A DNA stretch of 64,000 bases, from assembly GCA_002104905.1 (NCBI GenBank), contig MCFE01000289.1, forward strand, positions 1 through 64,000. Reading direction: 5' to 3'. The notes under the pieces were generated by a model. That model was not told the DNA's origin. It searched no databases and saw only the letters and a program-made list of their open reading frames with translations. Both the position numbers and the translations under genes were made by a program. This stretch comes from Basidiobolus meristosporus CBS 931.73. Lineage: Eukaryota > Fungi > Basidiobolomycota. Below are positions 1-64,000 of the stretch, piece by piece. The first letter of the stretch is position 1, and each line of letters begins with the position of its first letter.

Positions 1-10
1 ATGCCACTGG

Positions 11-977
11 TTGCTCACCATTTGCCAGGCCAAAATCAGATACCTGGAGAATGCTGTTAAGGCCATGAAGACTACAATGGCCCACTATGCACAAAAGGTT
101 GACAGACTCACCATGCTGATGGAAAACTTTCTCAGCACTCAAAGCAACTCAAGCAACACACAACCAAGCCAACCCAATAAAGCTCCAGTTGCAAATGCAC
201 CTGTGCAAGTACTAGCAGACCCTTCTTCAAGCAGTATAACATCTATTGCTTCCCCTTCAGCTGTTGTGCAACCCCAGCCCCTCTCAGCTACTCCCCATTC
301 CTCTTCAGTGTCCAGCCCAAAGCCTACCTTTGCTGAAATAGCAAAGAGACATGCAAAGACTGGTACAAAGGAGGAGGTAGACAGAATGATTGCAGCTATG
401 AGGAAGTGTGTTGGAGCTAAGCCTCCCTATACCAGTACTCAGGCTGAGGCAAACCACAAGGTGTGTAGAGTATACCTCCGAGGTATCAGGAACCAGCCAA
501 TTAGGGAAGTCAAGTCTTTGCTCTTTGACCATAGATTTCAGTTGTCTAAGATTTGGAGTATTAACTTCATTGGCAAAAACACAGTGGAGTTCACATTATC
601 AGCTACATATGTGCACTCTTTTGTGTCTAAAGTAAAGATATTCACATTCTTGACTTTGACTTCCAAGGGTGAATCCTATCAAGCCCTTGGACCAGAATGC
701 TTCACCTAATGTTGCAGCACAAGTAAAGGCTGCATACACTAGGAGAATTAGTAATTCCTACTGCCTCTCAAGGAACCCCCTGTATAAGTCCTACTTGGCT
801 GACTTGGCCAAAGATTGTGGTATTGCCCTGGTATGTGAGGAGCCTGCAAGTAACATCTCTGCTACTAAATGTCCCCCTAACCCAGATGAGATAGTCATAG
901 AAGAGCCTATGCTAGGCATTGACACCTCTTCTGCCTCAGCTAGTACCTCCAAGTGTGCTCCCCAGAAATGCCAATGA
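11..977 (+). pseudogene. LINE ORF1 (nucleic-acid binding/gag-like), frameshifted near 669-709
   Basis: ORFs 11..709 and 669..977 overlap in different frames. Low-complexity S/P/Q linker, then RVYLRGIRNQPIREVKSLLFDHRFQLSKIWSINFIGKNTVEF...NPIKPLD, resembling ORF1 proteins of early-diverging fungal LINEs. Lies directly upstream of the endonuclease. Confidence 0.7.
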
Positions 978-991
978 CTAATTGCTCTTCT

Positions 992-3976
992 ATGAAAATT
1001 GGTTTCTGGAATTGCCAGGGTCTAAGTATTCACAAATGGACACAAGTATTGGACTTTATCAACAAGCCTTTTGATTTGATATTTCTTGCTGAAACCTGGT
1101 TTGTAGACCAGGCTTTACATACATCTCACCCCTCATATCTCACTACTTCTAAAAGAACCTACCCTAAACCTAAGACAGGCCATGAGAAGGCTGGCCTCCT
1201 CTGCTTAATATCACCAAACTTGAGACCTTATGTGTCAAAGGTTGTCTCCACAGATCATACTCTCTCTATCACTTTGCTCTCTACCACTATCATGGCTGTT
1301 TACTTTCCTCCAAGTATGACATGCACCACAGTGGCCTCATATCTACCACTTCAGGCTCCAGCCCTGCTACTTGGTGACATCAACACTCACTTTGGTAGCA
1401 ACTTTGGCTCCTCAAGAATTGGTCCAAAATCCAGAATTGACCTTTTTGAGAGCTTTACCTTGAAGCTAGGACTTGATCATCTTGTCCCTAACCCATCAGG
1501 AAACACACCAGACCATGCCTTTGTTAGGTATGACCACACTGCCCAATGGACCTGCTGCCATGATCTTGCCAAAAATCTCTCAGACCACCTCTTTATGATG
1601 GCTGAGCTCAGCTTCTTTGATGCCAAGCAACTCACTTTTCCAGTCCATCTTTCTGACTCTTCAAAGTTTTATCTATGATGGAATAGATAAGCAAGTAACT
1701 CAGAGCCTCTTGAACTCTGCATATTCACAACATTCCACCTCTCTTCTCAGTGTGAAAGCACACCTTGCCTCTTTGTCCTCTGATATGCCTATCAGAAGAC
1801 TCTCTGCAGCTGTGGATGCTGCATTCACTATGTTCTACTCTCTTCTAATCTCAATATGTGAGACCTGCCTTGGGAGCTACTCTGTTCAGGCAGCTAAGTC
1901 CAGACCAAACAGAGGTGCTAGTAATGTGCTCAATCAGCTCAACAACACCTCTGCTGCCAGCAAAGCTTCATTACTTTTCAAGCAAGCTCTGAAGTTCTGT
2001 AATGTGGATACTGCCATAAGCTCAAGGGATCCAAGTGTCTCTGCTTTGGATGATGCCTCCCTTTATTTTCAAGAAGTCTTTGCTACCCCTGCTGTTGAAC
2101 TCCTGCTGCATGGTCATGCACCTGGTTTTGGCACTCCCTTTACAGACTCAATAGTTGAGACTGAGTGGTTCTCCACAAAGACTCTTCACAAGATAATCAG
2201 AAAATATCCTGCTTCAAAATCTTCAGGAATGGACCCATTACACATCAGGATTATTAAGGTCCTGGCATGCAACTCAAGCTTTCTAGATGATCTGAGATTC
2301 TTCTTTCAGAAATTTCTCATTCTGGGATGTACTCCCACCCAGTGGAACTTATCTCATATTCATCCAATTCCAAAGAAACTAGAGTCTTCTACAATTGATG
2401 GCTTTAGACCAGTGGCCTTGACCTGCATGCTCAGAAGATTATTTGAAGCATGCTTACTTAAATACATCAACTCTACAGATGTATCTAGATTTCACCCTTC
2501 ACAAGCAGGCTTCAGAAAAGGCTTTTCAACAGTAACCCATTCTGTTGTTTCCCATGATGGATTTTTCCTGGCTGAAGACTACAAGAGGCCTCACAGAGTC
2601 TTCATTGACCTAAAGCAAGCCTATGACAGAGTTATTGTACCAATACTCCTCAAAAAACTGGTAGTCTTGAAGGCCTCTGAGCAGCTCATCAGACTGGTAC
2701 ACTCCTTATTCACCTCACGCTACTCCACAGTGAGTGTCAATCAGGTAGTGTCATCTCCCTTTCAAAGGCATAGGGGCCTCTTCCAAGGCTCTCTGCTCTC
2801 CCCATTCCTATTCAATGTTTACATTGATGACTTGGCTGAGTCCTTGAATCAGACTGACTCACTCTCCCATATTCCCTCTGCCCTGCTGTTTGCAGATGAC
2901 ATAATGCTCCTTCCAAAGGATAGAGAACATGCCAATCACATGCTGGAATGTCTTAGTGTTTGGTGCCACAACAATGGTATGCAGGTGAATGTTGCAAAAT
3001 CTGCTTATGTTGGTCCCTCAGCACAATGGAGTCTTTGCTTAGATGGAGTAGCACTTCCTGCTCCCAGTTATTACAACTATCTAGGCCTACCTGTATGTAG
3101 CACTGGTGTTGATTGGCAACTTTATGTTGACAAATGTATATCAAAAGCTCTTGCACTACTGAGAACTTTGCAGGCAAAAGGTTCAAGATGGCCTAACCCT
3201 AACCCCTTGTTAGACTGCAATTATTCAAATCCTTCCTAAGATCTTGCTGGGAGTACTCTGCCCCAATGATGCACTTCACTCTCAGCCCTGATATCTTGCA
3301 CAGAATTGAACTAGTACAAAGGGAAAGCTTAGGCTGGGTAGTAAGTTCTTCTTTGTATCATACTAAACAGTACCATAGATTGATTCAAAGCTTGACTGGC
3401 ATTGAATCAGTATCTCAGAGATTTGAGACTTTAAGTATCAGGTTTGGCCAGCACTTTGCAAAGTCTAGCCCTGACAACCCATTGAGGGCTTTGGTAGATG
3501 CCATTGTAGGAAGAAGAATAGACACTGCTCCAAACTCTTTAATCAAAAAAGGAGTACATTGCCCAGCTGGCTACAAACAATATGTACTAGCCAACAGCAG
3601 TGCACCTCCTGGTGGACAGATTCCCCTTTGGGTTGCCATGCATCAAAGGAGACTTCAGAATATATCACAAGTTACTACATCAAGGGATAGAATTAGGCTT
3701 ATCAGAAAAGACAGTAGGCACACACATAGTGGTGCTGATGTGTCATTGTACCTGAAGAGCACCTTCTATTCCCTCCAGGCTATAAGATGGAGGATGAATA
3801 CCATATGTCTGGGCTCCAAGTGCCCAATCTGCAAGCAGCCCTTCTACTATACTCATGCTGAAAGATGCTTTGAATTCAAGGATACTGATGCACTCTTCCA
3901 GTTTCATACTCAGAGAGCTTTGGTCAGAAGATTAAATTGCATAATAGCTGCAATTAGACCTGAGCTTCTGCCTTGA
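992..3976 (+). pseudogene. LINE ORF2: APE endonuclease + reverse transcriptase + C-terminal zinc-binding motif, at least 2 frameshifts
   Basis: APE motifs KIGFWNCQGL, DLIFLAETW, LLGDINTH, SDH. RT motifs QAGFRKG, FIDLKQAYDRV, GLFQGSLLSPFLFNVYIDDL, LFADD, YLGL. C-terminal CPICKQPFYYTHAERC. Frame breaks at about 1620-1678 and about 3200 (LVRLQLFKSFLRSCWEY continues in another frame). Confidence 0.9.
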
Positions 3977-4202
3977 AATATCTGTACCACTAACACAAAT
4001 GATTACCAGCTACTATGAGATTACCTTAGCCCTTTCATGTTCAAACCACTTTGACATAATTTTCACACTCTGAACACTCCCAGCTATCCCTCTTGCTTAC
4101 ACAGGCTTCACATCAGCTAGTATTGGCTCCTTTAGCATGTATCTTCCATTACAATACTCATTATCCCAATAAAGCACTAGAACCCAAACCGTAACCCTCC
4201 AG

Positions 4203-6780
4203 TTGCCAACTATCAGTCTGGTGCTCTGCTATCTGCCTCCAAGTCTCCCCCTTCAGGAAGTGCAAGTTATATGCCAGAAAGTTCAGCAATACCAGCAATC
4301 AATATCAACACCTGTTATCTTGCTTGGAGATCTCAACATTCCCCATCCTGAGAACAAGACTACTCTGACTGCAAGAATGAAGCCAAGGTCTACATTCCTA
4401 CTGAACTTCCTGAGAGAAAACCATCTGCTAGCACTAGGTGCTCAATCTGAGAAAAGATGTGTTGACTGGATCTGCCCTTCTGCTGCTGCCCTCTACTTTG
4501 TGAATGAAGTCAAGCAATTCTCTGGAGCTGAGCTAGGATTCTTGAGAGCCACTGACCAGCCAGCCTGGTCCCTTTCTATGCAACCAGTGGTGAAGAAGAA
4601 GCTGCCAAAACGTACTGTGCTCACCCACAAAGCTATCAAGAATCAGAAGAAAGACTTTCAGAACTACTTGAAGCTTGCCAGTTTGCTACTTTTGCTGCCA
4701 GATGATCTCAACTATGCCTGGCTCTTTGTAAAGCATCTGATTCTGCTCTCTGCCTCCCTCTCACTGCCATGCAAGACTACTGCTGTTACTTCAAGAAAAT
4801 GGGGATCCATTGTTTCAGCCCTGCAACAAAGCTACCTGAGTTTCCCTAACCCAAAAACAGAAACACTCCTCCTGACAGCCATACACCACTCCAAGGCAAT
4901 TCACTACACTCTGCATACTCAGCTCTGGGATCATATCATGAGTTCTTTGCCTCTGCAATCTTCCAACTCTATAACAAGAACAGTATCAAAACTCTACAGG
5001 GCAATGAGGCCCTCTTCCAGGAAGTTACCCTCAACAGAACAGCTGGCTAACATCTTCTTCTCTACAAAGCAGTACTCAACTCCTGGCTTTCATCCTGACT
5101 TCAAGACTCTGCCCATCCCACTTGCACTTGATCAAAGGAGAATCCATAATGTGCTCAAGAGGCTTCCCAACTCTACTGCTCCAGGTGTGGACACAATCTC
5201 CTATGAGCTTCTGAAGACTAGTACCAAGGCCATGTCTGCACTTCTGCTTCCACTGTTTCAGCAATGCTCAGCCCAGCTTTCTACTCCTGAGGAATGGTCC
5301 TTTGCAAATGTTCTGCCACTGCACAAGGGTAAAGGAAAGCACCTGGAGCCTAGCTCCTACAGGCCAATATCTCTGCTGCCCACCTGCATAAAGGTGTTTG
5401 AGCTTCTGCTTGCTCAGGAGCTCTACTCTGACTCCCTCAAGTTTCACCCTGCACAATTTGGCTTTGTTCCTGGCCTCTCCTTGGAATATGCAGTCATACT
5501 TAGCCAAGATCATTCTCTCCAGTGCAAGTATTCCTCTGTTCTGTTTGATATTACTAAGGCCTTTGATTCAGTTGACAGAAATCTGCTTTGGTCCAAGTTG
5601 CAAGGCTTCTCCAGTACCTCTCTCACCCTCCTTGTCAGGTCTCTGTTTCTGGATCCACAAGCAAGAATTCTGCACCCAAGTGAGCAATCAGTTGTGTTCT
5701 CAGTTCCTGATGGAGTGGTTCAAGGCTCTGTGCTTGGTCCTATACTATTTGCCATCTTCCTGAATGACTTCCCAAGACTCTCAGCTGACTGCCTGGTTAC
5801 TCTCTTTGCTGATGACATCAGAATATCCTCCTCCAATGTGCAACAAGACTCCCAGACCATCCACCAGTATCAGCAGAAGAATAATCTCCAGCTTTCTGTT
5901 GCAAAGACTGTACCTTTGGGCTCTCCCATCAATTTGGAGAACTTCACTCTACCTGCTCAGATTTCTGCTATATATCTTGGCTTTCCTTTCCTTCCTACTG
6001 GACTAGACTCTGGAGCACACCTGAAGAGGAGAATTATCCTGGCAAGACAGGAACTCCACAAGCTACTGACTGTTACTCCTCCTACAACTTCAGCTCCCAG
6101 CTGCCTCCTTCTACTCAAGCAGTTTGTCTTCCCTGTCCTGGAATTTGGCTTACCACTTCTCTCTCTTACTTCTAGAGACTGCACTAAGCTTGACAAGTTT
6201 GCAGTATGATGCAGTACCTCCTTGGTACCTCATTTGCCTGAATGCCCCTACAGACATGCTATTCTTGGTGCTTTTGGGTTTATGCCCTATAAGATCAGAC
6301 TTCTCTACCTTAGAACCAGATTATATCTCAGACTTCACCACTGCAACAACCCACTGATTAAGGCCTGGAAGAGAGCACACCACACTACACCTAGCTCCTG
6401 CTGGAGAACTATACTTGGAGATCCTGAAGTCAAGAAGTTTGCTCACTTTATTCTGTAGTCAGAAAAACCCAAGCTGGCCTACCTGAAGTACTTGACAGAC
6501 CTTTGGCAGCAATATCTGTAGCAGTACACTCCCTTCATGATGAATATCAATCCTTATCACATTCCCCTCATTAATGTTGTTCACAAGTCATTCTTACCTC
6601 TCTTGCTACCCCCCTTCCCACTGAACAGTGTCTTGAGCGCTGAAGAACTATCATCACTTCTTATTAACTTACCTACAAATTCCCCTCAGCTACACACTCT
6701 TGTATCAAAGCTACAACAGTAGTGCTGGCTTCTTTGTTTCAACTGAAATAATGATTTCACCTGTTGGTGACTGTCTCCCC
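4203..6780 (+). mobile_element. 5'-truncated decayed LINE, copy 2 (different family)
   Basis: ORF 4203..6209 has a partial APE (VILLGDLNIPH) and RT motifs TAPGVDTISYELLK, YRPISLL, QFGF, FDITKAFDSV, GVVQGSVLGPILFAIFLND, LFADD. Broken C-terminal ORFs to about 6722. CpG-depleted. 3' boundary approximate. Confidence 0.85.
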
Positions 6781-6787
6781 CCTAACC

Positions 6788-7224
6788 CATATTTACCAAA
6801 CCATTAGCTAGAGACAAGCTTGAATATCTTAGGTCAAAATTAGGACTAGTCAGTATGAACACTTAGCTGAGTGGGAGTGTTATAAGAATTTGTATTTCCA
6901 CCTAGATATTCACCTAACTTAGTCACTTAGATCACTACCTTCATAACCTAGAGAATACTGACCAAATTCCTTGTTGGGATTTACTTAGAATATTTTCACC
7001 AAAATACCAGGTACCCAGAACATCAAAATTCTCAAAGTTGTCCAAACACCCCCAAACTTTGCACACATGTTCTTGGGACCTTCTGCAGCCCATTCTTTGT
7101 GTTTTTTATGCCAAGACTATGTAAATGTATAAATACTACTTTACATTCAATAAATCATCAAGTGAAACCACATAATCTACTTGTCCTCCCAATCACTTCC
7201 AATATCTCCAAGACTCTTACAACA
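6788..7224 (+). mobile_element. Copia 3' remnant: end of RNase H, PPT (6869-6877) and LTR 6878-7224
   Basis: Clear reverse-complement match to 12664-13100 of the intact Copia. GAGTGGGAG PPT followed by TGTT...AACA LTR of 347 bp. Confidence 0.9.
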
Positions 7225-7350
7225 GTCCCATCAACCTGGAGAACTCCACTCTACCTGCTCAGATTTCTGCTATATATTTTGGCTGCCTTTCCTTCCTACT
7301 GGACTAGACTCTGGAGCACACCTGGAGAAGAGAAATATCCTGGCAAGACT
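7225..7350 (+). repeat. Second fragment of the LINE copy-2 family (RT C-terminal region)
   Basis: Near-identical to about 5925-6049 (CCCATCAA..GGAGAAC..CACTCTACCTGCTCAGATTTCTGCTATATAT...GGACTAGACTCTGGAGCACACCTG...ATCCTGGCAAGAC). Confidence 0.85.
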
Positions 7351-8475
7351 TAGTTCCTTCTCCAACTGCATCAATTGTTCTATTGTCATCCATGAAAACC
7401 TTCTTATATGAAATTTCTTGATATTGGGCAAAAGTTCTTTTGGTGTGGAAAGTGTTGCAATGCTCCAGAGTCATTATACTATGTCTGCAAGTCCTTGTTT
7501 GTGGTTATATATAGTGTAGATATGAATAGTGTATCTTCACTTGTGGCAGCATTTTCCTATTAAGACTTAATTGGCTAATTATCTCACACATACTGAGTCA
7601 AGGCCCTGAAACTTGTCTGTCAGGCTATTCAGGATGGTTACTATCACATTCTCATCTGTAGTTGGTACATTCACAGATTTTATCTCATACACCAGCAGGG
7701 TAATTCTGTTGATTAGATTTTTCATTTCTTCTCCTGGCAGCATCTTTTTAGTCAAGAATTTTCATCTGAGATACATTTTCTTAGCAGCTGAACATGACTG
7801 GTAGGTGTCTTCTAATGCCTTCTAGGCACTCTTTGCCTGTTTTGCTCTTGAACATTGAATTAGCGATTTGTCTTTAATATCAAGGCAAATGCAGTAAAAG
7901 GCTCTTTGTTCTTTCTTCTGGTACTTTAAGGCTTCCTCTTCCTTGTTTTTAGCAGGGCATTCTTCTCTCATGACAATATCCCAAAGGCCTCTTTCTTGTA
8001 GCAGCTTCTTCATCTTTGCCCTCCACACTTGGTAGTTAGATCCATTCAACTTTTCAGCAGAGGGAAAAATTCCAGTAATAGCAGTAGTAGACATTGCAGA
8101 GAGTAACAGCCCAGGGCTCATAGCCTGCATTGAGAGTCTTGGAGATATTGGAAGTGATCTTGGAGGACAAGTAGATTATGTGGGTTTCACTTAATGATTT
8201 ATTGAATGTAAAAGTAGTATTTATATTTTTAGATATTCCTGGCACTGCAAGCATTTGGAATAGGCTAAGAAAGGCCCCAAGAACATGTGTGCAAAGTTTG
8301 GAGCAGATTGGACAACTTTGAGAATTTTCATGTTCTGGGTATCTGAAATTATGGTGAAAATATTCCATGTAAGTCCCTACAAGGAATTTGGTCAGTATTC
8401 CCTAGGATTGGAAGGTAGCAATCTAAGTGGCTAAGTTAGGTAAGTATTTTGGTGAAATTGCAAACTTTTACAACA
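7351..8475 (-). mobile_element. Copia 5' remnant: degenerate 5' LTR (about 8128-8475), PBS, gag with internal deletion, protease region
   Basis: Aligns to about 16010-16215 and about 16440-17349 of the intact element. ORF 7822..8130 reads MSTTAITGIFPSAEKLNGSNYQVWRAKMKKLL. The zinc-knuckle segment is missing. Confidence 0.9.
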
Positions 8476-8719
8476 AATACTGCACATTATCTAAACCAGA
8501 ACATTTGCTAAGAAAAAAATCAGCAAGGGCCAGCAAAATATCTTGATAATATCAGCTGAATCCCAAGTTTCTGAAACTGACAACACTTGATATTTCAAGT
8601 ACTAGCTGCTGGTCAGGCAAGCTGACATACTTTCCAAGAGGAGACTAGGCCAAACAGCATCCATGCCAAATTTGGTCATTATCTGCCTGCCACTTCCATC
8701 AGAAATTGCAGTTGAAAAT

Positions 8720-9068
8720 TGTTGTAATTATTAAGTTGTCACCTAAATATTCATGCTAACTTAGTCACATAGATCTTACTTGTTGATTAGTATTCTGTCC
8801 TGACCAAATTTCTTGTTGGGATTTACTTAGAATATTCTCACCAAATTATCAGGTACCCAGAGTATGATCTTTCTCAAAGTTGCTCAAAAACCCCCAAACT
8901 TTACACACATACTCTTGGGACCCTCCATAACAAACTCTACACATTTACTTGCTCTACTTTATCAAAAGTATAAGTACCATACTTTTGATCAATAAATCTA
9001 CAAGTAAATAACATGTAAATCCTCTAGTTCTCCACATCACTTCCAATACTCTGCAGTATATTGCAACA
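8720..9068 (+). mobile_element. Solo LTR (349 bp) of the Copia-related LTR family, TSD AAAAT
   Basis: TGTTGT...GCAACA termini. Flanks 8715-8719 and 9069-9073 are both AAAAT. Homologous to LTRs 9184-9533 and 12151-12500. Confidence 0.9.
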
Positions 9069-9183
9069 AAAATTTGAACAAAAAACACTGGCTGAATACC
9101 AGGAAAACATCATTAGAGTACCAGCAGAATATGGCTGAAAATCCAATGAATTCCAAGTTTGAGATTTCTCATAGGGAATTTAT

Positions 9184-12100
9184 TGTTGTAATTATTGAAT
9201 TGTCACCTAAATATTCATGCTAACTTAGTCACATAGATCTTATTCTGTGATTAGCATTCTGTCCTGACTAGATTTCTTGTCAGGATTTACTTAGAATATT
9301 TTCACCAAATTGTCAGGTACCCAGATTATTATTTTTCTCAAAGTCGTCCAAAAGACCCCAAACTTTGCACACATATTCTTGGGACCTTCCTTAACAAACT
9401 CTACACGTTTGTTTTCCTCTACTTTATCAAAAGTATAAATACCATACTTTTGATCAATAAATCTACAAGTGAATAACATGTAAATCTTCTAGTTCTCCAC
9501 ATCACTTCCAATACTGCTCAGAATATTGCAACAGGTTATGAGCCCCAAGCTTGCTGTCCTCTTGGTGTCTACTATGCTTTGGATCCTTTTCTGCTAGTCT
9601 GGAGAAAGACTTTCCGCACTATTGCTCTGCTAAGGTTAAAGAAGACTACCGCTGCTAAAGGACTATGTTTATGAGGATATTGCTGTGGAGAAGAAGGCCT
9701 TGCCTTCAAAAGATGCCTTCAGTAACTATCCAAGTTAGTTATGAAGAAGAGTCAATCAAACTGGCATGTAATTGTGTCAAGAAATATAGTATGTTGGTGC
9801 TCTACCACTACTGAAGAAAATTGCGTAAATCCAGCAATTGAGGGTCCAGATCTACAATGAAATATACTGCAATATGTATTCATATGACCCCAATTGACTG
9901 TTAGACAAGCTCTTGGATAGGATATTATCCTGAATTGCAAAAAAAAATATATATAGATCATTATTAAATGATTGCCGGAGGAGGATTTTACCAAAAATCT
10001 GTTGCCACTCAAAATACAGCTGAGAATGCAAATACTGGAGCTGTTAGCCGCCATTCTGGACTATCTACTGATGGAAAAAGATCTCAGAAACAAGCTTCCT
10101 GAATTGTAAGGATACCAATGATATATAATACATATATATCCACCTGGAGTACGGATATGTACTACACAATCCATTAGAAGAATGCTATAATTGTATCAAG
10201 TGTTTTGATACTGAAACCAGTGTACCAGGAGCTAAATATGGAGCTGTTAGACGTGCTATCACTCTGTTTAAGTCTCAAAACAGTGGGAGAAAGTATTATA
10301 CAAATTTAGCAAAATCAACTCATGAAGATTCTACCGCCAGCCAAAGGAGTGAAGCATATAATTGCAAGCCTGATTGGAGTATACAACCAAGCAACAGTTG
10401 GTCAGTACACAGCTAAGAGCCACTCAGAAGATAACATAGTACTTTATACTTGTTATATATATATCACTTATTACAGTGGGAGAAAACACTTGGTGATATT
10501 TAACTTCTCTGGATCAGATCAGAAGAATTTTGATTGATCAAGTCACCGCCAAGTTCTGCAACTCAAAATACTGATATATTGGAGTCTGATACCAAAGTAT
10601 TGATGAAGCTAGCTATCAAATGCAGTTTATTTGATCAAATTTGGTCAACTCTATCAAAAGTTATGAATGATCTAAGTGGATGCCAATTTTGATTATTTCA
10701 CTCTCAAATAGTCAGATATTCTGGAACAATGATGTCATGGAGACTCTTGTGCTCAAAAACACCGTGGTCCCACCTGCAAGGAAGTCCAGAACCACCCCAC
10801 CAAAGGAATTATCCCTGGGTCATCAGCAGAAAAAGAAAAGAAGAAAAAATGGAAAATACTACTACCGCAAACTAGGGTACTTCCCAAATGGTGCCAAAAC
10901 TTATGTAGGCCATATTTGGACTATCTGGCAATGCAGATATGTTCTATGGAGCCTCTTGTACGAAGTTCTCAAGCTAGAAACCCCAGAAGAGCCTTGAAAC
11001 TTCAACAGGATCTGTTAGATATTGTAGTATATATTGGAACAGATTATTTAGTGCAGAAGTCTTGATGTCTGCTGTCTATGGAGCTGAAAGAAAAAGGTGC
11101 AAGGATCAACCAGATGGTTTTTATGGATTCTGAAGACACTGAGAAGATCAGTTAGCCTTGGAAACCGAGCTCGAGGTTGAAAATAACTTTCAGGAGAATA
11201 AGGATAATCAAAGCCCTTGTTAAGGAGAATCTCACTTCTGGAAAAGCGCCAATCTCTATTCTACAAGTATATTCTGATAAGACAAAAGCAGCTGTATCAA
11301 TCCAAATCAGTAGAAGCACTCTAAGAATAGCTACCAAACAACCCATGGTGTTGTCCAATACCAAACTGGGTAAATCAAGAAGCAAATGGACTTTGAATCT
11401 ACCGCATATGAAGTAATCAGTCCAAAGAAAGTTATTGCTATTTAAAGAAGACAAAGATGACCATTCTAGATCATATTTGTGGATCTGAATCACTAAACAG
11501 ACGTGGTTCAAGTGGGAGCAGGCCATCCCAGCTCAGAGTTGAGCAAAAACCTTCTTTTTTTGGCCATGTTATATGCGCCACAGTGCCAGGAAACAAGGAT
11601 AATCCAGATTAGGCGTAAATGACAAAACCTTAACTTGACCCAAAGTAGGTCACTATTTTTTACCTCATATGGCATCTATATGATGGAAGTAACTGTCCCT
11701 GAGCCTAATATGGACACACAGTGAAGTTGTCTAAATGGATTAGACTGTTGGCCGGAAATAAGGAAACTCCAGATCTGCCGTAAATGACAAAACCTTAACT
11801 TGACCAAAAGTGGGTCAATTTTGCTCAAACAAGAAGCATTGAATAGCCCAGAGGCTATATACTATTATTACAATCTGTCAATTAGACTCAGCTTATTATT
11901 CAAGCCCGTACAACTGATCAAAGTTGATGATAAGTATTATGATCAGATCATTCAGATTTTTAGGCATATTACTAAGTAGATATGCATACTGAATTCCAAG
12001 TTACTTGTTCTATTAAGTTGAACACAAATTCATACACCTTTGGATAATATATTAGTCCAGTATGCAAAACAGTTAAATCTTATACGCTTATTACAGATTG

Positions 12101-12500
12101 CACACTCACAATATGTATTTATTACTCATGAATATTTTGTTGAGTGGGAGTGTTGTAATTATTGAATTGTCACCTAAATATTCATGCTAACTTAGTCACA
12201 TAGATCTTATTCTGTGATTAGCATTCTGTCCTGACTAGATTTCTTGTCGGGATTTACTTAGAATATTTTCACCAAATTGTCAGGTACCCAGATTATTATT
12301 TTTCTCAAAGTCGTCTAAAAGACCCCAAACTTTGCACACATATTCTTGGGACCTTCCTTAACAAACTCTACAAATTTGTTTTCCTCTACTTTATCAAAAG
12401 TATAAATACCATACTTTTGATCAATATATCTACAAGTGAATAACATGTAAATCTTCTAGTTCTCCACATCACTTCCAATACTCCTCAGAATATTGCAACA
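9184..12500 (+). mobile_element. Complete non-autonomous LTR retroelement (LARD/TRIM-like), 3317 bp, TSD TTTAT
   Basis: LTRs 9184-9533 and 12151-12500 (350 bp each, about 6 differences by eye). PBS GGTTATGAGCCC at 9534-9545. PPT GAGTGGGAG at 12142-12150. Perfect TTTAT duplication. No gag/pol motifs in the 2.6-kb interior. Confidence 0.9.
11589..11817. repeat. Two imperfect direct repeats of about 64 bp (11589-11652, 11754-11817) inside the non-autonomous element
   Basis: Shared core CGTAAATGACAAAACCTTAACTTGACC-N7-GGTCA. Each copy ends in a small TGACC/GGTCA inverted repeat. Confidence 0.8.
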
Positions 12501-13023
12501 TTTATTACTGCTTCTTTTATTGTCTTTGTGCAGAAGTCCATAAACTGGCAGAAGACTGATTTCAAAATAGTCCCTGATGATTCTGAGTCCTTTGATTCAC
12601 TACTGCTCAACAAGTTACCTGTTCCTGTTGCCATCCTGTCTTTCTTTGCTGCAATCAAGAGACTGTTGTAAGAGTCTTGGAGATATTGGAAGTGATTGGG
12701 AGAACAAGTAGATTATGTGGTTTTCACTTAATGATTTATTGAATGTAAAAGTGGTATTTATACTTTTACCTGGTCTTGGCATTACAAACACGTAGAATAG
12801 GTTAAGGAAGGTCCCAAGAACATGTGTGCAAAGTTTGGGGCTGTTTGGACAACTTTGAGAATTTTCATGTTCTGGGTACCTGGTATTTTGGTGAAAATAT
12901 TCTAAGTAAATCCCGACAAGGAATTTGGTCAGTATTTTCTAGGATTTGAAGGTAATGATCTAAGTGACTAAGTTAGGTGAATATTTAGGTGGAAATACGA
13001 ATTTTTACAACACTCCCACTCAG

Positions 13024-16000
13024 CTAAATGTTCATACTGACTAGTCCTAATTTTGACCTAAGATATTCAAACTTGTCTCTAGCTAATGGTTTGGTAAATA
13101 TGTCTGCAATCATTTCATCTGTAGGACAGTAAACTAATCTAACTAAGTTACTCTCTATAGCTTCACGTATGAAATGATGTCTAATATCTATGTGCTTGGT
13201 TCTAGCATGAAAAGTTGGATTTCTACCTAATTGTATACATCCTTGATTATCTTGAAATAAAGTAATAGGCGTTTTTTGACATAGGCCTAAATCTGTAAAC
13301 AGCTTTCTTAACCACATTGCTTCTTTTGTAGCCTCACAGGCTGCCATATATTCTGCCTCTGTAGTAGAAAGTGCTACGGTTGGTTGCTTTCTTGAATTCC
13401 ATGAAATTGCTCCTTTACAGTAAAGAAAGGTGTATCCTGTGGTGGATCTTCTGTCTTCTAAATTTCGTCCCCAATCAGCATCAGAGTATCCCACAAGATC
13501 CTGTTCTGAATCCTTATAAGTGTATCTTAAGCAGATATCAGCAGTTCCTTTTAGGTATCTAAAAATCCGCTTAACTGCTGCAATATGATCAGATCCATAA
13601 TTCTGATTATGTTGGCTGACAACTCCCACTGAATATGAGATATCTGGACGTGTTCCAAGCATGATATACATCAGACTGCCGACCATAGATTGATAAGGAA
13701 AGTCAGGGCTTTCAGATGGCACCAAGCTCTCTTGATTTGGTTGAGTTTTGACCAAGTTAAGGTTTGTCTCCATTGGGGTAGCTGCCGGTTTACAGTCTTC
13801 CATTTTGTACTTCTTTAGTATGTCTTGAATATACTTGGATTGGCTTAGGGTAATAGTCTGGGTACTTCTGTCTATGGAGAACTTAATCCCTAAGTAGTAA
13901 CTGAGTTCTCCTAGATCGGACATCTTGAACTCCTTAGATAGGCTGGATTTAGTCTCTTCCAATGTTTCTAGGTTATTGGTGGCTATAATAAGATCATCCA
14001 CATATAGAGCTAATAGAACTGGATTTGGTCTATCTGGCTTATAGTATATACTATAGTCAGCATTACTCCTTTTGAAACTCAAAGATTCCAAATAAGAATC
14101 TATCTTGCAATTCCAGGCTCTCGGTGATTGTTTGAGACCATATAGTGACTTTTTAAGCTTGCAGACCAAATGGGGGTTATCTTGGTCAACAAACCCATCA
14201 GGCTGGTCCATATACACATCCTCATCAAGTTCTCCATTCAAAAATGCAGTTTTTACATCCATTTGATGAATAAAAAACTTATATTTGGCTGCAATAGCCA
14301 ATATTAATCTGATGGAATTAAACTTGGCTACCGGTGCAAAGGTCTCAGTATAGTCAAGTCCTTTTGTTTGAGAGTATCCTTTGGCTACAAGTCTTGCTTT
14401 GTATCTCTCAATTGTACCATCAGCCTTGTACTTTGTCTTGAAGACCCATCTGCATCCAATTGATTTTCGGTTGATTGGTAATTTGACTAAGTCCCAAGTT
14501 TGACTTTCCATCAGGGCCTGATATTCCTCAGTCATTGCAGATCTCCAAAACTTCGTCTGAGGGCTATTTAGGGCCTCTTTTACAGTCTGGGGTTCATCAA
14601 TATGGACTGAATAGGCATAGGCTAAGTTTGTACCCTCATTAATATAGTAATTTGGGCTATTTCTTGTCCGATTTGATCTCCGGGCATTTGATACTGGAAT
14701 GATCACTTCTGGGATATTCCTGGGCACTGATTCTGGCTGAACCACGGTTGTAGAGTCCTCTGGAGTGAAAAAATTTTCATTGTTTTGCTCTGATTCAATC
14801 CTGACAATTGGTGGACTTGAGATCAAATTTTCGTCATCATCTGATGTCATTTTTTGTGAAAATTTTGAATTTTCATCAAACAACACATCCCTGGACTTGA
14901 TCAGCTTCTTTGCTTCGGTATTGTAGAGTCTGTATGCCTTACTCTCATTGCAGTAGCCCAAAAATATGCATTTTACACTTTTTGGCTCAAATTTTGACTG
15001 ATTTCCGGCCAGTTTTTTGGCATATGCTGTACACCCAAATATTCTTAGATGTTCTGCACTTGGTCTGTGTCCATACCATGCTTCAAATGGAGTAGAATCA
15101 CGAAGTATTCTGTTATAACTCCTATTTTTAAGATATACAGCAGTGGCAACTGATTCCGCCCAAAAATCATAGGATAATTTTTGATCATGGATCATAGATC
15201 TTGCTATATCAATTATTGATCTGTTAGCTCGTTCTGCTACTCCATTTTGCTGTGGGGAGTATGGTACAGTAGTCTCTTGCTTTATCCCATGAATTTTGCA
15301 GAAGTGGATGAAGAGTTTTGAGGTATATTCTCCACCATTGTCAGAGCGTATTTTCTTGATTTTTTCACCAGTTTCTCTCTCCACCATGGCTTTAAACTCC
15401 CTTAGCTTAGACAGAGCTTCTTCCTTTCTCTCCATGAAGTAGACCCATGTGTATCTTGTATAATCATCAATAAAAGTGATTAAATACTTCATCCCGCCTA
15501 AGGATAAATTTTGCATAGGTCCACACAGATCTGAGTGAATTAGATCTAATTTTTTCTTAGTTTTGATTAACCCAGAGCTCTTGAACGGTTGTCTGGCTTG
15601 TTTCCCATATATGCAGGCTTCACAGTGCTCCAAATTAGCTGGGGGATCAATTTTCACTCCAGAAATTAGCTGATCTTTGATCATTTTACGCAAATAATCA
15701 AAATTGATGTGTCCAAATCTCCTGTGCCAAAGCATTGGTGTTTCTTCATTTAAGTTACTTATATTGGCTTCCAGATATGATGGAATATAAGTCAACTTGT
15801 ATAGGTTCTGATCTCTGATGCCTGAAGCAATATGAGCACCATTTTGATCAGTGATCCTGCATCCAGAATTGTCAAAACTGAAACTGAGTCCTTCTGCTGT
15901 GGCCTTGCTTACAGAGAGTAGGTTCTTGGCTATTTCTGGTACATAGAGTACTTCTTTAAAGGTCAGTGTATGGCTTCCTTCACTGCTTCTAAGGTTTACT

Positions 16001-16995
16001 TGGATAGTTCCTTCTCCCACTGCATCAAGTGTTCTATCGTCACCCATGAAAACCTTCTTAATTGGGATTTCTTGATATTGGGTAAAAAGTTCTTTTTGGT
16101 GTGTAAAGTGTTGAGAAGCTCCAGAGTCAATATACCACGTCTGAGAATCCTTGTTTGTGGTCATATTTAGTGCAGATATGAATAGTCTATCTTCAGTTGT
16201 TGCAGCATTTCCATATTCAGGCTTCTTTTGCTGATAATCTCTCTTTTTGAAACACCGGTCTGATGTGTGTCCTTTCCTTTTGCAGTAGTTGCAAAATAGG
16301 TTGCTGTTGCCTTTGTAGGGTCTTGGGTACCTCCTTTGTTGGTTATCATTGCTTATTAAAGCATTTTCTTCTTCCTTCTTATTGGCGCTTGATTTTCTTA
16401 ATTCTTCATCCAGGAGCCTTCCGTATACGTAATTTAAGGTCAAATCTTCAGTTCTGGACTCTAGGGCTGATACAAGGCCCTGAAACTCGTCTGTCAGGCT
16501 ATTCAGGATGGTAACTATCACATCCTCATCAGTAGTTGGTACGCCCACAGATTCCATCTCATCTACCAGCAGGGTAATTCTGTTAATTAGATTTTTCATT
16601 TCTTCTCCTGGCAGCATCTTTGTAGTAAAGAATTTTCTTCTCAGATACATTTTCTTGGCAGCTGAACATGACTGGTAGGTGTCTTCTAATGCTTTCCAGG
16701 CATTTTTTGCCGTTTTTGCTCTTGAGCATTGAATTAGCAATTTGTCCTTGACATTAAGGCAAATGCAGTTAAAGGCACTTTGTTCTTTCTTCTGGTACTT
16801 TAAGGCTTCCTCTCCCACGTTTTTAGGAGGGCATTCTTCTCCCATGACAATATCCCAAAGGCCTCTTTCTTGCAGCAGCATCTTCATCTTCACCTTCCAC
16901 ACTTGGTAGTTAGATCCATCCAACTTTTCAGCAGAGGGAAAAATTCCAGTAATAGCAGTAGTAGACATTGCAGAGAGTGACAGCTCGGGGCTCAT
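13024..16995 (-). CDS. Copia Gag-Pol polyprotein (gag, zinc knuckle, protease, integrase, RT, RNase H)
   Basis: CNYCKRKGHTSDRC knuckle. WYIDSGASQH protease. HRRFGH...CEAC, IHSDLCGP, RSDNGGEY, QNGVAER integrase. KARLVAKG, QMDVKTAFLNG, LYGLKQSPRAW, YVDD RT. SDADWG, AEYMA, KHIDIRHHFIRE RNase H. PR-IN-RT-RH order is Copia-type. Start is either the ATG in the PBS (16995) or 16968. Confidence 0.97.
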   Translation of the reverse strand: MSPELSLSAMSTTAITGIFPSAEKLDGSNYQVWKVKMKMLLQERGLWDIVMGEECPPKNVGEEALKYQKKEQSAFNCICLNVKDKLLIQCSRAKTAKNAWKALEDTYQSCSAAKKMYLRRKFFTTKMLPGEEMKNLINRITLLVDEMESVGVPTTDEDVIVTILNSLTDEFQGLVSALESRTEDLTLNYVYGRLLDEELRKSSANKKEEENALISNDNQQRRYPRPYKGNSNLFCNYCKRKGHTSDRCFKKRDYQQKKPEYGNAATTEDRLFISALNMTTNKDSQTWYIDSGASQHFTHQKELFTQYQEIPIKKVFMGDDRTLDAVGEGTIQVNLRSSEGSHTLTFKEVLYVPEIAKNLLSVSKATAEGLSFSFDNSGCRITDQNGAHIASGIRDQNLYKLTYIPSYLEANISNLNEETPMLWHRRFGHINFDYLRKMIKDQLISGVKIDPPANLEHCEACIYGKQARQPFKSSGLIKTKKKLDLIHSDLCGPMQNLSLGGMKYLITFIDDYTRYTWVYFMERKEEALSKLREFKAMVERETGEKIKKIRSDNGGEYTSKLFIHFCKIHGIKQETTVPYSPQQNGVAERANRSIIDIARSMIHDQKLSYDFWAESVATAVYLKNRSYNRILRDSTPFEAWYGHRPSAEHLRIFGCTAYAKKLAGNQSKFEPKSVKCIFLGYCNESKAYRLYNTEAKKLIKSRDVLFDENSKFSQKMTSDDDENLISSPPIVRIESEQNNENFFTPEDSTTVVQPESVPRNIPEVIIPVSNARRSNRTRNSPNYYINEGTNLAYAYSVHIDEPQTVKEALNSPQTKFWRSAMTEEYQALMESQTWDLVKLPINRKSIGCRWVFKTKYKADGTIERYKARLVAKGYSQTKGLDYTETFAPVAKFNSIRLILAIAAKYKFFIHQMDVKTAFLNGELDEDVYMDQPDGFVDQDNPHLVCKLKKSLYGLKQSPRAWNCKIDSYLESLSFKRSNADYSIYYKPDRPNPVLLALYVDDLIIATNNLETLEETKSSLSKEFKMSDLGELSYYLGIKFSIDRSTQTITLSQSKYIQDILKKYKMEDCKPAATPMETNLNLVKTQPNQESLVPSESPDFPYQSMVGSLMYIMLGTRPDISYSVGVVSQHNQNYGSDHIAAVKRIFRYLKGTADICLRYTYKDSEQDLVGYSDADWGRNLEDRRSTTGYTFLYCKGAISWNSRKQPTVALSTTEAEYMAACEATKEAMWLRKLFTDLGLCQKTPITLFQDNQGCIQLGRNPTFHARTKHIDIRHHFIREAIESNLVRLVYCPTDEMIADIFTKPLARDKFEYLRSKLGLVSMNI

Positions 16996-16999
16996 AACC
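16988..16999 (-). promoter_or_regulatory. Primer-binding site GGTTATGAGCCC (complementary to the tRNA-iMet anticodon arm)
   Basis: Directly abuts the 5' LTR end. Complement of GGGCUCAUAACC in initiator tRNA-Met, the half-tRNA priming mode known for copia and Ty5. Confidence 0.85.
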
Positions 17000-19152
17000 T
17001 GTTGTAAGAGTCTTGGAGATATTGGAAGTGATTGGGAGAACAAGTAGATTATGTGGTTTTCACTTAATGATTTATTGAATGTAAAAGTGGTATTTATACT
17101 TTTACCTGGTCTTGGCATTACAAACACGTAGAATAGGTTAAGGAAGGTCCCAAGAACATGTGTGCAAAGTTTGGGGCTGTTTGGACAACTTTGAGAATTT
17201 TCATGTTCTGGGTACCTGGTATTTTGGTGAAAATATTCTAAGTAAATCCCGACAAGGAATTTGGTCAGTATTTTCTAGGATTTGAAGGTAATGATCTAAG
17301 TGACTAAGTTAGGTGAATATTTAGGTGGAAATACGAATTTTTTACAACAGAGAGGTTCTAGACCTCTTAATTGGCTTCTTTATTTGTACTTAGATTAGTT
17401 CTTGCCTCAAATAAAGATTTCACCAACTTGGTGACTTTCCCTCCCCTAATGCCTCTTTCATACTCATTGTCAAGTTCATTTCGCTCATATTGGCGTATGG
17501 GACTCTAACCCATAATCCCCGGGTCTGATGCCTTATCCATTAGGCCAATGCCCCTCTTTTGCTTGTTATGATTTACATCATAGCTGGTCATTCCCCACCA
17601 CAAGACTACCGAACGGCCAATACTGTAACAATACCCTATGTAAGATTCATGAATGTTTGATGGATTAAGGGCAAGGATAGCCCACATAAACGTTCTCTTT
17701 GAAATGCCTAACATAGCAAGGCTTTCCAAACTTAGGTACTACATTAAAAGATCAGCGGCTTTTGGCAAACTAAACGTACGCTGAATTCAAAAACCCCGCC
17801 TTCCCATCACCAATTACTATCTGATAAGAAAATCAACTTCATATCATGGAACGGCATCCGCAACCTTTGTGTAATCGATGGTAGCTCTTCACACAAGTCT
17901 AGACTCACAGCCTTCAAAGGTCATCTTCTGTTATCTCCTCGACAAGTATTCCCGCAAATCGTTTGTCGTCAAAATTGATTTTACGCACTGGCTGGTATAG
18001 TATCCCTAATCATGTCAACTGTCTTCGACTTGCTAATGGCAATAGTCTGGGTTGCAGTGTTTTTCTTGCTTACTAGTATAACTTGCTCCAAGACTCTTAC
18101 TCCCGGCTGACACTCTACTTGGCAGGAATGTATGAAAGAGGAAAGGTATGATATATAGTGAGCTTCTATTCATCCGGCTTTTCCCAGTCCAAATTTTCAT
18201 TTTTTGGGTACCTGATATTCCAAGTAATCTCAACAATGAGCAAAGTTCATAAGCTATGATCTGAGTGACTAAGTCTTGTAATAAACAAACAAGCGGCAGT
18301 TCGGGGTAAACATCTTCAAGTACCCGTCAATCGACAGCCCTAGACAGCAGCACCAACAAGTCGGGCGCACATTAAAAAAGCAATTCACTGAAAGACTATA
18401 TTGGGCGGCTAGAAGCAAGGTAACTGCCATCGGGGATGATCACTCCATTCTAGAAGCAAATGATTTCCCAAACGTATCCTATGTCATAGCTTAATTTCCG
18501 GAAATATTTGGAGCAATCTCCAGGCCACTTGGCTACCTCGGCCAAACTTCACTCCTCCTAGCTACTTGGTACTTTGCTACTTTGGTCAATCAGCACTCCC
18601 CCAGCTACTTAGTATAATCTCTAGGACGAATGAGGCAAGAATATAGGGGGCGCTCAAGAACAGCGCCACTTAAACACCTATAATCCCTCACCACCCATCC
18701 CTTACCGTCAATAAGCCACCCGTTGTCGAACCTAGAATGTGAGATTACAAGAACAGATGTTATTGGTGATTTAGGTAACCAGCAAATCAAACTGGTAGAC
18801 AGCCTGGCTAGCAGCCTGGTAAACGCCCTGGTTATTTGTTTTTGCCCTGATAACAACCAAAACGGGATTTAGCCTACGTAATATACCATGTGGCTTTTTC
18901 TGAGAATATCAATGGAGTAATCTCTGGATTATCCTAAATGAAGTTAGCATGGACATAGCACGTTAGCGGAGTTTCATTATTATAGTCGGAGAACAAATTC
19001 TTTGGATAAACAGGGCAGGCTCGACCCAGCCTAACCCTATCCCTAGCCTTCGAAAGTACAAGGTACAATTAGACTGCTGAATATAAATACTCTGGGCAAA
19101 GTCACTCAATCTCAAGCAAATCCTCTTCTCCTAGCCGAAAACATCAGCCTCA

Positions 19153-20835
19153 ATGGTCGCTATTAAGCTCCTGACCGGTCTCTCTCTATTCGCAGCCTCT
19201 ACCATGGCGTGGGTTTGGCCTTTACCTCAGAAAATGGAGGTTGGCCATGATATCCTTCGCCTTGATGATCGATTCTGGATTCATTACAATGCACCTTATG
19301 AAACCCATGACATTATTCGTAGAGCCATCACTCGCTATAAGAAGCTGATCTTCATCAAGGGTGTATTTGGGGACCAACTCGATACTGTAAGTCAAACGGT
19401 ATTCCCTGAGGTTAAAACTTCGGTTCCAGAGCTGCCTCCTCAACCAATGGGCTGGTATCCAAGCATGAACAGACTTGTCATCAACGTCGAGGACTCTAGC
19501 CTACGTCTCCAAATGGACACCGATGAATCCTATACCCTTGAAGTACCTACCGAGGGCGACTCTGTAATCACGGCCAAAACTGTTTATGGCGCTCTTCGCG
19601 GACTAGAATCCTTCTCCCAACTTGTCAAATGGCATAGCTCCACTGACGAATTCCGTATTCCCTTGGCACCCGTCAGCATTTCCGATCATCCCAAGTACTC
19701 TCATCGTGGGGTTCTCATCGATACATCGCGTAATTACTTGTCTCCAAAGACCATCAAGAGAACCTTGGATGCCATGTCGTACAATAAGCTGAACGTGCTC
19801 CATTGGCATATGATTGATTCTCACAGTTTCCCACTGAAGTCAAATGTCTATCCTGAACTAGCCAAGGCTGCATATAATGACAAGTGGGTATATGATGAAT
19901 ACACAGTTCGTGACATTGTCAGATACGCCAAGGATCGCGGAATCAGAGTCATGCCCGAGTTCGATATTCCTGGCCATTCTTACTCTTGGGGCATTGCCAT
20001 GCCTGAGATCGTTTCATGCATGAACAGACAACCCGACTGGGCTGACTTCGCTGCTGAGCCACCTAGTGGTCAACTTAATCTCATTAACCCCAAGACTTTG
20101 GATGTGGTACGCAACCTTCTGAAAGATACCACGAAGTGGTTCGAAGAGGAATTGTTCCATATTGGTGGTGATGAAGTTAACATGAAGTGTTGGGAAACTT
20201 CCCCAGGATATCCCGAGTATCTCAAGAAACACAACACCACCTTGGACGCACTCTTTGCTGATTTCATTCACAAGGATCACAGCTATGTTAGAGAAAACAA
20301 CAAGGTTCCTGTCACCTGGCAAGGCGCACTCCTTACCCAGAACGTCACCATGAAAGACGATGTTATCGTTCAAACATGGCTCGGTAACTCGGCTACCGTA
20401 GCTGCTGTCCGTCTAGGCCATCGTGTGATTGCATCCAACTACGAACACGCCTATTTGGATTGTGGACATGGTGCCTGGATTGCTTCTAGCCTGGGTAATT
20501 CCTGGTGCGACCCTTACAAGTCATGGCAAGTGATTTACTCATACGACATGACTGCCAACATGACTGAAGCCGAAGCCAAGCTAGTTATCGGTAGTGAGAC
20601 CGCCATGTGGGGAGAACAAGTTGACTCTATCAACTTTGACGCCCGTGTCTGGCCTCGTGCTGCTTCCTCAGCCGAAGTTCTTTGGAGTGGAAATACCCTT
20701 GCCAATGGAACCATGAGACCTACTGCTGATGTCTCGCCAAGAATCAACGAGATGCGTGCTCGTCTAGTTGACCGTGGTATTGGTGCTGATGCTCTTCAAC
20801 CTCTTTGGTGCCAGCGTTTCCCTGGCATGTGTTAA
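19153..20835 (+). CDS. Secreted beta-N-acetylhexosaminidase, glycoside hydrolase family 20 (intronless, 560 aa)
   Basis: Signal peptide MVAIKLLTGLSLFAASTMA. GH20 motifs HRGVLIDTSRNY, LHWHMIDSHSFP, PEFDIPGH, FHIGGDEV (catalytic DE), YLDCG, WGE, WPRA. TATAAATA at about 19083. Confidence 0.95.
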   Translation: MVAIKLLTGLSLFAASTMAWVWPLPQKMEVGHDILRLDDRFWIHYNAPYETHDIIRRAITRYKKLIFIKGVFGDQLDTVSQTVFPEVKTSVPELPPQPMGWYPSMNRLVINVEDSSLRLQMDTDESYTLEVPTEGDSVITAKTVYGALRGLESFSQLVKWHSSTDEFRIPLAPVSISDHPKYSHRGVLIDTSRNYLSPKTIKRTLDAMSYNKLNVLHWHMIDSHSFPLKSNVYPELAKAAYNDKWVYDEYTVRDIVRYAKDRGIRVMPEFDIPGHSYSWGIAMPEIVSCMNRQPDWADFAAEPPSGQLNLINPKTLDVVRNLLKDTTKWFEEELFHIGGDEVNMKCWETSPGYPEYLKKHNTTLDALFADFIHKDHSYVRENNKVPVTWQGALLTQNVTMKDDVIVQTWLGNSATVAAVRLGHRVIASNYEHAYLDCGHGAWIASSLGNSWCDPYKSWQVIYSYDMTANMTEAEAKLVIGSETAMWGEQVDSINFDARVWPRAASSAEVLWSGNTLANGTMRPTADVSPRINEMRARLVDRGIGADALQPLWCQRFPGMC

Positions 20836-21552
20836 AACCCTTTTTCTTGTTTATAAGTTGGATAGAAATATTAGTTAGAAATCATATGTTTGAAATGTAT
20901 TAAATTTGGAAGGCTCAACTAGAGTTTTTAGAAATTCTAGCTAAATAAACCCAGCGCCTGTGTCACTGTTGTATGCAAAATCTAGGCAAGTCTCGCTGGA
21001 GTTGATCGGCCCAAATATGATTTATATATCCGATCGGTCTCTATTTACAAAGTCCTCCACTAGCTTTAGGGTAGAGTGCATATCAGCGACTAAAATAACC
21101 TACATTAGGGATTTCTATTAGCATACAATGAATGCTTATGGATACCTCAACTCCAGCATCGATCACCCCGTAATTCACTATTTTTCCAGTTGGTGATCTT
21201 GGAAACACTAATGTCTGACGATCGTTCTGGTAAGGTGTCTCCTTCCACTGACACGCTCACATTTATTTGGCCCCTACTGGCTAAATTAAGCATCTGTCCT
21301 TACTGGCTCCCATCACCCCACCTCTACTCCACTTTCGCGCTTGTATAGTAAACATCAAATGTGTACTTGAACCAAAAGCCTGCCCCTGCTGATGTCTCCA
21401 GTAACAGATTAATTAGGTTTCAACTAGGGAACAAGCTCCTGCATTATTTAGTGGGAAGCTTCCCCAGGGGCGCGTGGTAAGATCCCATAAATGCTGGCAT
21501 CTTGTCGCCGAAAAACCCTCACAACCAGTACTCTTAACTTGCAAGTATCAAC

Positions 21553-23237
21553 ATGGCTTTTGAAACCATCACTCGACATGTGGATGAATCTTTAACCAAC
21601 GAGAATTGGTTCACTCTCAACAAATTGATCAAAGCAGATCTCATCGCACTGTGCCAGGAAAGAGGTATTCCCCTATTTGCTCAGTTCATTCCCGCAAAAT
21701 GTATCTCATTCGTTCGAAGACTTATTGACCGAGGGTTCAAAAGAGTCCTTGATATTATCACTGATGGAATGGGTATATATAAATGTGTAGTAGCACTGAA
21801 ATCCCCGACAAATCCTAACTGCTTCATACAGAAACTTGGGGTTAAGCCCAGCCCCGCCCCCACCACTCCGCGACTGTATAACATTGACACCAACTCCAGC
21901 TCCGACCAGAAAGACCTCACCTCAGTCTACAATGCTATTTTACTTGAAGATGGCTCGTGGGATTCTATAGGAGAGATACCATTTGAGAAGTTGAAATACG
22001 GGAAGAAGCTTGGCACTGGCGGGTTCAAGGACTGTTTTTCGGGAACATATAACAACGTAAGCACAGATGATAAGACTGTGATTCCCCATCCTAATAGACA
22101 TTGGTTGAATTTCTTTAGGACCCAGTTGCTATTGGAGAATTGAGAATTTCTACTGATTTCAGCCCTGAAGACTTGGCTGATATCAAACATGAGATTAGTG
22201 TTTTGAAGTAAGAATAGCATTTTTTATGGGGATTTTATCGACCTGCGACTTACATTATAATCCAGACAACTACGACATGAGAACTGTGGTCAGATTTATA
22301 GGCGTGTGTACAGACGTAAAGCATTTGTGTATTATCACAGAATTGTGTGAAAATGGAGACTTGTTTGACTTCATGAGAAAATCCAAGAAGCCTCTCTTCA
22401 GTCAACAGGTAGGGATGATTTCGGGATTCCTTTCTTATGGATAAGTGAACTGACGATAATAGTTGATGTATATGCATGATATTGCTTTTGGAGTGACGTA
22501 CCTTCACACTCGGCGCCCCAGTATCATACATCGAGTAAGTGATAATTCATGAATAGGTACAGAATATCGACTAACCTGTCTTGTAGGATTTGAAATCCAT
22601 GAATATCTTGGTACGCATATCGGCACACAAACTTTGGTGCGCAGTTCTTTAACAAGTCTATTGTAGGTCAGTGCCGACTACAGAGCTAAAATCAATGATT
22701 TTGGGTTGGCACGTATACGACCTCGCTTAAACACTACTGTGCATACTCAGTGTGGCACTCCAAATTGGCAAGGTATGTAAAATGCAGATGATCGTGTGAA
22801 GGAATAGCAAGATTGACACTTCCCATCGTTGTGTAGCACCAGAATTTTGGACAGCAAACCCGAGTTACACCGAGAAGGTACCTGGAATCCATGTAGATAC
22901 TATAGGATAATCTAACCTGTGTCTACACTAGGTTGATGTTTATGCTTGTGGCCTGATCTTTTGGGAAATTCTCCAGTGGGGAGAAGAGCCATATCCATAT
23001 CATGATCTCACAGAACACCAATTGTACATTCAGGGTATAGTAGGTCGACCCTATCCTCGGAAACAATCACTAATGTTTTCTGCAGTTAGAGACAAGGGCC
23101 TTCGGCCATCTCTAACAAAGTTGAAGAAATACCCCCAGCCGTTGTTAGATCTAATTCAACAGATGTGGTCTCACGAACCGGCACAGAGGCCTTCGATGAG
23201 CCATGTTCTAGAGTCATTACAGGAGTATTTGTCCTAG
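21553..23237 (+). CDS. SAP-domain tyrosine-kinase-like (TKL) protein kinase, about 10 introns; apparent +1 frameshift at about 22285
   Basis: Spliced reading gives SAP-like LNKLIKADLIALCQERDLLTEGSKESLILSLMEW and kinase motifs GTGGFKDCF, VAIGELR, ELCENGDL, HRDLKSMNIL, DFGLAR, GTPNWQAPE, DVYACGLIFWE, RPS. Confidence 0.88.
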
Positions 23238-23445
23238 GTCTACGATTTCAGTTGAACTGGATTGCTTTCACATTTACATTCACATATAGCGATAAATACA
23301 TAGATGGATACGGTTAATTGGAAAATCAAAAGCACATTATTATTTATTTCATTAGTTGATAAGGATGGTATGATACAAATCTATGATATATATATATTCA
23401 AAGAGGATCAGATAGTTCATCTTGATATGGTAGGTACAATGGTGG

Positions 23446-23847
23446 TCAACGACAGACCAGAGAAAATGAATCGTGATTGGATTCAGTAGAATGCTTGGAG
23501 GCTGGATATAAACAAAGCTTGTAGTGCGAGCTAGCATTCATCAAGAGTGTATCGATATTAGGATAGGTACGGCCTCTGATGGAGGAGATGCTTCGAAAGT
23601 GTTTCTGAACTTGCTCCTCGTTCGCCAGGCCCTCTGGAACACTTAAATGTGAAACGGTGAATCCTTCTTGTGATACCTCTATGGTGACTTCGGAGCCTTC
23701 CATGACGCATAGTTTAAAGATGCACCAGGGGGTAGCGCCATCGACTGCATAGTTCATAACCAACACCTCTAAGGTTTCCTCTTGAATCCCAAATCGGATG
23801 GAGCGTAGCAAGCCAACCAAATCCTCAGGAGCTCTCCCAGATTTCAT
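23446..23847 (-). CDS. GSKIP/DUF727-like small protein
   Basis: Pattern (K)LCVMEGSEVTIEVSQEGFTV...YPNIDTLLMNASSHY resembles the GSK3-beta interaction protein domain. Proper ATG. C-terminus uncertain. Confidence 0.5.
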   Translation of the reverse strand: MKSGRAPEDLVGLLRSIRFGIQEETLEVLVMNYAVDGATPWCIFKLCVMEGSEVTIEVSQEGFTVSHLSVPEGLANEEQVQKHFRSISSIRGRTYPNIDTLLMNASSHYKLCLYPASKHSTESNHDSFSLVCR

Positions 23848-24400
23848 TGAAGTGATGGTGACAATATAGATAATTGTTGTGTTGTGTTGTGTTGTGTGGT
23901 CTAGTATTCGTGAGCAAGTGGCTTCTTATATAGCACCGGCATGCACTGAGTCACTCGTATTGGCCAATTACCAGGTATCGGTTCGCTCAAAATGGAACTC
24001 CATGCGGGATTACTGAAAATTCCAAATGAACCTAGAGTTCGAAAGTACCATCACTATGGCAGCCATTGACCATTCTAAATGGAAAGATGAATTAGGAATT
24101 AATCCCAGTTCATCCAACATCTCCCGATAAACCTATCATCACTCAGAGGAATCCTATTTTCCCCACATATCCCCAGTCTAGACTATGCAACAAGGCCATG
24201 TTTCATCATGTTGCATAACATAATCTAAGCCTAAACTGTTCGGAATCCCCTCGTACAGTACTACGGCATACTCGATCTGACCATCACACCCCAACGTACC
24301 ACAGAGCAAAATCAGTTTTAAGGTATATTGGATGACAATGTTATTGATTTGGACGTTTGAAAAAAATGAAAGAACAGTCCAACTCTACTCAAAAGAAACG

Positions 24401-27400
24401 CTACGATTCCTTCATCTCCTCCTCCACTCTCTTGTAGATCTTCTTGGGAGTCTTGGCAAGTCGTTTGTAGGAAGCTCCCTTGCGCAATCGCCACGCATGT
24501 TGAATCCACTGAACCAAGTGGGGGAAGAGATGCTTTTCGGCCAAAATACATAGCAAGAAATTCACTGATGCAATAAATAAGAGGTTGATTCGGTAGGTGA
24601 AGGGCAAATTAATCAACTCAAGAATGTCCGCTATCAACTTGTTTGGATATAAAACAATATACACAGAGAAAAAGAGCAATCCGAAGATGGTAATCACAAA
24701 AGGTCCTAAACAGAGGGCAACAATGTAAGCCTCGCGATGGAATCATAACTCGAAAGAGGGAAACCACTTACGGTTGCTAAACATAGATCGGCGGTAGGGT
24801 GGCCCAACGTTGAATACAATCGCAGTCAGGATGTATTGGAAACAGGAGATCAAGAACAGACTTGTGTTTTCATAGTTTGATATGTTCTTCTCTGACGGCA
24901 TCTCAGTAGGAGGAATATACCTATTGAAAAGAGTTACTTAACATGACGCTGAATGCAGTGACCTGGTGATGACTGACCATGGCTTGGTTTGAACCAAATT
25001 GTATACACTCGTTTGAACCAAGGCGTGAATAACGATATGCCCGATAAGTGAGGTGACCACTTTCTTGGATACCAAGTTGGCAGTAGGACGCTTGCGATGA
25101 ATCTTGGGATAAGCCTCGGTCCTGGCCATGAAGACGGCGATCGGCAGAATAACGAACAGATCTATGAACAGGAATTGGAAATCTCCTAATGTGGAATCGA
25201 ATCCGTAGAGCAGGCCAACACTAGTGAACTGGATTAAACTGTATAACGCCATGTACTTGAAACAGCCAAAACTAGTTACAAGGGCCGCTCTTCCCTCTCT
25301 GATCACTTGTAAAACACATGTGATATCCGTTGACCGACTGGTGAAAGGCGCTGCCACGGACGCTTCGGCTTCCGAAAGGGAGAGCCCGACGTCAGCTGCT
25401 TTCAGCGCACCACAGTCATTCGCGCCATCCCCACAGAACCCAACACAATAATTGATATCTTGCAGCTTTTCGACCAACTCCTGCTTCTCGTCCGGGGACA
25501 TTCTGGCATAGATTTGGCCTTTGATAAGCATACGCTGGAAGGTTTCCGGTGGAGCATAATCCACCATCCAGCGAAACACGTCACCAGTTATAGCCAATGC
25601 GTAGTTTTCACCCAGCGAGGACACATACGGCGCTGAGTCGGAAAAGCTTCGGTGCTCAATCGGTTTGAGTGTCACTGCGTCCAGAAGATGGTGTCGGCGA
25701 TCCACATTTTCCCATGTGATGATGGAACGAGGCGTGCTAGAGGAACCTTGAGTAAAACGGGGGACGTAAACCTCTGCCTCGGGGTGGACCAGCCCGCACT
25801 CCTTGGACACGCTGATCGCGGTCAAAACATTGTCGCCGGTACACATGATTTGACGAATGGAGGCATTGGCAAGTGTGCTAATCACTGACGCGGTAGTAGG
25901 CTTCAACTTGTTCTCAAAGATAATAAACCCAATAAACTGCAGCTCCGATTCAACCTGCTCACGTTTGATCTTCTGCGCCTTAAGCCAGTTCAAAGAGGAG
26001 AGTGATTTCGCAGCACAGGCAATCACACGGTACCCGTGATGAGTGTATTGCTCAAGGACATCGTGGTAGTCTTGAGGCAACGACTCGGGCTTACAGATAT
26101 CGATCATCACCTCAGGCGCCCCTTTCACAAAAACCTCCATTGAAGAACTGCCAAGACGCTTGACTATCACACTCATACGGCGCAGGGAGGAAACAAACTC
26201 GAAGCAACGGATGACGCCCAGCTCAAGGAAACCGCCCGCAGCCTCATTGCTGTTGCCGGTTAACATCGCATCCAAATCGAACCCTTTGCCGCCGGGTGGT
26301 CGAACGACTGTAGGAACCAAGCCAGTAGCAGCGCCAGATTTCATCTTCTTGGAGGGCAATCTAAGAGGCGCAGGCGTTCCGCCCTCTTCCAATATCCATT
26401 GAGTAAACTCAAACATCTTCAAATCAAGAGGATCGCCCATCAGCTCTCCATCGATGAGCTTGAGGGAGTGGCAAGTGGTCATCGCGTGCAAAATGGGCAT
26501 ATCACTGTGGCTGCTGTTGGAAGCCTCCAAACTATCCATGCTCTTGTACAAATCCGAAAACTGTATCGTTTGATGATCGACTAGTTGGACACCAAGCACA
26601 TCCAAGCCGTCTTCGGTCAAGGTTCCCGTCTTATCAAAGCACATCGCATTGATTTTACCGCAAACGTTCACTCTGGTGGGGCTGATACAGAAAATCCCAC
26701 ATTTGCGCAGTCTGGAGATCGCAAACGTAGTTCCCACTGACATTGTAGCGGGCAATGCCGGCGGGACAACAATCGTGATAAGGTCAAGCGCGCGAACGAG
26801 AATCTTCTCCCAAGGAACCTGCGTTCGCGAGTCAGTACACACATTGGTGAACACCAAGAACATGGATGCACTTACCCCTAACTTGATGAAGTTTACAACG
26901 CTGATCATGAATCCAACCACCGCTAAATACAAGCAAGTCAGCCTCTGTAGAGAACACCGACAACAATGAACTCGTTACCAATGCATCCTAGCACGCCGAT
27001 GAATCGGAAGGAATCCCGGTAAAAGGCAAATTTATTGGGCTTTGGGAAGAGCATGGAGCGAACGAGTGCACCCTTCGTGGTGTTAAACCCAGTTCTGACC
27101 ACCAAACCAATAGCCTTGCCTGACACACTGGATTCGTCTTCATTTGCATTGGCGCTCTGCATCCCTGGTCTCACACGTATAATCCTAGTCCCAGAAAACA
27201 AGAAGTGCTTGGCAAGGTTCGGGTGGATGTTGGACACCGATAAGTCCATATCAACCAGCGCAGCATTCACCACCGGGATTTTGGAGACCGGGATACTTTC
27301 CCCTAGTACAACAGCGTACAATTAGCCTCTAGGATTACCAGTGAACACAATCACAGCCACGTACCTGTGAGCATGCTTTCGTTTACTATACAATCTCCGC

Positions 27401-29146
27401 TTAGCAGTAGCCCGTCACAGGGGAAATTTGCGAAATATTCGGTGTTGATGTCAAATACATCCCCGGGAACTAGATCATCAGAGGAAACCGTTTTCCCTGC
27501 GCATTCCCAGAGAGGTTAGTTGTGGTGGATGTTGCGAGAGTTAGTAGAGTATACTCACAGTTCCCGCCTCTATAGACTTTGACATCGCATATGAATCGGG
27601 ACATTTCGCTCATTCTATGTGTGTTCTGTTGATGATGGTAAGTATCTCCAAGACTGGGGCGTGTGAAAGGAAAATTACCCTGCGAGTTTCCACCAAGGTT
27701 GTGATGATTGAGGAGGCGGAGATGACAAAGATACACACGGCATAGTAGTAGTAATCGTCGAGCATCCACAAGGTTATACTGAAGATTTGGAACACATAGA
27801 AAGGATGCAAAACCTAATATGGCGGTAAGCATCCGGACAACGTGAGCTGCCATGCTGAGCACATACCTCATCGGTCAAGAGTTGAGCGATGCTTTTCTCC
27901 TTGATTTGGATCAAGTTGTCGCCGAAAACTAGCTTACGCTCGTTCAACACGTCTCGCGTCAACCCACTTCTGCATTTGACAGGATTTGCCCACGAACTAT
28001 CCTTCCAATGACTAGAAACACCCCAGCTTAGTAAAGATTTAGAGAAGATTTGGCCGTGCTCTGTACCTGTTCTGAACGAACTTCTTCAAAAGGGGATGGA
28101 ATATGAAACGGATGTATTTGTACTCGAAATAGTTCAGTTGTGGCAGACTCTTCTCGGCGACCTGGAGCAGACATGTTAGGGGCGAGGTGGGTAGGATCAT
28201 CCAGATATGCGATGGAGCGTTACCTCGGGACTACATATGAACACACTGCCGAGAGTGCCGCCATAATACCTGCGATATATTTTCTCTATGTTGATGTCGC
28301 CCCATTCGTTCTGCCGTGAAATTTGGGTTAGAGCCTGGCTTTTCCACCTGACCGTGAATCACGCGCACAAACCTCAACTACCAGCCACTCCGCTGAATCA
28401 AGAGCGCAGGTTTCTGCCGTTAAGTAGATCCAGAGACGAGGAATCCAGCGACCCACGAGAGCAATCACTCCCAAAGAAAGAATGCATAGACCGTAGTAAA
28501 CATAGCACCAAAGCTTGAGCGATCGATACCCGATCAAAACAAACCGCACATCCTCTTCCTCCAGGTAAATCTCTTGTTCATGAGGAAGGCGCAAGACACT
28601 TTCTGGGTAAGAGGCCCTACTTCCACCCCTAGACTCGACTGGAAGAGAAACTGGCTGAATGGTGCTGCGGACCTCCACGGAAGAGGTTTCGGAGAGATCG
28701 TCAGAGAGCTCCTCCTCCGAGTCAGAGGAGTCTTCATTCCGACGGTCCCCCTCCTCGTCACTGTCCGCGTTGTCTCCTCCCCGTCGATGGAAGCTTGAGG
28801 AAAAGCTCAGTGGCAAGGTAGGCTCGGCTTTCCCGGCCAGTAGGGAGAAAGAGTTTGTCGTGCGAGTGATGGAGGGGGAAGGGGAAGGGGACAGGCTGGA
28901 AACCTTTGAGCTCATAAGGGGGGTGTGTGAATTTCTACGGCCTCGTGGTCTTGAGGCGTAGATTTCGATCGGGGTCATGAGACTTAAAGAGGAGCCCTGC
29001 AGCTCAGGGCCATTGTCATGGCGGGATTTTCTGTGAGAATTGATTGGGATCCCACCCTCTTCAAAGTCCTGAGAGCGTCCTTCCTGATATGAATCGTTCA
29101 GCCGCTGGTACTCAAGGTCCCGCTCAGAAGCGTTCGGTGTTCCCAT
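24401..29146 (-). CDS. YPK9: P5B-type ATPase (ATP13A/Ypk9 family, polyamine/cation transporter), multi-exon
   Basis: PPALP (P5B TM4), DKTGTLT phosphorylation site, [50 protein letters not shown] (A-domain), N-terminal P5 extension. Confidence 0.93.
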
Positions 29147-29611
29147 GACATTAACCAACAATTAAGTAGTGCTCACGCAAAATATACTTGCTACAAAAGG
29201 GAAATGTATTCGCAAGGTGGATTTCTATCTGGCAAGCGTGGCTATCAACTCCAAGGAGAGTTATCAAGAATGGAACCCAAAATTCAACGATTTTATGAAA
29301 CTGACGCATCACCATAACTGGACCTTGAGTCAAAAAGGAAATAAAACTCAAATGGATCAAATAGATCGAATTCATGAAGTTCTCTATGCCAAATTAGTGG
29401 GATGACATATGGACGATGCCCAAAATGCGAGCTTGCCGATGGCGTCATTCTTAGGTCAACGCCCTACTTGTGTGCATAGTCTCTGTTTCAGTCTTTAAAC
29501 AAACTTTATTCGGAAAGTGCTCATTCCACAGCAATGGTTGCTTGAATCAAAAGTAAAGAGAGAATGGGAGAAACACCATGTATTGACAGCGAATGAAAGT
29601 GAATGAAGAAA

Positions 29612-30093
29612 TTAACGGTAGGATTTCTGGTATCTGGCACGAGCACCAGGTCCTCCGAACTTCTTGGGCTCACAGCGTCTAGGATCGGCGACAAGGAGGG
29701 TTCTGTCGTAGGCGACGAGCTTCTCCTTGATTTCCTTCTTGGATGCCTCATCAACGAACTTTTGATAATAAGCGACGATGGCCTTGGCGATAGCTTGACG
29801 GATGGCATAGATTTGGGAAGTGTGACCACCACCACGAACGCGGACGCGGATATCGACGTTGGCGAACTTGTCCTCACCGAGGATGAGGATGGGCTCGTAG
29901 ACCTTGAATTTGAGGATTTCGGGCTCGACAAGCTCGATGGGGGAACCGTTGATACGGATCATACCCTTTCCGCTCTTGCAGAAGGCAACGGCGGTGGCGG
30001 TTTTCTAGAACCAGGTTGTTAGTTGGATGGGTGGTATGGTTGACTGTCAACCAGGATGATTACCTTGCGACCAAAGGTTTGTACAGCTTCCAT
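29612..30093 (-). CDS. RPS16: 40S ribosomal protein S16 (uS9), one intron
   Basis: [10 protein letters not shown]|KTATAVALCK...[17 protein letters not shown]...[24 protein letters not shown]. Confidence 0.98.
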
Positions 30094-30285
30094 GATTCAA
30101 GGCTACACGGGGGAATGTGGGTTAGGGCGAGTGGTGAGGACGCGGGAAGGCGATGGATGGATACCTTATCAAAAAACTTTGGCTGACCGAGTTTAGAAGA
30201 GAAGGAGGGAACTCTAGACGAGCGAGTCTTTTGTGAGTCTCTCTGCGCAAATCAGCATTAAGAAAAAATTTCCTTCCATCTACGC

Positions 30286-30299
30286 TTAGGGTTAGGTTT
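30286..30299 (-). promoter_or_regulatory. Telo-box-like element AAACCTAACCCTAA upstream of RPS16
   Basis: Tandem telomere-type repeat about 190 bp upstream of the ATG. A second CCCTAACCC at 30119-30127. Function inferred. Confidence 0.45.
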
Positions 30300-30969
30300 G
30301 TTTTTTGCTTTAACTGGGTTTAAGTCGGGATTTAATTCATGCTTGCTAATCAAGATGCAGCCCTCATTTTAATCACGTAGTTAAAGCGAATCAGTTTGAG
30401 TGGTTGAGCGGTTTCAACGGTACAGACAGTAGGGCAACGGCTGGGCATTGGCCTGATTCGGTAGGAAATGAAGTATAGCGACCATTTCTGCCCTGCTCCG
30501 AGCAAGCTGCCCAGATGTCCTACCGTCACCATTATCAAGTTAAGATGAGAGGAATTGGAGTTGGGATTCGCTGCAAGGATCAACAGGTCCGACCAATCAC
30601 TTCACCTCAATATCCAGTACTTGAAGGCATACTGAATGGCCAAACAACTCAATGTCACGCCCATTGCCCAGATCCGCACTAAGGAAAAGAATCGAAGTGC
30701 TAGGAAGAGGCGCAGAAAGTTCCATTCCGATCATATCTTGTATTTAGCACCCCTTGACAGACAATTCGATACTTCATGTAACAACCAGTGTTGATGTTGG
30801 GGTTTTGAATCTTCTGTTAAAATGGATTCATTTCGAGTCGAACGAGGGATGGGATGGAATACAGAGGAGAGACATTGACCAAAAGGTAACATAGACACAT
30901 ATTAAAAGCAACGAAGACTTGGTAGAAAAGCACATGTGGTAGGGGGTGATGTAAGTGAACAATATCTAG

Positions 30970-33127
30970 TTAGGGCCAACGTTTTCTGATTTCAAGGATG
31001 ATCTACCGGCACGCATCATCTCGTCAACAAGGAGCAAGTTGCTGGCGATAACGGAGCTACGATTCGAAGAGGCTTGGTGAGATTGAGGCTGAATTGTACA
31101 TTGGCGAATGGGACTTACCATGAGTGAAGTTGGTGACGAAGAACGCGGTAGTTATCCCAGATGCCTTCAGTAACGGGGTCAAGAGCATCACCAGGTCTTA
31201 AGGTCAATGCCCACCACGTGGCCATCGGCGTGCTCATCTTGCAACATGACCATGACATCTTGGGGATCGAATCCTCCGTTGCGAGCAAGAGTTTTGGGAA
31301 TGATCAGGAGGGAGTCGGCAAAGGCCTGGACGCCCATCTTGGCTCTTCCCTTGACAGTATCCTTGAACTTCATCAAGTGGGAGCTAAGGGCAACTTGGAA
31401 GGCACCAGCGCCAGGAATGACACTGTTGTCTTCGATGGCGTTCTTGACAGCACGAAGTCCGTCACGAACGGCATCATTGATTTGAGCAATGCTGTGCTGA
31501 TTGGGACCTACGAGTTACAACGGCCTTGTTAGAGATTTGGGGCAAGCAAGTGAGGTCGAACGAGACATACCCTTGATAAGAACGGTAACAGACTTGGGGT
31601 CCTTGACCTCTTCAACGAAGGTGTATTTCTCTTCACCCAAGGTGTGCTCGTAGATCAAACCAGCATAGCCGAGGATATCGGGGGTGAGTCCGTCAACAGA
31701 GTTGGTAGCAGTACCGCCACAGATAAGTTGAAGTCTAAATGGGTGTTTGAGTACGTCGTGGCGAGAAAGGGGCGCATGGTCGCAGGGACTTTACCTCTCC
31801 ATGTTACGTCTCTTGGCTCTGCGAAGGGCCATGATGCCATTCTTGGCGAGAACATCGAGGGAAAGGGGATCGATACCCTTTTGGTTGATGATCACAAAGC
31901 CCTTCTTGTTGCCCTCGCAAACGGTGTTCTTCAACTCGACGATCTTCTTCAGCTTCTCATCGACGAACTTGCGCTCCGACTCGACAAGCTTCTCGCGTTG
32001 TTCGGCAGAGTTGTAGAAGAAACCGGAGTTGATCTCACTATCAAATATAGGCACCCGGTTAGAATTTGGGGATGGGAATGCTCAAGTATGCTGGTTCCTA
32101 CGTCTTCTCGTATTCCAAGGAAACATTCAAAATCAAGATGTGGGCGTCCTCGACTCTCTTGGGCATATCAGGGTGTCTGGCTCCGTGATCAAGTACGAGA
32201 CCGCGAACCAGCTGACTGTCATTCTCAATACGATGTTGCATCTTCATGATTTCGACCATATGCAAGTCAATGGGTTGGTCATCTCTGTGGATGGCCATGA
32301 CAGCATCGACAACGGCCTCGGTAAGAGTGTCGGCAACGTTCTGTTGGAGCTTGGTTCTGAGGGAGGTTCTAGCAACAGAGACGAGGAGCTCTCTGTCAAT
32401 TTGAGGCTTGTACTTGAACTCATCCAAGAACTGGGTGAATTGAGCCATGGGTTAGGGCCTGGGTGTCGGGAGTGGCAGGGTAAAACCAAAGTGCGTACCT
32501 TCAAGGCTTCTTTCTTGGCAAGTTCGAAACCATCGGTGATGACACGGGGATGGAGGCCTTCGGAGATGTATCTTTCAGCCTGTTTCAAAAGCTCACCGAC
32601 AAGGAGAACAACGGAGGTGGTACCGTCGCCAGCAATATCATCTTGAGCAGTAGCAGCACGAGCAATCATGACAGCAGTGGGGTTTTGAATTTGCTACGAC
32701 CTAAGTTAGAGGGGCACAGGTGTTGTGTGTGAAGTTGGACCATGTAAATACCATTTCGCTCAAAAGGACCTTGCCATCTTTGGTCAGCTTGATGTTGCCG
32801 GAGCCATCAACCAGCCTGCAAGGAAGACGCATCGGGCGGTTAGTTGTTTGTCTGAGGAGCATGGGGTGCGATGTAGAAGATAGGTCGATATAGATGCGAT
32901 GGGCTTACATTTTGATGGTGCCCTTGGGACCAAGGTTAGACTTCAAAACATCTTGAAGGCCCATGGCACCGGTGATGTTGATTTGAAGAGCCTGTCCTCT
33001 TCTGAGGACCTCAGATTGGGGATTGATTAGTTCGATAGCAGAAGCCCTAGTGATGAAGCCGATTAGTATTACGAAATATCGGGGGAGATGGCCTCTAGCT
33101 AATCGGCAGGTTTGTTGAAACTCACAT
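30970..33127 (-). CDS. CCT6: T-complex protein 1 subunit zeta (chaperonin CCT6), multi-exon
   Basis: AT|[25 protein letters not shown]...[58 protein letters not shown]-terminal [15 protein letters not shown]. Confidence 0.96.
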
Positions 33128-33527
33128 ATTAATGTATCACTGTGTACTGTAGAGCTAGACAATAAAAACACAAGTAAGGGAACAATAGCTCGCAGTGTAC
33201 GTATTGTCTGGGAAGCCGAAGAGACACAAAGGCACCGCCTTAGAGAAAATTTGAGTTTTTTTTTCTCAACCCCCTTGGGATTCTCGGATTCTTGGTAGAA
33301 TATGATGGAAACAAATCAATCATATGTCATTGCCGAGGAGTATTGGAGTATTTGTTTTTCTTGTTTATTTCCTTCGAAAACAATTAGATTTTCCTGCGCT
33401 CGATACGGATCCGGCGGCCACGGGTTAGGGCCGAATTGTGACCGTCCTTATGATGGAAATTTTTTGACTATCCTGGCAGTTTCCTTCATTTGAGGCTGTG
33501 CGGTTTGTCACAGCGTATTGTTCCCTC

Positions 33528-35183
33528 ATGTCGCTACCCTTCTTGAGAATTTGTCGAGTCCAATTTTGCTCACGCTCACGGCTCCTCCTCCACGGTACGA
33601 GCAAGTCGAGAAGCCTTAGTGTTACTGGTAAATGCCTGCACAAAGCCAAACCACTGCCACCCGCTACCCAAAATGGGCTTAAGAATGAGAGCGCCGCCGC
33701 CGCCACCGCCACAGCACCAGATCTCGAGGCCTTGCAGGCGTACGTGCGAGGCCTGAATGTTGAATCGCAAAGCAAAGTCGACCCAGCCCTGTACCAGGCT
33801 GCTGCACCACTGGCCAACCGCTCCTCGGCAACCAGAGCTGCTCAATCCAGAAAGACCAAGAGAGCCACCGAATTCAGCGCACTAGAGCAAGGCCTCTCCA
33901 AAAGAGATGCCGAGAAGGTGTGGGAGGCGTTCAATTCGATGATTAGCTCTCCCCTGGAGTACAAACTTACCGCCAAACACTATGGACGCATGATACAGAT
34001 CTTCTCACGCGACCCCAAGACCGCCTCCGCCCGCTGCAACGAGGTGCTCAACAGCATGGCCAGGGTCGGGGTGAAATTCACTTCCACCCGGGACTACAAC
34101 TCGTTGATTACATGGCACTCACGCTCGGGGAATTTCGATCAAGCGAAGGCGATTCTCGCCGAGATGGGGATGAACGGCGTTTCGCCCGACGTTCACACTT
34201 ACAACATCATCATGAATGCTGTCGGGAGAGAGAGCCCGGAGAGCGCGTTTCAGGTGTACCAACGGATGATCAAGCAAGACATACTTCCTGATCTGGTCAC
34301 ATACAACACGCTTCTGAAAGTATGCAAGCAAAAGGGGGACATCGAGCTGCTCACCAAGGTGTACAACATCCTGCTGGAGGACGAAGGGGTCGAGCCCGAT
34401 GTAGTCACATACAGCATCCTTATCGACGCTCACTCCAAGAGACGCAACCTAGGAACGGCGCAAACCATCTACCGCGAGATGCTCGCCAACGGGGTTGCCC
34501 CAGACCTGGTGACGTTCAACAATCTGCTCGACGGCTTCGCGAAGTCGCTGGATGTGGACCAAGCGATGGCCCTGTACAAAGAGATGCTAGATCTCGACAT
34601 CAAACCCAACGTCATCACCTTTTCCATTCTGATCAACATGAGGGCGAAGTTCGGCCAGATGGAGGAGGCGATGAAGATGTACTCCGAGATGATGCAGCAG
34701 GAGCTCACCCCGAACGTATTCACCTACACCACGCTGATCGACGGCTTTGTCAAAACCAACGACATCGAGAAGGCGGCCGCCATCTACCAGGAGATGCTTG
34801 ATGCGAACATCTCCCCCAACGTTGTGACCTACAGCACTTTGATCCACGCCTACTCCAAAAGCGGCCTTGTGAGCCAGGCAATGGATCTGTTCCAGGACAT
34901 GCTGACCAACCGGGTCTATCCAGACGCGGTGACCTACAACACATTGATAGACGCCCACATGAAGACATCCAACCTGGAGTCGGCCCAGCGGATGTACAAG
35001 GACATGCTATCGCTCAACGTGGCCCCGGACGTGGTGACCTACAGCATCATGATCAAAGGCTACGTCAAGGCCGAGCAGCTGGACCTGGCCAAAGCGTTGG
35101 TCGAGCAGATGAAGAAATCCAGCATCGAGCCCAACCCTGACCTCCAGAAGTTCCTCAAGTGCCACGGGCTGAGCGACGGTTAG
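33528..35183 (+). CDS. Mitochondrial P-class pentatricopeptide-repeat (PPR) protein, intronless, 10-11 repeats
   Basis: Arg/Ser/Leu-rich N-terminal targeting peptide. Tandem 35-aa repeats (V.TY[NST].LI...A..IY.EM...G..P[DN]). Confidence 0.95.
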   Translation: MSLPFLRICRVQFCSRSRLLLHGTSKSRSLSVTGKCLHKAKPLPPATQNGLKNESAAAATATAPDLEALQAYVRGLNVESQSKVDPALYQAAAPLANRSSATRAAQSRKTKRATEFSALEQGLSKRDAEKVWEAFNSMISSPLEYKLTAKHYGRMIQIFSRDPKTASARCNEVLNSMARVGVKFTSTRDYNSLITWHSRSGNFDQAKAILAEMGMNGVSPDVHTYNIIMNAVGRESPESAFQVYQRMIKQDILPDLVTYNTLLKVCKQKGDIELLTKVYNILLEDEGVEPDVVTYSILIDAHSKRRNLGTAQTIYREMLANGVAPDLVTFNNLLDGFAKSLDVDQAMALYKEMLDLDIKPNVITFSILINMRAKFGQMEEAMKMYSEMMQQELTPNVFTYTTLIDGFVKTNDIEKAAAIYQEMLDANISPNVVTYSTLIHAYSKSGLVSQAMDLFQDMLTNRVYPDAVTYNTLIDAHMKTSNLESAQRMYKDMLSLNVAPDVVTYSIMIKGYVKAEQLDLAKALVEQMKKSSIEPNPDLQKFLKCHGLSDG

Positions 35184-35499
35184 GCGGCCCCCGTTGCCCA
35201 GGACTTTGCTTCCCATCGGTTGAGCCTTGGGATCCCATCTATCTATTACACACACACACACTTCAGATCGGTTGCATGGCATTGACCACCATTGAGGTGT
35301 AATACATAGCTCCTAATTAGATCATCCATCGTCACAATCCACATCAGTAAACATCTCAGAATTGCTCTTCTTTATTGGTGGTGGTCTGTATAGGCGTGGT
35401 GGGTGTTGTCGGGTGTCGGCGTCGGGTGTTTGCTGATGTTACATCAATAGGATTGCGAGGAGTAGGTTAAGGTTACCACTGGTGCGGGTGGAGGGGCTG

Positions 35500-35519
35500 G
35501 GGTTAGGGTTAGGGTTAGG
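35500..35519. repeat. Interstitial (TTAGGG)3 telomere-type repeat
   Basis: GGGTTAGGGTTAGGGTTAGG, about 20 bp past the VTI1 stop in the PPR/VTI1 convergent interval. Confidence 0.85.
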
Positions 35520-35536
35520 TGTATGCATGTAGCATC

Positions 35537-36711
35537 TTATGCCAGCTTCATATAAATTAAAAGGAGAAAGATCGCCAGAAGGGTAAGGAGCATTCCGTAG
35601 TTGATTAGTTTGTTGGTGAACATTCTGAGGGAGAGGGAGGAGAGAGAACATCAGTAGCGGTCTCCCGTCTGCCATCAACAATAGAAATCTACCTTCTTGC
35701 CATTTCTTTCAGTGTCATATCTGCTCGATCTAAATGAACCTCACCTTCCATAAGCTGCCAAAGGGGTGAGCGGTGGGGTTGAGATGTTCGATGAGGACTG
35801 TGTGCTTACCACGTCACCGGTGCGCAAGAGTTGTTCCCGCTGTCCATGAAGCCCCGAGAGTGTGCTCATCCCTAAGGCCTCTGAGAATATCGTGAATCTC
35901 CAGACATGTAGTACTAGACGTGACGGCCCCTCTCTTTACCTGTCTCCAATGCCAAACGGTGGCTGTTGTGTAGACGACGCGAGGACTCCTCCAAGCGATC
36001 CATGCCAGCCAACAATCTACTTCTCTGGTTCGCGTCGACATCGTCTATATCGACGGCCGACTGATAATCAGTCGTCGAGTCTTGGCCCTCCGAACTTTCG
36101 CAAACACGTTGCTGACCATACGGGGCGAGGATTAGCTATGGGTGAATGATGAAACGGAGTCGGAAGGCAACTCACAAGGTCCCTCTTTAGCGTTTGCAGG
36201 TCGTTTCGGTAACTTCGCAGTCTCAGTTCCACTCGGCCTCGTTTGGTTTGTGGGACCAGACTAATCTCGCTTTGCATGTCTTCCAGCTTCGAGCCGGTTC
36301 CAGGGGATAACAGGTTAGAGTTGGTTCAGTAGCTGAGCTACTCTAGCTCTCGCAATTGCCACCACTACAAGCACGTACCAGAGCCTCTGCCGCCGAAAGT
36401 TCGCGGTTCGCCTCTCTTATTTTCTCTCTTCGTTTCTCTACAAAGTCAAACGGTTCAGTGGTTGTTGGCCAAACCCGGGGGTGCCACGCGTGTAGAGCAA
36501 CGAAACGACTCTAACCTCCTCGTAGCCCAGGGATTTCCGAATGAATGTATCTTGTCAAGGGTACAGACAGCGCAGAATACTCCCGGTCATAGTTGACCAT
36601 CACCCGCGACGAGGAGAAGGGAGGGGAGTGAAAGGAAGCATTGGAGGTGGAGCCCAAAGCAGATTCAGCAAGCTCGCTGGTTTCCGAGCCTGAGAGGTAC
36701 GAATAAGACAT
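35537..36711 (-). CDS. VTI1: Vesicle-transport Qb-SNARE Vti1, multi-exon
   Basis: Spliced: ...YDREYSALSVPL...EKRREKIREANRELSAAEALLEDMQSEI...LRSYRNDLQTLKRDL...QRSRLLAGMDRLEESSRRLHNSHRLALETEALGMSTLSGLHGQREQL...MARRMFTNKL plus C-terminal TM helix. Confidence 0.88.
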
Positions 36712-37250
36712 TGGTGGAGAGTACCCGTCGATATGGGGACTTGATGGTGTAATACACAGAGGCCTTTAGAGTGCCTACACTCCCTTGGCGGAATACAACA
36801 CAAAAGGCAGAATGGGAGGGGCGGATGAGTGCGCAACGTACGATCAGTATAGCGAAGGACAAGTGGTACAGCTGTTGTTCTTCCTGCACACTTGAAACTC
36901 TAGCAAGTATAGGATTCTACAGCCAAACAATCAGGAGAAGGGAAATTATTTCAAGGTTCGTGGTGTGTAAAATAGGAGGCCAGCTACAATACCACCAACG
37001 GAGATCCGTATGTCATTGCGGAATCACCATCACCATCACCAAGAACGAGTCAGATTGGATGGGCGATTCAGTTGTATATTACATATTTATCAAACTATTC
37101 AATAGCCCACGTGAAGGAAGTCACAAATCAGCACCTGAAACCTCCAGTGGCCATATCCAATGTGCTGGGGAATTTCGAGGGGCAAGGTAGATGGTTTATT
37201 GAATCGGTCCTGTTGACAGGATAATGCATACAATGTGAAGGTGGGCAATC

Positions 37251-38044
37251 TCAGGCATAGCTCTTCTTGAAGTACGGTATCACCTGACTGCTTTTACCCC
37301 GCAGCAGCGCCTTGAGTCCAGGAAGAAGCATCCTGAAGTTCTCTTTGATCCAGGTCTTGTTGTAGTCGAGGTGACGACCATACGCTTCGTTCAAAAAACT
37401 CTTGTAGAACATGGACAGATCCTCGGCGGATACCGTACCTTTCTCCTTCTTGACTGGTGGTGTTGCGATAAATAGATGGGGTTCTCTTTGTCAGCCATTG
37501 TTTGTCATGGGGGAAACCTCGTGAACGTACTTTTAGCTATGTATTCCTCTTTTTCCTTCAGGAACTTGTAGTTGTTGTTCGACCAGAAATCCTGGTGCAG
37601 CTTGTTAACCCGCTCATTCCACTGTCTCCATTCTTTGTCCTAAACTGGGTGTGAGTGGGGAGCTACGAAAAAAATCGACTCATCTAAGCAATTACTTCTG
37701 CACTCTCGTTGGGAGGGATGTAGTATCTGACGGGACGAATGTTGGACAGTGGATCTGGATTGCCAATCAGGTTCTTCTCGGGTAACTCGGCGACGATTTT
37801 CCCTGTGTTATGGTGAGTGAGGGGTAAGGAAAGGCTCGACACCACGTGTGAGGGAGGAGGTTTCTCTTACTTGCGGCAACAACCGAGGTTGCGTGGAGGC
37901 TCCTACGCTGACTTTGAACCCATGATGCTCTGGCTGTCGCTCTGGACAGATTCTAGAGAGAACGGGTGAATACGAAGCGACTTTCAACCAGAGAAACGGG
38001 CCTGAAGGACTTACTCGCTGACAAGTTGAGCGTACAACCGACAT
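37251..38044 (-). CDS. COA8: Cytochrome c oxidase assembly factor 8 (APOPT1/DUF2315), mitochondrial, multi-exon
   Basis: Targeting peptide, then IGNPDPLSNIRPVRYYIPPNES...QDFWSNNNYKFLKEKEEYI...SAEDLSMFYKSFL...HLDYNKTWIKENF, matching conserved COA8 blocks. Confidence 0.85.
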
Positions 38045-38387
38045 TTTGAAAGTTTCAAGAGATTGGGAAGTTTTCATGGCACCGTATCAACAATTATACC
38101 AAAAACCCTTCCCGAAGAAATCCGAAGATTTTCGTCGGATCAATTGGCGTGAATTGGGGATTGTGGATACATTGCTGGTGATGCGGATGAAAATTTCGAA
38201 CTGTCACTATTTGGATGGGTGCTGGTGGACCTTGGTAGAGGATTCGTGGCTACCCAATATGTCTAAATAAATATCTGGTATGAAAGGTTAAATTTGACTA
38301 ATTCGGACTCTGCTCGATGATGGCTATTCTGGTCATTTATAACCCTCAAGTGACAAGCTATCCTTTAATAGATTTCACTTCCTAGCC

Positions 38388-39827
38388 ATGGCGGTAAGTG
38401 TTAGTTGCATGCTCTCAACCTGAACATTCCCCTAAGCAATTTTTGGTGACCAGCCACTTGAATGGGCACTTCTGATTCTGATCACTTTCTTCTCCTTTGT
38501 GTTCGTGCTGCTCATGGGGCCTTCTAGGCGCTTTCGGTTAGTAAAGAGATGGTTCGTTTGTTTTCAGGCATCCTCAACCCAACTTCGCTTTTGTTTCGTT
38601 GCTACAGCGACGGGCCCATCGGTAAACTCTATCGGTTCCTGACCCACGACGCCTCTGTTACGTTCCGGTACAACCTATCAGAGATAAGAATCCGCTTAGA
38701 CACAATCAACTGATATCCCTTTCGAATCCTTAGTACGCACGCAAGACGGCTTCTCGGAACCGGGAATTACGAATATCTAGCCAGGATATATGATTGGGTA
38801 TTGTTTGGAAGAAACCCTTTGGCTCAGGTAACTTGTCTAGGCTCCCTCCCAGATAAGGTTCACTCCGAGTGCTTACCGTATTCTTGCAGACGCTGTACTT
38901 GACCCTGCTGACTATTGGAGTGGTGATTTTCTTGATGTACGGTTGGCCAGAGGTGCCAGGGCCTTACGTTCATTGGTTCAATGTGTAAGTGACTTGTGGC
39001 TCGCGTTTTCATGATGTCGTTTGTCGCTAACCTGCTGCAGCTATACCATACCACCGACGATTCTCTTCACGTACGCAGCGTTTGCCAGAGCATGCTTCAG
39101 TGACCCAGGAGTCATCGATGAGACGAATGTTCAGAAAGCCTGCGAAGTATACGACTACGATCATCTGATCTTTCATCCCAAGGACTGCGCGACTTGCAAG
39201 ATCCAGAAGCCAGCACGATCCAAGCATTGTTCCCTCTGTGGGTCCTGTATCGCAAAGCATGACCACCACTGCATCTGGGTGAATAACTGCGTCGGCCAGA
39301 AGAACCACAAATACTTTCTGTTGTTTCTTTTTGCGACCATATTCATCGCGTTCTACGCCACCGTGGTGATCGTGCTGATATTTCTCGGTAAGATCCACGA
39401 ACAAGGTCTCCACAATTTCCATTACACCAACCAGGCGGGGCGGACGTACAAGGTCCCGATGTACAAAGTGTTCATATACATGCTGCACAAGAATGTTTTG
39501 CTCGGTTCGCTGGCCATTCTCGCCGTCCTGACCGGAATGATCGTTCTGTTCTTCACATTAGGCCACGTTCTGACCATCCTGAACGGGATCACCACCAACG
39601 AGGGCCTCAAGTGGGAGGATATCGACGGACTCATCAGACAAGGCCGGCTGATCCGAAACAAGCCTAAAGACGATCCACTTGCACGCCAAGCCATCATCGT
39701 CGACAAAGTGGACCCGACCAATGCCGATCAGTCGGATCCGGTGCAGAGCCTCGAGGAGTTGGAGAACATCTACGACAGAGGGGTTTGGGGGAATCTGATG
39801 GACTTGCTATTTCCACAGCCCATATAG
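38388..39827 (+). CDS. SWF1: DHHC palmitoyltransferase (Swf1/ZDHHC4-like), multi-exon
   Basis: [58 protein letters not shown]. Confidence 0.88.
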
Positions 39828-40150
39828 AATCTTTCTGTTCGGTTGGGATTTATTGCGGGTTTTTGAGGGCCAAAGTATTTAGACTAATCTACGCACGCAT
39901 CGTTGTATATGTGTTTTTGTGAGTAAACGTATTGAACGCACTTGGAGACCTCTATTTTTATAATTACTACAAGGAATGGCTGTGTACAATCGAGGTTCCA
40001 CCGAGATGTTTATGGTTTGTCAAGGGAGCGCCCGCTTGCCCTCAGGTAGCCGGGGGTCCAGGCTCGGGGCTGGTTGTATGCTGCTTGTCGTAGGGCGGCT
40101 CTACGGCTGGTCTATTGGATTCCAAGTAAATTAGTAATAGGAGATGATAG

Positions 40151-41411
40151 TCAGTCACCGAGACCACTTGCCTCCGAATCTACATGGCCTCCGGCCTCAG
40201 CCGAGGGAGTTTTCTCCTGAAGAGTCCTGCCACTTAGTCTCGTCAACTTTTCGGCCTGGTATTTCTTGACCTGTTGCCCGATCTCTGATATCAAGTCTTC
40301 CTTCACTGTGGTCAGAGGCGAGATCTTCCAATCGTCTACGCCGAGAGTATCTCGGTAGAAATTGGCCGAGGCCTTATGTGCAGTATCGGTGTTGATGATT
40401 TTCCGCTTCAGCTCCGCATACCGGCTTGCGATGGCGTTGAGACTGTTTTTGAAGCCCAGTTCACTGATACCTCCCTGGCAAGCCGGTGCCTTTAATGACT
40501 GGAATGTCGCGATACGGATACATCAAATGCTTACCAGAGAATTCGTGAGGATCTCCTTCTCAAAATGGGCCAAACGTTGACTGGTGCTGTTGGGGGGGCG
40601 TGGTTAGTCCCATCTTGAGTGCAAGAATGGCGCGCATGTGCCGCTACCTTTCGTTCTCCACGTGCTCATCTCCCGGGTTTCGGGATTGGCTTTCTAGCCA
40701 AGCTACGAATATAAAGGCTCCGTCCTCTCTGAGCCGGTGAAATATATAGACTGCGTCGTTAAGCTCTAAATCTCCACAGTGCTTGTACAATCCCCAAAGC
40801 CTTTTCCACGTTTCTTCAAACCAAAAGGGCAGTTAGTTTTTTCTAGCTGGTTTCGCAGCTGCGCTTCAATGTGTGAGGGTACCAACCAAGTGTCACCCGA
40901 ATCCCGACTTTCGGAAACGTTTCTGGTTGAGTATAATACAACAGATAGAGCGCGTAGAGAGTGCCCAGTTTGATCTCCAGCGCCTTGTGATCATCGAAGT
41001 AATCTAAAGGAGGAAGGGATTAGCTCTGCGTTCCAGGGGGTTGTTTTCCTATCGAACCGGCATCGCTAGCAGATCGACAGCCGTTCTGGAGTTCGGTACC
41101 TAGGACCAGGTGATATAGCGCATTCATAAACAGCTCTCGGGCGTTTTTCTCTGTACAGCCGAAATGGATCAACGAGAAGTCCAGCTCGCCCCAAGTTTCG
41201 GAAAACGCTTCAAAGGACGGGTTCTGCTTCTGAGTGATGGTGGGCAGGGGTCAGCAAAGCGGGTGATGAGCATCGGGAACTCGGTTGTGGTGAAGGCGCT
41301 TACTTTTTGATACGTTAGAAGCAACACCCGGATATCTTGCTCCAATGCTTTTTTGTAAATGCCAGTGGAACCTAAAGGTATGTAATCTACGGCTTCCTCA
41401 GCATTGGCCAT
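40151..41411 (-). CDS. SNAPC1: snRNA-activating protein complex subunit 1 (SNAP43), multi-exon; 3' end approximate
   Basis: Spliced: GIYKKALEQDIRVLL...SFEAFSETWGELDFSLIH...KLGTLYALYLLYYTQP...KVGIRVT...W...DAVYIFHRLREDGAFIFVA, matching the SNAPc_SNAP43 pattern. Confidence 0.8.
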
Positions 41412-41532
41412 TCTATAACTATAGACAACCCTATTTTCAGGTGGAAAGGTGGGCGAAAAGAAAAACTACGGTCACAATTCAAGGCGATTTATTGCGATCT
41501 ATTTCATTAGGAAAATCTGGTCAGGAGAGATT

Positions 41533-42891
41533 TCAATACTTGAGGGGGATTGGATCCAATCTACCCAGGAATGTGTTGTGTAAATATCGGATATTCTCAC
41601 TAAAGGTGGATTTGTTGGTCCCTACAAAGTACTGCCCATTCGCAGCCACCATGGATTCCACCATTGGCACCAGGAATCTCCCAATACTCGTTCCATCAAG
41701 AGAGTTATATTCTCTTTGAAGCGTCGTAAGCTCCGTTTGAAAATCCTCGGCAAAAAATGTACACGGGAAAGTACGGAATAGCGAAGTCAGGTTTGGATTG
41801 TGCAGTGGATCCGGTGAATCTGTAGACAAGTAGACGATGGGATATTCTGCAGGCTGGCCATGTTGAAGCTTGATGCACTGCGAAAGCGAAGGCCGTGTGG
41901 CATGAGTGGCGTAGGTTTGCGAGTAATGTTTGTTTCCCAGAGTCATCATTCTCAGCAGGTTCTCCACCATACTTTCCACGTTTTCCAACGCATTTGATAT
42001 AAAGATACTACCTTTAATACGAGCATGAACCGAGTAGTAGTTTCCGAGACCTCCCAACTTTCTAATAATTTCGTTGGACGCATTAATGACACTCCGATGT
42101 GAGTAAATTAGCTTGCTTCGAATGAAGCTTTGATGCTGTAAGGCCTCCCCGGTCCTTGCAGTAACCCGATGGGTTCCAAAGACCGAACCTAGAAAAAGTA
42201 TCCGGGCCGATAGAGTGCTAAGCTCCGAGACCTTCATGGTTTTGTTGAAGCGACTTTCTGATTCTTTCCTCTCTACGTCAATGTACTGTATCTCATCTTT
42301 CCAGATGTCTTTAATGTAGTAAATCCCCTCGAGGGATCCGTTATTGAAGCGGCTCAGCGCTTCAGGCTCCATGGTTTGTCGTTCATGAAGACGCAGGAAG
42401 TCTTGAAATACGGTCAAGTTATAAATATTGTTCCACGGAAGCATGGTCCAAGAGTCGTATTCATCGCACATTGCGCTTGACACCCGGGAGCAATAGTATA
42501 ATTCCGCCTTATCTCTCTTACGAAGCAGGTCATATAACGTGTCAAATGGATACCACTTCAGCGGGTCGCCCAGGTACAGCGGGGGTAGGATTAAAGACCG
42601 GTTAAGATGTTTAGCTAGCAGTAAAGCATTTTCAAGCTCGATTCGCTGATTATGAAAGCCGCTATGAGGAAGATAGGTCAGGAACCTCTCTTCGGGCAAG
42701 ATTCTGAGCGGCACTAGAACCGAGCAAGTAAATAACATTTCCCTACAGGTTTTATTTCGTTGAGGCTTACCTAAGCTATGAGTGCTTGTGTATATGCGGG
42801 TGAACGCCGTAATGGTGCTTTGAGCACGATACAGTAACCAGATAAAAGCACAAAACAAGACAGATACAAGGGTTTTACTGAGGTGACCCAT
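41533..42891 (-). CDS. Type II membrane GDP-fucose protein O-fucosyltransferase-like glycosyltransferase (CigA-like), intronless
   Basis: N-terminal TM, then YLPHSGFHNQRIELENALLLAKHLNRSLILPP, VHAR, YLSTD, A..QYFVGTNKSTFS, typical of the O-FucT/GT-B family. Confidence 0.82.
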   Translation of the reverse strand: MGHLSKTLVSVLFCAFIWLLYRAQSTITAFTRIYTSTHSLGKPQRNKTCREMLFTCSVLVPLRILPEERFLTYLPHSGFHNQRIELENALLLAKHLNRSLILPPLYLGDPLKWYPFDTLYDLLRKRDKAELYYCSRVSSAMCDEYDSWTMLPWNNIYNLTVFQDFLRLHERQTMEPEALSRFNNGSLEGIYYIKDIWKDEIQYIDVERKESESRFNKTMKVSELSTLSARILFLGSVFGTHRVTARTGEALQHQSFIRSKLIYSHRSVINASNEIIRKLGGLGNYYSVHARIKGSIFISNALENVESMVENLLRMMTLGNKHYSQTYATHATRPSLSQCIKLQHGQPAEYPIVYLSTDSPDPLHNPNLTSLFRTFPCTFFAEDFQTELTTLQREYNSLDGTSIGRFLVPMVESMVAANGQYFVGTNKSTFSENIRYLHNTFLGRLDPIPLKY

Positions 42892-43332
42892 ACAGTAACC
42901 TCGGTAGGTCCGGTTTGGCCTATGTTCAAGCACTCTATGGGTTTTAGAGGTCGTGGAACCAAATTGATAGCTACGTGACTGCATCTATCAGGGGCGAAAA
43001 ATGTTGGCAAGGTAGGGAATATTTCACAAGCGAAGGAGGCCTAAAGAAAAGGTGCCTCCAAAGTACCAAGATGCATATAAATAGCTGGTTAAGAAAGGCG
43101 TTGAGATTCAGTCTGGAAGCAAAGCCATTCTAAGTACGGTCCCTGGTTTTGCTACTTATGATTCAGACAATCCCCCTAATAGAGTAGCAGCCGGTTTTAA
43201 CTCTTGCCTAAATGCATATAAATATATCTATATGGAATGCACCTGCATTGTTGGCAGGGTAGGTAGACAATGTTATAGATTGTATCTTGAAAGCTACCAC
43301 TGCTATATAACGCGCCTATTCCAATCTCTTTA

Positions 43333-43353
43333 TAGGGTTAGGGTCAGGGTTAG
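43333..43353. repeat. Degenerate (TTAGGG)3-4 repeat in the divergent O-FucT/rhomboid intergenic region
   Basis: TAGGGTTAGGGTCAGGGTTAG about 90 bp upstream of the inferred rhomboid ATG. Confidence 0.75.
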
Positions 43354-43444
43354 TGATTGATCATGATAAATATAACCGCACGTGGATCATTGTCTAACTG
43401 ACCAGGTGGCTTGGAATCCAAGAGCGGGCCAAGGTATCTTTGCT

Positions 43445-44231
43445 ATGTTCCAGCGAAAGTGTATAGTTTTTCCTGGAACTCTTCTGCTAGCAATCGGCTG
43501 CTGCACAGCCTTTCTGTTGACTGAAAGTGAGATTCTTGATGCTCCGAAATTACTAAGTTACGATCCAGGCCTGATCGTTAAAGGTCAAGGTAAAGATGAA
43601 CGATAAGGGAAACTCAACGGACACACTAATGCACGAGAACCTATTTTCTGATAGTATACCGCTTCCTTAGCTATCCAATAGCGCACGATAATCTGTCACA
43701 TCTACTGGTAAATCTGGCAGTCTTCACACCGCTAGGAATTTATTACGAAAGATACCTAGATAGCCCAGGAACTTTCCTTTATACCATATTTGCTATATTT
43801 ACGTTCGTCCCGGCGTTCTTATGCTTCCTAGGCTCCTTCCTGCTGGTCGATTTGAACGAAATGAGTCTGGCTGGATGCAGTGGCTGGTGTTTTATACTAA
43901 GTACTTGGATGGTGAAAAGACATCAGTACAAAAGGTCTTCTGCATTCTAGGGTGGATACTTGAAAGCAACCGCTTTACTAATGACTATTATCTATATAGG
44001 TTCCTGTGGCTATTTCCAATCCTGCTGCTTCTATTCTATGCCGCTGTATGCCCAGACTCCACCTTTGCTGGACACGCAGCTTGTGTTGTTTTCGGCTACT
44101 TGTGTAAGTTGTCTTGTGATGCCCTGACTGATAAGTAGCATCACCTAATTGATTGTGTAGTCTCACACGGAGCCTTCAACTATCTTATACCAATCCGTGT
44201 TTCTCAGGCCAGCGAGTATTCGACGTTTTAA
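43445..44231 (+). CDS. Rhomboid-family intramembrane serine protease (Rbd2-like), multi-exon; ends approximate
   Basis: Not in the ORF track as one frame. Spliced: KGQ|VYRFLSYPIAHDNLSHLLVNLAVFTPLGIYYER...AGCSGWCF (GxSG serine)...TFAGHAACVVFGYL (catalytic His). Confidence 0.7.
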
Positions 44232-45074
44232 GGGTCAATTCAATAATTGATCAAGTGCTGACGAAGAATCAGATTAGCTTTGTGTCAACCCTACTTGGAA
44301 GCCAATGGTAGATCATCTGCGATAAAATAATCATCCTTCGATGTACCGGAACATATCTAGTGGCGTGCATCTGTAGTAAGGGATACTAAGCTTTGCTCAG
44401 AGTAAAGCAGGCGCCACAGATGTTCGGTGGCGCCTTCATCAATCCAAAGCCATTCCGTGATATCTACGGAGGCGTTATATTATCAACATCCAGATAGTAA
44501 ACAGAACCACTTGTAGCACACAAATCTTAATCGTCAATGGCACTTTCTGATTGTATACAGGCTCAACCGCACATAGATAATCTATGATTCATCGCGCTAA
44601 GCAGAGCCCAATGTTGTATAGCCTGTTAGTGTCCTCCCTACTTCAGCTGGTCCATAATAGATGATCAGTCACCCGATGAAGATATTCCCAATTATAGTAA
44701 CCATCATTAAGAGCTACCGGAAATTATTGGTAGACTTTACCAAGAGCCTTTAATCGAAGTTCGAGCACCTCCGACCTTGTTCTCTATGATCAATCTACTG
44801 ATGGCTAAGCGTGCGAAATGAGATTGCCTTGGCTTTATCTTTCCCGAAAACCAACAGGAATCAGGTGGTCTCGTGAGCCCTAAAGATTGTTACGTCGTGG
44901 ACTTACTACGAACATTACACAATCGGAATAACTGCACGCGCTATTTTACAAACTGAGTCAAATATGAGCAGCGTATGACCTTTTCCCAACACCCCGTCCC
45001 GTATAAAAGCAATGTGATTCGGTTCGTCCTCAGCATTCACCCGTCCGCCTTCGTAGGGTTACAATCTCAATCAA

Positions 45075-46797
45075 ATGACTGTTCGTCTCTTTACCCGTAT
45101 TAACTCACTCAGCACCTTCCGCTCCCAAGCCCGTAAATTGGCTTTGACCCCCTCTAGCCTTCGTTACCAAGGATTCAGAGCCCTATCTGCTGTTCCCGAA
45201 GGTAGATGTGAGCGATGAAAATTTTAATCCTATCCATTTATTAACATGATTGTAACGATTCTAGTCGCCGAGTCCTCCACCAGCAGCAAAGTTCTTACCC
45301 TCGAGAACCTTAACCCCAGAGTGAAAAGTGTAGAATATGCCGTTCGTGGTGAAATTGCCATTTTGGCCGACACCCTTAAGAATGTAAGTTCTCTATCCTT
45401 GGTGACTGATACCTAGGTTGGCTACTTATGTTCTTCTCCACCAGAAACTGGCCCAAGGTGCTCAATTGCCATTCAAGGAGATTACCAACATTAACATCGG
45501 TAATCCTCAGCAATTGAAGCAAAAGCCCATTACCTTCTTCCGCCAAGTCGCCTCACTGGTAGAAAACCCCGAACTTCTATCTGACGAAAACAGAGAGAAG
45601 GTTGAGGCTCTTTACCCCAAGGACACTATTGAGCGTGCCAAAAAATTGGTTGCCAGTGCTGGTGGCAGTGTCGGTTCCTACAGCCACTCCATGGGAATCC
45701 CATACATCCGTGAGCAGGTTGCCAAGTTCATCGAGAGGCGTGATGGTTTCTCCTCCGATCCCGATTCCATCTTCCTTACTGCCGGTGCTTCTCCAGCAGT
45801 TCAATTGGTTTTGCAATGCATGATTGACAAGCCAGAGGTTGGAGTTTTGATCCCAATTCCCCAATACCCTCTCTACACTGCCTCCCTTGCCTTGTTCAAT
45901 GGACAGCCAGTTCCTTACTACTTGGATGAGGAGAATGCCTGGGGAATGAACATTGCTGACTTGAAGAAGTCCGTGGATGAGGCCAGACGTAATGGTACCG
46001 ACGTTCGTGCACTTGTCATCATCAACCCTGGAAACCCCACCGGACAATGCTTAACTGAGGAGAATATGCGCGATGTCATAGATTTCTGCCAACGTGAAAG
46101 ACTTGTTCTCTGCGCCGATGAGGTCTACCAAACTAATATCTACGTCCCCGAAGAAAGACCTTTCCACTCATTTAAGAAGGTTCTCAAGAGCATGGGATCA
46201 AGCTACGAGAATGTTGAGCTCTTCTCGTTCCACTCCATTTCCAAGGGTATGATCGGAGAATGTGGTAGACGTGGTGGATATGTCGAGTGCACCGGAATTG
46301 ACCCCAAGGTTATCGACCAGATGTACAAGATCTCTTCTATCTCTCTTTGCCCCAATGTTCAAGGCCAGGTTATGATGGAGCTGATGGTCAACCCTCCTCA
46401 ACCTGGGGAGCCTTCATACGAACTATACAAGAATGAAATGGACGACATTTACACCTCCTTGATCAGAAGAAGCACCAAATTGGCCTCTGCCTTCAATGGC
46501 TTGGAGGGCGTTACCTGCAACAAAGCTGAAGGAGCTATGTACCTCTTCCCTCAAATCCGTCTCCCCGCCAAGGCCATCGAGGCCGCCAAAGCTGCTGGTA
46601 AACAGCCCGATGCCTTCTACAGCTTGGAGATGTTGAAGGAGACCGGTGTTTGCGTCGTCCCTGGATCCGGCTTTGGCCAGCAAGAAGGCACCTGGCATTT
46701 CCGTGCCACCTTCCTTCCACCTGAGCACACCTTCGATGAGTTCATCAACCTTCTTGAGAACTTCCACAAGAAGTTCATGTCTACCTACAGAGATTAA
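45075..46797 (+). CDS. ALT1: Alanine aminotransferase with mitochondrial targeting peptide, two introns
   Basis: VEYAVRGE, NIGNPQ, GSYSHSMG, PIPQYPLY, INPGNPTG, ADEVYQ, FHSISKG..GECGRRGG (PLP lysine), GAMYLFP, VVPGSGFGQ, HFRATFLP. Confidence 0.96.
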
Positions 46798-47094
46798 GCA
46801 TGGATCATTCTAGATTAACGCCATCAATCTTACTCAGGTAACATCAACACTGTCACATTCACACCTCTAGCATTTCACCCCGTATTCCCTACTGTATACA
46901 ATACCTACATACGGAATAAATACGATATTCCTTCGCCTTTCCAGCATTTGTTTATGAGCAATTTATTAAGCAAAGTCTAGTTTCAATCTCCCAAGAGCTA
47001 TATGTATATGTACATAGATCATATATTACGCTTTGGTATGCCGCAGAATTTTAGGATTCAAGTCTAAAACCCGTAACTGAGAGGGCCGTGGTGA

Positions 47095-47815
47095 TTAATA
47101 AAGACGTTGAGGTTTGCCCATGGAGCTCTTGATGTAAAGAGACTTGACGTTTTGCCAGTTCTTCTTCAGGAGGGAAACCAAGAAGTTGACTGACAACATG
47201 ATGTTACCGAGAAGTTGGTCCTCAGTCATTTGGACATGGCCGACCGCGACACCGAGGCAAAGAACCTTCTTAAGCTGGAACTTGATGGTGGAGCGAAGTT
47301 CGTTGGCCTTGTCGGACAAATTGTCGTTGTGGGAAACGGGGGTGGGGAATTTACCGGCCTTGTGGAGACCAGGGCCCAGAAGACGAGGGATTTGCTTAAT
47401 CAAAGCTTCAGAAGCAAGGAAAGCATCGAACTTCTTGGCGAGCTTCTTGATAAGCTTCTTGTTCTTGTTCAACTTCTTCAAATCCTCGACGGACATAGAT
47501 TCCAAACCTTGCTCCTTGGCTTGATCGCAGTGATGAGCATCACCAAGAACACAGACCGACATCTTGGGGCGGGGGACATTGGGAAGCTTGATGGTACCAG
47601 AGAAACGTTTGTCACGTTGGGGATCGTAGTTCTTGAGACCGATCTGGAGCTCGACGGTTTCGGTGAACTTACGGGTCTTCTCTTGGGATTCAGCCAAGAC
47701 AATGCGGACGCTCTCTCTCACGGCAGCGACGGAGACTTTGCTACTGTAGTATCGGGCGCATGTTAATGATGATTGATGGATGAACGCGCACCTAATCGAT
47801 ATCTGCGTACCTCAT
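47095..47815 (-). CDS. RPL1: 60S ribosomal protein L1/L10a (uL1), one intron
   Basis: ATGAG|intron|TAGC...; [63 protein letters not shown]. Confidence 0.98.
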
Positions 47816-48038
47816 GTTGTTTGTTGATTTGTCGAAACAAAAAAGGAGGCCGGCACACACTTATGCAAGGCAAATATTTAACCCTGCTGCCAATACACCA
47901 AGATAAACAATTTGTTTAAGAGCAGGGCAACGGCGCCCATAATTTGATTAACATAGTCGAAAAAAAAGAAAAAAACCCTTCCCTTGGGTTACAAGACCAC
48001 GCTGTACGTAGACTCTCCCCAGGACTCCCTAGAGCAAC

Positions 48039-48488
48039 ATGTTATTCTGTCCGTCGTGTTCGAACCTTCTGCTCATCTCCAACGACACCGGTTCGAACCA
48101 CTTTTACTGCCAAACATGTCCCTACATGTTTCCCGTGACCAGGACGGTGGGTGGTTTTGTCCAGCATTCCGGCGACATCGGCTCGAGATACTGATCTTTT
48201 CCTCTTCCAGCATGCCACCAGGAACGTGTTGAAGCGTAAGGAGGTCGATGATGTCCTCGGTGGAGAAAAAGCCTGGGCCAATGTGGATTCCATCGAAAGT
48301 ATGTCTTGTCCTAGTTGCCTGTTACCATTGGTTGCTTTGCTAAATCCCCTCGTGTAGCTTCTTGTCCAAAGTGTGAACATCCTCGCGCGTACTTCTTGCA
48401 GATCCAAATCCGTTCGGCCGATGAACCCATGTCCACGTTCTACAAGTGCTGTAACCATGAGTGCCAACACCAGTGGAAGGAGAAATAA
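48039..48488 (+). CDS. RPC11: RNA polymerase III subunit C11, two introns
   Basis: MLFCPSCSNLL...FYCQTCPY|...LKRKEVDDVLGG...|CPKCEHPRAYFLQIQIRSADEPMSTFYKC. Head-to-head with RPL1 across 223 bp. Confidence 0.95.
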
Positions 48489-48997
48489 TTCGCCAGCATC
48501 CGAGGGGCATCTACCACTAGAGAGACTAGGGCTTGGTGCATCCTCAGATAACTTAATGACTAAATCATGTTGCGATTTATTAAATGGAATGTACAGTAAT
48601 AAACATATGCACCAATGCAGGGCTGTGCCATTGAAGGATGGTCAGGAATGGCAACCATTCCAACTTGTTTGCACAAAGGAAGTCCTACCAGATTTGAGAG
48701 TTCTTATCTGCCATGCAATTTCCTACTTATTGGCTTCCAGGGTACGTGATCGATTTGGGATGGGAATGGGATGGGAATGGGATTTGGCTAATTGAAAATT
48801 CATGGCTTCCTGTTTGGGCAAACAATCTCCATTAACCTTAACTCACACCGTCCCAGCCCAAGAATAGTGTTTATCCTTGCGCTAGGCTCTTCGTTTGTTT
48901 CCGTCCCTACTCGAGGCTTGCATCCATCCGAGCTTTTCTATGAATTCCGCAAGTGGAGTGCAGGCTGGTACTGCGTCTAGCAGTACCGATAGTGATA

Positions 48998-51391
48998 ATG
49001 GTTGGGGCGATGTTTATTCATTCAACTGCCACATTCTCCACCCAGATAATATGAGCTAACCTGAACATTTTACTTCTTACTATTCAAGAGTTCTCAAGGT
49101 GCCATGTTTGTTCCAAGCCCGCCTTATTCATGTGCAGCGCATGCGGCTCTTCTGTTCAGTACTGTTCGGAAGGGTGCCAAAAAGAAGACTGGCCACAGCA
49201 CATCCAGACTTGCAGGAGGATAGCTGAGACAAATCGAGACAGCGGTAGAATTCGCTTTACCCATTCCTCTGCACTCGAGAAACTATACTCATCGCTGCCT
49301 TTATTTCACACCAAGCAGATGCTTCAGATATTAGCCAGGTAGGCCAGCTCAGCGCTCGCGTTGCTATTCTCTTGCTTACAATTCCCTTCGACGTAGATGA
49401 CTTACGGCGACAGTCGACATAGCCAAGTTCCTTTCAACCAGAGCCCGCCTGTCGAGGATTCGCCGGAAGAGCAAAAAAGCGAACTTCAGTTCTACACGGC
49501 GCAAATTTACCAGATCATTAAACCTGTGCTCTGCTGCATCATACTCTCCATAGTGTGGGTCAAGATTTCGATGTCGGGGAGTGACTACCGGTCAGTATAC
49601 CCTAAGCGCTGCTAGACACACTAGGTTTAACGGCTTTCTTGTCGCAGACCGGCCCCATCTGGCTATGCAGTATACAACGAATCCGGAACCGGCTCCAGCT
49701 CCGATCGATTCGTGGGCTCTCTGTTGAACGCCTTGATCATCATTGGCCAGGTGGTAGTATCCACGTTCATCATTGTGTGTCTATTCAAGTTTGGATATAT
49801 CAAGGTAAATGCGGGGTGGCTTTGTGACTGTTTGTCTCCGTCTGATGAGCCTTCCCACTGTAGATATTGATCGGATTTTTCATTCTGGTTGTAACCACGC
49901 TACTGGGATTCATGGGATACTTGCTCGCATTGTAGGACCTACTGAGACGAGGCATATCGTTCCAACTGATGTTGATTTGGCCATTGTAGGAATCTCTTGC
50001 AGGTGTTCAATTTCGGCTTGGATTACATCACCCTTGTGTTTTGTCTCTACAACTTTGCCGCCGTCGGGCTGGTGGTGATATTCTGGAAAGGGCCGTTGCT
50101 GCTTCAGCAGATCTACCTGACCATCATGTCCTCGCTAATGGTAAGTGTGTGGGTGACTGCCCGTGGCGCTTTTGGCTGCTGACGATTCTCCCGATAGGCT
50201 TTCTCTCTGACTGGGCTTCAAGAGTGGACAACCTGGATGCTACTTGGGCTTCTGGCTATATGGGGTATGTCTTTCTTTTAATTGCATCTTGACGTATGCG
50301 CTGTGACGAATTCAATAGACCTTATTGCCGTACTTTGTCCATACGGCCCCCTGCGCATGCTTGTCGAGTCATCGAGAGAGCAGCAGAGAGATGTTCCGGC
50401 TTTACTCTATTCAGGCAAGTGACACTCCGCATCTCCAAAGTCGCCCGCCTCTGATCATCAGGCTAACCCATTCTTAGTGGGAAGCATCGTTTGGCTGATG
50501 GCAACAAATCTATCTGGATACGAACCGGTGCGCACCGGTAGCGACGAGTCTGGCGGCGGGCCATCCGAGTTGGAGTATTCACAATCCTCAGCCTCCCCCA
50601 ACCTTCGGAATTTGCATCCCAATTCCCTTTCTGCTGCGTCGTCCGCCCACCGTCCGTTTGATCAAGCCTCGGCTGCAAAGCTAGAGAACCCCTTCTTGGA
50701 AAGCACCGACTATCATCCCGATAGGCGAGAGATCAGCAGCGCCTCCACCAGCTCCACCAGCACTATCCTCGTCAGGCAATCCTCACTGATGCCTCGGGAA
50801 GAAGAGGTTCCTATGCAACCTCGGAGCGATTCTGAAAGCAACCTACTCTCCGTCTCTGGTGCAGCAACTACCCCCACTGGGAATCGGCAAGAACCCCCGG
50901 AGCCTGAAAACGGGGAAGATGGAGGTGAAGTGTTCTCCCATACGCACTTCCTTTCGAAAGCAAAGCTAACCCTTAACGGGACCATATGCAGATGAGCGAA
51001 GCGGGTTGAAGCTTGGCCTAGGGGACTTCGTGTTCTACAGCGTGCTGATAGCCAGAGCATGTGCGTAGGTTCAAGGAATTTATTGACAAGGACGATGTCT
51101 AAATCGTATTGCATTCTTCTGCAGCAATGTCCGATTGGATAACCACCATTTCGTGCTTGGTGGCCGTCATGACGGTTAGTACCTTGTTTAAAGTGGTCCG
51201 AGTGATAACTAACCTCCGATCATGGGCATTTCAAGGGATTGAACGCCACCATCTTTTTGCTGGCCATCGCGAGGAAGGCACTACCGGCGCTCCCGATCTC
51301 CATTGCCTTCGGAATACTGTTCTATTTTGTGTCCAGCATCATGCTTGTCCCATATGTCCAAGCACTTTCCATAGTTCAAATCATGATATAG
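48998..51391 (+). CDS. PSEN: Presenilin (gamma-secretase catalytic subunit, peptidase A22A) with N-terminal zf-MYND domain, multi-exon
   Basis: Presenilin hallmarks: IIKPV TM1, [26 protein letters not shown], acidic loop, [25 protein letters not shown]: [26 protein letters not shown]. In-frame splice path through micro-exon 49316-49338. Start codon (48998) tentative. Confidence 0.9.
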
Positions 51392-52208
51392 CTGGAAGTC
51401 TGGCTGCTTCCCCACCCCACCCCACCACAACTTCCATCTCCACCTCAACCCAGCAGTAATACTCCATAGATAGCTGGCCAAATTATTTCCAACCCGTAAT
51501 AAGCTATAATACAACCACTGCACTGATCCACCCTCACTCTACAGTTGTTTCTGCTTTTGACACGGGAGTCTCGCATCGCTGGTCACAGGTGAAATTAGAT
51601 TGTGTCCAGAATTCGAGCCCTATTGAAACCGAGGGGTGAGGGGTGCTTTATTGGTGGGTGTTGCCTTTCTCTAGGATGCTGGCCCATTCGTATATTGTGC
51701 ATCGCGGTTCCAGATCTGCTGTTCAGATGTCCTTATCCATCATGACGCTAACCAAACTGTAGTCAGCATCTGTTCATAGACGAGCCTGTATTGACCAAAA
51801 ATAGATAATTTCGGTGGTCATCTCTACATGAAACCTCATTTATTAATGGACGCGCTGAAAGCTTGGTCAATGTACTTTATATCGCCCACTAAGATGCGTA
51901 TCGAATACTGGTGGATCGATTGGACGCCTTCTCGCCATCATGGTTCAGCCACTGCCATCCACATTCCCATCGTTAACTTCGTCTCTCCGCCAACAGATCC
52001 AAACAATCGATCCTCACCAAAGGATTATCGGATAGATTATTTGCATAATTGAGGCGATCAATATGCCTGGATCTCGAAAAATATCCATTGTGCCCTTCTC
52101 TGTTTCAGATCGGATGGTGTGAGGCGGTTAGAAATCCCTTCAGACCGATGGTTCGTCTCCACATCAACTGCCACCCCACTTTGCTCCACACCTTATAACC
52201 CTTGACTC

Positions 52209-52632
52209 ATGGGAAATTCCTACCAAAAAAGAATCGCCGAGCTTGAGCGCCTAGAAAGAGAGAGCAAGGAGAAGGAGAAGCGTCGTGTCGAGTCACCTCC
52301 CCTCGACTTGCAAGAGCTTGATCTGACCACCCATTTCATGGAGCACTTCTCGGAATCCGAGTCGAACTTGCATTACGAAGAGCCGACCGAACGCATGCTT
52401 CGCCGCTTCCAGCAAGCTATAGAAAATCGGCACTTCCATCAACAACTACTGATCTCTCAAGCTGTGCTTCGTAGCCGCATCCGACACAGACTGGAGGTAA
52501 GTGGGGTATGGTCGAACCATGCAGCTTGACCCCCGACTGAGCAGGGTTTCCCGCATACTCTAGACCTCTGAGAATAACTTGAGCGAAAGGCGAGCCCGTT
52601 ATCCTGGGGACGCCGACATGGAGGAAGTCTGA
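52209..52632 (+). CDS. Hypothetical protein (coiled-coil N-part), possibly with upstream exons
   Basis: 106-aa ORF with GTAAGT donor at about 52497 and an in-frame downstream exon (TSENNLSERR...MEEV*). No recognisable domain. Confidence 0.35.
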
Positions 52633-53394
52633 TGCTGGTCCCCAGCTCCGACAGGGAAAACCTAGTTGGCGTGGCGTTCGCATCCATCCAGAGAACGGCG
52701 CTCCCGTATCCAAACGTTTCTTGTCCGCCCGCAACCTTGGTATTTCATGCTAAAGACCATATCTATCTAGGAAGTGTTACCCCTCCCCTCCCCTCCCCTC
52801 ACTTATTACCCTGTATTATTTGTATATTGATTCATACCTAAGCATGTTTTTTTGCTGAGCATTCCTATAAAATGACTTCACCACACTTCAACACATCTTG
52901 GCTGTTTCGTATGGATCATGTGGGCCGATTCCATTCTGTATTCCACCACGGTGTATATGAGGATGTCTCCATCCACAACCCCGGAACCGTAGAGTTCGGA
53001 GTGGCATATTCCGGATCTTTTCCTGTTTGAGGGAATTTCTCACGCTTGTCTAAATTTAGCCGTCAAACCTCGCATTTCAGATCCACCCCACAAACTAAGT
53101 GGTCGAGTGAATTACCCAGTGGAGCTGTTGTTCGCACCCACCGCGCACACTCGCCCCCGATTGACTGGTTCCCAAGAAGACTCTACCCACCTTAGCCAGG
53201 GTGAGACACGATCGTGGATATGGCAGTGGGGTAATTACCCGGGTCAGGCAGAGCGGGTGGGTGTAACCTAGCCTTTAAAAGTTAATTCACTTTTTTGTAC
53301 GCAGCGTGAAACATGCGGTTGATTCGGTGCTGCTCGGCCACCGCTATAAATCCCGCTCCACCGCATGCGACCACCTCATATCACTCATTCTGCC

Positions 53395-54756
53395 ATGGCG
53401 GATGCTTTCAGCGAGAAGGACGGTTTCAAGCCCACGATGAAGGGCGAAGGACAGGGGGTGGGCGTCGAGGTCTTCGAAGACATCGAAGGAACCACTTCTG
53501 CGAAGAAGGCGTTCCTGCTGTTGATCAAGGCCTTCGTTGGTACCGGGATCCTCTTCCTGCCCAAGGCCTTTTCCAACGGTGGCTTGATCTTCTCGATGAT
53601 CGTGCTCTCGGTGGTGGCAACCATCACGGCGGTGGCCATGCTGCTTCTGGTCAAGGTGCGACTTCAAGTCCCCGGGAACTTCGAGGACATCGGAGGGAAG
53701 CTCTACGGTAAACCAATGAAAATCGTCGTCATGACCTCGATCACCATATCCCAGGTAAATCTCTTCCGCCAACCTGTCTCCTCACGTCCCCCACCCCACC
53801 CTAACCTCTCCATCCATTAGATGGGCTTCTGCTGTGCTTATTTCATCTTTGTGGCCCAGAATCTATACGACCTCACCCACTCGTTGTCGAACTGTAGCGT
53901 AGACATCCCGGTGATCTATTTCATCCTGCTCCAGCTGGTGGTGTACATGCCCTTCTCCCTGGCCCGAAAGATCAAGGCGTTCTCTTACACCGCTTTGCTG
54001 GCGGATGTTTTCATCCTGATCGGCATCGTCTACATCCTCTACAGGGACATTGACAAGCTGACCACCGTGGGCACCGGGGACATCCAGCTCTTCAACAGCA
54101 AGGATTACCCGCTGTTCATCGGGACCGCTTTGTTTAGCTACGAGGGAATCGGCTTGGTGCTGCCCGTTGTCAACTCCATGAAGGAGCCCAGACGGTTCCC
54201 CGCCGTCCTGGCATGTGTCATCGTGTGTGCCACGGTGGTGTTCGTCGCGGTGGGTGCCATCTCCTACGCCGCCTTTGGCAACGTGACCGAGACGATCATT
54301 CTGATGAACATGCCAGTGGGTCACTCGATGACCATCACCGTACAATTCCTGTACGTATTCGCCATCATCCTGACCCTTCCGCTGATGCTGTTCCCGGCCA
54401 TCGATATCCTTGAGCAGGGCCTGTTCCGTAAGAGATCAGGCAGAGCCTCGACCATGGTGAAGTGGCAGAAGAACCTCTTCCGTATCCTCCTCTGCCTGGC
54501 GCTGGCCATGATTGCCTGGGGCGGCGCCTCGAACCTGGACAACTTCGTCGCCTTGATCGGCGGCTTTGGGTGTATCCCCTTGCTCTTCATCTACCCAGCC
54601 ATGTTCCACTACAAGGCGGTGGCGACCAAGCGTGTGTACAGGATCTGCAATGGGTTGATGATCGTCTTTGGCTTCGCCGTCATGGTATTCGTCACCTACA
54701 TCAGTATCCGAAGCTGGTCCACCGCCGAGGTGGTCAACCATTGTACAGCTCATTAG
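53395..54756 (+). CDS. Amino acid/auxin permease (AAAP) transporter, Avt3/Avt4-like, one intron (53755-53820)
   Basis: LLIKAFVGTGILFLPKAF..GG, Q.GFCCAYFIFV, GTALFSYEGIGLVLP...MKEPRRF, YAAFG, PLMLFPA, VALIG. About 11 TM segments. Confidence 0.92.
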
Positions 54757-57700
54757 CATTACTCAGTGATTGCCATTCAATGATCCCCCTTCCCAATCTA
54801 CCCCATCTGCCCTTTCCCGGGCCACGAATGGATTTCCCTGAGGCCGATTTGGGGTTGGGGTCGATAGCCAACGTTGCGGTATTCCCCCCCCCTCCCCGTG
54901 ACACGTCGCACCTTGATCCGTTAATTTGCTCTGTTGAATACGTTACACTGGCACATCTTTATTCCCCAAATTGGCCCCTACACCATATATACCAATAAAT
55001 GGCTGATCCCAACCACAGCAACCTTTGACTGACACCTCGTTCCTTAGCGGGTCGTCCTCCCTTCCACTCTAGGGTGGGGGGTTTGCGGAGGGGGTGTTCC
55101 ATCGATCGCAACTGTCAAACTTCCGGCCCATTCATTGCTGATCCACCTGATTCGTAGGCCCAACGCTTCACAGAGTGCCATCGCTTGCCTCGTCCCTGGC
55201 CAATCATACGCGGCTCGGCTTGTTTATACGCCGTAGGCTTATTGGTGGTGGATCGTGTGGAACTCTCGCGCATGCCTACCTTTGGAAGGAACTGGCTTGG
55301 CGCGCATCAAAATAATCGGCCAACCCTCATCGCTTCCACCCTTCATCAGACGTGGTCGATTCGGAGGAGTTTCGGACATGTCGAGTGCCACTGGTGGACT
55401 TGGTGGGTGTTTCATCGTGGGAGTGGGGGCGGGGCTGGCAATGCTCTTGCTGAACCAAATCGCCTGGACGAATGGTTGTGTCAAGCCTTGACTTTATCAC
55501 CTGCCAAATCGGTAAGGGGTTGTTGGTATGACTGGAGAAAATTCCGGTCAAGTGTGGAGTGGCTTTGGTGGTGGTAACCTTGACAATAGTGATGCAGTCA
55601 ATGGTTGGTGTCCAACTGGTCTCTCTGTGGGTCTCTTCACCCTTGGATCCTGAAATGATTTGGTTGAGGGAGCTCTCATTTGTGTGTGCATATTACCATT
55701 CCAAAATTCCACTGTGGGCATCTTAATAAACCCTGGACTTCTTGATGTTGTTGCTCTGCCCACCTGTGGGATCTCCACTCTGTCTACAATGGAGGATGCG
55801 GAGACTGTGGTAGTAGAAGTACCTTTCTCTGTAAGCTCATCAACCTCACTGGAGCATGGTACCACTGGCTGCCCTTCAATCTCTTGTGAAAATAGCTGTT
55901 GTCTTGTTGGTAATTCTTCTTGGCTGTTCTAGGAATTGCACTGTTCTTGGTTGACAGTGCTGATTATCAAATACTTCAGCTTTTGTCTCACACTTCTCTG
56001 TCTCCAACTTAGCCAGACTTTCCTTTCTTTCCCTTATCACTGCCAGGACCTCACCTGCCACTGAATACTTGTTGTATTGTGTTATGTATTTTCCTGATGA
56101 ATGCTGCAATGGTGCTTCTATCTCTGATTGCTCTTCTCCAGCTGGCACTCTTCCAACCACCTGACATTTCACTGCCACTTGTTAAGAGCTCCCAATCTTA
56201 CATGAGATGGGCCTTAGAGGAAGCTACAGGTTTTTTGCCATGGTAACCTAGTCTTTTTGCCATTTGTAGTAGCAATTATTCTTGGAATATCTTCTTAGCA
56301 TACCAATGATGGCCCAAAATCACCTTGCTTGTTTGAAAGCAGGATACTACTTATGAAACAGATCAAGCACATACTGATTGGCCTTTGGCTCTACATAGTG
56401 CCAAGGAGAACTGTCCTTTAAATAACTGTGTGCAGAGCTCACACAGCCTCCTGAGTATCAGCCCAATTATAATCATTGCACTTGACTGTATCTTAGATCA
56501 TCAGTGTCCATTGACTTTTAGGCACTAGTATATATATTGTAGTCTCTCCCTCTCATACTGGAATAGGTATTTCTATGGGCATTATCTTTAGGCACTGGTG
56601 ATGTGCTTCAAAGACTGTACCATCCCTATGAAGAATAATTGCAATGATCCTGTCAAAAGGCCATCACAATGCTTAATTTCCACAACTAAGAGGTCCTTAT
56701 GAAAAAAATAATTGTGATGATCCCATCAAAAGCCCTTTACAAAATTTAAATTCTGTAACTAATAGGCATTGATGCCATCAGGGCACTGTGAAAAAAACTT
56801 TTGAAAAAAAGTTGCACCTCAGATTTCCTGAAAAACTTGATCAAATTCTTCATCACAACAATACATAAGTGGCTTTTGATTGTTTCTCTGCCATTCCTCT
56901 CACTTTCCAGTCCTGGATACTGAGTCATCTTTTATGCTTGTGTACAAGGATTGGCTATTCCCTCTTTCTCCTACTCCTTAATTACAAGCTCAACCTGTCC
57001 TCATACTTTTCATACACATAATTGGTATATTTCCTTTGGATATTCAGACATAACTCAATAGTAGATTGTACTAACCCATACAAGTCCTTATACCCAACAC
57101 TAAGATTAATTCAGCCTCATACTCAATAAGTAACTCCATTAAATTCCACCATTCAATAATACTGCTGGCCAAATGTTCTTTGCCCATGACTTAGCAGGAG
57201 CCCTGTGACTTTATGTCATTGATAACTTTTTGAGTTCTTGATGTTATTACTTTGTCTGTCAGTGGGATCTCCACTCTGTTAACAATGGAGGATGTGGAGG
57301 CTGCCATAGACAAATTGCCTTTCTCTGCAAACTCATCTAACTCACTGGAGTGTAGCTCAACTGGTCACGCTTCCAACTCTTGTGAGAACTGCTGTTTTCT
57401 TGTTGATAGTTCTTCTTGGCCACAATGGGATTCAGTCTGTTCCAGGCTTAGAGCATTGATTGGCAAGAACTGCAGCTTTTCTTATGTTTCCCTGTCTCTG
57501 GCTTAGGTAGACTTTTCCCCTCTGACTATTCCTTTATCACTGCCAGGTCTTTCACTGCTACTTTCTCTAAGTGCTTCTTGTATTGAACTATATTTCTCCT
57601 TGATAAATGCTGCTCTGTTGCATCTGTCTTGGCCTGCTTGTCCCTTGCTGGCACTCTGTGGGCAGCCTAATGCTTCTTTTCTGCTTGTTTCAAGCTCTCA

Positions 57701-59043
57701 GCCCATACTGTCATAGGCTCTTGAGGTAGCTGCTTCTTTTTATCACTGCTAGGTTCTTAACTGCTACTTTGACTGAGTGCTACTTGAGTAGAATCACAAT
57801 TTTTCCTTGGTGAATGTTGCTCTGGTGCATCTGTGTCTGCATGCTTTCCCTTATTTGGGCTCTTCTGGTTACCCAATGACCCTTTGACACTTGTTTGGAG
57901 CTTTTGGCCATGCTGTAATGGGCTCTAGTGGAAGCCGCTGGTTTTTAGCCATAGATCCCTTGTTCTTCCACCTTTGTTAGTTTCTGCTATTCTTGAGATA
58001 CCTTCTTAGCACACCAGTCCTGGCCCAAAATCCATTTGCTTGTTTGAGTCCAGGATTATGCTCATGGCAAGACTAAAGCACATTCTGCTAGGCCTTGAGG
58101 TCCTGATAGTTGCATGGTATGCTGGCCTTAAGTTGTTGGCATGCTAGACTTCTAATGGCCTCTTGAATATTAGCCCACTCCCTATGAGAAATTATTGTAA
58201 TGATCCCATCAAAAGGCCATCACAATGCTAAAGTCTCAAGACAAAGTGGTACTGATCCCTTCAGGACACCATCTAAAGACCATTGAAAAATAACTGCACC
58301 CCAGATCTCACAAAACACTTAGTCAAAATTCTTTGTCACAACAATGTATCAGTGGTTTTTGATTGGTTCCCTGCCAATTTGCTCACTTTTTGATCCCAGA
58401 CACTCTATCACCTCCTACATTTGTGCACATTAATTGACTATTACCTTGTTTTCACACTCCTTACTTCCTGACTCAACTGTTTCTCTTACTTTTCATACAT
58501 ACAAATTGATTTACTTCAGTTGAAGCTCAGTTGTACTTCAATTGCCAATTGTATTGACCTATACAAGTCCCTATACCCTACACTAACATTGAGCCCAACC
58601 CCACACTCAACAAGTAACGCCATTAAAATCCACCACTCAATAAGTATTTCTGCTGTAATGCTCTGGTTCCACAACTTTGGTGGGAACTAAATGGCTTTAT
58701 GCCACTGTTCATTCACTGGTTCCTGCATGTCCTGTTCTTCAGCTAGCCCTGCAAGGTCTAGCACCTCATCTGCCAGTTTTTGTAATAAATCCTTGCAATA
58801 TTTCAGTGAGTTTTCTTGAGCACTGCTCTTGAAGAAGTGCTGCAACCTCTTGGTGTGCCTATTGATATTCCAAAACTCCACTGAAGGCATTGTAATAGTC
58901 TTTTGAGCTCTTGACATTGTAGCCTTGTCTTTCAGTGAGATCCCCACTCTGTCAACAAAGGAGGATGCAGAGGCTGTGATAGAAGAATTGCCTTTTTCTG
59001 CAAACTCATCTACCTTGCTGGAGTGTAGCTCAACTGGCTGCGC

Positions 59044-60114
59044 TGTGGTGGTGTATAGGTCCAAGGGAGAGATACGTCCAACACTTCTCAAGTGTTTTGT
59101 GTGTGGGGTGTTCACTGGGTGCGATAACCTCTGGCAAAAGCTTGCTAGGAATACTTGGGTTCTGTCTCTAATCTAATGTGAAGGGGAATAAAGCCACAAG
59201 CTTGTCAAGGGAAAACTATTGAGCTACAATCCCCAACTTAGTTGGCGTCTTAACAAAAGTATGTGCTGGGTTCAGCATCCTTTGAGATGACAATGTACTA
59301 AAACTTCAAAAGTCAAAACAACTGTAAACTCCACCAGCAGGGACTTGATAAGAATACAGCTTTGGTCAATAGTTACAAAGACAGAAAAGTATCTTTGCCT
59401 GTACAAGAACAAACTTGGGAAAGAATCAAATATAATAAAAGATACCTACTCTGAGTATTCCTCACAAGTAGTGCCTCCAAGGTCAGTTGGCTGTCAGCGC
59501 GGTTTCCTGGGAGTGTCCTGTGGTCTAGGGTTGGAAGTTCAGGTAGCAGCAGGTAGCAGTGATCACACTAATCAACAAGTTGGTATATTGATAAAAGGGA
59601 TGATGATTTATTGTTGAGGGATAGCCTCCCTTATATACTTTTCTCACTGGCTAAGTGATTACTAATCATGGTGTTCCAGAAGGTTCCGGAGATCAATAGA
59701 AATCTTAATGACATCAGAATGACCTAAGAATGTTCTAAGTAGGTGCCAGAAGGTTCTAAGAGGCACAGCACATCCAACCAATCAGGAATCAGTATTCTGA
59801 AACCTGTGTAACATGGGGATACCATATATGGTATGGAAATGGTAGGGATGGTGACACGGGCTGATCATGTGTCACGGGTACTGGCGCGGGTACTTGCCTA
59901 ATATAGAAGTACTTATAGCTAGTAATCTTACATAAAGTGAGGGGTAACTTATGTAATAAGGTATGCAGGTGTGATAGTCAACCGGCTTATGGGATAGTAC
60001 TGATTGGGTAAGACAAATGGGATAAAACCAAAATAAGTGTAGTAGAGATATAGGGAAGTAGAAAATAAGGGAATGAGCACATCTGTCAGTGGGTGTCACT
60101 GTCACCCCACTACA
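59044..60114. mobile_element. Outer solo LTR (about 360 bp net), 4-bp TSD GCGC/GCAC, interrupted by a nested LTR
   Basis: TGTGGTGG...CCACTACA termini. Removing it rejoins CAACTGGCTGCGC|TCCCAACTCTTGTGAG, matching the sibling repeat unit at 57358. Confidence 0.7.
59109..59813 (-). mobile_element. Nested solo LTR (705 bp), TSD TGGGG
   Basis: TGTT...AACA termini. Flanks 59104-59108 and 59814-59818 are both TGGGG. TATA-like and AATAAA-like motifs on the minus strand. Right half homologous to 63680-63956. Confidence 0.75.
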
Positions 60115-61929
60115 GCACTCCCAACTCTTGTGAGAACAGCTGTTTTCTTGTTGGTAATTCTTCTTGGCTATGATGGGATTCAGTCTGTTCCAGGCTTGCG
60201 GCATTAATTGGCAAGAACTACAGTTTTTTTTGAATGCCTCCCTGTCTCAGGCTTGGGTAGACATTTTTCCCTTTACCTTTTCCTTTATCACTGCCAGGTC
60301 TTTCACTGCTACTTTGTCTGAGTGCTTCTTGTATTGAACTATGTTTTCTCCTTGATAAATTCTGCTCTGACACATCTGTTTTGGCCTGCTTGTCCCTTAC
60401 TGGCTCTCTTCCGGCAACCTGACATTTCTTTTCTTCTTATTTTGAGCTCTCAACCATAGTTATGACAGACTCCTGTAAAAGCTGCTAGTTTTTATCACTG
60501 CCAGGTCCTTCACTGCTACTTTGATTGGGTGCTTCTTGAGTGGTACTATGCTTTTTCCTTGATAAATGCTGTGCTGGTGCATCTGTGTCTGCCTGCTTGT
60601 CCCTAATTGGCACTCTTCCAGCTACATGACATCTTTTTGATGCTTGTCTGGAGCTTTTGGCCCTGCTTGTAATGGGCTCTAGTTGAAGCTGCTGGCTTTT
60701 AGCCATGGAACCCTTGTTCTTCCACCTTTCATAGTTTCTGCTATTCTTAAGATTCTTTCTTAGCATACCAATGCTGGCCCAAAATCCATTTGCCTGTTTG
60801 AATCCAGGAAAATGCTCATGGAACAAGTCAAGTGCATTCTGCTTGGCCTTGAGTTCCTGATGGTCACATGGTATACTGGCCTTAAGGTGATGACATGCTA
60901 AACCTCTCATAGCTTCTTGAATATTAGCCCACTCTTCATTACTGCACTCAATGGCTTCACAGATCTTCAATGTCTTTTGATTTTTAGGCTTTGGTATAAA
61001 CACCACATTGTCTCCTTCCCACACTGTGATAGGTTTTTCTGTGGGCTTTATCTTTGGGCACTGTTGTTGTGCTTCAAAGACTGCATGGCTTTCCTCTGCT
61101 GTTACATTTGGGAAATGGCTCAATTCATAGCTGTGACATTAAGCTACTTGAGTTCCTTCTTTCCAGCAAAGATACTGCTTTCTCTACCTGGGATATTGAT
61201 TGCTCTATAACTTTTATCTGCTCATCCTGTTGCTGGACTATTTCCTGGTTTCTCTGGGCCATTGCATCTATCCTATTTGCCACTGCACCTAATTGCTTCA
61301 TTAATGCTTAAGTGTGAGCTGACAACATACTTGCTAATATGGGTGGTGGTGATGTTATGACAGGCACTTGATGGTCTTCAATTGAGGGTACTGCATTTGC
61401 TACATTCTCATCTGCCAGAGCATAACAGTCAGCTTGTGGCTCTGCAGAGATTTTCAATTGCCTACTTGACTGAGAGCCTGAGGAGTACGCATTATTATCT
61501 TCAATGGGCACCCTGTCCACAGGGCCTTTTTTGGATGTAGCCCTGCTTATTGCACTGAATATCAAAGCAAGCTGTTGTCCAACTGTTCTTCTGTTGCCAT
61601 CAGCAGTGGGGTTTGGTTGGAAACCAGATGACTTTGCTTTATTTTTTGGTGGCATATATATGAAAGTGAGTCAAACTAAAGGGGAGATAGTGTTGCATAT
61701 ACATGTGTATGTGGTGCCACAACTTTATTTATAATGCTTACTATGGCAGGTCATCATTAAATCTTACATTCAAGTAGGTGCAATGTCTCAAACACAAGAC
61801 TGTCTTAAGTTCACATGAGTGTTGACCAAAAAGTGATATAATAGCATTACATTGTTAAAGGTCAAGCTGTTTAACACATAGACAAGACTACTTTGACTTA
61901 ATGCCATAAGAGAAGAGAAAAAAGACCAT

Positions 61930-63460
61930 GTGGCTATTGTAGCAAGCCACTCAGCCATGAAGCACACAAACAGTATAGGAAGTATTACAAGGATCATGGC
62001 CAGTGTTTTGCCACACAATTCATATTTGGCCATTCATTGGTCACTACTGTACCAACATTATCTTGCCAGCCAGTTGATACTTCTATATCAGCACCTGGCC
62101 GTCTTTGTCACCATGTGCAAACTGAGTCAGGTGAGTTTGTGATGCCATTAGGCTCACCCCAGCCTTCTGATTATGGCACACAGAGTTATATCACTAAAGT
62201 AGCAGTCTCCATGATGGACTGTGAGCCTATCTTCCCTAACAACAGTACTCTGCATGAGCCTGCAAAATCCCATTATGCAATGAGTCAACACCTGTGGAAA
62301 AAAATGCTGAGGATACTCAATGGAGTCAAGTGAGCCCGGTATTTCACCTATTGGTGAATGATATGATGACATGACTGAAGAAGTGGTGTGTTTCCACTGA
62401 TATTAGTAATGGGGGCTTTGAGGATTTACTACTACTGCTTGCCAAAATCATCCCTGGATGCAACCTATTATGTACATGGTATAAATGGACAATCATCATG
62501 CAACTGGCAACATATGACCCAGAGACCATCTTGCTACCAGCATGTGTCAATAGTTGTATGATATTCACATTGGAAAATGCCACCATTGCAAGGTATCCAA
62601 CCTGTCAGGAATCCACCACCATTGGCAAAAACATTGCTTGCACTCCAGATATATTGCAGTAATACCAAGTCTAAAGAAGCTCATGCTGTCCAACAAATAT
62701 TGTGAAGCTATAAAGTACCACACTCAGTATCAATCAAGCACAAACATATCCAATACATTTGATAGTGAACATTACAAACAGCTAAGGAGCAAGGGCTACT
62801 TTGAAGATATGTACAACATGTTATGAATAGACACAAGGCAGGAGGAAAAGCTAGGCATGGCAGGAAAGGACTTAGGTGTGGATCATCAAGGCAAGGCAGG
62901 ATTCAAGGCAAGGCTGTTTATTCAAGACCTGTGTTTATCAGACTGAGGAATACTTAAGGGGGGATAGGACTATATATACTTTTTGGCTATACTGATGCCG
63001 AGAGATATTAGCTAATACTAATGAGGTTGTGGGGTGAGGCACAGCAATGGTGCTGGGGATAATGACATAGATGACACGGCACTGAGACAGGATGGGGAAA
63101 TGGATTGGGTCACCTGATCATGTGACTAAGTCATGTGACCTGGTATTTCCATATATGGTACTGGACTATGAAAAATATGATGGAAAGCTTCCATGGAATG
63201 TTCCATTGTGCAACAATGGTTTGGAATGGTCAGGAACTTTCCGGAAGGTGGTAGAAGGTTCCAGAAGGAATCTCTTAGAAATTGAGCTAGGAAGCTGAAA
63301 CTTGGCATGGGTGTTCATGGTTGTCATGTGATCATGACACAACATGCCTTTGCCTTGGCACTTGATGGATTCTCCAATAACAAGTACACCACCAGCAAAT
63401 CCTGCTGGCCGCTGATTCTAATCAACCTGAATCTGCTGCCTATCTTAAGGTATAATGGTG
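61930..63460 (+). pseudogene. Decayed CACTA/EnSpm (CMC) transposase, Transposase_21 type, interrupted by a solo LTR
   Basis: Broken frames give CVNSCMIFTLENATIARYPTCQES, YIAVIPSLKKLM, FDSEHYKQLRSKGYFED and, after the LTR, FALALDGFSNNKYTTSKSCWPLILINLNLLPILRY. 5' boundary approximate. Confidence 0.8.
62819..63339. mobile_element. Solo LTR (521 bp), TSD CAACA, inserted in the CACTA transposase
   Basis: TGTTATGA...TCATGACA termini. Flanks 62814-62818 and 63340-63344 are both CAACA. Confidence 0.85.
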
Positions 63461-63505
63461 TAGAGGTACTCCTGGGAGAAGCTACACAACTCAAGGTGTG
63501 TGAGA

Positions 63506-63956
63506 TGTCTGATGGGTGCAATAACCTTTGCGTCCAAACTGCTGGTGTCTTTGTCAATATGTCACTACAGTAAAAGCTCCTACTTCTCTAGCTTCCTAGG
63601 GGCTCCAAGTGTCTCCAAAGGCCTCTGTGTATCTTGTGCACTACCCTGAAAAGCTCCTTGATAGCAGGTCTGAGATGTACTGTTGAAGGTAGCTGCAGTG
63701 ATCAACTGCTAATCAATAAGGGAGAAGTGTTACTGATAGAAGGGATGATTTATTGATGAGGGATTGCCTTGCCTTAAATACTTCTCCTGATTGCCAAGTG
63801 ATTACTGATGACAAGGTTCTAAAAGATTCCAGGCATCAGTGGAATTCTTGATGACATCACTGTGAGCTAAGAATATTCCAAGAATGTCCTGGAAGGTTCT
63901 AAAAGGCACAGCACATCCAACCAATCAGGGATCAGTAGTCTGAAACCTGTGCAACA
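63506..63956 (-). mobile_element. LTR related to 59109-59813 (shorter variant)
   Basis: Shared ends TGT...GGGTGC(A/G)ATAACCT and AGGCACAGCACATCCAACCAATCAGG...CTGAAACCTGTG.AACA. No clean TSD. Confidence 0.65.
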
Positions 63957-64000
63957 TAGAGATAAGACTTGTTCCGCTGGATAGTGCCCCATTGAGCCAT

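Follow-up and report, generated by a model that had tools for sequence, protein, structure and literature searches.

An N-terminal MYND zinc finger probably fused in frame to presenilin in Basidiobolus meristosporus, and the same two-domain build in other fungi

The genome of Basidiobolus meristosporus CBS 931.73 contains exons encoding a presenilin, the membrane protease known from Alzheimer's disease, downstream from an exon encoding a MYND zinc finger. This locus raises the question of whether the two are parts of a single gene and, if so, what a zinc finger might do on the catalytic subunit of a protease complex that, to our knowledge, has long been held to be absent from fungi (gamma-secretase). 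We analyzed a stretch of 64,000 nucleotides (hereafter referred to as the window) from contig MCFE01000289.1, to which it is identical in GenBank. The region 48940-51391 on the plus strand of this window very probably constitutes one gene, encoding a presenilin to which an N-terminal MYND zinc finger is fused in frame. The gene consists of 13 exons and specifies a protein of 563 amino acids. Splicing of the first three exons and the ten presenilin exons up to 51391 (Table 1) yields a translation identical, letter for letter, to the deposited protein ORX92166.1, the gene for which is recorded in GenBank on the same contig, at 48940-51391. A preliminary description of this DNA had proposed that a single gene, with a single ORF, encodes the two domains, and this is borne out by the deposited protein and by conservation in Basidiobolus ranarum.

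Several boundaries differed from those first proposed. The start had been placed at 48998, but the true ATG is that at 48940. Starting at 48998, the reading frame is wrong and the deposited protein is not reproduced; nor is it by two alternative first exons (48940-49011 spliced to 49091, and 48940-48952 spliced to 49089). These other starts were discarded because only the junction of 48940-49000 to 49089 yields ORX92166.1 and has a donor conserved in B. ranarum. The exon said to encode a complete MYND finger had been delimited as 49091-49244; the finger is indeed complete, but the exon begins two bases earlier, directly after the AG at 49087-88. Likewise, identity with ORX92166.1 confirms that a micro-exon joins the two parts in frame, but this exon comprises 20 nt from 49319, rather than the 23 nt from 49316 initially suggested. 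The residues D-A-S-D-I-S-Q are specified by the micro-exon and one base of exon 2, and the micro-exon thereby brings the presenilin body back into frame with the MYND exon. The 23-nt form, which makes use of the upstream AG of the tandem acceptor AAG/CAG, is also in frame and adds one Ala, but this AG is replaced by AAT in B. ranarum; the acceptor at 49316 is possibly a minor NAGNAG variant. The intron after exon 9 is of the GC-AG type, with the donor GCAAGT at 50415.

Table 1. Exons of the MYND-presenilin gene of B. meristosporus and the introns flanking its first exons
Feature	Position	Strand	Description
Exon 1	48940-49000	+	ATG and 20 codons, low-complexity N-terminus; donor GTTGGG at 49001
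Intron 1	49001-49088	+	88 nt, GT-AG; branch-point-like CTAAC at 49055
Exon 2, MYND zinc finger	49089-49244	+	Finger proper 49100-49213; acceptor AG 49087-88
Intron 2	49245-49318	+	74 nt; donor GTAGAA, tandem acceptor AAG/CAG
Exon 3 (micro-exon)	49319-49338	+	20 nt; required for identity with ORX92166.1
Intron 3	49339-49396	+	58 nt; donor GTAGGC
Exon 4	49397-49590	+	Disordered linker, pre-TM1 helix and TM1; Pfam Presenilin profile 2-28
Exon 5	49648-49804	+	Post-TM1 loop and TM2; Pfam Presenilin profile 42-88
Exon 6	49864-49931	+	TM3; spliced model identical to ORX92166.1
Exon 7	49990-50140	+	TM4-TM5 region, WKGPLLLQQ; Pfam Presenilin profile 113-161, E 1.3e-15
Exon 8	50198-50264	+	TM6; its last base opens the codon for catalytic Asp292 (AIWD)
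Exon 9	50319-50414	+	Remainder of the Asp292 codon through ALLYS; Pfam Presenilin profile 186-217, E 1.2e-10
Exon 10	50478-50924	+	Large cytosolic hydrophilic loop, predicted disordered; no Presenilin match
Exon 11	50992-51060	+	TM7, GLGD 51015-51026 (catalytic Asp484); Pfam Presenilin profile 329-349
Exon 12	51125-51174	+	TM8; spliced model identical to ORX92166.1
Exon 13	51236-51391	+	TM9, PALP 51284-51295, stop codon; Pfam Presenilin profile 368-408, E 1.8e-14

Searches were run on single exons, including exon 7, and the deposited protein ORX92166.1 was used for later searches. In Pfam, the exon 2 translation matched zf-MYND (PF01753) over the entire profile (positions 1-39 of 39), with an E value of 7.2e-11 and a score of 42.4 bits (cut-off 22.7). 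The underlying pattern (49100-49213, plus strand) was the only one of its kind in the window and was absent from 100 shuffled versions of it. The zinc ligands C25, C28, C36, C39, C46, C50, H58 and C62 follow the spacing C-x2-C-x7-C-x2-C-x6-C-x3-C-x7-H-x3-C. In an alignment of 48 fungal orthologues, all eight were invariant or at least 90% conserved, and the CQxxDWxxH face showed no variation at Q51 or W55. The AF2 model, a zinc-free prediction, has high confidence over the finger (pLDDT 90-94), with two strands (residues 34-36 and 40-45) followed by a helix (residues 48-61), corresponding to the beta hairpin and helix of the MYND fold. On the cytosolic side of the membrane, the finger would be expected to enclose two zinc ions, with some 30-40 residues of flexible linker between it and TM1.

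The downstream exons matched the Pfam Presenilin profile (PF01080) colinearly, from position 2 to position 408, with four single exons each scoring above the 34.3-bit cut-off, and the full-length protein is annotated with PF01080. Human presenilin-1 (PS1), from the gamma-secretase structures, was matched with an E value of 2e-73, and PS2 with an E value of 1e-68. The preliminary description had stated that the presenilin body keeps both catalytic aspartates (AIWD and GLGD) and the PALP motif, and these residues proved invariant in the 48 orthologues: W291 and D292 of TM6 (the codon of D292 being split between 50264 and 50319-50320), G481, G483 and D484 of the GLGD motif in TM7, and P529, A530, L531 and P532. 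Nine helices of transmembrane length were predicted in the AF2 model (residues 102-139, 161-191, 195-225, 231-250, 255-274, 278-297, 482-496, 500-524 and 530-558), with pLDDT values mostly between 85 and 95. The linker was predicted to be disordered, and the large loop (residues 337-476) had pLDDT values below 50; one position of this loop, residue 436, is a conserved Leu/Met. No match to the signal peptide peptidase family was found for the exon translations in Pfam searches with E values of up to 0.1, and the gene is not that of a signal peptide peptidase.

Comparison with B. ranarum, the gene model of which is possibly not independent of that of B. meristosporus, gave identities of 66-71% for exons versus 27-44% for introns, and the exon indels between the two species were all multiples of three. 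Exon 1 displayed 66% identity, versus 44% for intron 1 (113 nt long in B. ranarum), and both its ATG and its donor (GTTAGG in B. ranarum) were conserved. The MYND exon was conserved together with its splice sites, and the introns had diverged, with 43% identity for intron 2 and 27% for intron 3, the latter being 88 nt long in B. ranarum. The micro-exon also measured 20 nt in B. ranarum, between the same flanking AG and GT, whereas both adjoining introns differed in length and sequence. In this sequence comparison, the joins placing the MYND and presenilin coding sequences in one frame were canonical splice sites conserved between the two species. RNA-derived contigs were available from another relative, Lichtheimia ramosa: four of them were spliced, lacking seven introns that are present in the genome, and each encoded the whole 597-amino acid MYND-presenilin in one ORF, preceded by 84-183 nt of 5'UTR ahead of the MYND start codon. 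In Lichtheimia, both domains are transcribed jointly, in one mRNA.

A search for the co-occurrence of zf-MYND and Presenilin in early-diverging fungi had been recommended, and PF01753 and PF01080 were found together in 82 of the 120 best database relatives, whereas orthologues lacking the finger had been anticipated as evidence against a fusion. The source-named MYND-presenilins came from Zoopagomycota, Mucoromycota, Mortierellomycota, Glomeromycota, Chytridiomycota and Blastocladiomycota, and from an aphelid. The other 38 of the 120 best relatives had no MYND domain on record, several of these entries being truncated models. The animal and choanoflagellate presenilins recovered lacked the finger, and a look-up in the ESM Atlas returned plain presenilin clusters only. 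In Gonapodya and Amoeboaphelidium occidentale, the presenilin genes of which lack the finger, the 3 kb flanking the gene on each side contained no MYND-coding stretch; some lineages can therefore do without the finger. A tree of the presenilin core tracked the fungal phyla, and MYND-bearing proteins were present in both branches of the deepest fungal split. The possibility that MYND-less chytrid entries represent an old second presenilin lineage was considered and rejected: these entries nest among MYND-bearing ones in the tree and are therefore truncated models or recent losses. As judged from these sequences, MYND plus presenilin is the ordinary build of fungal presenilins, shared by most of the presenilin-bearing fungi recovered, rather than a system special to B. 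meristosporus.

The sequence itself is not new: GenBank and UniProt already list the gene and its domains, with the automatically assigned names "Presenilin" or "MYND-type domain-containing protein". Searches of the accessible literature on presenilin with MYND, fungi, Basidiobolus, Mucor and chytrids retrieved no paper on the fusion. It appears that a description or study of the architecture is what has been missing, consistent with the earlier suspicion that the fusion might already exist, unstudied, among database annotations.

An alternative to a single gene is that two units were combined in error in the deposited model: a small gene or upstream ORF for the MYND finger only, and a plain presenilin starting from ATG 49397. 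Retention of intron 2 would indeed leave the frame open to a stop at 49340-49342, exon 4 begins with an ATG, GTAGAA and GTAGGC are weak as donors, and micro-exons of 20 nt are unusual. Nevertheless, codon 49397-49399, the use of which as a start had been put forward as a finding that would speak against the fusion, is ATA in B. ranarum, in which the next in-frame ATG lies past TM1; TM1 would therefore have no start codon of its own. Moreover, the two units would lie only 55 nt apart, the donor GTAGGA serves within the presenilin body of the same gene, and conservation of the micro-exon and its splice sites in the midst of diverged introns argues against a merging error, as do the 82 relatives with the same architecture and the single ORF of the spliced Lichtheimia transcripts. 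We consider a merged model extremely improbable.

If the fusion is genuine, the function of the finger can be considered in the light of topology, the presenilin N-terminus being located on the cytosolic side. The finger may be a docking module that faces the cytosol and is carried by the catalytic subunit of a fungal gamma-secretase, binding in trans a protein with a proline motif, which could be a substrate tail, a regulator or a chaperone. The conservation of its zinc ligands and of the CQxxDWxxH face, also present in the peptide-binding MYND fingers of DEAF-1 and ETO, would be in keeping with such an adaptor role. We lean slightly towards docking in trans over any other role. The presence of a folded docking finger on the catalytic subunit in most of the presenilin-bearing fungi recovered points to a specific cytosolic partner, the identity of which would lead directly to substrates or regulators of the presenilin of fungi, and perhaps of the ancestral one. 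It had also been suggested that a MYND fragment might be released after cleavage. In PS1, the autoproteolysis site lies in the loop after TM6, and the conserved stretch ALLYSV..VW.MA is retained in the B. meristosporus protein; after the usual autoproteolysis in the loop, the finger would therefore stay at the membrane as part of the N-terminal fragment, contrary to that suggestion. Docking in trans competes with a reading in which the finger acts within the enzyme, by docking onto its own loop, or recruits folding or assembly factors, such as FKBP38-type HSP90 co-chaperones, during maturation of the complex. Acidic residues precede the conserved Leu/Met of the loop in about 80% of the 48 orthologues, and the AF2 model contains a two-residue bridge at 437-438 in the otherwise disordered loop, although its pairing partner is not readable from the model. 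As a lead, the MYND fingers of PHD2 and ZMYND10 bind the PxLxP motifs of HSP90 co-chaperones. Mammalian presenilins reportedly interact with FKBP38 (Wang et al. 2005). However, PxLxP is absent from the B. meristosporus protein and was found in the loop of just 5 of the 48 orthologues, versus 1.5 expected from shuffling. A complex prediction for residues 15-80 against residues 415-460 with zinc gave a score of 0.03, which counts neither way. We regard this intramolecular or chaperone-recruiting role as plausible but doubtful. Protease-independent functions of presenilins are under discussion for other non-animal lineages, and the fungal protein might similarly operate mainly outside the four-subunit gamma-secretase, independently of proteolysis or as presenilin only, with the finger as a scaffold. 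Such a role seems unlikely: the invariance of both catalytic aspartates, GLGD and PALP across the 48 fungal orthologues argues, at the level of sequence, for retained proteolysis, and non-Dikarya fungi retain the gamma-secretase complex as a whole (PMC10406608). Docking in trans can be extended to a broader proposal, which we put forward as unlikely: the finger would be a cytosolic receptor on the catalytic subunit, selecting substrates or a regulator via a proline motif in cytosolic tails, such that substrate choice would be made from the cytosolic side, without counterpart in the animal enzyme; it would have had a single origin, on the fungal side after the animal/choanoflagellate split, and would have been lost with the whole complex in Dikarya.

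Like human PS1 (PDB 5A63, 6IYC and others), the B. meristosporus protein is a nine-TM GxGD aspartyl intramembrane protease in its build, and the two have in common the TM6 Asp, GLGD, PALP, WKGPL.LQQ and CP.GPLR motifs and a large disordered cytosolic loop. They differ at the N-terminus, where, according to the structural model, the disordered segment of PS1 would be replaced by a folded MYND finger and linker. In addition, the TM6 Asp is preceded by a Trp in the fungal set (WD invariant) and by a Tyr in PS1, and the B. meristosporus loop is longer and not alignable. The finger has the same C4-C2HC ligand pattern, spacing and CQxxDWxxH helix face as the MYND domains of DEAF-1 (2JW6) and ETO/CBFA2T1 (2OD1, 2ODD), which it matched in gap-poor alignments with E values of 2.3e-5 and 8.6e-5. 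However, those fingers are C-terminal, in soluble nuclear co-repressors, whereas that of B. meristosporus is N-terminal, on a polytopic membrane protease.

The closest counterparts are the other non-Dikarya MYND-presenilins, including Lichtheimia ramosa LRAMOSA07437 and those of Mucor, Mortierella, Rhizophagus, Batrachochytrium and Allomyces, which have the same two-domain build and are 39-79% identical over the aligned set. The linker from the finger to the pre-TM1 motif spans 23 to 161 residues across the fungal MYND-presenilins and is interrupted by the 20-nt micro-exon in Basidiobolus. A post-MYND motif, RG.xAQ(I/V)IN, is present in many fungal orthologues, but not in Basidiobolus. Signal peptide peptidases, which belong to the same clan and are kept by Dikarya, share the YD/GxGD/PAL logic, but have the opposite membrane orientation and need no partner subunits.

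The presenilin body, assembled by hand from positions 48700-51700, comprises ten exons encoding a 484-aa product without stops, and the Pfam Presenilin profile was matched exon by exon and colinearly (profile positions 2-408). Its introns are 54-67 nt long and of the GT-AG type, save for a single GC-AG intron (donor GCAAGT), which is needed to recover the deposited protein sequence. The translated stretch 49091-49243 matched zf-MYND (Pfam, E 7.2e-11), and the MYND pattern occurs only once across the 64-kb window and in none of 100 shuffles. There is no in-frame ATG within the MYND exon, and an upstream exon is therefore required. A single presenilin exon, used as the query against a representative protein library, retrieved a 563-aa protein with 100% identity across that exon, the cluster of which contains two GenBank entries from B. 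meristosporus CBS 931.73, ORX85883.1 and ORX92166.1. Splicing of exon 1, the MYND exon and a micro-exon to the ten body exons gave a translation identical to ORX92166.1 and one residue apart (D100E) from ORX85883.1. The deposited gene occupies 48940-51391 of contig MCFE01000289.1, and the fetched stretch of this contig is identical to the window, with the same coordinates.

Features of the MYND-presenilin gene and its upstream region
Feature	Position	Strand	Basis or remark
Tandem repeat	48757-48786		GGGATGGGAAT x ~2.5
Exon 1	48940-49000	+	spliced model = ORX92166.1
Exon 2, MYND	49089-49244	+	spliced model = ORX92166.1
MYND pattern	49100-49213		
Tandem acceptor	49313-49318		AAG/CAG
Micro-exon, 20 nt	49319-49338	+	spliced model = ORX92166.1
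Body exon 1/10	49397-49590	+	hand-built model
Body exon 2/10	49648-49804	+	hand-built model
Body exon 3/10	49864-49931	+	hand-built model
Body exon 4/10	49990-50140	+	hand-built model
Body exon 5/10	50198-50264	+	hand-built model
Body exon 6/10	50319-50414	+	hand-built model
GC-AG intron	50415-50477		
Body exon 7/10	50478-50924	+	hand-built model
Body exon 8/10	50992-51060	+	hand-built model
Body exon 9/10	51125-51174	+	hand-built model
Body exon 10/10	51236-51391	+	hand-built model

This model corrects the preliminary description at the 5' end. The ATG at 48998, proposed as the start, is out of frame and straddles the end of exon 1, the true start codon lying at 48940; the MYND exon opens at 49089 rather than 49091; and the micro-exon, described as 23 nt long (49316-49338), is 20 nt long, the longer form corresponding to use of the upstream AG. 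The tandem NAGNAG acceptor permits either form, and both maintain the frame, differing by one Ala. In B. ranarum, the upstream AG is replaced by AAT, and an AG is kept only at the 20-nt site. The 456-nt intergenic region contains a short tandem repeat, some 155 nt ahead of the start codon. A second copy of the gene, on MCFE01000583.1 (1-8452 of the fetched stretch), is 99.42% identical across 8452 nt, either as a haplotig or through very recent duplication; it shares with window 45945-54365 a neighbourhood encoding an aminotransferase, a ribosomal protein L1 family member, an RPB9-like zinc ribbon, the MYND-presenilin, a 106-aa ORF and an amino-acid transporter.

A search for RNA runs of this sequence listed none, and we assessed the fusion by comparison with the B. 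ranarum orthologue (76% identical protein, gene neighbourhood in common), wider relatives and transcript contigs of Lichtheimia ramosa. Over the 5' part of the gene covered by the B. ranarum alignment, identity was 66-71% in exons and 27-44% in introns, exon indels were of 6 and 9 nt, intron lengths varied freely, and the differing codons were 58 synonymous and 35 non-synonymous. The micro-exon is kept at 20 nt in both species, with its flanking AG and GT, between introns that have diverged, which counts against two separate units, and the homologous junctions are used in the deposited B. ranarum protein. An alternative start at ATG 49397 had been named among the findings that would refute the fusion; the B. 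ranarum codon matching 49397-49399 is ATA and the following in-frame ATG occurs only past TM1, so the body cannot start alone in that species. In L. ramosa, four contigs assembled from sequencing runs lack seven introns of the genomic gene, and each encodes a complete 597-aa MYND-presenilin, with a leader of 84-183 nt and an in-frame stop upstream of the ORF. Both domains also lie within uninterrupted ORFs in two more organisms. Together with the distribution of the domain pair (PF01753 and PF01080 recorded in 82 of the 120 best relatives), these comparisons make the existence of two units very unlikely and uphold a single fused gene.

Among these 120, two-domain proteins were found in Zoopago-, Mucoro-, Mortierello-, Glomero-, Chytridio- and Blastocladiomycota and in one aphelid. 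Thirty-eight relatives gave no MYND match; several of them start inside the finger or retain the motif next to it, and are truncated models. No MYND-coding stretch was detected within 3 kb on either side of the presenilin genes of Gonapodya prolifera and Amoeboaphelidium occidentale, and these absences are likely to be true lineage-specific losses; the finger is present in A. protococcarum. In a quick maximum-likelihood analysis restricted to the presenilin core, with the MYND columns left out, the tree tracked the fungal phyla; MYND-bearing proteins lay to either side of the deepest split among fungi, and chytrid entries without MYND were nested among them. Two presenilin-like proteins, P0130 (Cokeromyces recurvatus) and P0144 (ENA), fell outside the clade of fungal presenilins on very long branches, and could represent divergent paralogues or poorly predicted genes. 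The finger was absent from the animal and choanoflagellate presenilins recovered. For the fungal, aphelid, animal and choanoflagellate sequences sampled, the simplest reading is that the finger was gained once, early on the fungal side, and then inherited vertically. Gamma-secretase is stated in one paper to be kept in fungi other than Dikarya, Olpidium and the Rozella-microsporidia clade (PMC10406608); searches on MYND did not retrieve that paper.

Conservation was scored on an alignment of 48 orthologues. In the finger, C36, C39, Y45, C46, C50, Q51, W55 and H58 are invariant, and C25, C28, A32, S47 and C62 are conserved in at least 90%. The catalytic aspartates and PALP motif reported initially are likewise invariant (D292 of WD, D484 and PALP 529-532), as are G481 and G483. 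An AlphaFold2 model derived from the orthologue alignment gave pLDDT values of 90-94 for residues 21-70, nine long helices, and disorder in the linker (78-94) and the loop (337-476). The loop is otherwise unalignable, with one conserved Leu at residue 436 (Met in B. meristosporus), preceded by acidic residues in about 80% of the 48 orthologues (DGFMRLPDDS in Mucor, GEEIPLSEN in Glomeromycota, RDxIELRER in Mortierella); the model places a two-residue bridge at 437-438. A motif, RG.xAQ(I/V)IN, follows the finger in chytrids, Mucoromycota and Glomeromycota (proteins P0003, P0007, P0018, P0023, P0239, P0251 and P0210), and is lacking in Basidiobolus.

MYND fingers serve in protein docking, and the face conserved in this one argues that it still binds some partner. 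The presenilin N-terminus is cytosolic, and the finger would therefore be expected at the cytosolic face, tethered to TM1. Since PxLxP motifs are absent from this protein and rare in the loop of orthologues, docking of a partner in trans appears more likely than self-binding. The release of a MYND fragment after cleavage, as originally envisaged, is not expected, because after autoproteolytic cleavage of the loop the finger would stay attached to the membrane-bound N-terminal fragment.

As had been suspected, the fusion was already in databases: automated names cover the public records of the gene and its protein, and the matches to both domains are public too. Literature searches found no published description or study of a MYND-presenilin. 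Some public records look like annotation problems: P0255 and P0260 (Batrachochytrium salamandrivorans), which add ARM repeats to the MYND-presenilin, are probably merged gene models, and P0158 (Mucor velutinosus), itself a MYND-presenilin, is recorded as '37S ribosomal protein S27'. The MYND-presenilin represents a variant of a well-known enzyme that is conserved but undescribed; it is of moderate interest, and matters mainly as a handle on what fungal gamma-secretase does. Its finger aligns with few gaps to those solved for DEAF-1 and ETO, also across the CQxxDWxxH stretch, and for its presenilin body the match to human PS1 has an E-value of 2e-73.
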